DNA of 64,000 nt, taken from the NCBI GenBank assembly GCA_963830745.1, contig CAWHNL010000017.1, positions 115,764 through 179,763 of the forward strand. The letters run 5' to 3'. The notes under the pieces were generated by a model. The model had not been told where the DNA came from. It did no database searches and worked only from the letters and a program-made list of their open reading frames with translations. Shown piece by piece: positions 1 through 64,000 of the stretch; the stretch's first letter is position 1, and each line of letters starts with the position of its first letter. Made by a program: the position numbers and the translations under genes. This DNA is from an uncultured Gammaproteobacteria bacterium. GTDB taxonomy: Bacteria; Pseudomonadota; Gammaproteobacteria; Steroidobacterales; Steroidobacteraceae.

Positions 1-88
1 AGGCGTTGCGGCCGCCGACCAGCCGGTTGTAGATCGAAACGAAGAACAGTGCGATAGCGATGAGGACGCCGAACACTATCCAGCCCAT
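1..88 (-). CDS. lemA: LemA family protein, 5' part (runs off the window)
   Basis: Manual translation MGWIVFGVLIAIALFFVSIYNRLVGGRNA: N-terminal TM helix followed by the YNxLV..RN LemA signature. Confidence 0.75.
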   Translation of the reverse strand, partial: MGWIVFGVLIAIALFFVSIYNRLVGGRNA

Positions 89-171
89 CTGAGGTGACCT
101 CCAGCTGCGAACCGCCGCAGTTGACGAAGCATACAGAAAGCGCAGGCGCTGCGATCACCGCTGCCGGCGAA

Positions 172-1427
172 TTACCGCCGTGCGCCGGTGAGCCACGCGG
201 CCGGCAAGCCCGCGGCGATCGGCGCCGTCCAGCCACGTATTCACCGCAGATTCGAGCGCGGAGTCTCGCTGCAGCAGGATCGCCTTCTGCGCGACGGTGA
301 ACGTCGCCGACGTCGCACGGCACAGCCGCGCATCGCGGCGGACCTGCAGATCGACTTCCACGTCGTCGGTGACCATCACGTCGGCGCGCCCCTCGGCGAT
401 CTCGGCGAAGATCGTGCGGTTGTCGGCATGCACGATGCGCTTCGCGGCGCCGAGCCGCTCCCGCGCAAACTGTTCGTTGGTGCCGCCCGGATTGACGACG
501 ACGCGCACGCCCGGCCGGTCGATTTCCTCCAGCGTGTCGAAGCTCGTTTGCGTGCCGCAACGAACGATCGGGCGTCTTGCCGCCGCGATGGTAGGGAATC
601 GAGAACGTTGCCTGCGCGGCGCGCGCAGGCGTCACGCTGATGCCGCCGGCAGCGACGTCGAAACGGCCTGCGGCGTAGTCCTGCATCAGCGTCGGCCAGC
701 TCGTCCGGACGAACTGCGGCTGCACCTGCAACTTCGCAGCCAGCGCAAGAGCAAGATCCACGTCCGCGCCGCGCAGCGAACCGCCCTCGTCCACGCTGAA
801 CGGCGCGTAGTCACCTGTCATGCCGATTCGCAGCACCTTGCTCGCGCGAATGCGATTCAACGCCGGCGTCGAGTCAGGCCGCAGCAAGCCAAGCGCGTTC
901 GTCAGTTCGCTGCGGTCCGCGTCGGTGATCCCCGGCGCTTCGACGATCGCTGCATGAGTGCCATAGCGCGCCACGAAGTCGTTGCGCTGAAACTCTGGCA
1001 ACGCCAGATAGATTGCGTGGAGCAGCTCAGCGCCGAGGCGGTCGAGCTGCGGACGCAGCTCGCCGGCAAGGTCGCGGACATCCTGCGGAGCTGCTCCACC
1101 GGAGCGCCAATCGGAGATCCAGGATTCCTGCGCGCGAACCGCAAGCCGGATCTGCAGTGAGAACAGACGGCGGGCCGACGCTGCGTCGATGCCGAGCTCG
1201 CTCGCCTGTCGAACGGTCGCGTCGAGAACCTGTCGCTCGCGCTCGGCATCGACGACCGGCGCATTGCGGGCATGCTTCCAGGCGGCCACGTCTTTCATCA
1301 GACGCAGTCGATCCTGCAGCAATTGGAATACGGCGCGCACGTCCGCATCCGGGTCGGCGAATGCAGGCGCGGCGCCGGCAGGCGCCGTCAGCAGGAACAG
1401 GAAGAGGATAGCTAGCGAGCGGGGCAC
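172..1427 (-). CDS. Exported chorismate mutase (AroQ gamma) - cyclohexadienyl dehydratase (PheC-like SBP fold) fusion, frameshifted in assembly
   Basis: Manual translation from GTG 1427: signal peptide [19 protein letters not shown]; [12 protein letters not shown]...[12 protein letters not shown]...LFSLQIRLA (AroQ gamma); then [45 protein letters not shown] (PheC/CDT). Confidence 0.8.
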
Positions 1428-1446
1428 GGCCCCGCAGCGTACACGC

Positions 1447-1695
1447 TCAGCGCAGCGGCATCACCAGGTCGAGCAGGCGGCTGAGGAGCGAGGGCTTGAA
1501 GCCTTCGACGTGCATCTCGTTGTCCTGGCGCGGCAGCGGAATGTCGCTGAGGTTCAGCCGGATCTCGTCGTCGCCGCTCGCCGCGGCGAATGCGAACTGC
1601 CCCGTGCTGCGGGCGGGCGAAGCTTGAGTCGGGCGCGCAGGCGCGGCCGGGGCCGGGCGTCGAACCTGGGTGGAAGCGGAATGGCCTGCGCTCAT
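1447..1695 (-). CDS. Small hypothetical protein (82 aa)
   Basis: Intact ORF preceded by a GGAG-like RBS; fills the gap upstream of the fusion gene; C-terminal amphipathic SLLSRLLDLVMPLR. Confidence 0.5.
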   Translation of the reverse strand: MSAGHSASTQVRRPAPAAPARPTQASPARSTGQFAFAAASGDDEIRLNLSDIPLPRQDNEMHVEGFKPSLLSRLLDLVMPLR

Positions 1696-1867
1696 CGAGC
1701 TCTCCGTCGGTGTAGGGTGGAACAGTCGGCGCGGAACAGACTAGAGGAACGGCGGCAGTCGTCGCGTGCGCTGCTTCACGTTCGAACGACGCAGCGGCTT
1801 GATCCGACCGCTGCAGCAGTGATCGAATGACGCGCCTCTCAGTGGAAATCGCAATCTCATCGCCGCA

Positions 1868-2349
1868 ATGAACCTTATGTTCAGCACTTGTCGCAGCCTG
1901 CAGACGGGCTTGATTCTGCTCGCACTCGGTGCTTGCTCGAAGGAACCTGCGCCGCCGCAGATCGCGCCGCTCGCACCTGCAGCGACGCCTGCGCAAGAGT
2001 CATCCGCGAACATGCGCGAAGGTGAGCAGCCACATCACCGCAGCGGGAATTGCTGCGACGTACGACGCGACATTCGAGCAAGGAGAACGGCTGCGCATCG
2101 CGGAGCAGCGCGGCGATTCGCGCAACGGCGAGTACGAGTTTCGCGGCGCGCGGCTGCTGCATTACTCCGGCAGCGGATTGTCGAGCGCGGCGCCGGTCGA
2201 GCTCCGCTTCGATCTGCAGGGCGCGCTGGAGCTGGCGAAGTCGGCCAGTGGCACCGTGCCGCCGGAAGAAATCAGCGCGATTCGCGAGCGCGCGCAGTTA
2301 CTGCGCAGTCATGCGCTCGCGCAAAAGAACAACTCACGACCATTACTGA
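1868..2349 (+). CDS. Hypothetical lipoprotein (frameshifted)
   Basis: Lipobox LALGA-C, Pro/Ala linker, then a globular part in another frame (YEFRGARLLHYSG...VELRFDLQG...IRERAQLL). Confidence 0.55.
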
Positions 2350-2358
2350 AGAGTCAGG

Positions 2359-3705
2359 CTACCGCGCGGGCAGCGCGATCTCGACGCGCAGACCATCGGG
2401 CGTGTTGCGCGCCTGCACGTTGCCGCCGTAGAGCGACACGATGCGCGCCGTGATCGCCAGGCCCAGGCCGGTGCCGCCGGAATCGCGGTCGCGCGACTCT
2501 GCGACTCGATAGAACGGCTCGAAGATGCGCTGCAGGTCGGGCTCCGGCACGCCCGGCCCGCGATCGTCGATGACGATCGAGACCTGCGGCCCGGCGCGAT
2601 CCGCACGCACCCTCACTGCCGAAGACGGCTTGGTAAAGCGCACGGCGTTGCGCAGCACGTTCTCGATCGCGCTGCGCAGCAGTCCGTGATCGCCTTCGAC
2701 GATCATCGCTTCGCCGGGCGATGACCAGTCGACGGACTTCTCGGCCGCACCCGCCTCCAACCGCGCGTCCTCGATGATCTCGTTCATCAGGGTCGTCAGA
2801 TCCAGCGGCTCGCGCGGCAACGTCGGCACCGCGCGCAGGTGCGACAGCTGCAGGATCTGCCCGATCAACGTATCGAGGCGCTCCGCTTCCAGCTCGATGC
2901 GATCGAGCTGACGCGAGACGTCGGCGCCCGGCCGTCGCGCCAGGTCGGTCGCGACGCGCAGGCGCGCAAGCGGCGAGCGCAGCTCGTGCGACATCGCGCG
3001 CAGCAGGTTCTCCTTCGACGCGATCAGGTTGCGCACGTGATCGGCCATGGTGTCGAAATCGCGCGCCAGCACGCCCAGCTCGTCGCGACGCCGCGAGAAC
3101 TCCTGACCGACGCGCGCCTCCATGTTGCCTGCGGCGAGCGAGCGAGCGCTCGACTGCAGACGCTCGACGGGCTTGCTCAGATAGCGGGCCAGCAACCAGC
3201 ACACGAGGCCGCTCAACAGCAGCGCGGACGCGAGCAGCACGATGCGCACGTCGGGCGCGAACAGCAGATTGCTCCAGATCGGCGGGCTCACCATGATCGT
3301 GTACACGGTGCCGTCGCGATCGGTGAACAGCGGCGTCAGCAGCAGCGGATCGTCGCGACGGCTCGGGATCAGCTCCTTGCCGAGGAAGCCGGCGTCGCGC
3401 AGCCGCCCGATGTAGTTGCGATACGTCGTCGGCAGCTTGCGCTTGCGCAGATCGTCGCCGCTCTGGTCGACGATGAAGATGCGCCGGTCGCGATAGCGGT
3501 GCTCGGCCTCGTCGATCCAGTCCTGCAGCGCCGGCAGGCCGCCGACCAGCAGGCGCGCCGAGGCTTCGTTCGCCAGCGCCTTGATGTCGATGCTGATGCT
3601 CTGCACCTGATTGAAGCGATACCACGCGACCGCCGCGGTCGCCGACAGCACCAGCAGCATCGCCGCCCAGAACGACAGGAAGATGCGCAGGAAGAGCGAT
3701 CTCAT
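2359..3705 (-). CDS. Sensor histidine kinase, CpxA-like (2 TM, HAMP, HisKA, HATPase)
   Basis: MRSLFLRIFLSFW start; SHELRSPLARL H-box; ENVLRNA N-box; DRGPG, FEPFYR, GTGLGLAI. Confidence 0.9.
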   Translation of the reverse strand: MRSLFLRIFLSFWAAMLLVLSATAAVAWYRFNQVQSISIDIKALANEASARLLVGGLPALQDWIDEAEHRYRDRRIFIVDQSGDDLRKRKLPTTYRNYIGRLRDAGFLGKELIPSRRDDPLLLTPLFTDRDGTVYTIMVSPPIWSNLLFAPDVRIVLLASALLLSGLVCWLLARYLSKPVERLQSSARSLAAGNMEARVGQEFSRRRDELGVLARDFDTMADHVRNLIASKENLLRAMSHELRSPLARLRVATDLARRPGADVSRQLDRIELEAERLDTLIGQILQLSHLRAVPTLPREPLDLTTLMNEIIEDARLEAGAAEKSVDWSSPGEAMIVEGDHGLLRSAIENVLRNAVRFTKPSSAVRVRADRAGPQVSIVIDDRGPGVPEPDLQRIFEPFYRVAESRDRDSGGTGLGLAITARIVSLYGGNVQARNTPDGLRVEIALPAR

Positions 3706-4441
3706 GCGGACGACTCTCACGCGGGTCCGCGCGCGCCTCGCTGCTGGCGATCAGCACGTAGCCGGCGCCGCGGATGCTGCGGATCTCGGGCAGGCCGTTC
3801 TCGCCGAGGCCGAGCTTGCGCCGCAGGTTGCTGACGTGCGTGTCGATGCTGCGATCGTAGGGCGTGAGCCGGCGCCCGAGCACACGCTCGGTCAGCGACT
3901 CGCGCGACTGCACCTGTCCGACGGCGCGCATCAACACTTCGAGCAGGCGCAGCTCGGTGCCGGTGAGGCGCACCGATTGACCGGAGAGCGTGACTTCGAA
4001 CGTCGCCGGGTCGAGCCGCAGCGGCCCGACGCTGACCGGGTGCGCAGGCATGTCGGTGTCGCGCGGCGAGAACCGGCGCAGCACGGCGCGCACACGCGCG
4101 ACCAGCTCGCGCGGATTGAACGGCTTCGACAGGTAGTCGTCGGCGCCCAGCTCGAGACCGACGATGCGGTCGACGTCGGCGCCATGCGCCGTCAGCATGA
4201 TGACCGGCACCGACAGACTGTGGCGCAGCCGGCGCAGCACCTCGAAGCCGCTGAGCGAGGGCAGCATCACGTCGAGGATCACCAGATCGAAAGGATGCGA
4301 TTGCTCCGTGAGCTTCTCGAGCGCCTCGGCGCCGTCGCGCAACAGCGTCACCTGGAACCCCTCGCCGGTCAGGTATTCCGTGAGCATCTGGCCGAGCTCG
4401 CGGTCGTCGTCGACGATCAGCAGGGAGGCTGGCAGGGTCAT
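3702..4441 (-). CDS. OmpR-family response regulator, CpxR-like
   Basis: LLIVDDD, LDVMLP, MLTA, GADDYLSKPFNPREL, DRSIDTHVSNLRRKL, IRSIRGAGY; stop region frameshifted. Confidence 0.9.
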
Positions 4442-4507
4442 GGTCGCAAGTCCGCTTTTTCCGCTGGTGTCGGCCGGTGAACATCGCACAGGGGTATCGC
4501 AGCAGCT

Positions 4508-4523
4508 GCCAAGTTTCGTCAAG
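4508..4523. promoter_or_regulatory. Candidate OmpR/CpxR-type tandem binding box
   Basis: GCCAAG-TTTC-GTCAAG, a 10-bp-period direct repeat resembling GTAAA-N5-GTAAA, in the divergent intergenic region. Confidence 0.35.
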
Positions 4524-4664
4524 TGTGCGCGAGCGCGCAACGTGGCGGTGCGGAATTCACCGGCAGTTGCCGTGCAATCCGGGCGGTTTCCCGGAACACC
4601 CTGCGCGCGCTCGGCGTTTTTCTCAGGAGCGCGGCGCTCCGCGCTTCGAGACGGAGGAGACGAC

Positions 4665-4922
4665 ATGACCAGATTCCTAGCTTTGATCGCTGCCACGCTG
4701 CTTGCCTTCGCCGCACAGGCCGGCGACGACAAGGACAAGTCGCACGACACCGGCATGAAGTCGACGGCGACGTTCGACGCGCTCGACAAGAATGCCGACT
4801 CGCAGATCAGCAAGACGGAAGCCTCGGCCGACAGCAAGCTGTCGGACAGCTTCGCCGCGCTGGATACCAACGGCGACGGCTACCTGAGCAAGTCGGAGTT
4901 CATGGCGCGCAGCAAGACCTAG
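4665..4922 (+). CDS. Secreted EF-hand domain protein (85 aa)
   Basis: GGAGGAG RBS; signal peptide MTRFLALIAATLLAFAAQA; two EF-hand loops DKNADSQISKTE and DTNGDGYLSKSE. Confidence 0.85.
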   Translation: MTRFLALIAATLLAFAAQAGDDKDKSHDTGMKSTATFDALDKNADSQISKTEASADSKLSDSFAALDTNGDGYLSKSEFMARSKT

Positions 4923-4952
4923 CCTGCCCGCCCGTCAGTCAGAGGAGTTTGC

Positions 4953-4992
4953 AAGAAAGCTCCGCGGCAGCGATGCCGCGGAGCTTCTTTTT
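4953..4992 (+). terminator. Rho-independent terminator
   Basis: AAGCTCCGCGGCA-GCGA-TGCCGCGGAGCTT stem-loop followed by CTTTTT. Confidence 0.85.
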
Positions 4993-5006
4993 GGCACCAT
5001 GCAGCC

Positions 5007-5329
5007 ATGCCCGTCCCCTGGTTACAGATCGTCCAGCTGGTCCCGTCGATCCTCGACGTGTCGCGCGAGCTGATGAAGCGCACGAAGCAGACGCCGCCGG
5101 CTGCGCAGCTGCCCGTTTCGCACAGCTATGACGAGCTCGCTGCGCGCGTGGCCAGCCTGGAGGAAAACGAGCGGCGCCAGGCCGAGCTGGTGGCGCAGAT
5201 GGCGGAGCAGCTCGCGGGAGTCGCACGCGCGGTCACGGACCTGCATCGACGCGTGCTGTGGCTCACGCGCCGCCGCGATCGCGCCTCGCGGTGACTGCCT
5301 GGCGGCCGTAGCCGCCCTCGGTCGACTAG
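5007..5329 (+). CDS. Hypothetical coiled-coil membrane protein
   Basis: MPVPWLQIVQLVPSIL...ELAARVASLEENERRQAELVAQMAEQL coiled coil; hydrophobic C-terminus appears frameshifted. Confidence 0.6.
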
Positions 5330-5334
5330 CCCTT

Positions 5335-6144
5335 CTAGCGCGCCGCCGCCTGATACAGCGGCAACACGCGCGGCACCAGCGCTTCCAGATCGCGGATGCG
5401 CGACTCACCCGAAGGATGCGTGCTGAGGAACTCCGGCGGCCCGCCGCTGCTCGAGCTTCCCCATCTTCTGCCACAGCGAGACCGCTGCGTTCGGGTCGTA
5501 GCCGGCGCGCGCCATGAGCTCCAGCCCGATGCGATCGGCCTCGGCTTCCTGCTCGCGGCTGTGCGGCAGCTGGAACGTCACCGCAGAAACCTGGCTCGCG
5601 AGCTGCATCGTCGCTTCGCTCGCGCCGGTCGCGACGGCAATGCCGGCCAGCGCAAGCTGTTCCGCATAGGCGCGCGAAATGCGTTCGCGCGAATGCTCGC
5701 GCAACGCGTGCGCGATCTCGTGGCCGATCACTGCGGCGAGCTCGGCATCGGTCGCGTGCAGCTGCTCGATCAGCCCCGTGTAGACCATGATCTTGCCGCC
5801 GGGCATGCAGTACGCGTTCACGTCGTCCGTCGTCTGCACGTTCACTTCCCATTTCCACTGCGGTGCATCCGGGCGGAACGTGCCGGTCTGCGGGATGAGC
5901 CGGCGCGTGATGTTCTGCACGCGCTGGTACGTCTGCTGATCGGTATTCAGCGCGCCGCTTGTCTTTGGCCTTGTCCAGCTCCTGGCGATACGCCACCTCG
6001 GCGCCCTTCTCGATCTCCTGCTCGGACACCAGCATGTGCTGCTTGCGATCGACGCCGACCGCGCCCGGCTGCGTCGTCTGCACGGTCTGGCACGCGGCCG
6101 CGAGCAACGCTGCACCGAGCGATGAAAAAGCTGCGAATGCGCAT
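5335..6144 (-). CDS. M48 family Zn metallopeptidase lipoprotein (LoiP-like)
   Basis: Lipobox LAAAC; NAYCMPGGKIMVYTG; HEIAH zinc motif; SREQEAEADRIG; frameshifts. Confidence 0.9.
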
Positions 6145-6205
6145 GTAGGCAACTCCGTGACGCGTCTGTAGCGGGAACGCGCACGCAATTGGGGAGTTCC
6201 GGCGG

Positions 6206-6772
6206 TCAGTCGCGTCGGCCTTCGGCCTTGGGCGCCTCGGGATTGCCTTGGGTGATGTAGCGCGTCAGCCGCTTGAGCTGGCCGCCGAGCACCTCATCGA
6301 CGATCGGCGCCCAGTCGGCGAGCGGCCGGTCGGCGAAGCCGCCGACGTTGTAGGTCAGCGTGATCCGCGAGCCGCCGCCGGCCGGCTCGATGTGCCAGGT
6401 CATCACGCCGCTGACGCCGAACTCCTGCAGCGGCCCGAGCGCGCCGCTCAGGCGCAGCGTTTTCGCCGGCTGCGCATAGATCACGGTGGCGTGCTCGATG
6501 CCGGCGTACAGGCTGAGCTTCTCGCAGAAGCAGCCGCGCACGAACGGCTCGAGCGTGAGATTGCGCGAGTCGCCGGAATAGGTGTGCTCCGGATCCCACC
6601 ACTTGCCGATGTCGGCGAGCGACGCCCACACGACCGGCGCCGGGTTCGGCACTTCCGCGACGTGGCGCAGGTTGAAGCCGGACGGGCCCCGCGCTGACGA
6701 TCTCCGCGCGGGCTTGCGCACGCGCACGCCAGCGCCGACGACGATGACGATGACGATGAAGCCGAAGCGCAT
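6206..6772 (-). CDS. SRPBCC (START-like) family protein with signal peptide
   Basis: [20 protein letters not shown]...GCFCE...[11 protein letters not shown]...[12 protein letters not shown]. Confidence 0.8.
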
Positions 6773-6884
6773 TGCTGGTTCTCCCCGCCGGTCTTGCGCG
6801 CATGGTAGTCCGACTCGCCGGAATTGGGCAGCCGGTGCGGTTATAGTGCGCGAGATCGGTCCACGACTCCGAGAGGACACCGCA

Positions 6885-7516
6885 ATGGCGCGAGTGAGCG
6901 CGACCAGGACGCGGGCGGCGCGGCGCGCCCCCGCAAGTCGGACAAGTAACCAGCAACAAGCCGAGCAAGCCGTGCGCGTGCTGCTGCGATGGGCGGGCGA
7001 GGAGCCGGAGCGCGAAGGGCTGCGCGACACGCCGACGCGCGTCGTGCGCGCCTATCGGGACTGGTTTTCCGGCTACCTCAGCGATCCGGCCGACTACCTG
7101 CGCCGCACGTTCGAAGAAGTCGAAGGCTACGACGAGATGATCGTGCTGCGCGGGATCGAGTTCGAGTCGCATTGCGAGCATCACATGGCGCCGATCATCG
7201 GCCGCGCGCACGTCGGCTACCTGCCCACCAACAAGGTCGTCGGCATCAGCAAGCTGGCGCGCGTCGTCGACGGTTACGCCCGCCGCTTCCAGGTGCAGGA
7301 GAAACTCACGGCGCAGATCGCACAATGCATCGACAGCGTGCTGCGGCCACGCGGCGTCGGCGTCGTGATCGATGCAGTTCATCAATGCATGACCACGCGC
7401 GGCGTGCACAAGCGCGGCGTCTCGATGGTCACCAGCAAGATGCTCGGCGCCTTCCGCGAGGACGCGCGCACCCGCGCCGAGTTCCTGCGCTTCGTCGACG
7501 GCAACGGTCGTCCTGA
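6885..7516 (+). CDS. folE: GTP cyclohydrolase I
   Basis: [52 protein letters not shown]; stop frameshifted. Confidence 0.95.
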
Positions 7517-7752
7517 GCCGCTTCGTCGACGGTCACTTAACAGTTGCATCGGGCAGTCCCCGAAATGGCGGGCTCGCGGCAGTCGCAGGCACGCGGCGAG
7601 TGTGATCGCACGTCTCATTGCGGGCAGGGCCGCTGGCCCTAGCATCGAGGCCGATTCGCAGGAGTCCGCCTTGTCTCGCCAGGCCTCGTCTCATTGGGAA
7701 TGCCGCCGTGCCCGCGCGCGCCGAACAGATACCGACCGACAGTCGCGCCATC

Positions 7753-8431
7753 GTGATCGCGCGCGCCGAACACATTCATATCGAAGCCGAGCCCGACACC
7801 GTCGCCGCGCCGACGCCGCATCGCCGCCGCAAGGTGCGCTCGAGCTACGTGCTCAAGAGCCGGCTGCGCGGCTGCGAAACCGAAGTCGTCGATTCTCGAA
7901 GATCACTTCATCGCCGTGCGCACCGTGCGCCCGGACGCGCAGCCGCGCAAGTACGAAGTCGATCTGCGCTTCGCCAATCCGAAGCCGGTGCGCGTGCGCT
8001 CGATCTCGTGGTTCTGGCTGACGCTCGCCGCGTGCCTGGCGCTGCTCGCTGCCGGCGGGCTGTGGGCAACGTGGACGGACGCCGCGCGCTGGTCGAGCCC
8101 GATCTTCCTGACCGCGCTCGTGACGCTGCTCGCCGCGGGCGGCGCGACGATCATGTTCCTGCGCCGTACCGTCGAATCGCTGGAATTCGTCAGCGTGCAC
8201 GGCGGCGCGACGCTGGTGAGCGTGGCCGGCGGCATCGGCAGCGCGCGCGCCGGCAAGCGCTTCTTCATCGAGCTGATCAAGAGCATCAACGCCGCGAAGG
8301 CGGCGCGTCCGCAGGAGCGGCCGCAGTTCCTGCGCGATGAAATGCGCGAGCACCATCGGCTGCGCGAGCTGGGCGTGCTGAGCGAAGAGCAGTACGAGCA
8401 GAGCAAGGCGCGGATCCTGGCCAGCCACTAG
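7753..8431 (+). CDS. Hypothetical 2-TM membrane protein with C-terminal SHOCT-like helix pair
   Basis: Two hydrophobic helices; C-terminus [21 protein letters not shown] matches the SHOCT pattern; start uncertain. Confidence 0.6.
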
Positions 8432-9203
8432 TCGGCGCAGCCCGTCGCGAACTTCTCCACGTCGATCACTGCCTTCACCGGCAGATGATCCGACGCGCGC
8501 CGCGACAGCGGCGTGCGATGCACTTCGATCGATGTCATCGCTCCGACCGGCCGCACCCAGATGCGCGTCAGCGCCAGGAACGGCGCGAACGACGGAAACG
8601 CCGCCGGCGCGAGCGGCTCACCCAGGATGCTGATGCGCGTCGCGCAGCGTCGCGGAAGACGGCAACCACTCGTTCATGTCGCCGAGCACGACCGTCGGCA
8701 GCTCCGCGCGGCGCGGCCGCGACCGCCTTCAGCAGGTGCCGCCATTGCGCGCGCCGCTCCGAGCGGCTCAGGCCGAGATGCGTCGCGATGACGCGCAGCT
8801 TGTGATCGCCGAGATCGAGCTGCACATCGAGCGCGCCGCGCGGCTCGAACCACGAATAGCTCAGGTCGTGGCGATGCACGCTGACGATCGGCAGGCGCGT
8901 CAGCAGCGCGTTGCCGTACTCGCCGCTGTGACGCACGATGCGCAGCCCCGGTACCGCCGCCATCTCCAGCGCGCGCGACAGGTACTCGAGCTGCATCGAG
9001 TCCTCGCCGTCGCCCTGCTCGTTGTCGACTTCCTGCAGCGCGTAGATGTCGCAGTCGAGCTCTTTGAGCACCGCCGCGATGCGCGACGGCGCGCGGCGTC
9101 GATCCCAGCCGACGCAGCTGTGAACGTTGTACGAGCCGATCGCGACGCGCCGCAGGCCGCTGTCGCTGCGGCGGCTCGCGTCGCCGTCAACTCGCGCGTC
9201 CAC
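8428..9203 (-). CDS. Endonuclease/exonuclease/phosphatase family protein (YbhP-like)
   Basis: SYNVHSC, ALQEVD, YGNALLT, RGAL, ATHLGL, terminal SDHLPV. Confidence 0.88.
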
Positions 9204-11405
9204 CTGCGCCTCGTTGCGAGGACGACGGCGCAGATGCAACGAGCCAGCGCCGCACCAGCCAGGTGGCGATGCCGAGAACCAGCAGCACGAGCGCGATCAG
9301 CCAGTAGTTGATCCGGCTCGGATCTTCGAGCCAGACCTGCAGCTGATCGCCGAACACGGTCGAGGTGAGCGTGCCGGGCAACATGCCCAGCGCCGTGCCG
9401 ATCATGAAGTCCGAGAGCTTGACGCGCGCCGCGCCCGCGACGACGCCTTCGACGAGGAACGGCGCGATCGGCACCAGCCGCAACGCGGTCATCGCGAGCA
9501 GTCCGCGCCGACGCAGCACCTGCAGGATGCCGTTGAGCTTGCGTGCCGGCGATGCGCCGCACGGTGTTGCGGTCCATCTTCTTGCCGAGCACGAAGCTCA
9601 CCCATGCGGACAGCTCGATGCCGAGCATCGCGTAGACGAACCCCATGCATCGGACCGAACGCGATGACCGCGAACAGCGTGAGGAGCGGTCGCGGAAACA
9701 GCGTGAACGCGACCGGCGTGTAGAGCGAGGATCGTGAGGATCGGCACCCACCACTCGTCGCCGGCGCGGCGCGCCCAGCCGGTGATGTGGTTGCCGTCGA
9801 GGAATGTGCGCCAGCGGCGTGTATTTCCACAGCGCCGTCAGCGCCACGCAGACGAGCGCGAACATCGCGATCTTGCCCCACGCGGGCGAGCGCGGGCCGT
9901 CGGCCGCGGTCTCGTCGTCGGAGCTCAGCAGCTTCGCGAGGTCGCTCAGCCCACCGGCTTCTCCGGATCGGCGACGCTCACGACGCTCAGCATGGCTGGC
10001 GAAACCTGCGGCAGATCCGCGAGCGGCTTGAGCGTGCGCTCGTTGCGCTGCAGCAGTCGTCGATCGCGCCGCGCAGCGAGCCCGTGCGCTCGATCGTCTC
10101 GCGCACGCGCGCCGGCTCGAAGCCGAGATGCTCGCCGAGCAGCTGCGCGCGCAGGTCGCGGATCGCGTTGCGCACGTCGTCGCGACCGAGCGCCTCGATC
10201 GTCAGGTCGCACTCGGTGTCGAGCCCCATCGAGCGGTTCGCGAGGTTCGCCGAGCCGATGCGCACGATCTCGTCGTCGACGACCATCATCTTGGAATGCA
10301 CGTCGATGCACGTGCCGCTCTTCAGCCCGTCGATGAACGGATAGTAGACGCGGAAGCGATCGTGCACGTCCGCGGCGCGCAGCCGCTCGATCAGCTTCGT
10401 GCGCAGCGTCTGCATCGTCAGCTCTTCGAGCCAGCCGTGGCTCAGCTCGCGCAGCACGACGACGACTTCCGGCCCGTCGGGCTCGCTGAGCCGCGCGGCC
10501 AGCGCATCGCCGACCTTGTCCGCCGTGAAGTACTGATTCTCGATGTAGATGGAGTGGCGCGCGGCGGCGATCATGTCGAGATACAGCGCTTCCACTTCGC
10601 GCACACCGGCGATCGCCGTTGACGGGCGGCGCGGTGCGCGAGATGCCGACGGCGACGTCGCGCAGCGGATTGTCGATGGATGGCGGCCAGGCAGTGCCTG
10701 CCGGGTGCGGACCGGCACGGCGGAACATGCTCTTCTTCGTCCACGGCGGATCGAGCGTTTCGTGCGTGGCACTGACGCCAGCGCTCGCGCAACAGATCGC
10801 CCAGCGCGCGCGCCGCCGGACCTTCGACCGCCATCATCATGTCGTGGAACGGCGGGTACGGCGCGCCGGCCATCACGCGGTGCTGGTTCTGCGGCGCGTG
10901 CTCGCACGTGTCCCAGCGGCGCGACGTCAGATCGATGCCGCCGCTGAACGCGACCGCGTCGTCGACGACCACGATCTTCTGATGATGCGAGCCGCCGGTC
11001 GGATGCGTGTTGTCGTAGCGAAAGCAGATCCGGCGGTGCGGCTTCCACGACAGGCCATACAGCGGCGCCCACTCGCGGTCGAGCCCGAAGATCATCGGGT
11101 AATCCCAGATCAGGATGTGGACCTGCAGCTCGCGGCGGCGGCGCACCAGGTCGTTGAGAAAGTGGCCGAGCTCCAGCTCGCAGTCCTTGCCGTCCGCGCA
11201 CAGCAGGCGCGTGCGGCTGTGGAAATCCCAGCCGGCGATCAGGATCGAGCGCTGCGCGTGGCGCGCGGCCTCGACGAACGCCTTGAAGTACGCGTCCGCA
11301 TCGACCAGGAACGCCCGCCCGCGAGGCGTGCTCGATGCGCCAGCAATTACGACCGACCGCGAGCAGACCCGTGTGCTCGCGCCTTTCCAGTTTTTCCGCC
11401 GCCAT
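9187..11405 (-). CDS. Phospholipase D (two HKD motifs) fused to a C-terminal DedA/VTT (SNARE-associated) domain
   Basis: HHQKIVVVDD and HSKMMVVDD HKD motifs, IENQY, GSANLANRS; C-terminal LRLVPIAPF...GTALGMLPG DedA motif; frameshifts. Confidence 0.88.
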
Positions 11406-11450
11406 GCGTCGCAAAACGCCTGCGGCGCGGCGTCGGCGGTGTCGCTCGAC

Positions 11451-12550
11451 TCAATATCCCTTGCTGCACGTCCACCACCGACAGCATGCGCTCGCCCGCG
11501 ACATAGCGCCGCAGGTTCTCCTGCACGACCTTGATCTGCGCCTCGTAGCCGAGATCGGAATCGTTGGCGACGTGCGGCGTGATGATGACGTTCGGCGCCT
11601 TCCACAGCGGATGATCCGGCGGCAGCGGCTCGGGATCGGTGACGTCGAGCCCGGCGCCGGCAATCTTCTTGCTGTTGAGCGCCTCGACCAGCGCGGCTGT
11701 GACGACGCTGCGCCCGCGCGCGACGTTGATGAAGTACGCGGTCGGTTTCATCTTCGCGAAGAACGCTGCGTCGAAGATGCCGGTCGTCTGCGGCGTGAGC
11801 GGCGCGGTGTTGACCACGAAGTCCGCTTCGCTCGCGAGCTTCGGCAGCTCGTCGGGCAAGCCGACGTAGCTCACGAACTCCGGCCCGGTGCGGCCGCTGG
11901 CGCGCGTCGCGATGACTTTCATGCCGAGCGCATGCGCGCGCTTCGCCACTTCGCTGCCGATGCCGCCGAGTCCCACGACCAGCATGGTCTTGCCGTCGAC
12001 GACGGCCATGCGGCCCGGCGGCGTGATGCGACGCCATTCGGCGCGCGGCTGCGCGGACACATACAGGTCGATGCCGCGCGTGAACGCCAGCACCATGCCC
12101 ATGACGTGCTCGGCGATGATCGGTCCGCCGATGCGCTGCATGTTCGTGACGAGGATGTCGCGCTCGCGCACCGCCGGGATCGCGACGCAGTTTTCGACGC
12201 CGGCGGTCACCAGCTGGATCCAGCGGATCGACTTGCCGGCGGCAACGACCTCGGGCGTGCAGAAGCCGATCACCACGTCGACGCCGGCAGCCTGCTTGGC
12301 GATGTCGGCCGGATTCGCGACGACGACTCGACGCCGGGCGCGGCGGACTGCAGCGCCTCGGCGACGCCGGGAATGAAGCTGCCGACCAGAATGCGCTTCG
12401 GCTTGCGCCAGCCCGGCCGCTCGCTGACCGGCGTCGCGGCCTGCTCCAGCCCGTAGTGCTCGATGACGCCCGCATGCGCGTCAGCCGCCTCGCGCGCCGC
12501 GCCGCGCCGAGCACGGCCAACATGCGACCAGACACCCAATTCGCTTTCAT
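11451..12550 (-). CDS. D-2-hydroxyacid dehydrogenase family protein with N-terminal extension
   Basis: VGLGGIG Rossmann motif, NVARG, LDVTDPEPLP, ITPHVA catalytic R/E/H residues. Confidence 0.88.
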
Positions 12551-12569
12551 ACGCCCACCTCTTTCTTCT

Positions 12570-15500
12570 TCATACCAATACGCGTTCGATGCCACCGTTG
12601 TTCGCCGCGCGCACGTATTCCGGCAGCCACTGCGCGCCGAGCACGTGGCGCGCGATCTCGACGACGATGTAGTCGGCGTCCAGGTCCGCATCGTCGTTGT
12701 AGCGCTTCAGGCCCTGCATGCACGACGGGCACGAGGTCAGCACCTTCACTTCGCCTTTGAAGCCGTCGGCGCGCAACCGCGCCGCGCCGGCTCGCATCTC
12801 CTGCTCCTTGCGGAAGCGCACCTGCGTCGCGACGTCGGGACGCGTCATCGCGAACGTGCCGGACTCGCCGCAGCAGCGGTCGTTCTTCTCGACGCGGCCG
12901 TTGAGCTTGTCGTTGAGCAGCGCGTTCACGACCTGCAACGGATCGTGACCCTTGATCGGCGAGTGACACGGATCGTGATACATGTAGCGCACGCCGGTCA
13001 CGCCCGCGAGCTGCACGCCGCGCTCCATCAGGTATTCGTGGATGTCGACGATGCGGCAGCCGGGAAAGATCTCGTCGAATTTGTAGCCTTGCAGCTGGTC
13101 GAAGCACGTGCCGCAGCTGACGACCACGGTGCGGATGTCGAGATAGTTGAGCGTGTTCGCGACGCGATGGAACAGCACGCGGTTGTCGGTGATGATTTTC
13201 TCGGCCTTGTCGAACTGGCCGGCGCCGCGCTGCGGGTAGCCGCAGCACAGGTAGCCGGGCGGCAGCACGGCCTGCACACCGACGTGCCACAGCATCGCCT
13301 GCGTCGCGAGGCCGACCTGCGAGAACAGCCGCTCCGAGCCGCAGCCGGGAAAATAGAACACGGCGTCGGAGTCGCTGCTGGTGCGCGCGGGATCGCGGAT
13401 GATCGGCACGTAGTGGCGATCCTCGATGTCGAGCAGCGCGCGCGCCGTCTTCTTCGGCAGGCCGCCCGGCATTTTCTTGTTCACGAAATGCACGACCTGC
13501 TCTTTCAGCGGCGGCTTGCCGGTCGTCGCCGGCGGCCGCGCGGTCTGCGCGCTCGCGAACGGCGCGCAGCATGCGATTGCCGAGCCGCTGCGCTTTGAAG
13601 CCCCATTCGAGCATCACCTTGCGCGCGAGCTTGATCGTCTCGGGGTTGGTGGCATTGAGGAAGACCATCGCGGCGGCGGTGCCGGCGTTGAAGCGCTTCT
13701 TGCCCATCCGCCGCAACAGGTCGCGCATCGCCATCGATACGTCGCCGAAGTCGATGTTCGACCGGGCACGGCTTCTCGCACTTGTGGCACACGGTGCAGT
13801 GATCCGCGACGTCGGAGAACTCGTCGAAGTGGCGGATCGAGACGCCGCGGCGCGTCTGCTCCTCGTACAGGAACGCCTCGATCAGCAACGAAGTCGCGAG
13901 GATCTTGTTGCGCGGCGAGTAGAGCAGATTGGCGCGCGGCACGTGCGTCGCGCAGACCGGCTTGCACTTGCCACAGCGCAGGCAATCCTTGATCGCATCC
14001 GAGATCGAGTTGATGTCGGAGTGCTGCATGATCAGCGACTCGTGCCCCAGCAGGTTGAAGCTGGGCGTGTACGCGTTGCGCAGGTCGCCGTCCGGGCAGG
14101 AGCTTGCCGCGATTGAACCGCCCCTGCGGATCGACGCGCTGCTTGTAGTCGCGGAACTCGGCGGTTTCCGCGTCCGAGAGAAATTCCAGCTTCGTGATGC
14201 CGATGCCGTGCTCGCCGGAGATCACGCCGCCGAGGTCGCGCGCGATCTGCATGATGCGCACCACCGACGCGGTTCGCCTCCTGCAGCATTTCGTAGTCGT
14301 CCGAGTTGACCGGGATGTTCGTGTGCACGTTGCCGTCGCCGGCGTGCATGTGCAGGGCGATCCAGACGCGGCCGCGCAGCACGCGCCGGTGAATCTCCTC
14401 GACGGCTTGCAGCACCGGCGCGAATGCACCGCCGCGCGAACAGCCGCCGCAGGTGCCGCGCACTTCCGACTTCCACGACGTGCGGATCGAGCGGTCCTGC
14501 AGGATGATCGAAGACGCGCGTGCCAGGCTCGCGCTCGACGCGGCGCTCCAGCTCGCCGCGCAAAGGCTCGAAGCCCAGCTGCGCGAGGTGCGGCAGCGCC
14601 TGCGCCAGCGGCGTGTCGAGATGCTCGCTGAGATAGGCCCAGCGAGCGCGAGTCTCCGGCGAGCACCTGCTGCGCCTGGGACTGGCGATCGCCAGCAGCT
14701 CATCGCGCGGACGCGCTCGAGATCCGGATCGTCGACCTTGCCGAGCTGCAGCTCGCCGGCGAAATACGCCTGCAGCTCGTCCAGCAGCTGCAGCTTGTTC
14801 CGGAACGACAGCTCGATGTTGATGCGCTCGATCGCGTCGGTGTAGTCGCCCATGCGCTCGAGCGGGATCACGACGTCCTCGTTGATCTTGAACGCGTTCG
14901 TGTGCCGCGCAATCGCCGCGGTGCGCGAGCGGTCCAGCCAGAACTTCTTGCGCGCGTCCGCGTTGACGGCGACGAAGCCCTCGCCGGAGCGACTGTTGGC
15001 GATGCGCACGACTTCCGAGGTCGCGCGCGCCACCGCGTCCTCGTCGTCGCCGACGATATCGCCGAGCAGCACCATCTTCGGCAGCGCGCCGCGCTTGGAT
15101 TTCGTCGCGTAGCCGACCGCGCGCAGGTAGCGCTCGTCCAGGTGCTCGAGCCCGGCGAGCTGCGTGCCGTCGGCGCGCGCTCGCGCGTCGAGGAAACTCT
15201 TGATCTCGACGATCGACGGAATCGCGTGACGCGCGTGGCCGAAGAACTCCAGGCACACCGTGCGGATGTGCTTCGGCATCCGGTGCAGCACCCAGCGCGC
15301 CGACGTGATCACGCCGTCGCAACCTTCCTTCTGCACGCCGGGCAGGCCGCCGAGGAACTTGTCGGTCACGTCCTTGCCGAGCCCGGCCTTGCGAAACTTG
15401 CGGCCTTCGATCTCGATGCGGGCCGTGCGCAGCACGCGCGCGTCGCTTCGGCGCCTCGCGGCCGTCCTTCCAGGTGAGCTCGAAGGTCGCGACTGCGGCT

Positions 15501-16476
15501 TCGTGGATCTTGCCGCGGTTGTGCGCGAGGCGTGCGACCTCGAGCCAGTTGCCGTCCGGATCGACCATGCGCCACCAGGCGAGGTTGTCGACCGCCGTGC
15601 CCCAGAGCACCGCTTTCTTGCCGCCGGCGTTCATCGCGACGTTGCCGCCGATGCAGGAAGCATCCGCGGAAGTCGGATCGACGGCGAACACCAGGCCCGC
15701 GCGCTCCGCAGCCTCGGACACGCGACGCGTGACCACGCCCGCTTCCGTGAAGATCGTCGCAACCTGCTCGGCCACTCCCGGCGAGCGAGGTCTGCTCGAC
15801 GCGGCCGAGCGCTTCCAGCTTTTCGGTGTTGATCACTGCCGCAGAGCGGCGTGAGCGGAATCGCACCGCCGGTGTAGCCCGTGCCGCCGCCGCGCGGAAT
15901 GACCGTCAGCCCGAGCTCGATGCACGCACGCACCAGCGCCGGAATCTCCTTCTCGCCGTCCGGGGCGAGCACCACGAACGGATAGTCGACGCGCCAGTCG
16001 GTCGCGTCGGTCACGTGCGAGACGCGCGCGAACGCATCGAAGCGGACGTTGTCCGCGCGCGTGTGCCGTTCGAGCAGTCGACGCGCGCGCTTGCGAAGTT
16101 GCACGGTGCGCGTGAAATCCTCGGCGAATTCATGCACGCACTTGCGCGCCGCCTGCAGCAACTCGCCGACCTTGCGGTCGCGCTCGACGTCCGCGGCATC
16201 GCGCCGCCGCTGCACTTCGTTCAGGCGGTGATGCAACGCCTCGATGAGCAGCCGACGACGCCGCGGGTTCTCGATGAGATCGTCCTGCAGGTACGGATTG
16301 CGCTGCACGACCCAGATGTCGCCGAGCACTTCGTACAGCATGCGAGCCGAGCGGCCGGTGCGACGCTCGCCGCGCAGCTCGTCCAGGATGCGCCAGGCCG
16401 CCGCGCCGAGCAGACGCAGGACGATCTCGCGATCGGAAAACGACGTGTAGTTGTAAGGAATCTCGCGCAGACGCAT
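12570..16476 (-). CDS. Large FAD-linked / Fe-S oxidoreductase (DUF3683-FAD_binding_4-FAD_oxidase_C-Fer4-CCG type)
   Basis: [18 protein letters not shown] start, [62 protein letters not shown] motifs; several frameshifts. Confidence 0.9.
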
Positions 16477-16522
16477 GAGGGGCGGAATTGTAGAAGAAGA
16501 GTCGGGTTAATATCCTCGATCC

Positions 16523-17194
16523 ATGAACATCCAGCTCACCGCCCTCGAAGCCCGCGTCATCGGCAGCCTGATCGAAAAGGCGATCACGACGCCGGACCAG
16601 TACCCGCTGTCCTCAACGCGCTGACGAACGCCTGCAACCAGAAGAGCAATCGCGACCCGGTGCTGGAGCTGGACGAGCGCACCGTGCAGGAGACGCTCGA
16701 CGCGCTCGTCAAGAAGCACCTGGTTCTCGAGCGCTCGGGGTTCGGCAGCCGCGTGCCGAAGTATCAGCACCGCTTCTGCAATACCGGCTTCGGCACGCTG
16801 GAGTTCACGCCGCAGGAGACCGCGATCGTGTGCGAGCTGCTGCTGCGCGGACCGCAGACGCCGGGTGAGCTGCGCGGCCGCGCCAGTCGCATGGCGCCGA
16901 TCGCCGAGGTCGGCGAAGTCGAAGCTGCGCTCAACCGCCTGGCAACTCGCGAGGATGGCCCGTTCGTGGTGCGGCTCGCGCGCGAGCCCGGCAGGCGCGA
17001 GTCGCGCTATGCGCACCTGTTCAGCGGCTCCGTCGAGGGCGCGGCGGAGGGCATCGAACAATATGCAGCCGCGGATGCGCCCAGCGCCGCGGCGCCTCGC
17101 GGCGACCGCAAGTCGCTCGAAGAGCGCGTCGCCGCGCTGGAGCAGCAAGTCGCGCAGCTGCAGCGGCGAATTGGAGGGGTTGAAGAAAGGTTAA
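16523..17194 (+). CDS. YceH / DUF480 family protein
   Basis: [47 protein letters not shown]...[13 protein letters not shown]...RYAHLF. Confidence 0.9.
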
Positions 17195-17275
17195 CTCTCT
17201 GTAATCCGAACAACTTTCGCTACCTGTTAGCGTCTCACTCCCCGTCCCCATCAGCTTTCCTTCGGGAGTGTTTCC

Positions 17276-18751
17276 ATGGTGCCGACTTCGCTTCGCGCCG
17301 CCGTGATCGCCGCTGCAATGGCGTCGGCTGCTTGTTCCGGGAATATTGCGACGGCAGGAGCCGCGGCAGCAGACGCGCCGGCGGCAGCCGCACAGGGCAT
17401 CGCCGCCGCGCCCGCCCGCTTCGCCGGCGCGCTGCCGGACTTCGCGGCGCCTCGCCGAGCACTACGGCCCGGCAGTCGTCAACGTCGCGGTCGTCGGCAA
17501 GAGGCAGGAGGTCGACTTCCCCGGCGGCGGCGGCGGCGTGTCGCCCAACGATCCGTTCTATGAATTCTTCCGCCGCTTCGGCCAGCCGATGCCGCGCAAC
17601 CAAGCCGCCGGTGCAGGGCGAAGGCTCGGGCTTCATCGTCAGCGACGACGGCTACATCCTGACCAACGCGCACGTCGTCGCGAACGCGGACGAGGTCACG
17701 GTCAAGACCACCGACCGTCGCGAGTACACCGCGAAGGTCGTGGGCGTCCGACGAGCAGACCGACGTCGCGGTGCTGAAGATCGACGCGAAGAACCTGCCG
17801 ACCGTGCGGCTCGGCGATCCGTCGAAGCTGCGGCCCGGCGAATGGGTCGTCGCGATCGGCTCGCCGTTCGGCTTCGAGAACAGCGTCACCGCGGGCATCG
17901 TCAGCGCGACTTCGCGCGCCATGCCCGGCGGCAACTACACGCCGTTCATCCAGACGGACGTCGCGGTCAATCCCGGCAACTCCGGCGGCCCGCTGTTCAA
18001 CCTGAACGGCGAAGTCGTCGGCATCAACTCGCAGATCTACAGCCGCACCGGCGGCTACATGGGCGTTTCGTTCGCGATCCCGATCGACGTCGCGAGCGGC
18101 GTCAAGGACCAGCTCATCAAGACCGGGCGCGTCGACGCGCAGCCGCATCGGCGTCTCGATTCAGGACGTGACGGCGCAGCTCGCCGAGTCGTTCGGCCTC
18201 GACCGCCCGCGCGGCGCGCTGGTCGGCATGGTCGAAGCGGACAGCCCCGGCGAGAAGGGCGGCATCAAGGCCGGCGACGTGATCCTCAAGGTCGACGGCA
18301 CGACGATCGAGACCTCCTCGCAGGTGCCGGTGATCGATCGCGGGCAAGAAGCCCGGCGCGCCGGTCGAGATCGAAGTGTGGCGCAACGGCTGCGACCAAG
18401 GACCTGTCGGTGCGCCCGGTGGAGATCCAGGAGAAGAGGCGAGCGCGTCGCGTCGCAACGACGCGCAGCAGGGCGACGAAACCGCGCGGCTCGGTCTCGC
18501 GGTGCGCCCGCTGACCGCAGCAGGAGAAGCGTCAGGCGGAAACCGACGGCGACCTGCTGGTCGAGGACGTCGATGGCCCGGCGGCCGGCGCGGGCGTGCG
18601 GCCGGGCGACATCATCCTCGGCGTCAACGGCGCGAAGGTGAAGTCGATGGACGAGCTGCGGGCCGCGGCGAAGAAGCGCAACGGCAAAGTGGTCGCGCTG
18701 TTGATCGAGCGCGATAATGCGCAGATCTTCGTGCCGGTGCGAGTTGGATGA
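17276..18751 (+). CDS. DegP/DegQ (HtrA, Do family) periplasmic serine protease with two PDZ domains
   Basis: [41 protein letters not shown] catalytic triad; [12 protein letters not shown] and GDIILGVNG. Confidence 0.92.
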
Positions 18752-18786
18752 TCGTGGTGGTTGATTTGGGGCTGACTCGGGGTTGA

Positions 18787-19459
18787 ATGCGCCTGCTGCT
18801 GATCGAAGACGACCTGCAAGCCGCCGAGTATCTCGTCAAGGGATTGCGCGAGAGCGGCTACAGCGTCGAGCACAGCCCGGACGGCCGCGACGGCCTGGAG
18901 AAGGCCGGTCGCGGTCCGTACGACGTGATCATCGCGGATCGCCAGCTGCCGTATCTCGACGGCTTGACCGATCATCACGACCCTGCGCGAGCGCAGCGAT
19001 CGCACGCCGGTGCTGATCCTGTCGGCGCTCGGCACGGTCGATGACCGCGTGCACGGCCTGAAGGCCGGCGGCGACGACTATCTGACCAAGCCTTTCGCGT
19101 TCGCCGAGCTGCTCGCGCGCATCGAAGCGCTGAACAGACGCGGCGCGGCGGCGAGCGAGACGACGCGGCTGAAGATCGCCGACCTCGAGCTCGACCTGCT
19201 GGCGCGTCGCGTCACCCGCGCCGGGCGCAACATCGAGCTGACCACGAAGGAATTCCAGCTGCTCGAATACCTGGTGCGCCACGCCGGCCAGACGGTGACG
19301 CGCACCATGCTGCTGGAAGGCGTGTGGAACCTGCATTTCGATCCGCAGACCAACATCACGGACGTGCACATGAGCCGGCTGCGCAACGCCATCGACAAGG
19401 GCTTTCCCAAGCCGCTCATTCACACGGTGCGGGGCGCGGGTTATGTTCTGAAGGAATGA
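18787..19459 (+). CDS. OmpR-family response regulator (CusR/QseB-like)
   Basis: MRLLLIEDD, GGDDYLTKPFAFAELLAR, DVHMSRLR, HTVRGAGY; one frameshift. Confidence 0.92.
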
Positions 19460-19481
19460 TACGCAGGACAGCCCTCCGCTC

Positions 19482-20864
19482 ATGACTGCGCCGCCGCGCA
19501 TGCGGCTGTCCTCGGCGCGTCTCGCCGCGCTGTTCGTCGTGATCTTCGCCGCGGCCATCACGCTGGTGCTGACCGCGGTCTACGTCCTCACCGCGCGCGT
19601 GCTCGATCGCGAAGTCGACTCCGTGATCCGCAGCGAGGTCGCGCATCTCGTCGACGACTATGCGACCGGCGGCCTGCTGCAGCTGGTTGCGACCCTGCGC
19701 CGTCGCGCCGACAGCTGGGACCGCACCGGCGCGGTCTACCTGCTGATCGAGCCGAACGGCTATCCGATCGCGGGCAACCTCGCGCACTGGCCGTTCGACT
19801 TCGACACCTACGGCAACTGGATCGAATTCGAGATCGACGCGAGCGAGGCCGGCGGTGTGGTCTCGCATCCGGTGCGCGCGCAGGTGTTCCTGCTGCCCGG
19901 CGGGCGTCGGCTGCTCGTCGGCACCGACATTCTCGAACGTCACAAGCTGGCGTCGCGGCTGCGCACCGCGATGTTCTGGGGCGCGGGCTCGAGCGTGCTG
20001 CTCGCGACGGTCTTCGGCTTGAGCTACAGCCGGCGCATCCGTCGCCGCGTCCGCGCGTTCGCGAGCACCTGCGAGTCGATCATGGCCGGCGACCTGTCGC
20101 GACGCCTGCCCGTGGAAAAGTCGCACGACGAGTTCGACGAGCTCGGCACGGCCGTCAATCGCATGCTCGAAACGCATCGAGCTGCAGACCGACATGCTGC
20201 GCACGACGTTCGACAGCGCCGCGCACGACCTGCGCGGTCCTCTGTATCGCGCGCGAGTGCGCATCGAAGAGTCGCTGCAGCACGAAGGCCTGAGCGAGGA
20301 CGCACGCGCGACGATGGAAGCGACGCTCGCCGAGCTCGAACGCGTGCAGCGAACGCTCGGCACGCTGCTGCAGATCGCGCAGGCCGAGGGCCGCGGCCGC
20401 GACGTTCCGACCGAGGCAGTGGATCTCGCCGCGCTGGCGCGCGAGCTGGTCGAGCTGTATCGGCCGGAAGCGGCGACGCGCGAGATCACGCTCGAATACC
20501 GCGGCGCCGAGGCGGCGAGCGACTCACGGCAACAGCCAGCTGCTCGCGCAAGTGCTCGTGAACCTGATCGAGAACGCCATCAAATATGTGTCGCCCGGCG
20601 GACGCATCGACGTGAGCGTCGCGGCCGAGCCGGATGCGATCGTGCTGCAGGTCGCAGACAACGGCCCCGGCATCCCGGCCGCAGACCGGCAGCGCATCCT
20701 GCAGCCGTTCGTGCGGCTGGAACGCGATCGCGAGCAAGTCGGCAGCGGACTCGGCCTGAGCCTGGTCGCGGCAGTCGTGCGGCTGCATCGCGGCAGCATC
20801 GAGCTGCTCGACAACGATCCGGGATTGATCGTGCGGTGTCAGGTTGCCGAAAGAGTCGGGCTGA
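19482..20864 (+). CDS. Sensor histidine kinase (2 TM, HAMP)
   Basis: DEFDELG HAMP, AHDLRGPL H-box, NLIENAIKY, DNGPG, GSGLGLSLV; frameshifts. Confidence 0.9.
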
Positions 20865-20876
20865 AGCCCGACCTAC
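20855..20876. repeat. REP-like palindrome (GTAG family)
   Basis: GTCGGGCT-GA-AGCCCGAC-CTAC, i.e. the reverse complement of GTAG-GTCGGGCTTCAGCCCGAC, at the junction of convergent genes. Confidence 0.65.
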
Positions 20877-21673
20877 CGGGACTCGACCTTCACCCAGATC
20901 TCGCGCTCGTCGCTCTGCGTCGAATACTGGCGGCTGAGAATGCCGCGCTGCTGCGTCGACGCGGATTCGCTCGACGCCGCCGAGCCGAATCCATTCGCCG
21001 AGCGGACCGCTCGCCTGCGTCGTGAGCCGCTGCGTCTGGATGTTGCCGTTCGCGACCCGCTCATCCTGTTGTTCGATGTCGAGCACGACCTGCGTTCCGT
21101 TCACGCGCGGCGTGACGAGGAAACCGCTGCTCACGTTTCGATAGCTGGTCGTCGCGGCGGCAAATGGACGACGTCCCACACCCGCTGCGACTGAGGTGAC
21201 GATCGGAACGTCGCTGCCGCTGCTGATGAACGCCGAGTTGCCTTCGATGACTTGAACGCTCGCGATACCGCTGCTGCGATCGCGCAGCATTCGAGTCCGT
21301 CGCCTGAACCGACACGTTGGAGCCGCGATTGCTCACTGTGCCGCTCACTCGAGCGCGCTCGAGTTGCGACTTCCTGCTCCGTGCTCCGTCGCACGGAGAC
21401 CAGCAGCTGGTTCGGCTTGCGATCGATCTGTTCGAGCGCGGCGCGCAGCTGCCGCAGGTTCGCCGGGCTGGCCCGCACGAACAGCTTGTAGTCCTGGCCG
21501 GTCAGCGCCCCGCCCTGCTCCACGAGCGGCTGCAGCACCGGGATGACTTCCGCCGCCGTCCGGTACTTCAGGTCGATGACCTCCAGGGACTGCGCCAGGA
21601 CGGGGCAGGCGATCAGGCAAATGCTGATCAGGACCCCGGCCAATCGCTGGAGGATTCCGCTCGGCAGACTCAT
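20873..21673 (-). CDS. Secretin N-terminal (NolW-like) domain protein, short secretin-like
   Basis: Signal peptide then LEVIDLKYRTAAEVIPVLQPL...LFVRASPANLRQLRAALEQIDRKPNQLLVSVR; C-terminal GFLVTPRVNG...GPLGEWIRLGG. Confidence 0.75.
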
Positions 21674-21728
21674 GGCGTCGATTGTGCCTCAACTTCCGGC
21701 TCACCGGTGCCGAAGCAGCTTTCAAGCT

Positions 21729-22583
21729 ATGAATCTGATCATCGGCATCGTCGTGGTTTTCGGTTGCGTTCTGGGGGGGTTCGCCGTGCACGGCGGCCAC
21801 CTGGGAGCCCTGTGGCAGCCGTCCGAGCTGCTGATCATCGGCGGCGCCGGCGCCGGCGCGCTGATCATCGCCAACCCGATGCGCATCACCAAGCGCGTGG
21901 CGGCCGGGTTCGGCACGCTGCTGAAAGGCTCGCGCTACAAGAAGGAGCACTACCTCGGCTTGTTCGCCGTGATGTACGAGCTGCTGTCGCTGGCGCGCAA
22001 GGAAGGCATGATGGGGCTCGAGCGCGTCATCGAGGAGCCCGCCAAGAGCGAGGTGTTCAAGAAGCGGCCGCTGATCCTCAACGACCATCACGTGGTCGAG
22101 TTCATCCAGGACTACCTGCGGCTGATCATCAGCGGCGACATGGACGAGCACCAGCTCGAAGCGCTGATGGACCAGGAGATCGAAACGCATCACCACGACG
22201 GCGAGGAGCCGGCGCAGGCGATGAGCAAGCTCTCCGATGCGATGCCCGGCTTCGGCATCGTCGCCGCGGTGCTCGGCATCGTGAACACGATGGGCGCGCT
22301 CGGCGGTCCGCCGTCGGAGATCGGCCACAAGGTCGCCGCCGCGCTGGTCGGCACGTTCCTCGGCATCCTGCTCGCGTACGGCCTGCTCGGCCCGATGAGC
22401 AACGCGCTCGAGCGCATGGCGCGCGACGAGACGCATTTCTACACGACCATCAAGACCTGCATCATGGGCTTCCTGCGCGGCCAGCCGCCGCAGGTCGCGA
22501 TCGAGTTCGGCCGCAAGTCGACGCCGGGCCCGCTGCGGCCGAGCTTCAAGGATCTCGAAGCGCAGCTGCGCAAGAAGGGCTGA
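21729..22583 (+). CDS. motA: Flagellar motor stator protein MotA
   Basis: LWQPSELLIIGGA, ARKEGMMGLE, PGFGIVAAVLG, AALVGTFLGILLAYG, EFGRK. Confidence 0.95.
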   Translation: MNLIIGIVVVFGCVLGGFAVHGGHLGALWQPSELLIIGGAGAGALIIANPMRITKRVAAGFGTLLKGSRYKKEHYLGLFAVMYELLSLARKEGMMGLERVIEEPAKSEVFKKRPLILNDHHVVEFIQDYLRLIISGDMDEHQLEALMDQEIETHHHDGEEPAQAMSKLSDAMPGFGIVAAVLGIVNTMGALGGPPSEIGHKVAAALVGTFLGILLAYGLLGPMSNALERMARDETHFYTTIKTCIMGFLRGQPPQVAIEFGRKSTPGPLRPSFKDLEAQLRKKG

Positions 22584-22588
22584 CGCAA

Positions 22589-23604
22589 GTGGGCCGCGCC
22601 GCTGCCAAACACGCTCGAGGCCGAAGCGGCCCGGCCGATCATCATCAAGCGCGTCAAGAAGGGCGGCCACGCGCACCACGGCGGCTCGTGGAAAGTGGCG
22701 TTCGCCGACTTCGCGACCGCGATGATGGCGTTCTTCCTGCTGATGTGGCTGATGGAAGCGACCACCGAAGAGCAGAAGGGCGCGATCTCCGAGTACTTCA
22801 ACAACCCTTCCGACGTGCAGGGCGCAAGCCCCGTGCCCTCGCCCTCGCCGATCCAGGGTCCGGGCGGCGCGAGCACCAGCATGATCAAGCTCGGCGGCGG
22901 CATGGAGCTGCATCATGACCCGGCGCCGCCCGCGCCGATCGCGCCGCCGACGCCCGGCACGCAGACCGCGACGCGCGCGGACGACGACGGCGCGCAGAGA
23001 CGAGAGAAGCTCGACAACGAGCGGCTCGCCGGCCTGCTCGAAGAGCTGCGCAAGGGCATCGACGAGCGCGAGTCGCTCGCGAAGTTCAAGGACCAGATCC
23101 TGCTCGACGTGACGCCGGAGGGCGTGCGCATCCAGATCATCGATCACGAGCGCCGCTCGATGTTCCCGCTCGGCAGCGCGCGGCTCGAAGACTTCAGCAG
23201 CGACATTCTCAGGGAGCTCGCGCACATCGTCAGCAGCGTGCCGAACCGCATCAGCATCAGCGGCCACACGGACATGAAGCCGTACGTCGCAGTGAACTAC
23301 ACGAACTGGGAGCTCTCGGCCGATCGCGCCAACGCCGCGCGACGCGCGTTGCTCGCGGGCGGACTCGCCGCGGAGAAGATCGGCCGCGTGGTCGGCCTCG
23401 CGTCGAGCGTGCTGCTCGATCCGTCGGCGCCGGAGAGCCCGGTCAACCGCCGCATCAGCATCGTGGTGATGAACAAGCGCACCGAGGCCGCGATCAGCGC
23501 GGAGAACGGCAATCTGCTGATGGTGCAGGAAGCGGGACCGGCGCCCGCGCCCGGCGGCGAGCCGGTCGCCGCAGCAGGCGAGCGCCGAGTCGACTTCAGC
23601 CTGA
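22589..23604 (+). CDS. motB: Flagellar motor stator protein MotB
   Basis: PIIIKRVKKGGHAHHGGSWKVAFADFATAMMAFF (conserved Asp); GHTD, NWELSADRANAARR, NRRISIVV; ends frameshifted. Confidence 0.93.
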
Positions 23605-23608
23605 CTCC

Positions 23609-24009
23609 TCAGGGAAGCTGGATTTTCGCCGCCGCGGCCGCCCGGACCGCCCGGGCCGAGGTTCGGCATGCCGCCCTGGGGCACGACCAGCTGCGAGGCC
23701 GCCTGCCGCCGCATCTCCTGGATCTGCTGCACGGTGCGCTCGATCGCAACCGTTGCTGCAGCGGAAAAGCCCGCGACCGCCTCGGCCAGCGTCTTGCCCT
23801 CGATCTCGAAGCTCAGCGGCACCGGCCCCATGTTGGTCATGATCTCCGCCTGGCCGATGAACACGCACCGGCCGCGTCGTGTCCGGTGCGCCGTCGGCGG
23901 TGACGGGCGTCAGCCGGCGAATCGCGCCGACCTTGCGGTCCGTGAACATTTCCTCGCGGTAGAGTCCCGCCGCATCCATCTGCGGGTCCTGATTACGTTC
24001 ATCGGCCAT
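23609..24009 (-). CDS. Hypothetical cytoplasmic protein
   Basis: MDAAGLYREEMFTDRKVGAIRRLTPV...FIGQAEIMTNMGPVPLSFEIEGKTLAEAV...GGKIQLP reconstructed across frameshifts. Confidence 0.75.
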
Positions 24010-24155
24010 GGTCGCACCCGGGCGAAATCAAATGCGGTGCGACAGTAGACCAGCGCCCGCTGGGATCTTCAAGGCGCGCTTCGAGCGACCGGACGCGTCC
24101 GGTACAATGGCGCGCAACTCGCCAGTGGCGCATTCAGTGGGCACAGGACCACGCC

Positions 24156-24455
24156 ATGCAGGAAACCGACAATCCTTTCAGCGAAGCGTTCGGCAAGGCC
24201 GTCGATCTCGGTAACAGGATCGCCGACACCGACGACAAGGCGGACATCTGGGACATCGCCGACGGCCTGCTCGCGGGCGCCGTGCAGTATTGGCTGTACT
24301 CGCGCCAGCCGTGCTCCGATCCCGAGTGCGAAGAGTGCGTGCCGATCAGCACCGCCGAAGGACGCATCGAGGAGCTGCGCAAGCTGATGCGCCAGTTCGC
24401 CGAAGAGAGCGAATACTTCCACTCGCCGACCGATCGCAACGTCGGCCGCGCGTGA
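24156..24455 (+). CDS. Hypothetical protein with Cys motif (99 aa)
   Basis: Intact ORF with AGGA RBS and protein-like composition; QPCSDPECEECVP. Confidence 0.75.
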   Translation: MQETDNPFSEAFGKAVDLGNRIADTDDKADIWDIADGLLAGAVQYWLYSRQPCSDPECEECVPISTAEGRIEELRKLMRQFAEESEYFHSPTDRNVGRA

Positions 24456-24615
24456 TGCAAGCGGGTCAGGCTCCGCACCTGGCTCGAATGTCAACGTCGC
24501 CGCGTGCGAAATTTTCGCGCGAAATTTTTCTGCGCTGCTACGCGCTTGATCCGTAAGGCTGCGTAAAAGCAACGCCTGCGCGCGGACGCGTTTTGCGATC
24601 CAGCGCACACCGCGC

Positions 24616-25026
24616 TTGAGTGCGACGCGCTCCACACTTTGCCCCGTCGATGACCTCGACGCCGAGTCGCGGAGGCATCGCACAGTGGGAATGTTGAAGA
24701 ATCTCAAGCTGCGCCATCGCGCCTACGAGTGCGCGTACAACTCGTTTCGTTTTGCCGCGCGTCTGCGCGGCGACCTGAGCGAGTTCGCGCCGTCGATCGC
24801 CGAGACACTGCAGAGTGTCGGCGACGAGCTCGCAGCGTTGGCGCGCGACAGCTGCCCGAACGAGAGCGAGCGCCGTCAGTTGATCGATGGATTGGAAGGC
24901 GCGCTGCGTGCGCTCGGACTGTCCGATGCCGCGCAGGTCCACATCGTCTCGCAGCTCGCGCCGCGCATCATGGCCGGCGAGCCGGCGAGCGCCAGCAAGG
25001 AAGCGTGGACACGGATGGCGGTCTGA
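24616..25026 (+). CDS. Hypothetical helical protein
   Basis: Intact ORF with typical codon usage; start could be ATG 24691. Confidence 0.65.
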   Translation: MSATRSTLCPVDDLDAESRRHRTVGMLKNLKLRHRAYECAYNSFRFAARLRGDLSEFAPSIAETLQSVGDELAALARDSCPNESERRQLIDGLEGALRALGLSDAAQVHIVSQLAPRIMAGEPASASKEAWTRMAV

Positions 25027-25202
25027 GTTGAACGCAAGCTCGATTTACGGATGCATCGGCAGCGTTTCACGGCACCGTTTCGCGCGCGTACGACATAACC
25101 TCAAATTCCCTACAGACTGCGACTTGTCGCCAAATCAAGTGTCGGCTGAAAGCGACCAAACCGCTTGACTTATCCCCGCTACGAAGCGGATTATCAAACC
25201 GT

Positions 25203-25287
25203 TCCAAGGGCAAACTCGCCGAAAGGCGAGGACGCAAAGCTTCCGGTCTAACGGATTCATTTCCTAAGACAGCGGGGTTGCCACGGA
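25203..25287 (+). ncRNA. c-di-GMP-I (GEMM-I) riboswitch aptamer
   Basis: AGGGCAAAC-TCGCC-GAAA-GGCGA-GGACGCAAAGC-TTCCGG-TCTAA...GACAGCGGGGTTGCC matches the class I consensus (GNRA tetraloop, receptor, P1 closure). Confidence 0.93.
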
Positions 25288-25483
25288 GCCGCGATTCGAT
25301 CGCGGCAGCGGATTCGCCATCGGCCCACGTTCGAAGTGACGCCGATAGCAAAGAGAAACGCGAAACCGTCCGTGACTGAGCGCGATGCGCATCGAAGCGC
25401 GCTCCCTCCCCCACCGAAATGAGTGCCGTCGGGCCGCGATCGCGCGCCTTCGTCGATTTGCATTCGGGCATGGGGAAGAAGAC

Positions 25484-27602
25484 GTGGAAAAGAGCACCAG
25501 CAACGCTCAGCTAGCCGTGACGCCGCCGCTTGCGCCCATCGCAACGGCGAGCGGCACCGGCTCGGCCCTGTTCGTCATCAATCTGTGCGCGTCGATCGCG
25601 CCGGTGCGACTCGACGGCAACAACATCCCCGGGCTGGAAAACTATCGTCTCTATCAAGTGGCGCGCGTCGAGGACGGCCGCACGCGCCATCGCCTGCGCC
25701 TCGGCTTCTTCACGAGCGAATCGCACGCCGAAAGCGTGCTCACCGTCGTGCGCCAGCAGTATCCGACTGCATTCACTGCGTGCCTGTGCGAAGAGGATCG
25801 CCGGTTCGCGCGCGGCTACCTGCCGGAAACGCGCTGCCGCTCACGCCCGGTGCCGAGTGCCGATGCACCGCGCCGCCGCTGCATCGAAGCCCGCTGCTCA
25901 GCCGAAGCCTGCTGCTGCTCCGCCGAAGCCTGCGCCGCTCCCGCAGCGACGTCGAAGCAACGCGCCGGCGAAGCAAGCGCCCGCCGCAGCGAAGACGCTC
26001 GCTGCGGCCGCAACCCGAAATCATCGAGCTGACCTGGGAACCGGAGACGCCGGCAGCGACCGGCAGCCGAAAGCTGCGAGCCCGGCAGCCCGCGACGAAG
26101 TCCGGCGGTCGGCACCGACCGAAGGTCTCGACGAATTCACCTGGGAGCCGCCGTCGCTGACGCCGGCAGCCGATGCGGCCATCGCGAAGACGCGATGCCA
26201 CCGGCATCCTGAAGGCGCCGGCGCCGAAGGCCCCGGAGAAGGCCACGTCCGATACGGCAAGACATCCCGCGCTGAAGCTCGCAGCGAAGGCGCCCCGCTG
26301 CCGGTGGCCGCCAAGCCGACGCTGCGAAGCCCGTGGACGCGAAGCCCGCCACGCCGGTCGTGCCGAAAGCGCGACGCCTGTCGCGGCGAAGCCCGCCGCA
26401 AGCCTGCTGCCCCGGCGCCGACACCGCGAGCAAGCCGGACACGGCGAGCAGCATGCGTGTGCGTGCGCCAGCGCTCACGTTCTCCGATCCGCCGCCCGCG
26501 CCGGCGAAGCTCAACGCACGGCGCCGTCCGCGCCGTTCCACGTCGGCAAGGGCGTCGGAGTTCAAAGACATCTGGCATCCGCCTCGAGGCCGAGCCCGCC
26601 GCGAAGGCGGCCGCTGCCGCGCCGACGCATGCGCCTCCGGCTCGACGCCAAGCCGAAGATCGGCAACGCAGCGCCGCTCGCACGAAGCCGAGCGCGACGC
26701 CCGCGCCGAAGGTCGCCGGAAGATCCGTAAACGTCGCGCGAAGCCTGCTCACACGCCGGCTGCGCCGCTCATGACGGCCAAGCCGGCTGCGCCCGCGATG
26801 CCGCCGCCGATCCGCATCACGGGCAGCTCGACCGCCCCGCCGCCCGAGCTCGACAGCACGCAGACCATCCGCGCGCTGACGAGCGCGGAGATGGAAGACG
26901 CGCAGCAGGAGAAATGGTTCGCGGTGCAGCTCGCCGTCTCCGATCAGCCGGTGAATCTCGACGCGATGCCGCGCCTCGACATCTTCGAGGCGTATCGCCT
27001 GTACTCCGTCGCGACCGCCGGCAGCGGCAAGATCGTGCACTCGCTGCGCCTCGGCTTCTTCAAGGAAGCCGTGTCCGCCGAAGCGGTGATGGGCTACCTG
27101 CAGACGTTCTTCGGCTCGCCCTCGGTCATGCGCGTCAGCGTCGCCGAGCACGCGCGCTTCAAGGATGCGCCGTCGACGAAGAAGCCGCGCGCAGCCCGCC
27201 GCACGAAGCGAAGGTCGTCGAGCTGAACAATGCGCGCGCCGCGCGTCCGGTCGATTCCGACCGTGACGATGGAAGTGGCGCTCGGGCGTCGGACACCGCG
27301 GCGACCGGCTCGTTCAAGGCCGCTCGACACCGGCTCGTTCAAGACCAGCGCGACCGGCACGCACAAGGCGCTGAAGAGCGCGGCGAAGTCGGCCGGGCCG
27401 AGCACCAAGAGCGCGCCGCGTCCAGCCAGCAAGCCGGGCAACACGCGGCAGGCACAAGACGCTGCCGCCGATCGAGAAGAAGAGCCTCGCGGAGCAGCTG
27501 CTCGACGAGGCGCGCGAAGTCGAGCTGTCGGAGAGCGGCATCCGCAAGCTGCCGAAGAACGATTCGCTCCTGTCGCGCATGCTCGGCAAGCTCACGAAGT
27601 AG
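25484..27602 (+). CDS. Uncharacterised protein: two SPOR-like domains separated by a Pro/Ala/Lys-rich linker (heavily frameshifted)
   Basis: Domain 1 FVINL...YRLYQV...HRLRLGFFTSESHAESV; domain 2 FAVQL...YRLYSV...HSLRLGFFKEAVSAEAV; C-terminal SLLSRMLGKLTK*. Confidence 0.7.
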
Positions 27603-27668
27603 CGCGCGCTCCACGTTGCACTGGATACTCCTGCACCAGGCGAATCAGCCTGGTGCCGGAGTGCGTGC

Positions 27669-28153
27669 GTGGAATTCCAGACTGCCGATCTGTGCGATCG
27701 CTTCGCCGCCGAGCTGCAGATCGGCGAGCCCCTGTTTCGCGACTACGGCGGGCGAGCTGCGCTTCGCCGGGCCGATCGCCACGATCAAGTGCTTCGAAGA
27801 CAACTCGCGCGTGCGCGATCTCACCGCCGAGGCCGGGCCAGCGGACGCGTGCTCGTGATCGATGCCGGCGGCTCGATGCGCCGCGCGGTGCTCGGCGACA
27901 TGCTCGCGCAGCAGGCGGTCGACAACGGCTGGAGCGGCGTCGTGGTGTACGGATGCATTCGCGACGCATTCGCGATTGCACAGCTGCCGCTCGGCGTGAA
28001 GGCGCTCGGCACCTGTCCGCTGCAAGACCGACAAGCGCGGCGAAGGCCAGCGCGACGTGCCGGTGCGCTTCGCGGGTGTGAACTTTCGTCAGGGTGACTG
28101 GCTGTATGCCGACGAGGACGGCCTGATCGTCGCGCCGCGCACGCTGACTCTGA
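27669..28153 (+). CDS. rraA: Ribonuclease E activity regulator / HMG aldolase RraA family
   Basis: TADLCD...FRDYGG..F.GPIATIKCFEDNS, VLVIDAGGSMRRAVLGD, GCIRD, WLYADEDG. Confidence 0.92.
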
Positions 28154-28251
28154 CGCTATGCGCGACCATTTACGGCGTTTTCAGTCGGCGTTTATCATGC
28201 GCGCCGTACCTTACCCTCCCCTTCAGCTCGACCGCGAGACGAGGACCGATC

Positions 28252-28601
28252 ATGAGTGACCGCCGCTACGATCGTCGTACAGTTCTGAAGAGCGCATTGG
28301 CAGGGCTCGCCGCGTTGCCCGCCGCCGGCCTGGTGCAAAGCGCCGCGCGCAGGGCTCGCCGCCGCACCTGGACGAGAAGGATCCGCTCGCGGTCGCGATG
28401 GGCTACGTGCACGACGCGAAGAAGGTCGACCCGAACAAGGTGCCGCAGTACAAGAAGGGCGCGCATTGCGCGAATTGCCTGCAGCTGACGGGCAAGGAAG
28501 GCGACGAATGGCGCCCGTGCAACATCTTCCCCGGCAAGCTCGTCAACGCGAACGGCTGGTGCAAGGTGTGGGTCGTGAAGCCCGGCGCGAAGGTCGGCTG
28601 A
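28252..28601 (+). CDS. High-potential iron-sulfur protein (HiPIP), Tat-exported
   Basis: Tat motif DRRTVLK; LDEKDPLAVAMGY; CANC...C.IFPGK.VNANGWC.VW; one frameshift. Confidence 0.92.
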
Positions 28602-28605
28602 CCTT

Positions 28606-29206
28606 TCACGTCCTTCGCTTTCGCCGGATCGCCCTTCGGCAGCACGTCTTTCGCCCACTCGTAACGTTTCCACGCCGGCACCGGCGTGGGAACGTCGGCG
28701 CGCGGCACGAACTTCGAGCGCTCCACGAGCTGATACTTGTGGATGTAGCGCGGGCAGTTCGGAAACACTTCGCGCACCGTCACTCTCACGATGAACTGCG
28801 CCTGCGGATACGCGGCTCGACCGCCGTCGGCCGGCTCGATCGACGCCGTGCCGTTCACGCGGATGCGCTTGCCCGCTTCGAAGTCGATGAACAGCAGGCC
28901 GACGTGCGGATTCATGCGCGCGTTGCCGAACGACAGGAACATGCCGTTGCCGTCGTAGTTCGGGAACACGATCGTGCTCTCGTCCAGCACGCGCACGAAG
29001 CCGGGATCGCCGCCCTTGTACGAGCAGTTCGGCCGGCCTTCCGCGTCCGCGGTCGCGAGGAAGAACATGTCGCGGCGCTCGATGAAGTCGCGATCCTCCG
29101 GCGTGATGCGCGTGTGATACGTCACCTGCTCGAGGCGGTCCGCGAGCCGCTCGGTGTCGAACTGCCGCTGCAGCTCGCGGTGCGCTTCTTGGTAGAGACG
29201 TGACAT
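28606..29206 (-). CDS. Pyridoxamine 5'-phosphate oxidase-like FMN-binding protein
   Basis: FFLATADAEGRPNCSYKGG.PGFV, PNYDGNGMF, VGLLFIDF, NCPRYI; stop approximate. Confidence 0.85.
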
Positions 29207-29234
29207 GGTGCGCTCCGCCGAAATCGTGTCGCCC

Positions 29235-30318
29235 TCAGAGCCTGAGGCGCTCGCCGTAGCCGGTCAGCTCGAGATAGCCGCGGCCGATCGCGCGGCCGCG
29301 CTCGTCGAACGCGCGCACTGCGCCTTCCCAGTAGAGCGTTCCGGTGCTCCCGCGCGCATCGTTCTCCTGATCGTCCATCAACGGACGCAGCGTCATCGTG
29401 CGCTCGCCGATCGCGATTTTCCATTCGACGGGATAGGTGACGCCCGTGCGCGGCGAGCGCCAGCGACGCAGCGGCGACCACGCGATCTCGTCCGGCGCGT
29501 AAGCCGCGGTCGCGGTCGCCCGGCGTCGCGCAGCGTCGCGCCGCCCCAGTGCTCGCTGCCCGGCGTCGTCGCGCATGCGCTGAACCATCAGCGCGCCGCC
29601 GTCGTCGAGATTCAGGCCGATCCAGTCCCAGCCGCGCGCGCGTCTCGTCGAACATGCCGCTCGACCATTCATGGTCGAACCACGCGACACCGCGCACGCG
29701 ATGCTCGCGACCGCCGATCGCGATGCGGCCGCTCGTCTGCAGTTGCGGCAGGCTGTAGTAGTAGCTCGCGAACTGCGGCTGCGGACCCTTCTGGCTGAAG
29801 CCGTTCTTGCCGTTGCAGCAGCGGCGGCTGCGTGCCGATGCATTCCAGCTCGCAGCGCGAACTCGCTCGTCGCAGCCACTGCGAGGTAGCGCTCGCCCTC
29901 CTCGCGCAGCGACCAGTCGTCGATCTGCACCGCGAGCGAGCCTTCCGCCGCCTCGGCCAGCCCGAATCCCGCACGCGCCGACTTCTCGCCGCGCAGCAGC
30001 GCACCGCGCCGCGGATCGCTGACCGCTGCGTGCGCGAACAGCACCTGCCGCGCGACGAAGCGCGACGGATTGTCTTCGTCGATGCCGGGCCGATTGCGGA
30101 AGAACGTGATCTGGAAGCCGAGCGGCTCGCCGCTCGTCGCTTTCCAGCCAGCCGGTGAGGTACCACCACTCGGTGCGGAACTGCGGGTGGCTGCCTTCGT
30201 CGCGCGGCAGCTCGATGGAGTAGCCCGGCACGACCGCGGGAAACTCGGCATCGGCAGCAGTCGGCGCCGCGCTCACGACGAGCAGCAGCGCCAGCAACGC
30301 ATGCGCGACGCGCCTCAC
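29235..30318 (-). CDS. AttH/CrtC-like lipocalin-fold secreted protein
   Basis: HPQFRTEWWYLTGWL, GFQITFFR, SYYYS.PQL, WFDHEWSS, GWDW.G.NL, YWEGAV, GYLELTGY. Confidence 0.88.
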
Positions 30319-32838
30319 CAATCCTCCTTCACGGCCTTGCACGACGTCGGCACTCATCGCCTGCCGACCGCTGATGACCGCGATGCCCGCCGCCGCCGCG
30401 ATCAGCACAGCGCTCAGCGAAGTCAGCAGCCAGCCGGGCGCGGCAAGATCCATGCTCCAATGGAAGGACTGTCGATTCACGACGTAGATCAGAATCAAGC
30501 CCACGACACCGCCGGTGAGCAGGCCGATCGAGCACGCCGACGGCACCGAGCACCGCGCCTTCGATCGCCAGCATCGTCGCGATCTGCGCGCGCGTGAATC
30601 CGAGGTGCCGCAGCACGCCGAACTCGCCGCGCCGCGCCAGCACCTGCGCACTGATGCCCGCCGCGATGCCGAACAGTCCGATCAGCACGGCGACCAGCTC
30701 GAGCAGATAGGTGATCGCGAACGTGCGATCGAACGCCTGCAGCGACAGGCGGCGCAGATCCGGCGGCGTGCGCAGGTCGTACTGCGTCGCCGGCAGCAGA
30801 TCGCGAATCGCGTTCTCGAGCGCGTCGGAGTCCGCGCCCGGCTGCAAGCCACAAGCTCACGGTATTGATGCCGGTGTCGCCGGTCATGCGCACGTAGTCG
30901 GCGCTGCCGATCACGACGGCGCCGTTCTGATGCTCGTAGTCGCGCCAGATGCCGGCGACGAAGGCGCTGACGGCGCTGCCCGCCGACGGACAGCTCGAAC
31001 GTGTCGCCGGCGCGAATGCCGAAGAGATCCGCAGCGGCTTCGCTGACCCAAGCCGGCGTCAGCGTCGGTGCGCGACTGCGATTCGCGCGGTGTCGGTCAT
31101 CCACAGCGTGCTCGCGATCGGCATGTGATCCGCGCTGCGCGCGATCAGCGTCAGCGGCTGTGAGCTCTGCGCGAGTTGTGCGCGGGCGAAGCGACTGCGT
31201 CTCGAAGTGCGCGACGCCGGGCAAATGGCCGATACGCTGCACCGTGCGCGCATCGAGATGCGCCGACTGGCCGACATACCCGAGGCGCACGTACACGTCG
31301 GCGGGCAGGATGCGCTGCGTCCATTGGTCGAGCGAAGTGCGGAACGACGTCACCATGATCGCCATCGACACCATGAGACTGAAGCTCACGAGAATCGCCG
31401 ACACGCTGAGCGTCGCGTAGCGCGCCGTGCCGGCGATCTGCGCGATCGCGACCTGATACGGAATCGCGCGTGCGAACGGCGCGTGACGCAGCGCTATGCG
31501 GACGATCGACGGCATCGCGATGACGGCGCCGATCAGCAACAGCGCGATTGCGACGAAGCCCGGCAGCGGCAGGCCGGCGATCGGCGGCAGCAGCAGCACC
31601 GCGGCGGCGAGCAGCAACAGCACCGCGACGAGGCGACCATGCGTGCGCAGCTCGCCACTCGTCACGTCGCCCGCTTTCAGTGCAGCTCGCCGTCGGCACG
31701 CGCGCAGCTTCGATCGCCGGGCGCAGCGCGCCGACGATCGCAACCAGCACGCCGAGCACGCAGAACGCAGCGATTTCCCAGCCACGCACTTCGAGCTCGG
31801 CCGCAAGCCCGCGAAAGTAGCCGGCGCCGAGATCGCCGCCGATCGCGTCGAGTCCGACGCGCGCCGCGACGATGCCCGAGCATCACGCCGAGCACCGCGC
31901 CGCACGTACCGATGATCGCGCTGCCCGCGAGCACGAGCGCGAGCTGCTGGCCGCGAGTGACGCCGAGCGCATGCAGCACAGCGAACTCGCGCCGGCGCCG
32001 CAACGTCGCCAGCGACTGCGTCGAGTAGACGAAGAAGCCGCCGGTGAACAGCGCCACCAGCGCGAGCGCCGTGAGATTCGATCGATAGGCGCGCGACAAG
32101 CGCAGCGCTTCGTTGCTCGCCTCGCCCGGCGTAGTGACCCTCGCATCCGGCGGCAGCAGCGCCGCGATATCCGCGCGCACTCGCTCGGCTCGCGCGCCGC
32201 TCGCGAGCCGCACGTTGATGCGCGACAGCTTGCCGAGGCGGCCGAACTTCCATTGCGCGGCGGCGATATCCATCACGCCGGCGCGATCCTCGAGCCCGGC
32301 CTGCGGCAGCACGCCGGCGACCCGCAGCTGCTGCGTCTGCTCGCCGACCTGGATTTCGAGAACGTCGCCGCGTGTCACGTTGCAGCTCGCGAGCCGCGCT
32401 GGCGCTCAGGAACACCGCCTGCGGATCGAATGCAGCGGCGCTGCTCGGACATCGTTCCGGCGAGCGCTGCGAGCGACGACTGCAGTTGCCGCGAGCGGAA
32501 GGCGTCGACGCCGAGCAGCGTGAGCGAGCCGCGGCGGTCCGCCAGCTTGCCTTCCACTTCCACCACCGGACTCGCGACCGCTACGCCGGGGACCGCGGCG
32601 ACGCGCGGATACAGATTCTCGTCCAGGCCTCGCCGCGCTCTCGATCGCCAGGTCGGCGAGCCCGTACAGGCTGCGCGCAGCAAGCGATACTTCGTCGGCA
32701 GCGGAGCGGTTGATCAGATAGATCGCGAAGCCGAGCGCCACGCCGAGCGCGATCGCAACGACGAGCAGCGCGTTGCGGCCGGGCGAGCGACGCAACGGTC
32801 CGAGCGAGTGCGGCATCGATGAGCGGCCACGCTTGCAT
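30315..32838 (-). CDS. FtsX-like ABC transporter permease (AttG/YbbP-like, duplicated)
   Basis: IALGVALGFAIYLIN, NLTALALVALFTGGFFVY, RRREFAVLHALG, RRGEFGVLRHLG, VNRQSFHWS, AVKEDW*. Confidence 0.88.
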
Positions 32839-32840
32839 GG

Positions 32841-33518
32841 TCAGACCGCCGCGCGCTCGTGCAGCCCCTGCTGCGTCAGACGATAGACGCGATGCGCCGT
32901 TGCAGCTGCGACCTCGGAGTGCGTGACGAGAATGCCTGCGGCGTTGTCGCGCTCGAGCTGCGCGCGCAGCAGCGCGAGCACTTCGGCCGCGGAATCCGCA
33001 TCGAGATTGCCGGTCGGCTCGTCCGCCAGCACCAGGCTCGGCCGATGCGCGAGCGCGCGCGCGATCGCGACGCGCTGCATTTCACCGCCCGACAACTGGT
33101 TCGGCAGATCGTCGCTGCCGATCGAGCATCCCGACTGCAGCGAGCATCTCTTCGACGCGTGCGGCGATCGCCGCGACTCGCCGCGCCGTTGAGCGCGAGC
33201 GGCAGCCCGACGTTGCGAGCGACAGACAGGTGCGGCAGCAGATGGAACGCCTGAAAGATGAATCCCATGCGCGCCCGCCGCAGTCGCGTGCGGCCGGCAT
33301 CGTCGAGCGCGGCCATGTCCTGACCGGCGACGACGATGCGGCCCGAGTCCGGCACGTCGAGCCCGGCGATGAGATTGAGGAGCGTGGACTTGCCGGCGCC
33401 GGACTCGCCCATGACGGCGATGTACTCGCCCGCAGCGAGCTGCAGCGACACGTCGTGCAGCACGACGCGCGGCCGCGCGCCGGCAAACGATTTACTTGAC
33501 GCTCTCGACCGCCAGCAT
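32841..33518 (-). CDS. ABC transporter ATP-binding protein (LolD/AttE-like)
   Basis: GESGAGKST Walker [34 protein letters not shown]. Confidence 0.92.
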
Positions 33519-33527
33519 GCCCCTCGG

Positions 33528-34168
33528 TCAGAACCCGACGGTGACGCCGAGATTCGCCGAGTACTGCAGGAAGAAGTCGCCACTTCGCCTGGATGCGGCA
33601 GGTCAGCCCCGCCGACGGAGACGCAGAAGATGTCGCTGTCGGAGTCGAGCACCGTCCCGAACGCGCGCAAGTCCAGGCGCACGCCGAAGTGCTCCGTGAT
33701 CGGCATCCGCACGCCGCCGGCCATCGTGAACGCGAGCTTCGTTTCATCGTCGAGACCCGCACCGTCCGGGCTGAAGCGCGCCGCGCCGACCGTCATGCCG
33801 AAGTACGGAATGACGTGGGTCGCTTCGGCGTCCGGATAACTGACGGTGCCGCCGAACTGCAGATACTCCACATCCATGTCGAACGGCTCGAATCCGTCGA
33901 CCTCCGTGCTCTGGCGCACATACAGCATCTCGTAGTGCCGCCACCATTCCGCCGCCGCGTCGACGATGAGACCGAAGTTGTTGCCGGCGTCGAGGTCGCG
34001 ATCGCTGCTGTCGGTCGGATCCTCGAACTCGCCGCCGGCCATGTAGCCGACGAACGGCGTGAACTCGAAGTTGTTGTACTGCCTCGGCTCCTCGGCCTGC
34101 GCGGGCGACGACGCCAGACACAGCAGTGCCGCGACCGCGGCCGATCCTGAAAATATCCGGTTTCGCAT
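33528..34168 (-). CDS. Outer-membrane beta-barrel protein (8-strand type)
   Basis: Signal peptide; FEFTPFVGY, PYFGMTVGAARF, FGVRLDLR alternating strands; terminal aromatic GVTVGF*. Confidence 0.8.
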
Positions 34169-34206
34169 CTCGTATACTCCTCGCCACTCGCCGCTACGTT
34201 ATCACG

Positions 34207-36836
34207 ATGAGAGCGTCCAGCATTGTCGTCGCAGCCGTTTTCGCGGCGTTGACGTTCGCGTTGTGGGCCTGGCTGAACCGGCCCAGCCCCGAGCCGCCGT
34301 GGCCCGACCACGTGCAGGGCATGGCGTTCTCGCCGTTCGGCTCCGGCCAGGACCCGGTGCCGCAAGTGCTGCCCAGCGCCGAGCAGATCGACGCCGATTT
34401 GCGACTGCTCGCCGGCAAGGTGACGGCGGTCCGCACCTACTCTTCGCTCAAGAGCCTCGGGCAGATCGCGGACATCGCCGCACGGCATCAGCTCAAGGTC
34501 GCGCTCGGCGCCTGGCTCGATCGCCAACTCGCGACCAACGAGGCGGAGATCGCCGCCGCGATCGACATCGCCAACCGACATCCGAACGTCATCCGCCTGG
34601 TCATCGGCAACGAGGTGATCCTGCGCAACGATCTCAGCGTCGCCGAGCTGTCCCGCCAGCTCGATCGCGTGCGCGCCGCGGTCGAGCAGCCGGTGAGCAC
34701 CGCCGAGCCGTGGCACGTGTGGATCAAGCATCCGGAGCTGGTCGAGCACGTCGACTACATCGCCGTGCACCTGCTGCCGTACTGGGAAGGCATTCCCGTC
34801 GAGCAGGCGGTCGACTATCTCGCGATGCGCATCGCGCAGCTGGAGCGCGCGTATCCCGGCAAGCAGATCGTCATCGCCGAAGTCGGCTGGCCCTCCGACG
34901 GGCGCACGCGCGAGGGCAGCGGTCGCGTCGACCAGCAACGAAGCGATGTTCCTGCGTCGCTTCCTGCAGCGCGCCCGCGACGAAGGCTACATCTACTACA
35001 TCATGGAAGCGTTCGATCAGCCGTGGAAGGCGCGCTACGAAGGCGCGGTCGGCGCGTACTGGGGCGTGTACGACGTGGATCGCGAGCCGAAGTTCGCGTT
35101 CGTCGAACCGATCGTGCGCATCCCGCAGTGGCAGACGCTCGCGGCGATCTCGGTCGTGCTCGCATCGATGCTGCTCGCGCTTGCTTTACGTACACAGTCG
35201 CACGCTCGACGCGCGCGGCCGCAGCCTGCTGGCAATCGTCGTCTACGCGGTGACCGCCGGCGCGGTGTGGATCATCTACGACTACTCGCAGCAGTACATC
35301 ACGATACGCAGCGTGCTCATCGGCGGACCGCTGATCCTCGGCATGTTCGTCGTGATCGCGGTGCTGATCGCCGAGGCGCACGAATGGGCCGAAGCGCACT
35401 GGGCGATTCCGCGCCGGCGGCCGTTCGTCGTTGCCGCCGCGGCCGGCGCCGCGTTGCCGAAGGTGTCCATCCACGTGCCGGCGTACAACGAGCCGCCGCA
35501 GATGCTGATCGAAACGCTCGATGCGCTCGCGCGGCTCGACTATCCCGACTACGAAGTCATCGTCGTCGACAACAACACGCAGGATGAAGCGGTGTGGCGT
35601 CCGGTCGAGCAGCATTGCGCGCGGCTCGGCGCGCGCTTCCGCTTCTTCCACGTCGATCCGCTGCCGGGCTTCAAGGCCGGCGCGCTCAACTTCGCGCTCG
35701 CGCGCATGCGCGCCGGACGCGCAGATCGTCGCCGTCATCGACAGCGACTACCAGGTCGAGCCCGCCTGGCTGCGCGACCTCGTGCCCGGCCTCGCCGAGC
35801 CGAACGTCGCGATCGTGCAGGCGCCGCAGGACTATCGCGACGGCGGCGAGAGCGCCTTCAAGGCGATGTGCTACGCGGAGTACCGCGGCTTCTTCCTGAT
35901 CGGCATGATCACGCGCAACGAGCGCAACGCGATCATCCAGCACGGCACGATGACGCTGGTGCGGCGGCAGGCGCTCGAACAGGTGGGCGGCTGGGCCGAG
36001 TGGTGCATCACCGAGGACGCCGAGCTCGGACTGCGTTTGTTCGAGCACGGCTACGAGGCGCAGTACCTGCCGCGCAGCTACGGCCGCGGCCTGATGCCGG
36101 AGACCTTCACGGACTACAAGAAGCAGCGATTCCGCTGGGCCTACGGCGCCGTGCAGATTCTGCGAGCGCATGCGCGCGCGCTGTTCTCGCATGCTGACGA
36201 GCGCCTGACGCGCGGCCAGCGCTATCACTTCGTCGCGGGCTGGCTGCCGTGGCTCGCCGACGGTCTCAACCTGCTGTTCACGATCGCCGCGCTCGTCTGG
36301 TCGTTCGCGATGATCGTCGCGCCGCACCGCATCGATCCGCCGCTCATCATGTTCTCGGCGCTGCCGCTGTCGCTGTTCACCTTCAAGCTGGTGAAGCTCG
36401 CGCACCTGTACGCCGCGCGCGTCGGCGCCAACATCCGCCAGACGCTCGCCGCTGCGCTCGCGGGACTCGCGCTGTCGCACACGATCGGCGTCGCGGTGGT
36501 GAAGGCGCTCTTCACTCGCAACCAGCCGTTCTTCCGCACACCCAAGAGCAAACAGCCGCACGCGCTCGTCGAAGGATTCGCGGCCGCCCGCACCGAGAGC
36601 TTGATGCTGATCGCGATACTGCTCGCCGCCCTCGGGCTCACACGGCAGATCGCGCTCGGACCGCACCTGCTCGTCGGCATCCCGGAAGAGCTGCGAGGGC
36701 CGGACGTGTCGGTGTGGGTCGCGGTGCTGCTGATCCAGGCCGTGCCCTACGCCGCAGCGGTGCTGGTTTCGCTGGTCAGCGCAATGTCGCTGCCCGCGCG
36801 CTGGCTCGGTCGCTGCCGACGCTGTCGTCGAGCTAG
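34207..36836 (+). CDS. ndvB: GH17 + GT2 fusion, NdvB-like cyclic beta-(1,3)-glucan synthase
   Basis: GH17 VRTYS, GNE, HLLPYWEG, AEVGWPS, EAFDQPWK; TM block; GT2 VPAYNEP, DSDY, QAPQDYR, TEDAELG, KQRFRWAYG. Confidence 0.85.
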
Positions 36837-36839
36837 CAC

Positions 36840-38264
36840 CTACAGCTTCACCATGACGTGCCGCGGCACGGTGTAGTCCTCGAGCGCGTACACCGACAGG
36901 TCCTTGCCGTACCCCGAGCGCTTCAGGCCGCCGTGCGGCATCTCGCTGACCAGCATGAAGTGCGTGTTGATCCAGGTGCAGCCGTACTGCAGCCGCGCCG
37001 CGACGCGCATCGCCTTGCCGACGTCGTTGGTCCACACCGACGACGCCAGGCCGTAGTCGGAATCGTTGGCCCACTGGATCGCCTGGTCCGCATCCTTGAA
37101 GCGCGTCACCGAGACGACCGGCCCGAACACTTCGCGCCGCACGATCTCGTCGCTCTGCTTCGCGCCCGCGATCACCGTGGGCTCGAAGAAGAAACCGCCG
37201 CCGCCGCGCGATTTGCCGCCGGTCGTGATCTCGATGTGGCGGCTCTTGTCGGCGCGATTGACGAAGCCCGCGACGCGCGAGCGCTGCTTCGCGCTGATCA
37301 GCGGCCCCATCTCGACGCCCTCCTCGTCCTGCTTGCCGACCTTGATGGAAGCGGCGGCGCTCGTCAGATCGGCGACCAGCTTGTCGTAGATCTTCGGCCC
37401 GGCGTAGATGCGGCACGCGGCCGTGCAGTCCTGGCCGGCGTTGTAGAAGCCGAAAGTGCGCACGCCGCTCACCACCGCGTCGCGGTCGGCGTCGTCGAAC
37501 ACGATCACCGGCGCCTTGCCGCCGAGCTCCAGGTGCGTGCGCTTCGCGCCCTTCGCTGCCGCCTGCAGCACCTTCTCGCCCGTCGATACGTCGCCGGTGA
37601 GCGAGATCATCGCGACCTGCGGCTGCGAGATCAGCGATGCGCCGACCGTCGGGCCTCTGCCGTGCACGATGTTGACGACTCCGGGCGGGAACAGCTCCGC
37701 GAGCAGCGTCGCGAGCTTGAGCGTCGTGAGCGGCGTCTGCTCGGACGGCTTGAGCACGATCGTGTTGCCGCCCGCGAGCGCGGGCGACAGCTTCCACGCC
37801 GCCATCATCAGCGGGTAGTTCCAGGGCGCGATCGACGCGACCACACCGACCGGATCGCGACGGATCATGCTGGTGAAGCCGGGCAGGTACTCGCCGGCGA
37901 CCGCGCCGTGCAGCGTGCGCGCGGCGCCCGCGAAGAAACGAAACACGTCGACGATGGCCGGAATCTCGTCGTTCATGACCGCGGTGTAGGGCTTGCCGCA
38001 GTTCTGCGACTCCAGCCGCGCGTAGTCCGCCGCTTCGGATTCGATGCGCTCGGCGATCTTCAGCAGCAGCGCCGCGCGGTCCTTCGGCACGGTGGCGCTC
38101 CACGCCGGAAAAGCCTTGGCCGCCGCCGACACGGCGCTTGCGATCTGCTCCGGCGACGCCTCGGCGACCGTCACGAGCGGCTTGCCGGTGGCGGGATCGA
38201 GCACGTCTTCCTTCGCGCCCTTGCCGGCGACCAGCTTGCCGTTGATGAGCAACTTCGTATTCAT
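36840..38264 (-). CDS. patD: Gamma-aminobutyraldehyde dehydrogenase (YdcW/PatD)
   Basis: [54 protein letters not shown]; located in a ydcSTUV operon. Confidence 0.9.
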
Positions 38265-39070
38265 GGTCGGAACCTCGCCGGCGTCAGACGGTAGGCCAGC
38301 AGGATCGGGATGAACGTCACGACCATCACGACGACCGCGACCACGTTGGTGATCGGCCGCTCGCGCGGCCGGAACAGCTCGTTGAAGAACCAGATCGGCA
38401 GCGTGCGGTCGTGCCCGGCCGTGAACAGCGTGACGATGATCTCGTCGAACGACAGCGCGAACGCCAGCATGCCGCCGGCGAGCAGCGCGGTGGCGCTCTG
38501 CGGCAGCACGATGTGCCGGAAGGTCTGCCAGCCGTCGGCGCCGAGGTCCATCGAGGCTTCGATCCAGCTGTGCGGCAGGCGCCGCAAGCGCGCGACGACG
38601 TTGTTGTAGACGATGACGATGCAGAACGTCGCGTGGCCCGCGACGATCGTCCAGAAGCCGGGATCGATGCCGCGCGCTCTTGATCGCGGCGAGCAGCGCG
38701 ATGCCGGTGACGATGCCGGGCAGCGCGATCGGCAGCACCAGCAGCACCGTGATGCTTTCCTTGCCGCGGAAGCTGCTGCGCGCCATGGCGAGCGCAGTCA
38801 GCGAGCCGAGCACGATCGCGAGCAACGTCGCGACGGCGGCAACTGACAACGACAGCCGCATCGCCGCCCAGATATCGGCGCGCGCGAACGCGGCCTCGAA
38901 CCAGTGCAGCGTCAGGCCCGGCGGCGGAAATTCGTAGGTGCGATCGGCAGTAGTGAACGCGTACAAGCACGATGACGAGCACCGGCAGGTGCATGAACGC
39001 GAGGCCGGCGTACGCGGCGAGGCGCGCGGCGAGCGAAGGCTCGATTCCAGCGCCGCGGTCTAGAGCGCAT
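38261..39070 (-). CDS. ydcV: Polyamine-type ABC permease YdcV
   Basis: [34 protein letters not shown] loop, LAFALSFDE. Confidence 0.85.
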
Positions 39071-39969
39071 CGAACGCTCCCGCGCGCTTCGCGAGCGTGA
39101 GGTAGATCATGATCAGCACGATCGGCACGACCGAGAACGCGGCGGCGAGCGGAATGTTGCCGGCCGTTCCCTGCTGCTGATAGACCATCATGCCGATGAA
39201 GTAGCCGGGCGCGCCGACGACGCTCGGGATGATGTAGTCGCCGAGCGTCAGCGAGAACGTGAACACCGATCCGGCGGCGAGACCGGGCAGCGCGAGCGGC
39301 AACGTGACAGTGCGGAACGTCTGCGCCGGCCGCGCGCCGAGATCGGCCGACGCCTGCAGCAACGACTCCGGCACTTTCTCCAGCGCGGCGGCGAGCGGCA
39401 GGATCATGAACGGCAGCCACATGTAGACGAACACGATGAACATGCCGAGGTACGAAGCGGACAGCGACGGGCCGCCGATAGCCGGGAACGCGCAGCACCG
39501 CTTCGAGCGCGGCGCCGAGACCGACGGTGTCGAGCAGCCAGCTGAGGATGCCCTGCTTCGCGAGGATCAGCCGCCACGCGTACACCTTCACGAGATAGCT
39601 CATCCACATCGGCAGCATGACGCCGACGTAGAAGAACGCCCGCGTGCGCGGCGACGCGTAGCGAACCATGTAGTTCGCGATCGGCAGCGCGATCGCTGCG
39701 CAGGCGATCGTCACCGCAACCGCCATCGACAGCGTGCGCAGGATGATGTCGACGTTGGCGGGCTGCGTGACGACCTGCTTGTACGTCGCGAGCGTCGGCT
39801 CGTAGACGACCTTCGCCGTGAACTCGTCGATCGAGTAGATGCTCTGCGCCAGCAGCGTGAACAGCGAACCGAGGTACACCGTGCCGAACCACAGCAGCGG
39901 CGGAATCAGCAGCAGCAGTGACGTACAGCGTCGGCCGCCGATACAGAAAGCGTCGACAGCGCGCGTCAC
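39060..39969 (-). CDS. ydcU: Polyamine-type ABC permease YdcU
   Basis: PPLLWFGTVYLGSL, MLPMWMSYLVKVYAW, LPFMILP, ASADLGA, FSLTLGDY. Confidence 0.85.
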
Positions 39970-40995
39970 GGCGATTCCGCAGTAGTCAGCGGCACGGCGT
40001 CGCCGCGCGCCCATTCGAGCCGCACGCGCGCGCCGACTCTGAAGTCGGCGTCGATGCCCGCGTCCGGCAGACGCCGCGGCGAACACTTCGCCGCTTTCGA
40101 GCCGCACCTGCCAGCGACTCATCGCGCCGTGATACTGCACGTCCGCGACGTCGCCGATGCAACTCATCGTGTCGCCGTTGGCAGGAGCAGCCGGCGCGCG
40201 CAGCCGAATGTTCTCGGCACGCACCGCGAACGGCTCGGCGCGACCGCTGAGCCGCTGCGCCAATTCGCCCGTGACCACGTTCGCGCTGCCGACGAAGCGC
40301 GCGACGAACGCGGTGGCCGGGCGCGTGTACAGCGCACGCGGCGTGTCGAGCTGCTCGATCCTGCCGTGATTGAACACGGCGACGCGATCCGCCATCGACA
40401 GCGCCTCGCCCTGGTCGTGCGTGACGAACACGAACGTGATGCCGAGCCGGCGCTGCAGATTCTTCAGCTCGATCTGCATCTCCTCGCGCAGCTTCAGATC
40501 GAGCGCGCCGAGCGGCTCGTCGAGCAGCAGCACGCGCGGCTGATTGATGAGCGCGCGCGCCAGCGAAACGCGCTGCCGCTGACCGCCGGAGAGCTGCGCT
40601 GGACGGCGCTCGCCGAAGTGCCCGAGCTGCACGAGCTCGAGCATTTCGAGCGCGCGCCGCTGCCGCTCGTCCTTGCCCTGACCGCGCACGCGCGGCCCGT
40701 AGGCGACGTTCTCCAGCACGCTCATGTGCGGGAACAGGGCGTAGTCCTGGAAAACCGTGTTGACGTCGCGCGCATACGGCGGATCGTCGGTGACGTCGCG
40801 GCCGTTCAGCAGCACGCTGCCGCTGTCGGGCGTCTCGAAGCCGGCGATCAGCCGCAGGCACGTCGTCTTGCCCGAGCCCGAAGGCCCGAGCATCGCGAAG
40901 AACTCTCCGGCCTGCACCGTCAGCGAGACGCGATCGACGGCGCGCACTTCACCGTAGACGCGCGAAACATCGCGGAACTCGATGGCGGCTGTCAT
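39966..40995 (-). CDS. ydcT: Polyamine-type ABC ATP-binding protein YdcT
   Basis: GPSGSGKTT, FQDYALFPHM, LSGGQRQR, LLDEPLGALD, VTHDQ. Confidence 0.9.
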
Positions 40996-41025
40996 GAGCC
41001 GGCAGCGTTCGCAACGCGGGCGGCG

Positions 41026-42233
41026 CTACCTGCCTCCCATCACCGCGACGTAGTCGGTCGCCCAGCGGCTGTACGGAACGCAGGCATTGTTCTGCGTCGC
41101 GCAGTTCGCTTCCGGCGTGCGCCAGAACTTGATCTTGTCGAAGTTGTCGATGCCGTTGGTCTTGCAGCCTTCGGCGCCGAGCAGCTCGTTGTTGGTCGCA
41201 GGCCGCCGGCACGACCGGCACGGAGCCGAACCACGCAGCGACGTCGCCCTGCACCTTCGGACTGATCGACCATTCGAGCCACTTGTAGGCGCAGTTCGGA
41301 TGCTTGGCGTTGGCGTGCATCATCGTCGTGTCCGCCCACCCGGTGGCGCCCTCGGCCGGCACAGTGCTCGCGATCGGCTGCTTGTTCGCGACCAGCGTGT
41401 TGACCTGGAACGGCCACGAGCCGGATGCGACCACGCCCTCGTTCGTCATGTCCTGCACCTGCACGTTCGCGTCGTGCCAGTAGCGCTGGATCAGCGGATG
41501 CTGCGTGCGCAGCACGTCGAGCGCCGCCGCGTACTGCTGCTCGTTGAGCTCGTACGGATCCTTGATGCCGAGCTCCGGCTTCTTCGTCATCAGGTACAGC
41601 GCCGCGTCGGCGATGTAGATCGGCCCGTCGTAGGCCTGCACGCGGCCCTTGTTCGGCTTGCCGTCCGGGAGCTTCTGCGGCTCGAACACCACGCTCCACG
41701 AAGTCGGCGGCTTCTTGAACACCTTGCGTGTTGTACATGAGGACGTTCGGTCCCCACTGGTACGGCACGCCGTAGTGCTTGCCGTCGACGAAGTGCCACG
41801 GCGCTTCCTTCAGGCGCGGGTCGACGCTGTCGTACGACGGCACCTTCGTGATGTCGACCGGCTGCACCGTGCCGCCGCGGATCAGGCGCAGCGAGGCGTC
41901 GCCGGAGGCCGTCACGAGGTCGTAGCCGCCCTGGTTCATCAGCGACACCATCTCGTCGGAAGTGCCGGCGGTCTTGATGTTGACCTTGCAGCCGGTGTCG
42001 GCCTCGAACTTCGTCACCCAGTCGTAGCTCTTGTCGCTCTCGCCGCGCTCGATGTAGCCGGGCCACGCGACGATGTCGACCTGCCCTTCGAGCGCCGTGG
42101 ACGCTGCTTCATTCTGGGGCGCGGCGGGCGCGGGCTCTTCCTTCTTGCCGCAGGCCGCGACGGCGCAGGCGAGACCGCACAGCAGGAGCACGCGAGGCAC
42201 CCACACGGGAAGGGACGTTCTGGTGGACCGCAT
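41026..42233 (-). CDS. ydcS: ABC substrate-binding lipoprotein YdcS
   Basis: Lipobox AVAAC; IVAWPGYIERGE.DK.YDWV, SGDASLRLI, GWADTTM, DYVAVMGGR*. Confidence 0.88.
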
Positions 42234-42392
42234 AGGAAACTCCCCATGAAAGATGTTCTTGAGCTCGATGGGTGCCGCGTGAGTGTACTCGCCCGGCATC
42301 CGCCTTTCACGAAGTCAGCCTTCGCCCGCGCCGTGGTCGTGCGTTTCCGCAGTTGCCGCACGCGCGAAGCGCGCGCCGACAATCGCGCCGCC

Positions 42393-43791
42393 ATGACGGA
42401 CCCCACGGTGCTGCTGCTGTCGCGGATCCAGTTCGGATTCGTGATGAGCTTTCACATCATCTTTCCTGCGTTCACGATCGGGCTGGCGAGCTGGCTGGCG
42501 TTCCTGGCCGGCGCGTACCTGAAGACGCGCCGCGCGCTGTGGCGCGACCTGTACGTGTTCTGGCTGAAGATCTTCGCCGTGTCGTTCGCGCTCGGCGTCG
42601 TGTCGGGCATCGTCATGAGCTTTCAGTTCGGCACCAACTGGGCCGAGCTGTCGACGCGCGCCGGCAACATCCTCGGCCCGCTGCTCGCGTACGAAGTGCT
42701 GACCGCGTTCTTCCTGGAAGCGACTTTCCTCGGCGTGATGCTGTTCGGCTGGCGGCGCGTGTCGCCGCGGCTGCACTTCCTCGCCACCTGCATGGTGGCG
42801 CTCGGCACGCTGATCTCGACGTTCTGGATCATCTCGGCGAACAGCTGGATGCACACGCCCGCCGGATACCGCATCGTCGACGGCGTGTTCATGCCGGAGA
42901 GCTGGTGGAGCATCGTGTTCAATCCGTCGTTCCCGGTGCGCCTCGCGCACATGACGCTCGCCGCGTTCATCACCACGTGCTTCGTGATCGGCGGCATCAG
43001 CGCGACGTACCTCCTGCGTCAGCGCCATCGCGAGGCGGCGCAGCTGATGCTCAAGCTGTCGATCTGCTTCGCCGCGATCGCAGTGCCGCTGCAGGTCGTG
43101 GTCGGCGACCTGCACGGCCTGAAGGTGCGCGATCACCAGCCGATGAAGCTGGCCGCGATCGAAGGGCACTGGGAAACGGTGCGCGGCGCGTCGCTGATCC
43201 TGTTCGCGTGGCCGGACCAGGCGCGCGAGACGAATCGCTACGAGGTGAGCGTGCCGAAGCTCGGCAGCCTGATCCTGACGCACGACATCGACGGCGAGGT
43301 CGCGGGCCTGAAGGAAGTCGCGCCGGAGCTGCGGCCGCCGGTCGCGCCGGTGTTCTTCGGCTTCCGCGTGATGGTCGGCATCGGCATCCTGATGCTCTCG
43401 CTCGTCGCGTGGTCGGCGCTGGCAGTGGCGACGCGGCCGGTTGTTCGAATCGAAGCTCGTGTTGCGCGCGTGGATGCTGATGACGCCCGCGGGCTTCATC
43501 GCGGTGCTCGCGGGCTGGTACACGACGGAGATCGGGCGCCAGCCGTACGTCGTCTACGGCCTGCTGCGCACGTCGCAGGCTGCGACCGCAATCGACGCCG
43601 GCAGCGTGCTCACGTCGCTGATCGTCTTCGCGACGGTGTATTTGTTCGTCTTCATCTCCGGCACCTACTACCTGCTCAAGCTGCTGCGCAAAGGCCCGCA
43701 GCCGGTCGAGCAGGCGCTGCTGCATCCCGAAGAGAAGACCGCGCAGCGGCCGCTCTCGCTGCCGGAAGAGCTGCTCGAGGACAGCGGCTGA
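42393..43791 (+). CDS. cydA: Cytochrome bd-type quinol oxidase subunit I (short Q-loop, CIO-type)
   Basis: LSRIQF..SFHIIFP, FQFGTNW, FFLEATFLG, ANSWMHTPAG, KLAAIEG, EIGRQP. Confidence 0.93.
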
Positions 43792-43793
43792 TC

Positions 43794-44807
43794 ATGGAGG
43801 GCGCGACGGTACTGCCGGTCGTCTGGTTCGCGCATCATCGCCTTCGGCGTGCTGATGTACGTGCTGATGGACGGCTTCGTGCTCGGCATCGGCACCTGGC
43901 GCTGTTCGCCGAGGACGAGCCGCAGCTCGATCACATGATGAACACGGCCGCGCCGATCTGGGACGGCAACGAGACCTGGCTGGTGCTGGGCGGCGCCGGA
44001 CTGCTGGCCGCGTTCCCGAAGGCGTACGCGATCATGCTGTCGACGCTCTACCTGCCGGTGCTGTTGATGCTGATCGCGCTCGTGCTGCGCGGCGTGTCGT
44101 TCGAGTTCCGCTTCAAGGCGCAAGACGTCGAAGCACATCTGGGGCGTGTGCTTCGCGTTCGGCTCGATCGCCGCCGCGTTCGCGCAGGGGCTGATGCTCG
44201 GCGCGATCGTCGAAGGCATGCCGCTGCAGGGCGGCAAATATCTGCGGCGGCGCGTTCGCCTGGTTCAGCCCGTTCTCGATGCTGACCGCGGTCGCGGTCG
44301 TGTTCGGCTACGCGCTGCTGGGCAGCACCTGGCTGATCATGAAGACCGACGGCGCGCTGCAGAACGTCGCGTTCGCGCTGACACGGCCTCTGGTTGTCGG
44401 TCGTCGTTGCGTTCATGGGGCTGGTCAGCACCTGGCTGCCGTTCCTGAGCAGCCAGGTGATGGCGCGCTGGTTCGAGAGCGGCAATTTCCTGTGGCTCTC
44501 GCCGGTGCCGCTGCTCGCGCTCGCGAATGCGGTGTGGTTGTGGCGGGCAGTCGTGCGGCGCGCCGAATACATGCCCTTCATCCTGGCGCTGACGTTCTTC
44601 GCGCTGGGCTTCGTCGGGTTGGTGCTGGGGATCTGGCCGAACCTGTTGCCGCCGGACCTGACCATCTGGAAGGCGGCCGCGCCGCCCGCGAGCCAGGGAT
44701 TCGTGCTCGTCGGCACGCTGATCATGCTGCCCGCCGTGCTGGGCTACACGTGGTGGTCGTACTCGGTGTTCCGCGGCAAGGTCGCCGCGGACAGCGGCTA
44801 CCACTGA
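43794..44807 (+). CDS. cydB: Cytochrome bd-type quinol oxidase subunit II
   Basis: YVLMDGF.LGIG, APIWDGNETWLVLGG, LRGVSFEFR, SYSVFRGKV. Confidence 0.92.
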
Positions 44808-45043
44808 ACCTTTACAGCCCGACTTGCTAGAACCGGACTGGCCGGCTCGCGCCGCCGCCGCCGAACAGCCCTTTGCGAACGGGTTGCGGTCTCGATGTGA
44901 CGTCGGCGCATGGCGAACTCCGATATTCCTGGATGGACGACAGGATAGCTCAGGAGCAGTCAAGATTGCCCATGCGCTCGCGCCGATTCAAGCCGACGGA
45001 AGGACAGGCGGGCGCGCCGCGCCTTAAGATGGGCGCCACCGGG

Positions 45044-47769
<2,726 letters not shown>

Positions 47770-47867
47770 TCCTATCGTCCGGCTCGCGTGCGCGGCCACA
47801 ATCGCGCAGAATCCGCAGCCTCGCACGCCGACCTGCCAACAAGAGCTGAAGTCCAGGGAGAGCTTCC

Positions 47868-49071
47868 ATGCGAATTCTGATTGCCGACGATTCGTCGACC
47901 CTGCCCGCGTCGGTGCAGGACCTGTTCGGACGCGCGCCGGTCGGCAAGTCTGCGGACAAGACCCCGAGCGTCGAGAGCGTCATCCTCGCTTTCAGCGGCA
48001 GCCCGGCTGCCGCGGCCGCGCCGGCAAAGGGCATGAGCGCCGACAGCGGCGCCGACGGCTGCCCGCGGCCCGAGCCACTGCCACCCTGCCCGCCGTGCAG
48101 CCTGCACGATCAGCCGGAGCTGCTCGCCACGATCCTCGATGCGATCGGCATGGCGCTGCTGAACCGCGGCTGCCTCGATGCCGGCAGCAGATTCGTGATG
48201 GCAGCGCGGGACATCCGGCTCGCGCACTTCGGCAAGAACCATCCGTTCACGGCGGCGAGCTACAACAGCTACTCACGCGTGCTGCGCATCCGCGACGAGC
48301 TGATCGAGGCCGAGAAAGAGGTCGGCAAGGCGATCGTCATCAACCGCAAGGTCTATGGCAGCAACGGCTTGCCGCTGGCGGCGAACATGAACGAGCTCGG
48401 CGCCGTGCGCCTCTACCAGGGCGATTTCAGCGGCGCGCTGAAGGCGGCCGAGCGCGGGCTCGCGATCCTCAAGAAGTGCGGCGTGTCATCGACGACGATC
48501 CGAACACCAGCCGCCTGCTGGACGTCAAAGGGCGCGCGCTGCTCGGCCTCGGCAAGCTCGGCCCGGCGAACACAGCGCTGTCACAGGCCGTGAAGCTCGA
48601 CCAGAAGCAGGTCGGCGTCGACCATCCCAAGTACGCAACCCACCGGGCCAACCTCGCGACCGTGCAGGAAGAGCAGAAAAATCTGGCCGCAGCCGAGCAG
48701 GGTTACTTGGAGGCCGTGCGCGTCTACGAGCAGGTGCTGGGCCGGGTCGGCCATCCCAACCTGATCGATACCTACGCGAATCTCGGGTACGCTGCTGGCG
48801 AAGACCGGCAATTTCGCGACCGCGAAGGACTATCTGTGCAAGGCACTGGGCCTGAACCAGCAACTGCGCGGCGCCGGCCATACGCTGGTCGGCAACGACC
48901 ATGCGAACCTGGGATACCTCTACTACACGACCGGCGACAGAGCCGCGGCGTGCGAGCAGTTCAAGAAGGCGCTGGAAATCTACGCTGGCCAACGTCAAGT
49001 GCAAACGGCTGCCGAAGAAGCATCCCTACATCGCGCAAGCGCAGGTGTGGCTGAAGCGGGCCCAATGCTGA
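47868..49071 (+). CDS. Cys-rich TPR-repeat protein with a receiver-like first strand
   Basis: MRILIADDS start; CPRPEPLPPCPPC; repeats FGKNHPFTAASYN, VGVDHPKYATHRANLA, HPNLIDTYANLG; frameshifts. Confidence 0.8.
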
Positions 49072-49085
49072 GGAAAACGCCCTGC

Positions 49086-49121
49086 AAAAAAAGACGCCGG
49101 CGGTCTCGCGACGGCCGGCGT
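49086..49121 (-). terminator. Rho-independent terminator on the minus strand
   Basis: Minus strand ACGCCGGC-C-GTC-GCGA-GAC-C-GCCGGCGT-C-TTTTTTT (GNRA loop and U7 tail on the minus strand only). Confidence 0.8.
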
Positions 49122-49148
49122 AACGCTCTCACGGGGGAACCGATTGCG
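49086..49148 (-). ncRNA. Candidate small RNA of about 60 nt
   Basis: Minus-strand terminator lies between two plus-strand genes; 5' single-stranded C-rich GGTTCCCCCGTGAGAG; 5' end inferred. Confidence 0.45.
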
Positions 49149-49360
49149 CGGATGATCCTCGCCTCGAACCCCGGGCCACGCCATACGCCCAAAGGGCTGA
49201 ACGTGACGCAGGTCTCACTGCGCTGCACCAAAGGGCAATTGCCGCGCGCCTTAGCCCGGACGTACGATGGCCCGCGTTCGATACCGGGACTACAACCGTG
49301 TCGGTCGCAGCTGGGGCGCTGCGACTCGTTCATTGGCAGATGTTGATACCGGGGACTGTC

Positions 49361-50018
49361 ATGAAAATTCTCATCGTCGACGACCATCCGCTGTTCCGCG
49401 CCGGCTTTCACGCCGTTCTGGAACAAAGCACGCTCGAAGCCGGCGTGCTCAGCGTGTCTTCGGTCACCGAAGCGCTGCAGACGCTCCAGCGCGACGCGGA
49501 CATCGGGCTGGTGCTGCTCGACATCCATCTGCGCGGCGACGACGGCTTCAACGCGCTCAAGGTCATCGGCCAGAAGTTCCCGACGACCGCCTGCATCATG
49601 ATCTCCGGCGACGAGCAGGCGGGCGTCGCGTCGCGCGCCGTCGCGGCGGGCGCCTCCGGCTTCATTCCGAAATCCTTCACCGCCGACGAGATGATCGTCG
49701 CGATCCAGAAGGTGCTGGCCGGCGACGTGTTCGTGCCCGCGACTGCCGACCTGTCGGCGGCGCCGGAAGCCGACGGGCCTCACGCTGCGGCAGCTCGAAG
49801 TCATCAGCATGCTCGGCCGCGGCTTCTCGAACAAAGAGATCGCGCGCGCGCTCGATGTCGCGGAACGCACGGTCAAGGCTCACGTGAGCGCCGTGTTCGA
49901 AGCGCTCAACGTGCGTAACCGCACGCAGGCCGTGCTGGTCGCGCAGCGTCGCGGATTCCTGCCTGCAGCGTCCGCCGGTATTCCGCCCGCCAGCGCGCCC
50001 GCATACGCCGCACGCTGA
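49361..50018 (+). CDS. NarL/LuxR-family response regulator
   Basis: MKILIVDDHPLFRAG, LLDIHL, GASGFIPK, LTLRQLEV..GFSNKEIARAL.VAERTVKAHVS...NRTQA. Confidence 0.92.
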
Positions 50019-50032
50019 CAACCTCCGCTGAC

Positions 50033-51803
50033 ATGGATGCCGCCCTGACTCGACGCGTTGAGCAGCAACGCATCGAGATGCTTTACGACAATACGTTGGC
50101 GGTATCCGGTTCGGCACTGCTGATGGCGGCATTGATCGCCGTCATCGCCTGGCCGCACACGCGGGCCGCCAACCTGGTCGCGTGGGTCGGCGCGGCGCTG
50201 CTTGGTACAGGCTTCCGTGCTCGCGCTATCAGGTGCGTATCGCCGCGCGAGCGATCGCGACACAGCGTCGCGCGCTTGGGGCTGGCGGCTCGCTGCCGCT
50301 GCCGGCGTCGCCGGCATCGTCTGGGGCTCCGCGGCATTCGTGCTGGTCGGGCCCGACAAATCGCTCACGCTCGGCCTGATCTCCGCTTGCCTCGCCGGCC
50401 GCGCGACGTCTGAGCATCGTCACGCACGCATACTTCCCCCCGGCGCTGCACGCGTTCACCGTGCCGATCTTCGGCCTGCTGGCGCTGCGCTATGTCACGC
50501 TCGGCGGCTACGGCAACGCGGCGCTCGGCGTGATGTGGATCGCCGTGCTCGGCTACGTGCTGCTGTTCGTCGATCGCCAGTCGCGCGCCGTGGTCGCGCA
50601 GATTCGCCTGCGCTACGAGAACGAGCAGCTGGTCGAGCAGCTGCAACGCCAGAACGCGCTCGCCGAGCAGGCGCGCGCCCGCGCCGAAGAGGCGAGTCGC
50701 TCGAAATCGCTGTTCTTCGCGGCCGCGAATCACGACCTGCGCCAACCGCTGCACTCGCTTGGATTGTTCGCAACAGCGCTGCGCAACAATTCGGCAGGCC
50801 GGTCGAGCCAGGCGCTGGTCGACCAGATCCTCCAGTGCACCGAATCGCTCGAGCAGCTGTTCGACAACCTGCTCGACATCTCGAAGCTCGATGCCGGACA
50901 GGTCGAAGTGAAGCGCGAGATCGTGCCGGTCGACGCAGTGTTCGACCGCGTGCGCAGCACGTTCGCCGTGCCCGCGCAGGACAAGGGACTGCGCACTGTC
51001 GGTGCGCCGCTCGAAGGTGACGCTGGCGACGGACGCGACGCTGCTGTTCCGCGTGCTGTCGAATCTCGTCGCGAACTCGCTGCGCTACACGGAGAACGGC
51101 GGCGTCGCTCGTCGCCTGCCGTCGGCGCGGCAACGTCGCGAAGATCGAGGTGTGGGACACCGGCATCGGCATCCCGGCCGAGCAGCACGAGCGCATCTTC
51201 GAGGAGTTCTACCAGCTCAACAATCCGGCGCGCGACCGCACGCGCGGCCTCGGGCTCGGGCTCGCCACGGTCCGCCGCATCGTCGCAGCTGCTCGGCCAT
51301 CCGCTGTGGCTGCGCTCGACGCGTCGGCAAGGGCTCGCGCTTCACCGATCGAAGTGCCGATCGCCGATCCGACGCGCGTGCAGTCAGTCGTCGCGACGAT
51401 CGAGCAGAAAGTGCCGAACCTGATCGGCGGCAAGCTCATCGTCGTGATCGACGACGAGGAATCGGTGCGCCTCGGGATGCAGAGCCTGCTGGAGAGCTGG
51501 GGCTGCAAGTGCATCACCGCGATGGACTCGGCGGAGGCCTTGCGCAGCATCAACGGACGGCGCTCGCCGGACTTCATCATCGCCGACCTGCGTCTGCGCG
51601 GCGAAAGCACCGGCATCGATGCGATCCGCGAGCTGCGCGCGCAGCTCGGCAACTCGATTCCCGCCGTGCTCATCTCCGGCGACACCGCGACCGAGCAGCT
51701 GCGCAAGGTCAGCGCCGCGGGCCTGACGATGATGCACAAGCCGCTGAAGGCTGTACGATTGCGCGCGCTGCTCAATCACGAGTTCGCGAAGCGCATCGCT
51801 TGA
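50033..51803 (+). CDS. Membrane-bound hybrid sensor histidine kinase (HisKA-HATPase-REC)
   Basis: Multi-TM N-terminus; AANHDLRQPL, NLVANSLRYT, DTGIG, GLGLGLA; C-terminal VIDDE..IIADLRL..HKP. Confidence 0.9.
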
Positions 51804-52405
51804 ATGTCTTCCTACCTGTTGCTGAACAAACCCAAGGGCGTCATCACCGTCGACCCGCGGCGGCGCCGGACGGCGCACCGTGCTCGATTTCATCCCGTTT
51901 TCGCTGCGCCGCCGATGAACTGGGCAGCGCTGGTATTCGGTCGGTCTGCTGGACGGCGACTCCACCGGCCTCGTGCTGCTCACCGACGACGGCGAGCTCG
52001 CGCGGCAGCTCGAGCATCCGAAGCTCGGCGTGCTGAAGGAGTACCGCGCGCTGTGCACCGGCCTCGCGGGCGACGAACAGCTGCAGCCGCTGCGCGCCGG
52101 CATGTACCTGGTGAACCTGACCGCCGATGGCAGCAAGACGACGCAGCGCGCGGCGATGGAATCCGTGCGCATCCTCAAGAGTACGTCGATCGAGCGCGAG
52201 GCGACCGCACGCTGCTCGGCGTAACGGTGCGCGAAGGCGAACCTCGCGAGATCCGCCGCATGCTCGCGCGCGTCGGCCTGAAGCTGCGCGAGCTGGAGCG
52301 GGTCGCGATCGGGCCGCTGCGCGCGCCAGGGCTGAAGCCGGGGCCACGAAGCTGCTGGGGAAGAAAGATGTGGAGCGGCTGCGCGAGGCGGTGCTGTCGG
52401 GCTAA
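51804..52405 (+). CDS. Pseudouridine synthase, RsuA/RluB/E family (no S4 domain)
   Basis: YLLLNKPKGVIT, GLLDGDSTGLVLLTDDGELA..L.HPK, KEY, EG..REIRRM, LERVAIGPL. Confidence 0.8.
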
Positions 52406-52438
52406 GCCCGACCTCGGCTAGTCGGCCTAGCCCGACTT
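52396..52438. repeat. Pair of REP-like palindromes
   Basis: GTCGGGCT-A-AGCCCGACCT (52396-52414) and GTCGGCCTAGCCCGACTT (52421-52438), the same family as 20855-20876, again between convergent genes. Confidence 0.55.
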
Positions 52439-53329
52439 CTTCTCCAGCGGCCGCACCAACCCTTCCTGCGCCACCGACGCGACCAGCCGCCGCTCGCGAT
52501 CGAAGATCTGCGCGCGCGTGAGGCCGCGGGCGCCGCCCGCGAACGGACTGATCGCGTCGACCAGCACCCAGTCGTCCGCGCGGCACGGCCGATGGAACCA
52601 CATCGCGTGATCGAGGCTCGCCATCATCACCTGGCCCGACATCATCGACACCGTGTGCTGTCAGCACGACGGTGGACGTCAGGAAGTAGTCCGACAGATA
52701 CGCGAGCGCGCACTGCTGCGTCAGCGCGTCGGCCGGCAGCGGCGACGTCGACTTGATCCAGTACAGCCCGCGCGGCGTCTCCGCCTTGCGCAGGAAATAG
52801 TCCTCGGGGCTCACCGGCTTCAGCTCGACGATCGCCTGCTGGGTCGCAATCGCCTGCGCGCTCTTCGGCAGCCGGTCGGCGAACTTCGCCGCCAGCTCGC
52901 GCGTGCTCATCAGCTTGTCCGGGTCCGGCACATCGACGTCGAGCGCGATCTCGTGCTCGAAGCCCTGCTCCTCGCGATGGAACGACAGCTCCATGTGGAA
53001 GATCGGCTTGGCGCGCTGGCGCGCCACGACGCGGCGGGTCGAGAAGCTGCCGCCGTCGCGCGTCAGCTCGACGTCGTAGATCACGGGGATGTCGCTCATG
53101 CCGGCGAGCAGGAAGTAGCCGTGCAGCGAATGCGCCGTGCGGCCCGGCTCGACCGTCAGCGCGGCGGCCTTCAGGCCCTGGCCGAGGATCTGCCCGCCGA
53201 ACAGCGAGCGGTTGTTGTTGATCTGGTTGACCCGGCTGCGGAACAGATTGGTGTCGAGCTGCTCCAGCTCGAGCACTTCGCTGCAGGTGCTGCGGGGCTG
53301 GTGGGGGCAGCGATGCTGGCGGTCGTCAT
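52427..53329 (-). CDS. tesB: Acyl-CoA thioesterase II
   Basis: LELEQLDTNLFR, LFGGQILGQ, HSLHGYFL, RDGGSFSTRRV, LAYLSD, ASLDHAMWFHRP, VASVAQEG. Confidence 0.92.
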
Positions 53330-53502
53330 GCGGCGCGAGTCTAGCAAAGCGATTCGCCACGTAGCTCTGGCCGGCGACTCTGCCGGCCGCTCACCGGCGC
53401 ACTGCCGCGCCTCGCCCTACTTCGCTACTCTCGGCGCGCCATTTTCGCTACGCTGCGCCCACGAAATCGGACCCGAGCATCGGGCTACTTCGCGGAGGGT
53501 GC

Positions 53503-54250
53503 ATGTTCAGCCGACTTGGCGAATCTCATCAAAGGGTTCTTCTCGCTGTTCATCTCCGGCGTCGAGCGCCGCAATCCGGAAGCGCTGCTCGAGCTGGAGC
53601 AGGAAAACCTGCGCAAGCAGGTCGCGAACTTCAACCAGGGCCTCGCGACGCACGCCGGGCTGTGCGAACGCATCATGGGCCAGGTGCGCAAGCTCGAAGC
53701 CGAGCAGAAGGATCTGCGCGCCAAGACCACCGCGCACCTGCGCGCCGGCAACAAGTCGGCCGCCGGCCAGTATGCGCTGCGCCTGCAGACGATCGACGCG
53801 CAGCTGGAAGAGAACCGCAAGCAGCTCGAGCAGGCCGAGGCGACCTACAGGAACCTGGTCAAGGCGCGCGATGTCGCCGTGCAGACCGCGCGGGCGAAGA
53901 TCGAGTCCTGAAGGGCGCGATCAACGACATGCGCATGAACCAGGCGATGGCCGAGATCCACGAAATGGCGTCCGGCATGATCTCCAGCATCGGCGGCGCG
54001 GGCGACACGCTGAACCGCCTGCACGAGATGGTCGAGGAAGAGCGCACCAAGGCTGCCGGCCGCGCGCGCATCGCCAAGGACTCGGTCGACATGAGCGGCG
54101 TCGAGGTGAAGGAAGCCGAGATGACCGCGCTCGCCGACCAGGCGCTGGCGGACTTCGCCGCGCGCGAGGGCATCTCGATCCCGGGCGAAGCGCCGGCGCC
54201 CGCGCCGCGCTCGCTGGGCGCGACGGAAATCGGGCAGCCAGGGCAGCTGA
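53503..54250 (+). CDS. PspA/IM30 (Vipp1, ESCRT-III-like) family protein
   Basis: GGAGG RBS; amphipathic N-helix MFSRLANLIKGFFSLF; NPEALLE motif; long coiled coil with A..HLRAGNKSAAGQYA; LNRLHEMVEEE; about 250 aa across indels. Confidence 0.85.
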
Positions 54251-54251
54251 A

Positions 54252-55918
54252 ATGCCCGCACCGCAGGGTGCGCCGGCGTGGGCGGGCGAGCTCGCGCTCG
54301 CCTACGAAAGCGGCGCGCACGGTCAGTTCATTCTCTACGGCAACGTGCACGACCGCATCGCCGTCGGCGGCCGCCTCGATCAATCTCGCCGGCTACCTGG
54401 AGAACGATCTGCTCGCCGGCTTCCAGGTCGTGCTCGTCGTACGACCTGGGCAACGGACTCACGATCGAGCGCGGCGGCGAGCTCGTCGAGAAGTGGGGCG
54501 GCGCGAACCTGAAGGCGCTGCCGCGCGAGCCGCTGCCGGCGATTCAGTACATCAGCCGCTACCTGCGCTATCTCGGCAACCTGCGTGCGCTCGGCCGCGA
54601 GGTGAAGGAGAACGTCGCGGTGATCCTGCGCGGCGTCGATCGACGTCGTGCCGGCCGACGGCGCCGGCTACGAACACGGCAGCCTCACGAGCGTGCTGCG
54701 CGACTGGGCATCGGAAGCGCCGTTCAGCGACCTGCCCTTCACCAGCATCCTGATCGCGGACAATCTCAACGACATCGAGCCGCAGATCGCGTACAGCGCG
54801 CACGCGTCGCGCATTCGCGTGCCGCTGCCGGATGCGCCGGCGCTGGAGCGCGCGCTCGCCATCCTGCAAGGCGCAGGAGCCGAAAGCGTTCGCCGCAGAC
54901 GCCAACCTGCCGCAGCTCGCCGGCGCGCTCGTCGGCGTCACGGTCGCGGCGCTCGAAAGCCTGGTGAAGGTGCGCGATCACTCCGGCCAGGCGCTCGGCG
55001 TCGCGGATCTGACGCGCATCAAGAAGGACCTGGTCGAGCGCGACTCCGCCGGGCTCGTCGAGTTCATCGAGTCGCAGCGCACGCTCGACGACTACGCACG
55101 GCCAGGAAGCGCTCAAGCAGTGGCTGCGCCAGGACATCGCGCTGTGGCAGCGCCGGCGATCTGAAGGCGCTGCCGATGGGCTACCTGCTGTGCGGCCCGG
55201 TCGGCACCGGCAAGACCTTCCTGGTCGAGTGCCTCGCCGGCGAGGCCGGCGTGCCGGTCGTGAAGCTGAAGAATTTCCGCGACCGCTGGGTCGGCTCGAG
55301 CGAAGGCAACCTGGAGAAGATCTTCCGGCTGGTGCGCGCGCTCGGCCGCTGCATGGTGTTCATCGACGAGGCGGACCAGAGCGCTCGGCCGGCGCGACTC
55401 CGGCAGCGGCGACAGCGGCCTGTCGGGTCGGCTGTATTCGATGATCGCGCAGGAGATGGCGGACACGGCGAATCGCGGCCGCGTGCTGTGGATGCTCGCG
55501 TCGTCGCGCCCGGATCTGATCGAAGTCGACCTGAAGCGTCCGGGACGCGTCGACGTGAAGGTGCCGCTGCTGCCGACCAGCACGCAGGCGGAGAGCGCCG
55601 CGCTCGTCGGCGCGCTCGCGAAACGCTACGGGCTGGCGCTCGACCGACGCGCAACTCGCGACGCTGACGCCGCGCATGCCGACGCTGCTCACGCCGGGCG
55701 CCGCCGAAGCGCTCGTCGTCAAAGCGTATCGCCGCTCGCGCACCGAGAACGTCGGCGCGGACGCCGCGCTCGAAGCGTGCCTCGATCGGCTACCAGAATC
55801 CCGTGCCTGCCGACGTGCTCGAATTCCAGATGCGCATCGCGATCCGCGAGGCGACCGACCTCGCGTTCGTGCCGCCCGCGTTCCACAAGTACGCTGCGCA
55901 GCCGCGCGCCCGACATGA
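54252..55918 (+). CDS. AAA+ ATPase with degenerate N-terminal AAA-like module (Ycf46/CDC48-like)
   Basis: N-terminal FILYGNVHD; C-module GYLLCGPVGTGKT, pore loop DRWVGSSE, VFIDEAD, ASSRPD, LKRPGRVD. Confidence 0.9.
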
Positions 55919-56788
55919 GCGCCAAGCGCTCCTACCTCGCCGCCGCCTTCAACGCGCGTCCCTTCGGCATGCCGGTGCCGCCGAACTGGTTCGGCGTCGC
56001 GGCGTTCGCGCTGCTCGGCGCGTTCGTGAATCCCGGCGCTGTGGCTGATCGGCGCTCGGGCTCGAAGGCCTGTACCTGTGGACGCTCTCGCGCAATCCGC
56101 GCTTTCGCGCGACCGTCGACGCCGAGCAGGGCCAGACGGACTGGCATTCGCGCTACGCGCAGCTGAGCTCGTACCTCGACGCAGGACGCGCGCGACCAGC
56201 AGGCGACGATCGAAGCGCAGGCGAACGAGATCGTGCGATCTGCTGTCGCGCACCGGCGCGACCGAATCGCAGATGAGCGACGTGCGGCAGATGGCGTGGC
56301 TGCACCTGAAGCTGCTCGCCGCGCGCGCGTCGGTGCTGCAGGTCATCGCTTCGGCCGGACGCGAGAGCCGCAACCTCGAAGAGCAGGAGCGGCGTCTCAT
56401 CGACCGGCTCAGTCGCGACGACGTCGGCGACGAGCTCAAGCGCAGCCTCGAGCAGCAGCTCGAAGTGATCCGCTCGCGTCGCAGCGGCCACGCCGATGCG
56501 GAGCGCCGCCGCGAGCTGGTCGAAGCGGAGATCGAACGGCTGCGCCAGCAGGTGTCGCTCGTGCGCGAGCAGGCGCTGCTCGCGACCGACGAGCACAGCG
56601 CCGCGGCGTCGCTCGACGCGTTGTCGGCGTCGCTCAACGAAGCGAATCGCTGGCTGAAGGATCAGCGCGAGTTGTTCGCGGGGCTCGACGGCCTGACCGA
56701 CGAGCCGCCGCCCGCCGACCTGCTGCGCTCGAAGAGCCCGCCGCGCGCGCCGGCAGAAAGTCTCGGAATGACAGAGTCTCGGCAATGA
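55915..56788 (+). CDS. Hypothetical 2-TM + coiled-coil protein
   Basis: ATGA overlap with the ATPase stop; hydrophobic PPNWFGVAAFALLGAFVNP..WLIG.GLEGLYLW; coiled coil ELKRSLEQQLEVIRSRR...ELVEAEIERLRQQVSL. Confidence 0.8.
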
Positions 56789-56802
56789 AGGAGATCGACG
56801 TC

Positions 56803-58514
56803 ATGACTAGCATCGTTGCTCGCGCATCGCATCGCGCGGCTCCGCCGCCGGCAACCTCATCACGCTGCTGCTGCTGGTCGGCATCATCGGCCTCGGCGTG
56901 TACCTGTGGCTCGGCAAGGGCGCGAAGGATGAGCCGACGCGCTGCCGACGCCCGGCAGCACCGCAACGGCGGTCGACAAGGCCGAGCCGGACGGCGATGC
57001 GCCGGCGCCGATCGAGCCCGTCGACGGCACGCCGCCGCTGGAAGCCGCGGCGCACGTACACGCCGAAGGACGGCGTGCTGCAGATCGACATCAGCGAATA
57101 CGCCGGCTACGGCGGCCTGATCGTCGCGAACGGCGGCCTCGAGCCGAACCCCGATTCGTTCTTCGCGAAGGAATACGGCTTCAAGGTCAAGATCTCGATG
57201 AGCGAGAGCGAGACCTGGTCGCCGCTCAACAACGGCCGGCTCGCCGCCACCGCGACGACGACCGACGCGCTCGCCGTGCTCGGCCGCCAGTTCGAAGCAG
57301 TCGTGCCGGTGCAGATCGGCTACTCGCGCGGCGCCGACATGGTCGTCGTCGATCGCGGCATCGCCTCGGTGAACCAGCTCGCGGGCAAGGTGCTCGCCGC
57401 CTCGCAGTTCAACGAGAGCGAGTTCTTCATTCGCTACCTCGCGCAGGAAGCGGGCGTGCCGGTCGTCGTGCTGCGCGACCTCGACTCGCGGCCGGCGTCG
57501 AGCGAGCTCGGCCTGGTGTTCTACGAAGACGCGTTCGTCGCCTGCGACGCCTACGAGCACGAGCTCGGCCGCGCGCAGCCGCGCCTGAACGGCTGCGTCG
57601 GCTGGACGCCGCGCACCGACGAAGTCGTCGAGAAGTCCGGACGGCAAAGCCAAGGTGCTGGTGTCGAACCGCAACCTGCTCGTCATCGCCGACGTGCTCG
57701 CCGTGAACCGCGGCTTCGCCAAGGAGCATCCGGACATGGTGCGCGGCCTCGTGCACGGCATCCTCGAAGGCAACCGGCGGCTGCGCGACCAGCAGGCCGC
57801 GAACATCGGCGTCGTCGCGAAGGCGTTCGGCTGGAGCGAGGACGAGGCGCGCGACGAGCTCGCGCACGTGCACCTCGCGAACCTGCCGGAGAACCGTCGC
57901 GTTCTTCGCCGGCACGATCGACTCGGCCGGCTCGTTCGGCGGCATCTTCCAGTCCTCGGTGCTCGCCTACGGCGAGCTGATCAAGAATCCGACCGACGCC
58001 GCGCGCTTCGCCGACACGCAGCGCGCTCGACGCGCTCGCCAAGAAAGGCCTGTTCGCGGACCAGCGGATCGCGATCGCGCCGATCAAGACGGCGACGCAG
58101 CGCTTCGCTGGAGGGCGATCCGCTGCTGAGCAAGGACATCCGCTTCTTCTTCGAGCCGAACTCCGCGGTGCTCGACAAGGACGCGAAGCAGAACCTCGAC
58201 TACCTCGACACGATCAAGCGCTTCCTGCAGGTCAGCCCCGGCTCGACCGTGGTGCTGCGCGGCCACGTCGACAACGCGCGCGTCAACGAATTTCGCGAGC
58301 AGGGCGGCGAACAGCTGGTCAAGAGCATGGCGCTCAAGGCGATGGAGCTGTCGCGCCAGCGCGCGATCGCGGTGAGCGAGGCGCTGCGCGATCGTTACAA
58401 GGATATCGACGCCTCGCGCATCGAGGACGATCGGCCGCGGCTGGGAAGAACCCGGCCGGCCCGGACAGCGAGCTGAACCGCCGCGTCGAGGTGCAGTGGT
58501 TCACGCTGGAGTGA
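56803..58514 (+). CDS. Membrane-anchored ABC-type substrate-binding (SsuA/NMT1-like) + OmpA-like peptidoglycan-binding fusion
   Basis: AAGGAG RBS; TM LITLLLLVGIIGLGVYLWL; SEYAGYGG..VANGG, SRGADMVV, IADVL; C-terminal FFFEPNSA..LRGHVD..LSRQRAIAV...GRGWEEP...NRRVEV. Confidence 0.85.
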
Positions 58515-58520
58515 AGCGAC

Positions 58521-60151
58521 TCACTCGAGCGCTTCGTCGCGCTTGTCGGGCAAGAACAGGGCACCGATGATCGTCGTCGCGACTGCGACGACGATCGGAT
58601 ACCACAGGCCGTAGTAGATATCGCCGGTCAGCGCGACCAGCGCGAACGACACAGTCGGCAGGAAGCCGCCGAACCAGCCGTTGCCGATGTGATACGGCAA
58701 CGACATCGACGTGTAGCGGATGCGCGCCGGGAACAGCTCGACGAGCCACGCGGCGATCGGTCCGTACACCATCGTCACGTAGATGACGAGCACCGTCGAG
58801 GATCAGCAGCACCATCGCGTGATTGATCTGAGCGGGATCGGCGCTCGCCGGATAAGCCGCTGTCGTGCAACGCCGCCGTCAGCTGCTTGCTGAACGCATC
58901 GCTGCGCTCCTTGAACTCGCGCAGGCGCGAGCGTCGCGGCCGTCGAAGGCGACGGACCGTGACGTCGCCGACGCGCACGACTGGTCGACCGCAGCCGACG
59001 GCTGCCGCCTCGTTCTCGTACGGCACGCCGGCCTTCGCCAGCGCGCTCTTGGCGATGTCGCACGAGCTGGTGAAGCGCGCCTTGCCGATCGGATCGAACT
59101 GGAAGTGGCAGTCGGCCGGATCGGCGACGACGGTGATCGGATTCGTCTGCCGCGCCCGCTCGATCGCCGGGTTCGCGAAATGCGTCAGCGCGCCGAACAG
59201 CGGGAAGTACGTGAGCGCAGCGAGCAGGCAGCCGCCGAGCACGATTTTCTTGCGGCCGATGCGATCGGAGAGCCAGCCGAACACGACGAAGAACGGCGTC
59301 GCGAGCAGCAGCGCGCCGGCGACCAGCAGGTTCGCCGTCTGCGCATCGACCTTCAGCGTCTGCGTGAGGAAGAACAGCGAGTAGAACTGCCCGCCGTACC
59401 ACACCACCGCCTGCCCCGCCGTCGCGCCGAGCAGCGCCAGCAGCACGATCTTCAGATTGGGCCAGCGCGCGAACGAATCGGTGAGCGGCGCGCGCGAGGT
59501 GCGGCCCGCCGCCTTCATCTCGACGAACACCGGCGACTCGCTCAGCTGCAGGCGGATGTAGACGGAGATGCGCCAGCAGGATCAGCGACAGCAGGAACGG
59601 CATGCGCCAGCCCCACGTCTCGAACTCCGGGCCGAGCAGCTGGCGGCAGCCGAGAATGACGAGCAGCGAAAGGAACAGCCCGAGCGTCGCCGTCGTCTGA
59701 ATCCAGCTCGTGTACAGACCGCGCTTGCCCGGCGGCGCGTGCTCGGCGACGTAGCGTCGCGGCGCCGCCGTACTCACCGCCGAGCGCGAGACCCTGCAAG
59801 CAGTCGCAGCGCGACGAGCGCGATCGGCGCCGCGACGCCGATGGACGCGTACGCCGGCAGGATGCCGACCAGCGCCGTCGACACGCCCATGATGACGATC
59901 GTGATCAGGAACGTGTGCTTGCGCCCGACCAGGTCGCCGAGCCGGCCGAACACGATGGCGCCGAACGGCCGGACCGCGAAGCCCGCCGCGAACGCCAGCA
60001 GCGCGAAGATGAACGCCGTCGTCTCGTTGACGCCGGCGAAGAACTGCTTGCTGATGATCGCGGCGAGCGAGCCGTACAGATAGAAGTCGTACCACTCGAA
60101 CACCGTGCCGAGCGACGACGCGAAGATCACCCGGCGGTGTGCGCGATCCAT
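58521..60151 (-). CDS. MFS transporter, metabolite:H+ symporter family
   Basis: ASSLGTVFEWYDF, RPFGAIVFGRLGDLVGRK, QGLALGGEYGGA, WGWRMPF, ELFPARIRYTS. Confidence 0.92.
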
Positions 60152-61408
60152 CACTTCACGATGGCCTGATACGTCAGGTTGCGCGACAGTCCGCGCACGT
60201 CCGGCGAGCCATCGCCGCGATGCTGGATCATGCCGACGACGATCAGGTTGTAGACCGGGTCGATCCAGAACCACGTGCCGGCGTAACCGCCCCAGTAGAA
60301 CGTGCCCTCACCGCCATAGCCGCCCGCTGCGACCGGATCCTCGACGACCGCGAAGTCCAGGCCGAAACCGGTGCCGGCCGACATCGTGCGCGCGCTGGCC
60401 GGCAGCACGTTCGAGCGCATCAGCTGCACACTGAGCGGCGACAGCAGCCGCTGTCCGTCGAGCTCGCCGCCGTTCAACAGCATCTGGCAGAAGCGCATGT
60501 AGTCCATCGCAGTCGAGACCAGACCGCCGCCGCCCGACGGCAGCGCCCGGCGGCTTCGAGAAGTCGGGCACTCCCGGATGCGGCACGAACTTGCGATCCT
60601 TGTCGTACGTGTAGAACGACACGAAGCGATTCATCTTCTCGGGCGGCACGTAGAACGCCGTGTCCTTCATGCCGAGCGGATCGAAGATGCGCTGCTTCAG
60701 GAACTCGGGGAACGGCTGTCCCGACAGCTTCTCGACCAGGTAGCCCTGCACGTCGACCGACACGCTGTAGTGCCAGCGCTCGCCGGGCTGGTGCAGCAGC
60801 GGGATCTTCGCCGAGCTTGTCGATCATCGCCTGCAGCGTCGCGTCGCGGTCGAGCACGTTGACGTCCGTGTACATCTTGTCGACCGCGGTGCTGCCGAAC
60901 ACGCCGTAGGTGAGGCCGCCGGAGTGCGACATCAGCTCGCGCATCGTCATCGCGTGGTCCGGCGCGACCTGCGTGACCGTGCCGTTCTGCGGATTCACTT
61001 TCGCGACCTTGAGGTTCGCGAACTCGGGAATGTGCTTCGACACCGGGTCGTTGAGCTGCCACTTGCCTTCCTCGAACAGCATCATCATCGCGACGCCGGT
61101 GATCGGCTTCGACATCGAGTAGATGCGGAAGATCGAGTCCTTCTGCATCGGCGCGGCGCTCTCCAGGTCGCGCTTGCCGGCGGCCTCGAACTCGACGACC
61201 TTGCCGTCCTTCGCGACCATCGTGACGACGCCGGGGAGCTGGTTGCGGTCGACGAGCGCCTGCATCTCGCTCTTCAGCCGGCCGAGCCGCTGCGTCGACA
61301 TGCCGACGCTCTCGGGCCGCGCGCGTCGGCAGATCGGCCGCAATCGCGGCGCCGGTCAGCAGGACGAGCAGCAGGAAAGAAGCCGAAGGCGTGGCGCGCC
61401 GACTTCAT
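60151..61408 (-). CDS. Serine hydrolase, beta-lactamase-related (family VIII esterase-like), secreted
   Basis: FRIYSMSKP (SxxK), [38 protein letters not shown]. Confidence 0.9.
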
Positions 61409-61511
61409 GGAGTCCCCCTGTTCGTCGAGTTCGTGTTGGTCGGGCGCAAAGTGTACATGGAAGCAAGCGGCTGGCGGATAGCGGATCCGCGTCAGAGGCG
61501 ATAATGCCGCT

Positions 61512-64000
61512 GTGAAGAATTCTCAATTCTCCCTGCCGATCGACGCAGCGCTGCCCTCGCTGCGGGCGGCCGTCGCCGCGCACGCGAACGTGGTCCTGCA
61601 GGCGCCGCCCGGCGCGGGCAAGTCGACAGGCGTCCCGCTCGCGTTGCTCGCCGAGAAGTCGCTGGGCGCCGGCAAGATCGTGATGCTCGAGCCGCGCCGT
61701 CTCGCCGCGCGCGCCGTCGCGACGCGCATGGCGCACATGCTCGGCGAATCTGTCGGTCAGACCGTCGGCTTTCGCACGCGGCTGGAATCGCGCACCGGCA
61801 AGAGCACGCGCATCGAAGTCGTGACGGAAGGAATCCTCACGCGCTGGCTGCAACGCGACGCCACGCTCGAAGGCGTCGCGATGGTGATCTTCGACGAGTT
61901 TCACGAGCGCAGCCTCAACGCCGATCTCGGCCTGGCGTTGTGCCTGGAAGCGCAGACGGAAGTGCGCGAGGACCTGCGCATCCTCGTGATGTCGGCCACG
62001 CTCGACGCGACGGCTGTCGCGCAACTGCTCGGCAACGCGCCCGTCGTAACCGCGGAAGGCAAGGCGTTCGAAGTCGAGACGCGCTGGACGGCCGCCGGCG
62101 TTGCGAACCGTGGCCAGCGCGAGATCGACATCGCCACCCGAACCGCACGAACCATCGCGCAAGCACTCGAACAGGAGCCCGGCGACATCCTGGCGTTCTT
62201 GCCTGGACAAGCGGAAATCCGCCGCGCGCAGCAGCATCTCGAGGAAGGCGGCCTGCCGCGGGGCGTGCGCGTGCTGCCGCTCTTCGGCGATCTGTCTGTC
62301 GCAGATCAGGACGCAGCGCTGCGTCCCGGCGACGCGCAGCATCGCAAGGTCGTGCTCGCCACGAACATCGCCGAAACCAGTCTGACGATCGAGGGCGTTC
62401 GCGTCGTCGTCGATTCCGGGCTCGCTCGCCGCGCGCGCTTCGATCCGTCGACAGGAATGAGCGGCCTGGAGACGGTGCGCATCTCGCGCGCGTCCGCCGA
62501 TCAGCGACGCGGGCGCGCGGGACGTCTCGGTCCGGGCGTGTGCTACCGGCTGTGGTCGGAAACCGAGCACGCATCCTTGCCCGCGCAAACCGCGCCGGAA
62601 ATCCTCGAAGCGGATCTGGCGCCCGTCGCGCTCGACCTGGCCGAGTGGGGCGTGAGCGATCCGCGCACGTTGCGCTGGCTCGATCCGCCGCCGAGCGCGA
62701 CGTTCTCGCAGGCGCGGGATCTGTTGCGCTCGCTGGATGCGATCGATGCGGAAGGTCGGATCACCGCACACGGCCGCGCACTGGCACGACTCGGAACGCA
62801 TCCGCGTCTCGCACACATGATCGTGCGCGGTGCCGAGCTCGGCCTGCAGCGACTCGCGCTGGAAATCGCAGCCGTGCTGGGCGAGCGCGATCTGCTGCGC
62901 TGGAGTGCCGGCCGCCGCGATGCCGACCTGCGGTTGCGCATCGAGGCCCTGCGTCGGGGACGCGTCGACGATCCGCACGTCGCAGCCGACGTTCGCGTCG
63001 ACGGCGGCGCACGGCAACGGGCATTGCGCAGCGTAGAGGTTCTCGAACGCCAGCTCGAAAAGAGTGCGGCGCCGACGCGAACCGCGGAGGCCGACGCTGA
63101 CATCGGCAGGCTGCTCGCATTCGCATATCCAGATCGCGTCGCGCAGTCGCGCGGCGCTGGTGGCCGTTATCTGTTGTCAGGCGGCCGCGGTGCACGGCTC
63201 GCGGACGCGCAGAGCATCGCGCAAGCGGAGTTCCTCGTCGTTGCGGATCTCGACGCTGGCGATCGCGAGGCGCTCATCAGGCTCGCCGCGCCCCTGCCGC
63301 GTGCAGCGCTGGAAGCGGACTTCGCCGCATCCATCGAGCACCGGCAAAGGTTCGAGTGGGATGCGCGCGAGCAAGCCGTCGTCGCGCAGGATGAGCGCTG
63401 GCTGGGTGCGATCCGGCTCGGCGAGCGGCGACTCGAAAATCCCGACAGCGCGCGCGTAACGAGCGCGTTGCTCGCGGGCATCCGCGAGCTGGGTCTCGAA
63501 GCGCTGCCGTGGAGCAAGGAGGCGCGCGCACTGCGTCAGCGACTCGCGTTCGCGCGCGAAGTGGATACGCAACCGCCGCGGCCGTGGCCCGACGTGAGCG
63601 ATGCCGCGCTGTCGTCGACACTCGACGACTGGCTCGCGCCGTGGCTGACCGACATGAGCCGACGCGATCATCTCGCGCGACTGGACATGACGGCGATCGT
63701 CACGGCGCTGCTCGACTGGAATCAGCGGCAGCGGCTCGACGAGATCGCGCCGACGCACCTGCAGGTGCCGAGCGGATCGCGCATTCCGATCGATTACTCG
63801 GCGGCACCGACGGTCGCCGTCAGGCTGCAGGAAGTGTTCGGCCTGAGCACCACGCCTGCGGTGGGCGGCGGCCGCGTGCCGTTGACGTTGCAATTGCTGT
63901 CGCCCGCGCACCGCCCGGTGCAGGTGACCAAGGACCTGACGAGCTTCTGGGCGCGCGGTTACGCGGAAGTGAAGAAAGAGCTGAAAGGCCGCTATCCGAA
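61512..64000 (+). CDS. hrpB: ATP-dependent RNA helicase HrpB (3' end beyond the window)
   Basis: Manual translation LPID..APPGAGKST, LEPRRLAA, DEFHERS, MSATL, FLPG, LATNIAETSLTIEG, QRRGRAGR, LLSPAHRPVQVT.DL.SFW, ELKGRYPK. Confidence 0.95.
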   Translation, partial: MKNSQFSLPIDAALPSLRAAVAAHANVVLQAPPGAGKSTGVPLALLAEKSLGAGKIVMLEPRRLAARAVATRMAHMLGESVGQTVGFRTRLESRTGKSTRIEVVTEGILTRWLQRDATLEGVAMVIFDEFHERSLNADLGLALCLEAQTEVREDLRILVMSATLDATAVAQLLGNAPVVTAEGKAFEVETRWTAAGVANRGQREIDIATRTARTIAQALEQEPGDILAFLPGQAEIRRAQQHLEEGGLPRGVRVLPLFGDLSVADQDAALRPGDAQHRKVVLATNIAETSLTIEGVRVVVDSGLARRARFDPSTGMSGLETVRISRASADQRRGRAGRLGPGVCYRLWSETEHASLPAQTAPEILEADLAPVALDLAEWGVSDPRTLRWLDPPPSATFSQARDLLRSLDAIDAEGRITAHGRALARLGTHPRLAHMIVRGAELGLQRLALEIAAVLGERDLLRWSAGRRDADLRLRIEALRRGRVDDPHVAADVRVDGGARQRALRSVEVLERQLEKSAAPTRTAEADADIGRLLAFAYPDRVAQSRGAGGRYLLSGGRGARLADAQSIAQAEFLVVADLDAGDREALIRLAAPLPRAALEADFAASIEHRQRFEWDAREQAVVAQDERWLGAIRLGERRLENPDSARVTSALLAGIRELGLEALPWSKEARALRQRLAFAREVDTQPPRPWPDVSDAALSSTLDDWLAPWLTDMSRRDHLARLDMTAIVTALLDWNQRQRLDEIAPTHLQVPSGSRIPIDYSAAPTVAVRLQEVFGLSTTPAVGGGRVPLTLQLLSPAHRPVQVTKDLTSFWARGYAEVKKELKGRYP

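What the first reader, a model, noticed from the sequence alone, without database searches (positions are those of the whole stretch)
53503..58514. Candidate undescribed ESCRT-III-like envelope system: PspA/IM30 + AAA+ ATPase + TM coiled-coil + SBP-OmpA operon
Seen: four co-directional genes with very tight junctions (TGA 54250 / ATG 54252; ATGA overlap 55915-55918; about 14 bp with an RBS before 56803), bounded by divergent tesB and convergent MFS genes. No pspB, pspC, pspF or ABC permease/ATPase is nearby. Established: PspA/Vipp1 proteins are ESCRT-III homologues that polymerise on stressed membranes; eukaryotic and archaeal ESCRT-III is recycled by the AAA+ ATPase Vps4, whereas the canonical E. 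coli Psp system has no dedicated disassembly ATPase. Inference: a self-contained module in which a peptidoglycan-tethered periplasmic ligand-binding protein and an inner-membrane coiled-coil adaptor recruit the PspA-like polymer, and the ATPase remodels or disassembles it. Comparative surveys have noted PspA-AAA neighbourhoods, so novelty lies in this four-part architecture and its function.
Basis: partly seen in the sequence, partly recalled or inferred. Interest (0 to 1): 0.82.

Follow-up and report, generated by a model that had tools for sequence, protein, structure and literature searches.

The report
PspA membrane-repair operon with own ATPase
A conserved four-gene bacterial operon pairs a PspA (ESCRT-III-type) membrane protein with a two-module AAA+ ATPase that likely recycles it, plus a predicted membrane anchor and a predicted wall-tethered sensor; a 2024 genome survey already noted this gene set, and the broken reading frames in this copy are likely assembly errors.

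Summary
The four genes and their junctions are real. This copy carries 28 single-base indels, likely long-read errors. The same order holds in 63 of 65 assessable related loci.

It is not undescribed. Ravi et al. 2024 (PMC11237479) list PspA + inactive-AAA/AAA + TM-'Snf7' + PBPB-OmpA operons and draw the Vps4 analogy. This scan also met the system at least six times on other DNA. I found no experiment on it.

What I add:
(1) The ATPase is Cdc48/VAT-like with no MIT domain, so it is not a Vps4.
(2) ATPase and PspA co-occur genome-wide, even when unlinked (110 both, 82 neither, of 201 genomes of one phylum), and their trees agree.
(3) These PspAs end in a short [KR]-x-[LMI]-G motif after a flexible linker, seen in 2 of 30 ordinary PspAs. 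It is a candidate ATPase handle.
(4) This clade lacks the ABC permease of the long form, so the binding protein is likely a sensor.
(5) ORF3's Snf7 label could not be confirmed.

Best reading (0.55): convergent, ATP-driven recycling of PspA polymers. Binding is untested.

The parts
53503..54250 (+). PspA/IM30 (bacterial ESCRT-III) gene, about 248 aa; 3 indels in this assembly
   Evidence: Intact orthologue scores 50.5 bits on PF04012; 79 of 79 family members match PF04012; profile aligns over residues 2-227 with Vipp1, E 2e-23
54208..54219 (+). C-terminal tail motif R-S-L-G ([KR]-x-[LMI]-G) after a low-complexity linker; candidate ATPase-docking motif (inferred)
   Evidence: R236, M/L238 and G239 are 95-98% conserved amid columns at 25-85%; counts; present in the window
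54252..55918 (+). Tandem AAA+ ATPase, about 551 aa: degenerate N-terminal module plus intact classical module; 11 indels in this assembly
   Evidence: AlphaFold2 pLDDT 86; Foldseek aligns about 580 columns to both rings of p97/Cdc48/Rix7; best sequence matches VAT and Cdc48
55194..55217 (+). Walker A (GPVGTGKT) of the second module; pore loop W-V-G at 55287-55295, Walker B FIDE at 55359-55370, arginine finger RPGR at 55537-55548
   Evidence: G313, G316, G318, K319, G346, D370, E371, R427, R430 invariant in 79 of 79 rows; residue 344 is W or Y in 79 of 79
55915..56788 (+). ORF3, about 283 aa: N-terminal hydrophobic hairpin (predicted membrane anchor) plus long helical hairpin; homologue of the gene at the 'SIG+TM+Snf7' position of the long operons; 5 indels
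   Evidence: AlphaFold2 pLDDT 91, all helical; hydropathy; HMM hits E 1e-8 to 4e-21 in long operons; 1113 family representatives
56803..58514 (+). ORF4, about 566 aa: single N-terminal membrane anchor, TauA/SsuA-like solute-binding domain, C-terminal OmpA-like peptidoglycan-binding domain; 9 indels
   Evidence: Pfam OmpA; broad profile matches TauA E 4e-15, SsuA E 2e-9 and OmpA_C structures E 6e-25; hydropathy peak at residues 12-38
52440..53330 (-). Flanking tesB acyl-CoA thioesterase, divergent; not part of the system (ends approximate)
   Evidence: different neighbours in other loci
58521..60170 (-). Flanking MFS transporter, convergent; not part of the system (far end approximate)
   Evidence: absent at this position in L046 and L074

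Best explanation
This is a four-gene operon of a PspA, a tandem AAA+ ATPase, a predicted membrane-anchored helical protein and a solute-binding/OmpA fusion, in which the ATPase likely grips the conserved PspA tail and would pull subunits out of membrane-bound PspA polymers, a Vps4-like job done by a Cdc48/VAT-like enzyme. Shown: gene content and order, family assignments, an intact catalytic module, genome-wide co-occurrence and matching trees of PspA and ATPase, the tail motif, and no cognate ABC permease in this clade. Inferred: PspA polymerises on the inner membrane (family knowledge); the ATPase forms a hexamer whose dead ring recognises the tail and whose active ring threads it; ORF3 is the membrane landing site; ORF4 spans the inner membrane, binds the wall and, having lost its transporter, reports a periplasmic ligand or wall-membrane distance to ORF3.
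For: Order conserved in 63 of 65 loci. In 201 genomes of the phylum of G101: ATPase 114, PspA 115, both 110, neither 82. The 4 'ATPase-only' genomes have a PspA-like gene on the ATPase's contig with a wider profile. The pair persists when unlinked (G136: 3.3 Mb apart on one contig). Trees share 13 of 15 and 19 of 22 well-supported splits. In the window's own phylum 54 of 200 genomes have an ordinary PspA and 0 of 200 have this ATPase. Tail motif: 64 of 66 close, 29 of 30 and 11 of 12 distant, 27 of 27 metagenome tails, against 2 of 30 ordinary PspAs and 4.6% of shuffles. Aromatic pore loop and both arginine fingers invariant. This PspA is the only PF04012 match in 5 of 5 genomes. When the operon splits, it splits into PspA+ATPase and ORF3+ORF4 (L028, L030, G285, G288).
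Against: No biochemical evidence exists. Related genomes are not independent, so co-occurrence and tree congruence overstate the case. In the phylum of G102, 2 of 6 ATPase-bearing genomes gave no PspA match and 1 only a weak match without the motif. G146 has a system-type PspA but no ATPase was found (draft genome). Four PspAs beside divergent ATPases lack the motif (G189, G198, G126 end in L-P-E/Q; G202 in K-P-G-I-G). The pattern was written after seeing part of the data, and its end-of-protein branch is loose: it also fires on 29 of 53 ATPase C-termini in one subfamily. A conserved tail could equally bind ORF3 or a chaperone. PspA and Vipp1 elsewhere work without a dedicated AAA+, using Hsp70 or their own weak NTPase (PMC13051332, PMC11746142).
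Confidence: 0.55

Rival explanations
1. The ATPase is a membrane-protein extractase whose client is ORF3, ORF4 or damaged inner-membrane proteins. PspA is a scaffold or adaptor that docks it through the tail but is not itself unfolded.
For: The ATPase is Cdc48/VAT-like, a segregase architecture. The ATPase stop overlaps the ORF3 start by 4 bases in 47 of 64 loci.
Against: When the operon splits, the ATPase stays with PspA, not ORF3. In G285 and G288 ORF3+ORF4 are of the window's clade while PspA+ATPase come from a distant subfamily.
Confidence: 0.2
2. The system serves solute import: PspA and the ATPase assemble or service a TauABC-like importer, and in this clade ORF4 borrows another permease or is decaying.
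For: The long form has permease and ABC ATPase between ORF4 and ORF3 (permease in 32 of 33 metagenome loci in one order). ORF4 resembles TauA/SsuA. Ravi et al. suggest a link to transport.
Against: The cognate permease profile gives 341-423 bits in 5 long-form genomes but at most 228 bits in 25 genomes with the short form, and nothing at E 1e-10 in 3 of them, one a complete genome by its record title. About 20 of 24 of those weaker hits have their own binding-protein gene nearby (read by eye). ORF4 stays 63-90% identical across orders.
Confidence: 0.15
3. It is an anti-phage or contact-defence module that uses PspA to seal or disrupt the membrane.
For: Patchy distribution: close matches in 3 of 100 family relatives and 0 of 4 same-genus genomes.
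Against: PADLOC gives only generic coiled-coil and AAA-domain hits. The neighbours seen are mostly housekeeping genes. It is kept in over half of one phylum's sample.
Confidence: 0.07
4. Separate question about this copy only: the operon is a true pseudogene in this genome.
For: 28 indels in 5 kb; the nearby helicase stretch shows none.
Against: 27 of 28 are single-base insertions; the MFS gene has a like density; rpoB is broken too; the in-frame pieces stay 87-97% identical to intact orthologues; marker completeness is only 61% for a 6.3 Mb assembly.
Confidence: 0.07

Closest known systems
PspA + 'inactive classical AAA + classical AAA' + SIG+TM+Snf7 + SIG+PBPB+OmpA (+ ABC ATPase, permease) operons of Ravi et al. 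2024, mSystems (PMC11237479; example OGG56892.1)
   Same: All four components. Profiles of the four window genes hit operons with the published order PspA, PBPB-OmpA, permease, ABC ATPase, TM protein, double AAA. Same Vps4 analogy.
   Different: Order here is PspA, ATPase, TM protein, PBPB-OmpA, with no permease or ABC ATPase in the operon and no cognate permease in 25 genomes searched. The paper's ABC-free row (Archangium, AKJ06548.1) lacks OmpA and lists no ATPase. In the passages I saw it reports no tail motif or co-occurrence count.
ESCRT-III with Vps4/CdvC (eukaryotes, archaea)
   Same: ESCRT-III-family polymer gene beside a classical-clade AAA+ with an aromatic pore loop; short conserved motif at the end of a flexible tail, placed like a MIM (MIM position recalled).
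   Different: No MIT domain; two AAA modules instead of one; CdvC model 34 bits against CDC48 74.5 bits; the motif is 3-4 residues, not a MIM helix.
Cdc48/p97/VAT, Rix7, Drg1 type II AAA+ unfoldases
   Same: Tandem AAA fold over about 580 columns; second-module motifs including RPGR.
   Different: No N domain; first module has no Walker A or B; only 16-18% identity.
E. coli PspF-PspABC
   Same: PspA effector.
   Different: No PspB, no PspF; no strict sigma-54 consensus upstream in 63 loci; PspF is a transcription activator, not an unfoldase.
Mycobacterial ClgR-PspA-PspM (Rv2744c-Rv2743c)
   Same: PspA with a two-helix membrane anchor bearing a cytoplasmic helical part; Rv2743c is the nearest named Atlas cluster to ORF3 (0.87, 182 shared features, family on 40% of members).
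   Different: A lead only (under 0.9). PF25587 is not among the 25 families shown of 27 for 133 ORF3 members. Ravi et al. found PspM only in Actinobacteria.

Membership tests
PspA/IM30/Vipp1 (bacterial ESCRT-III) | PF04012 above the curated cut-off, full-length helices 0-5 | tested here: met
   50.5 bits against 33.9; 79 of 79 members match; aligns 2-227 to Vipp1, E 2e-23
PspA/IM30/Vipp1 (bacterial ESCRT-III) | Forms rings, rods or carpets on membranes | not testable with these tools
   Needs purified protein
Ravi 2024 PspA / double-AAA system | ATPase with inactive N-terminal and active C-terminal AAA modules | tested here: met
   Model aligns to both rings of p97/Rix7; first module lacks Walker A/B, second has them invariant
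Ravi 2024 PspA / double-AAA system | Membrane-anchored PBPB+OmpA protein | tested here: met
Ravi 2024 PspA / double-AAA system | Homologue of the 'SIG+TM+Snf7' gene | tested here: met
   ORF3 profile hits the gene at that position in long operons.
Ravi 2024 PspA / double-AAA system | ABC ATPase and permease (optional in the paper: 'may occur') | tested here: not met
   Absent from the operon; cognate permease not found in 25 genomes
Snf7/ESCRT-III (for ORF3) | ESCRT-III fold or profile match | tested here: inconclusive
   Long helical hairpin present; hhalign to the operon's PspA profile gives probability 0.3%; fold searches return generic helical bundles
Vps4/CdvC | N-terminal MIT domain | tested here: not met
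   No MIT in Pfam; the N-terminal half is an alpha/beta AAA-like fold
Vps4/CdvC | Single AAA module, best match to Vps4/CdvC | tested here: not met
   Two modules; CDC48 74.5 bits, CdvC 34.1 bits; no chain named Vps4 among the best 60 PDB matches
Vps4/CdvC | ATP-dependent disassembly of ESCRT-III polymers | not testable with these tools
   Needs biochemistry
Cdc48/p97/VAT | N domain plus two nucleotide-binding AAA rings | tested here: not met
   Model starts directly with the first AAA-like module; that module lacks Walker motifs
E. coli-type Psp (pspF-pspABC) | PspB, PspC, PspF and a sigma-54 promoter at the locus | tested here: not met
PspM/Rv2743c (for ORF3) | PF25587 match | tested here: inconclusive
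   Atlas lead 0.87; not among Pfam families shown for 133 members; no match at the locus in G000
OmpA-like peptidoglycan-binding domain (ORF4) | PF00691 with the Asp of G-H-x-D and the Arg of L-S-x-x-R-A (their role in wall binding is recalled) | tested here: met
   PF00691 46 bits against 27.2; R517 invariant and D487 at least 90% conserved in 22 diverse rows

The most novel reading that the evidence does not exclude
Bacteria independently evolved an ESCRT-III/Vps4 analogue: a Cdc48-like hexamer whose dead first ring replaces the MIT domain and reads a [KR]-x-[LMI]-G tail motif on PspA to disassemble its polymers. In this clade a former ABC binding protein became a wall-tethered sensor that signals through ORF3 to trigger the cycle.
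Probability: 0.3. Interest if true: 0.85.

Novelty: new variant of a known kind. Interest (0 to 1): 0.52.

Why it matters
A 2025 review states that a Vps4-like ATPase regulating ESCRT-III 'appears absent in bacteria' (PMC7619361), and a 2026 review calls regulation of PspA/Vipp1 assembly and disassembly unclear (PMC13051332). This compact operon occurs in cultured, harmless bacteria (Steroidobacter, Povalibacter, Pseudoxanthomonas by record titles) and gives a minimal two-protein test: PspA plus ATPase, with a four-residue tail motif and a Walker-B residue to mutate. A positive result would show convergent evolution of ATP-driven ESCRT-III recycling. The gene association itself is in print, which caps the novelty.

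Tried and rejected
Complex prediction, ATPase 1-548 with PspA 206-245: no answer, median 0.26 against a mark of 0.32, controls not folded; no evidence either way.

Profile comparison of the two ATPase halves found no sequence similarity, so the first module's AAA fold rests on the model.

The narrow PspA alignment found no PDB match; the broad one did.

Sequencing-run search gave only small shares, at most 0.18; these are no evidence of habitat or expression. No read-level check of the indels or of expression was obtained.

Promoter and terminator scan: none found. Upstream regions show genus-level motifs only; strict sigma-54 consensus 0 of 63, sigma-E-like 2 of 63.

The ATPase profile found only the centre genome among 151 in the phylum of G103.

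Homologue search with ORF4 returned only close relatives in its top 120 of 3670.

Rejected: Vps4 membership; E. coli-type Psp; 'undescribed'; true pseudogene as the main reading.
Full report
Observation. No gene reads as one frame. Against four close relatives the operon has 28 shared single-base indels, 27 of them insertions; MFS has 9, tesB 3, the serine hydrolase 3 and the helicase stretch 0. rpoB in the same assembly falls in three frames on contig C7. I take these as assembly errors (about 0.9) and used intact orthologues from L010 and L013. The closest loci are titled Steroidobacteraceae or unclassified Gammaproteobacteria.

Conservation. A scan with part of ORF4 confirmed 203 stretches and kept the best 80. 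Of these, 65 have room upstream; 63 carry the four genes in the window's order. L028 and L030 carry them as two divergent pairs, PspA+ATPase and ORF3+ORF4. The 15 cut loci were left out of that count. Record titles span Steroidobacteraceae, Lysobacterales, Dongia, Myxococcota and Desulfatitalea. The system is patchy: close matches in 3 of 100 family relatives, and the ATPase in 0 of 200 genomes sampled from the window's phylum.

ORF1 is a true PspA/IM30 protein and the only PF04012 match in 5 of 5 genomes tested. PspB and PspF were not found in those genomes; PspC lies elsewhere in 3.

ORF2 folds (pLDDT 86) as two AAA-like modules that align over about 580 columns with p97, Cdc48, Rix7 and Drg1. 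The second module has invariant Walker A, Walker B and arginine fingers and an aromatic pore loop in 79 of 79 rows; the first has none of these. Best sequence matches are VAT and Cdc48. There is no MIT domain. It may work like Vps4 but is not one.

ORF3 is all helical (pLDDT 91): a moderately hydrophobic hairpin at about residues 23-59, then a hairpin of two 50-residue helices. Its family is large (1113 representatives) and has no curated model. The published 'Snf7' label could be neither confirmed nor excluded. The nearest named Atlas cluster is Rv2743c/PspM, a lead only.

ORF4 has one strong N-terminal membrane segment, a TauA/SsuA-like binding domain and an OmpA-like domain with the usual Asp and Arg. 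The ligand is unknown.

Long and short forms. Distant homologues in the phylum of G101 (Myxococcota, inferred from the title of L063) and in metagenomes have the order PspA, ORF4, permease, ABC ATPase, ORF3, ATPase (in one search the ABC ATPase was not scored, and 32 of 33 loci with a PspA had the other five in this order). That is the order published by Ravi et al. The long-form permease profile scored 341-423 bits in 5 long-form genomes (4 of them helped build it) and at most 228 bits in 25 short-form genomes, with no hit in 3. About 20 of 24 weaker hits have their own binding-protein gene within 1.5 kb (read by eye). So the short form's binding protein is an orphan, which favours a sensing or tethering role. 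That step is inferred.

PspA and ATPase travel together. In 201 genomes of that phylum: both 110, PspA only 5, ATPase only 4, neither 82. One of the 110, G286, is unpublished and may not be published without its depositors' permission; dropping it changes nothing. With a wider profile all 4 ATPase-only genomes have a PspA-like gene on the ATPase's contig, two of them weak hits. Four of the 5 PspA-only cases are weak hits that look like ordinary PspAs; G146 is a real exception. The pairing holds when the genes are far apart. On 42 of 79 paired rows (14 close, 28 distant) the two trees share 13 of 15 and 19 of 22 strong splits. Shared ancestry inflates both results. Against: in the phylum of G102, 6 of 151 genomes have the ATPase; 3 have a system-type PspA, 1 a weak match and 2 none.

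Tail motif. After helix 5 and a low-complexity linker these PspAs keep [KR]-x-[LMI]-G, or end on [KR]-x-[LMI]. I wrote the pattern. Counts: 64 of 66 close homologues; 29 of 30 top distant ones (13 of 14 among rows first seen afterwards); 11 of 12 from a further subfamily; 27 of 27 distinct metagenome tails, all one subfamily. Controls: 2 of 30 ordinary PspAs, both inside the last helix; 0 of 5 complete PspAs from ATPase-less genomes (G146 has R-S-L-E); 4.6% of shuffles; ORF3 0 of 46, ORF4 0 of 30, permease 0 of 30; but ATPase C-termini 29 of 53 in one subfamily and 5 of 79 in the broad alignment. Four PspAs beside divergent ATPases miss the pattern; three end in L-P-E/Q. The motif is real as conservation; its partner is inferred.

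Mechanism. Most likely (0.55): PspA coats stressed inner membrane, landing on ORF3; the ATPase engages the tail and unfolds subunits to turn the coat over; ORF4 ties the complex to the wall and may sense a periplasmic solute. Rivals: extractase for other clients (0.2), service of an importer (0.15), phage defence (0.07).

Literature. Ravi et al. 2024 (PMC11237479): I saw the abstract, outline, passages including all of section 18, section 9, and supplement passages (Text S2.2, Table S3 rows); I did not see the web app, which may list the four-gene form. Passages only: PMC11188069, PMC7619361, PMC11746142, PMC13051332, bioRxiv 10.64898/2026.10.24.761521. PMC9239133: a term search showed AAA only in its references and no OmpA or Vps4. 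Seven searches found no experimental study of this system and no report of the tail motif; the library lacks most subscription journals.

Verdict. Real and conserved; a transporter-free variant of a system already described in silico and seen before in this scan. Its value lies in making a stated open question testable. Interest 0.52.

Noticed in passing
L111:13834-14379, L114:15123-15575, L118:15004-15459, L122:3890-4345: Some long-form operons add a TerB-like gene after the ATPase (Pfam TerB E 6e-5 for L111) and an unnamed protein of about 215 aa with no Pfam match.
   Followed up: partly
L127, L128 with L166, L167 (G288, G285): ORF3+ORF4 of the window's clade sit apart from a PspA+ATPase pair of a distant subfamily, a mosaic that suggests two exchangeable sub-modules.
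   Followed up: partly
L204:3417-4250, L205:2177-3064, L296:1333-2169: Divergent PspA-like proteins near divergent ATPases end in K-E-(S)-x-L-P-[EQ], a different conserved tip; possible co-variation of tail and ATPase subfamily (3 cases).
   Followed up: partly
L182, L186, L196-L198, L278-L289: In a large subfamily of the phylum of G101, PspA lies about 6-18 kb upstream of the ATPase; in L186 and L198 it is followed by an OmpA-less binding protein and ORF3, and a Ser/Thr kinase-like gene directly precedes the ATPase. This matches the Archangium row of Ravi's Table S3, which does not list the ATPase.
   Followed up: partly
L124, L125 (G186, G171): ORF4, permease and ORF3 are present, but neither the PspA nor the ATPase profile matched these two genomes.
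   Followed up: no
window 53390-53460: Two near-tandem TTCGCTAC elements upstream of the start, kept in Steroidobacteraceae loci (the 8-mer in 17 of 63); possibly promoter elements shared with divergent tesB.
   Followed up: partly
G000:C7:269054-273179 and C22:25-2159: rpoB matches occur on two contigs, both broken by frame changes; C22 may be an assembly duplicate.
   Followed up: no
window 45500-48600: A Ser/Thr kinase with TPR-like repeats and a neighbouring TPR-like protein, both frameshifted; read by eye only.
   Followed up: no
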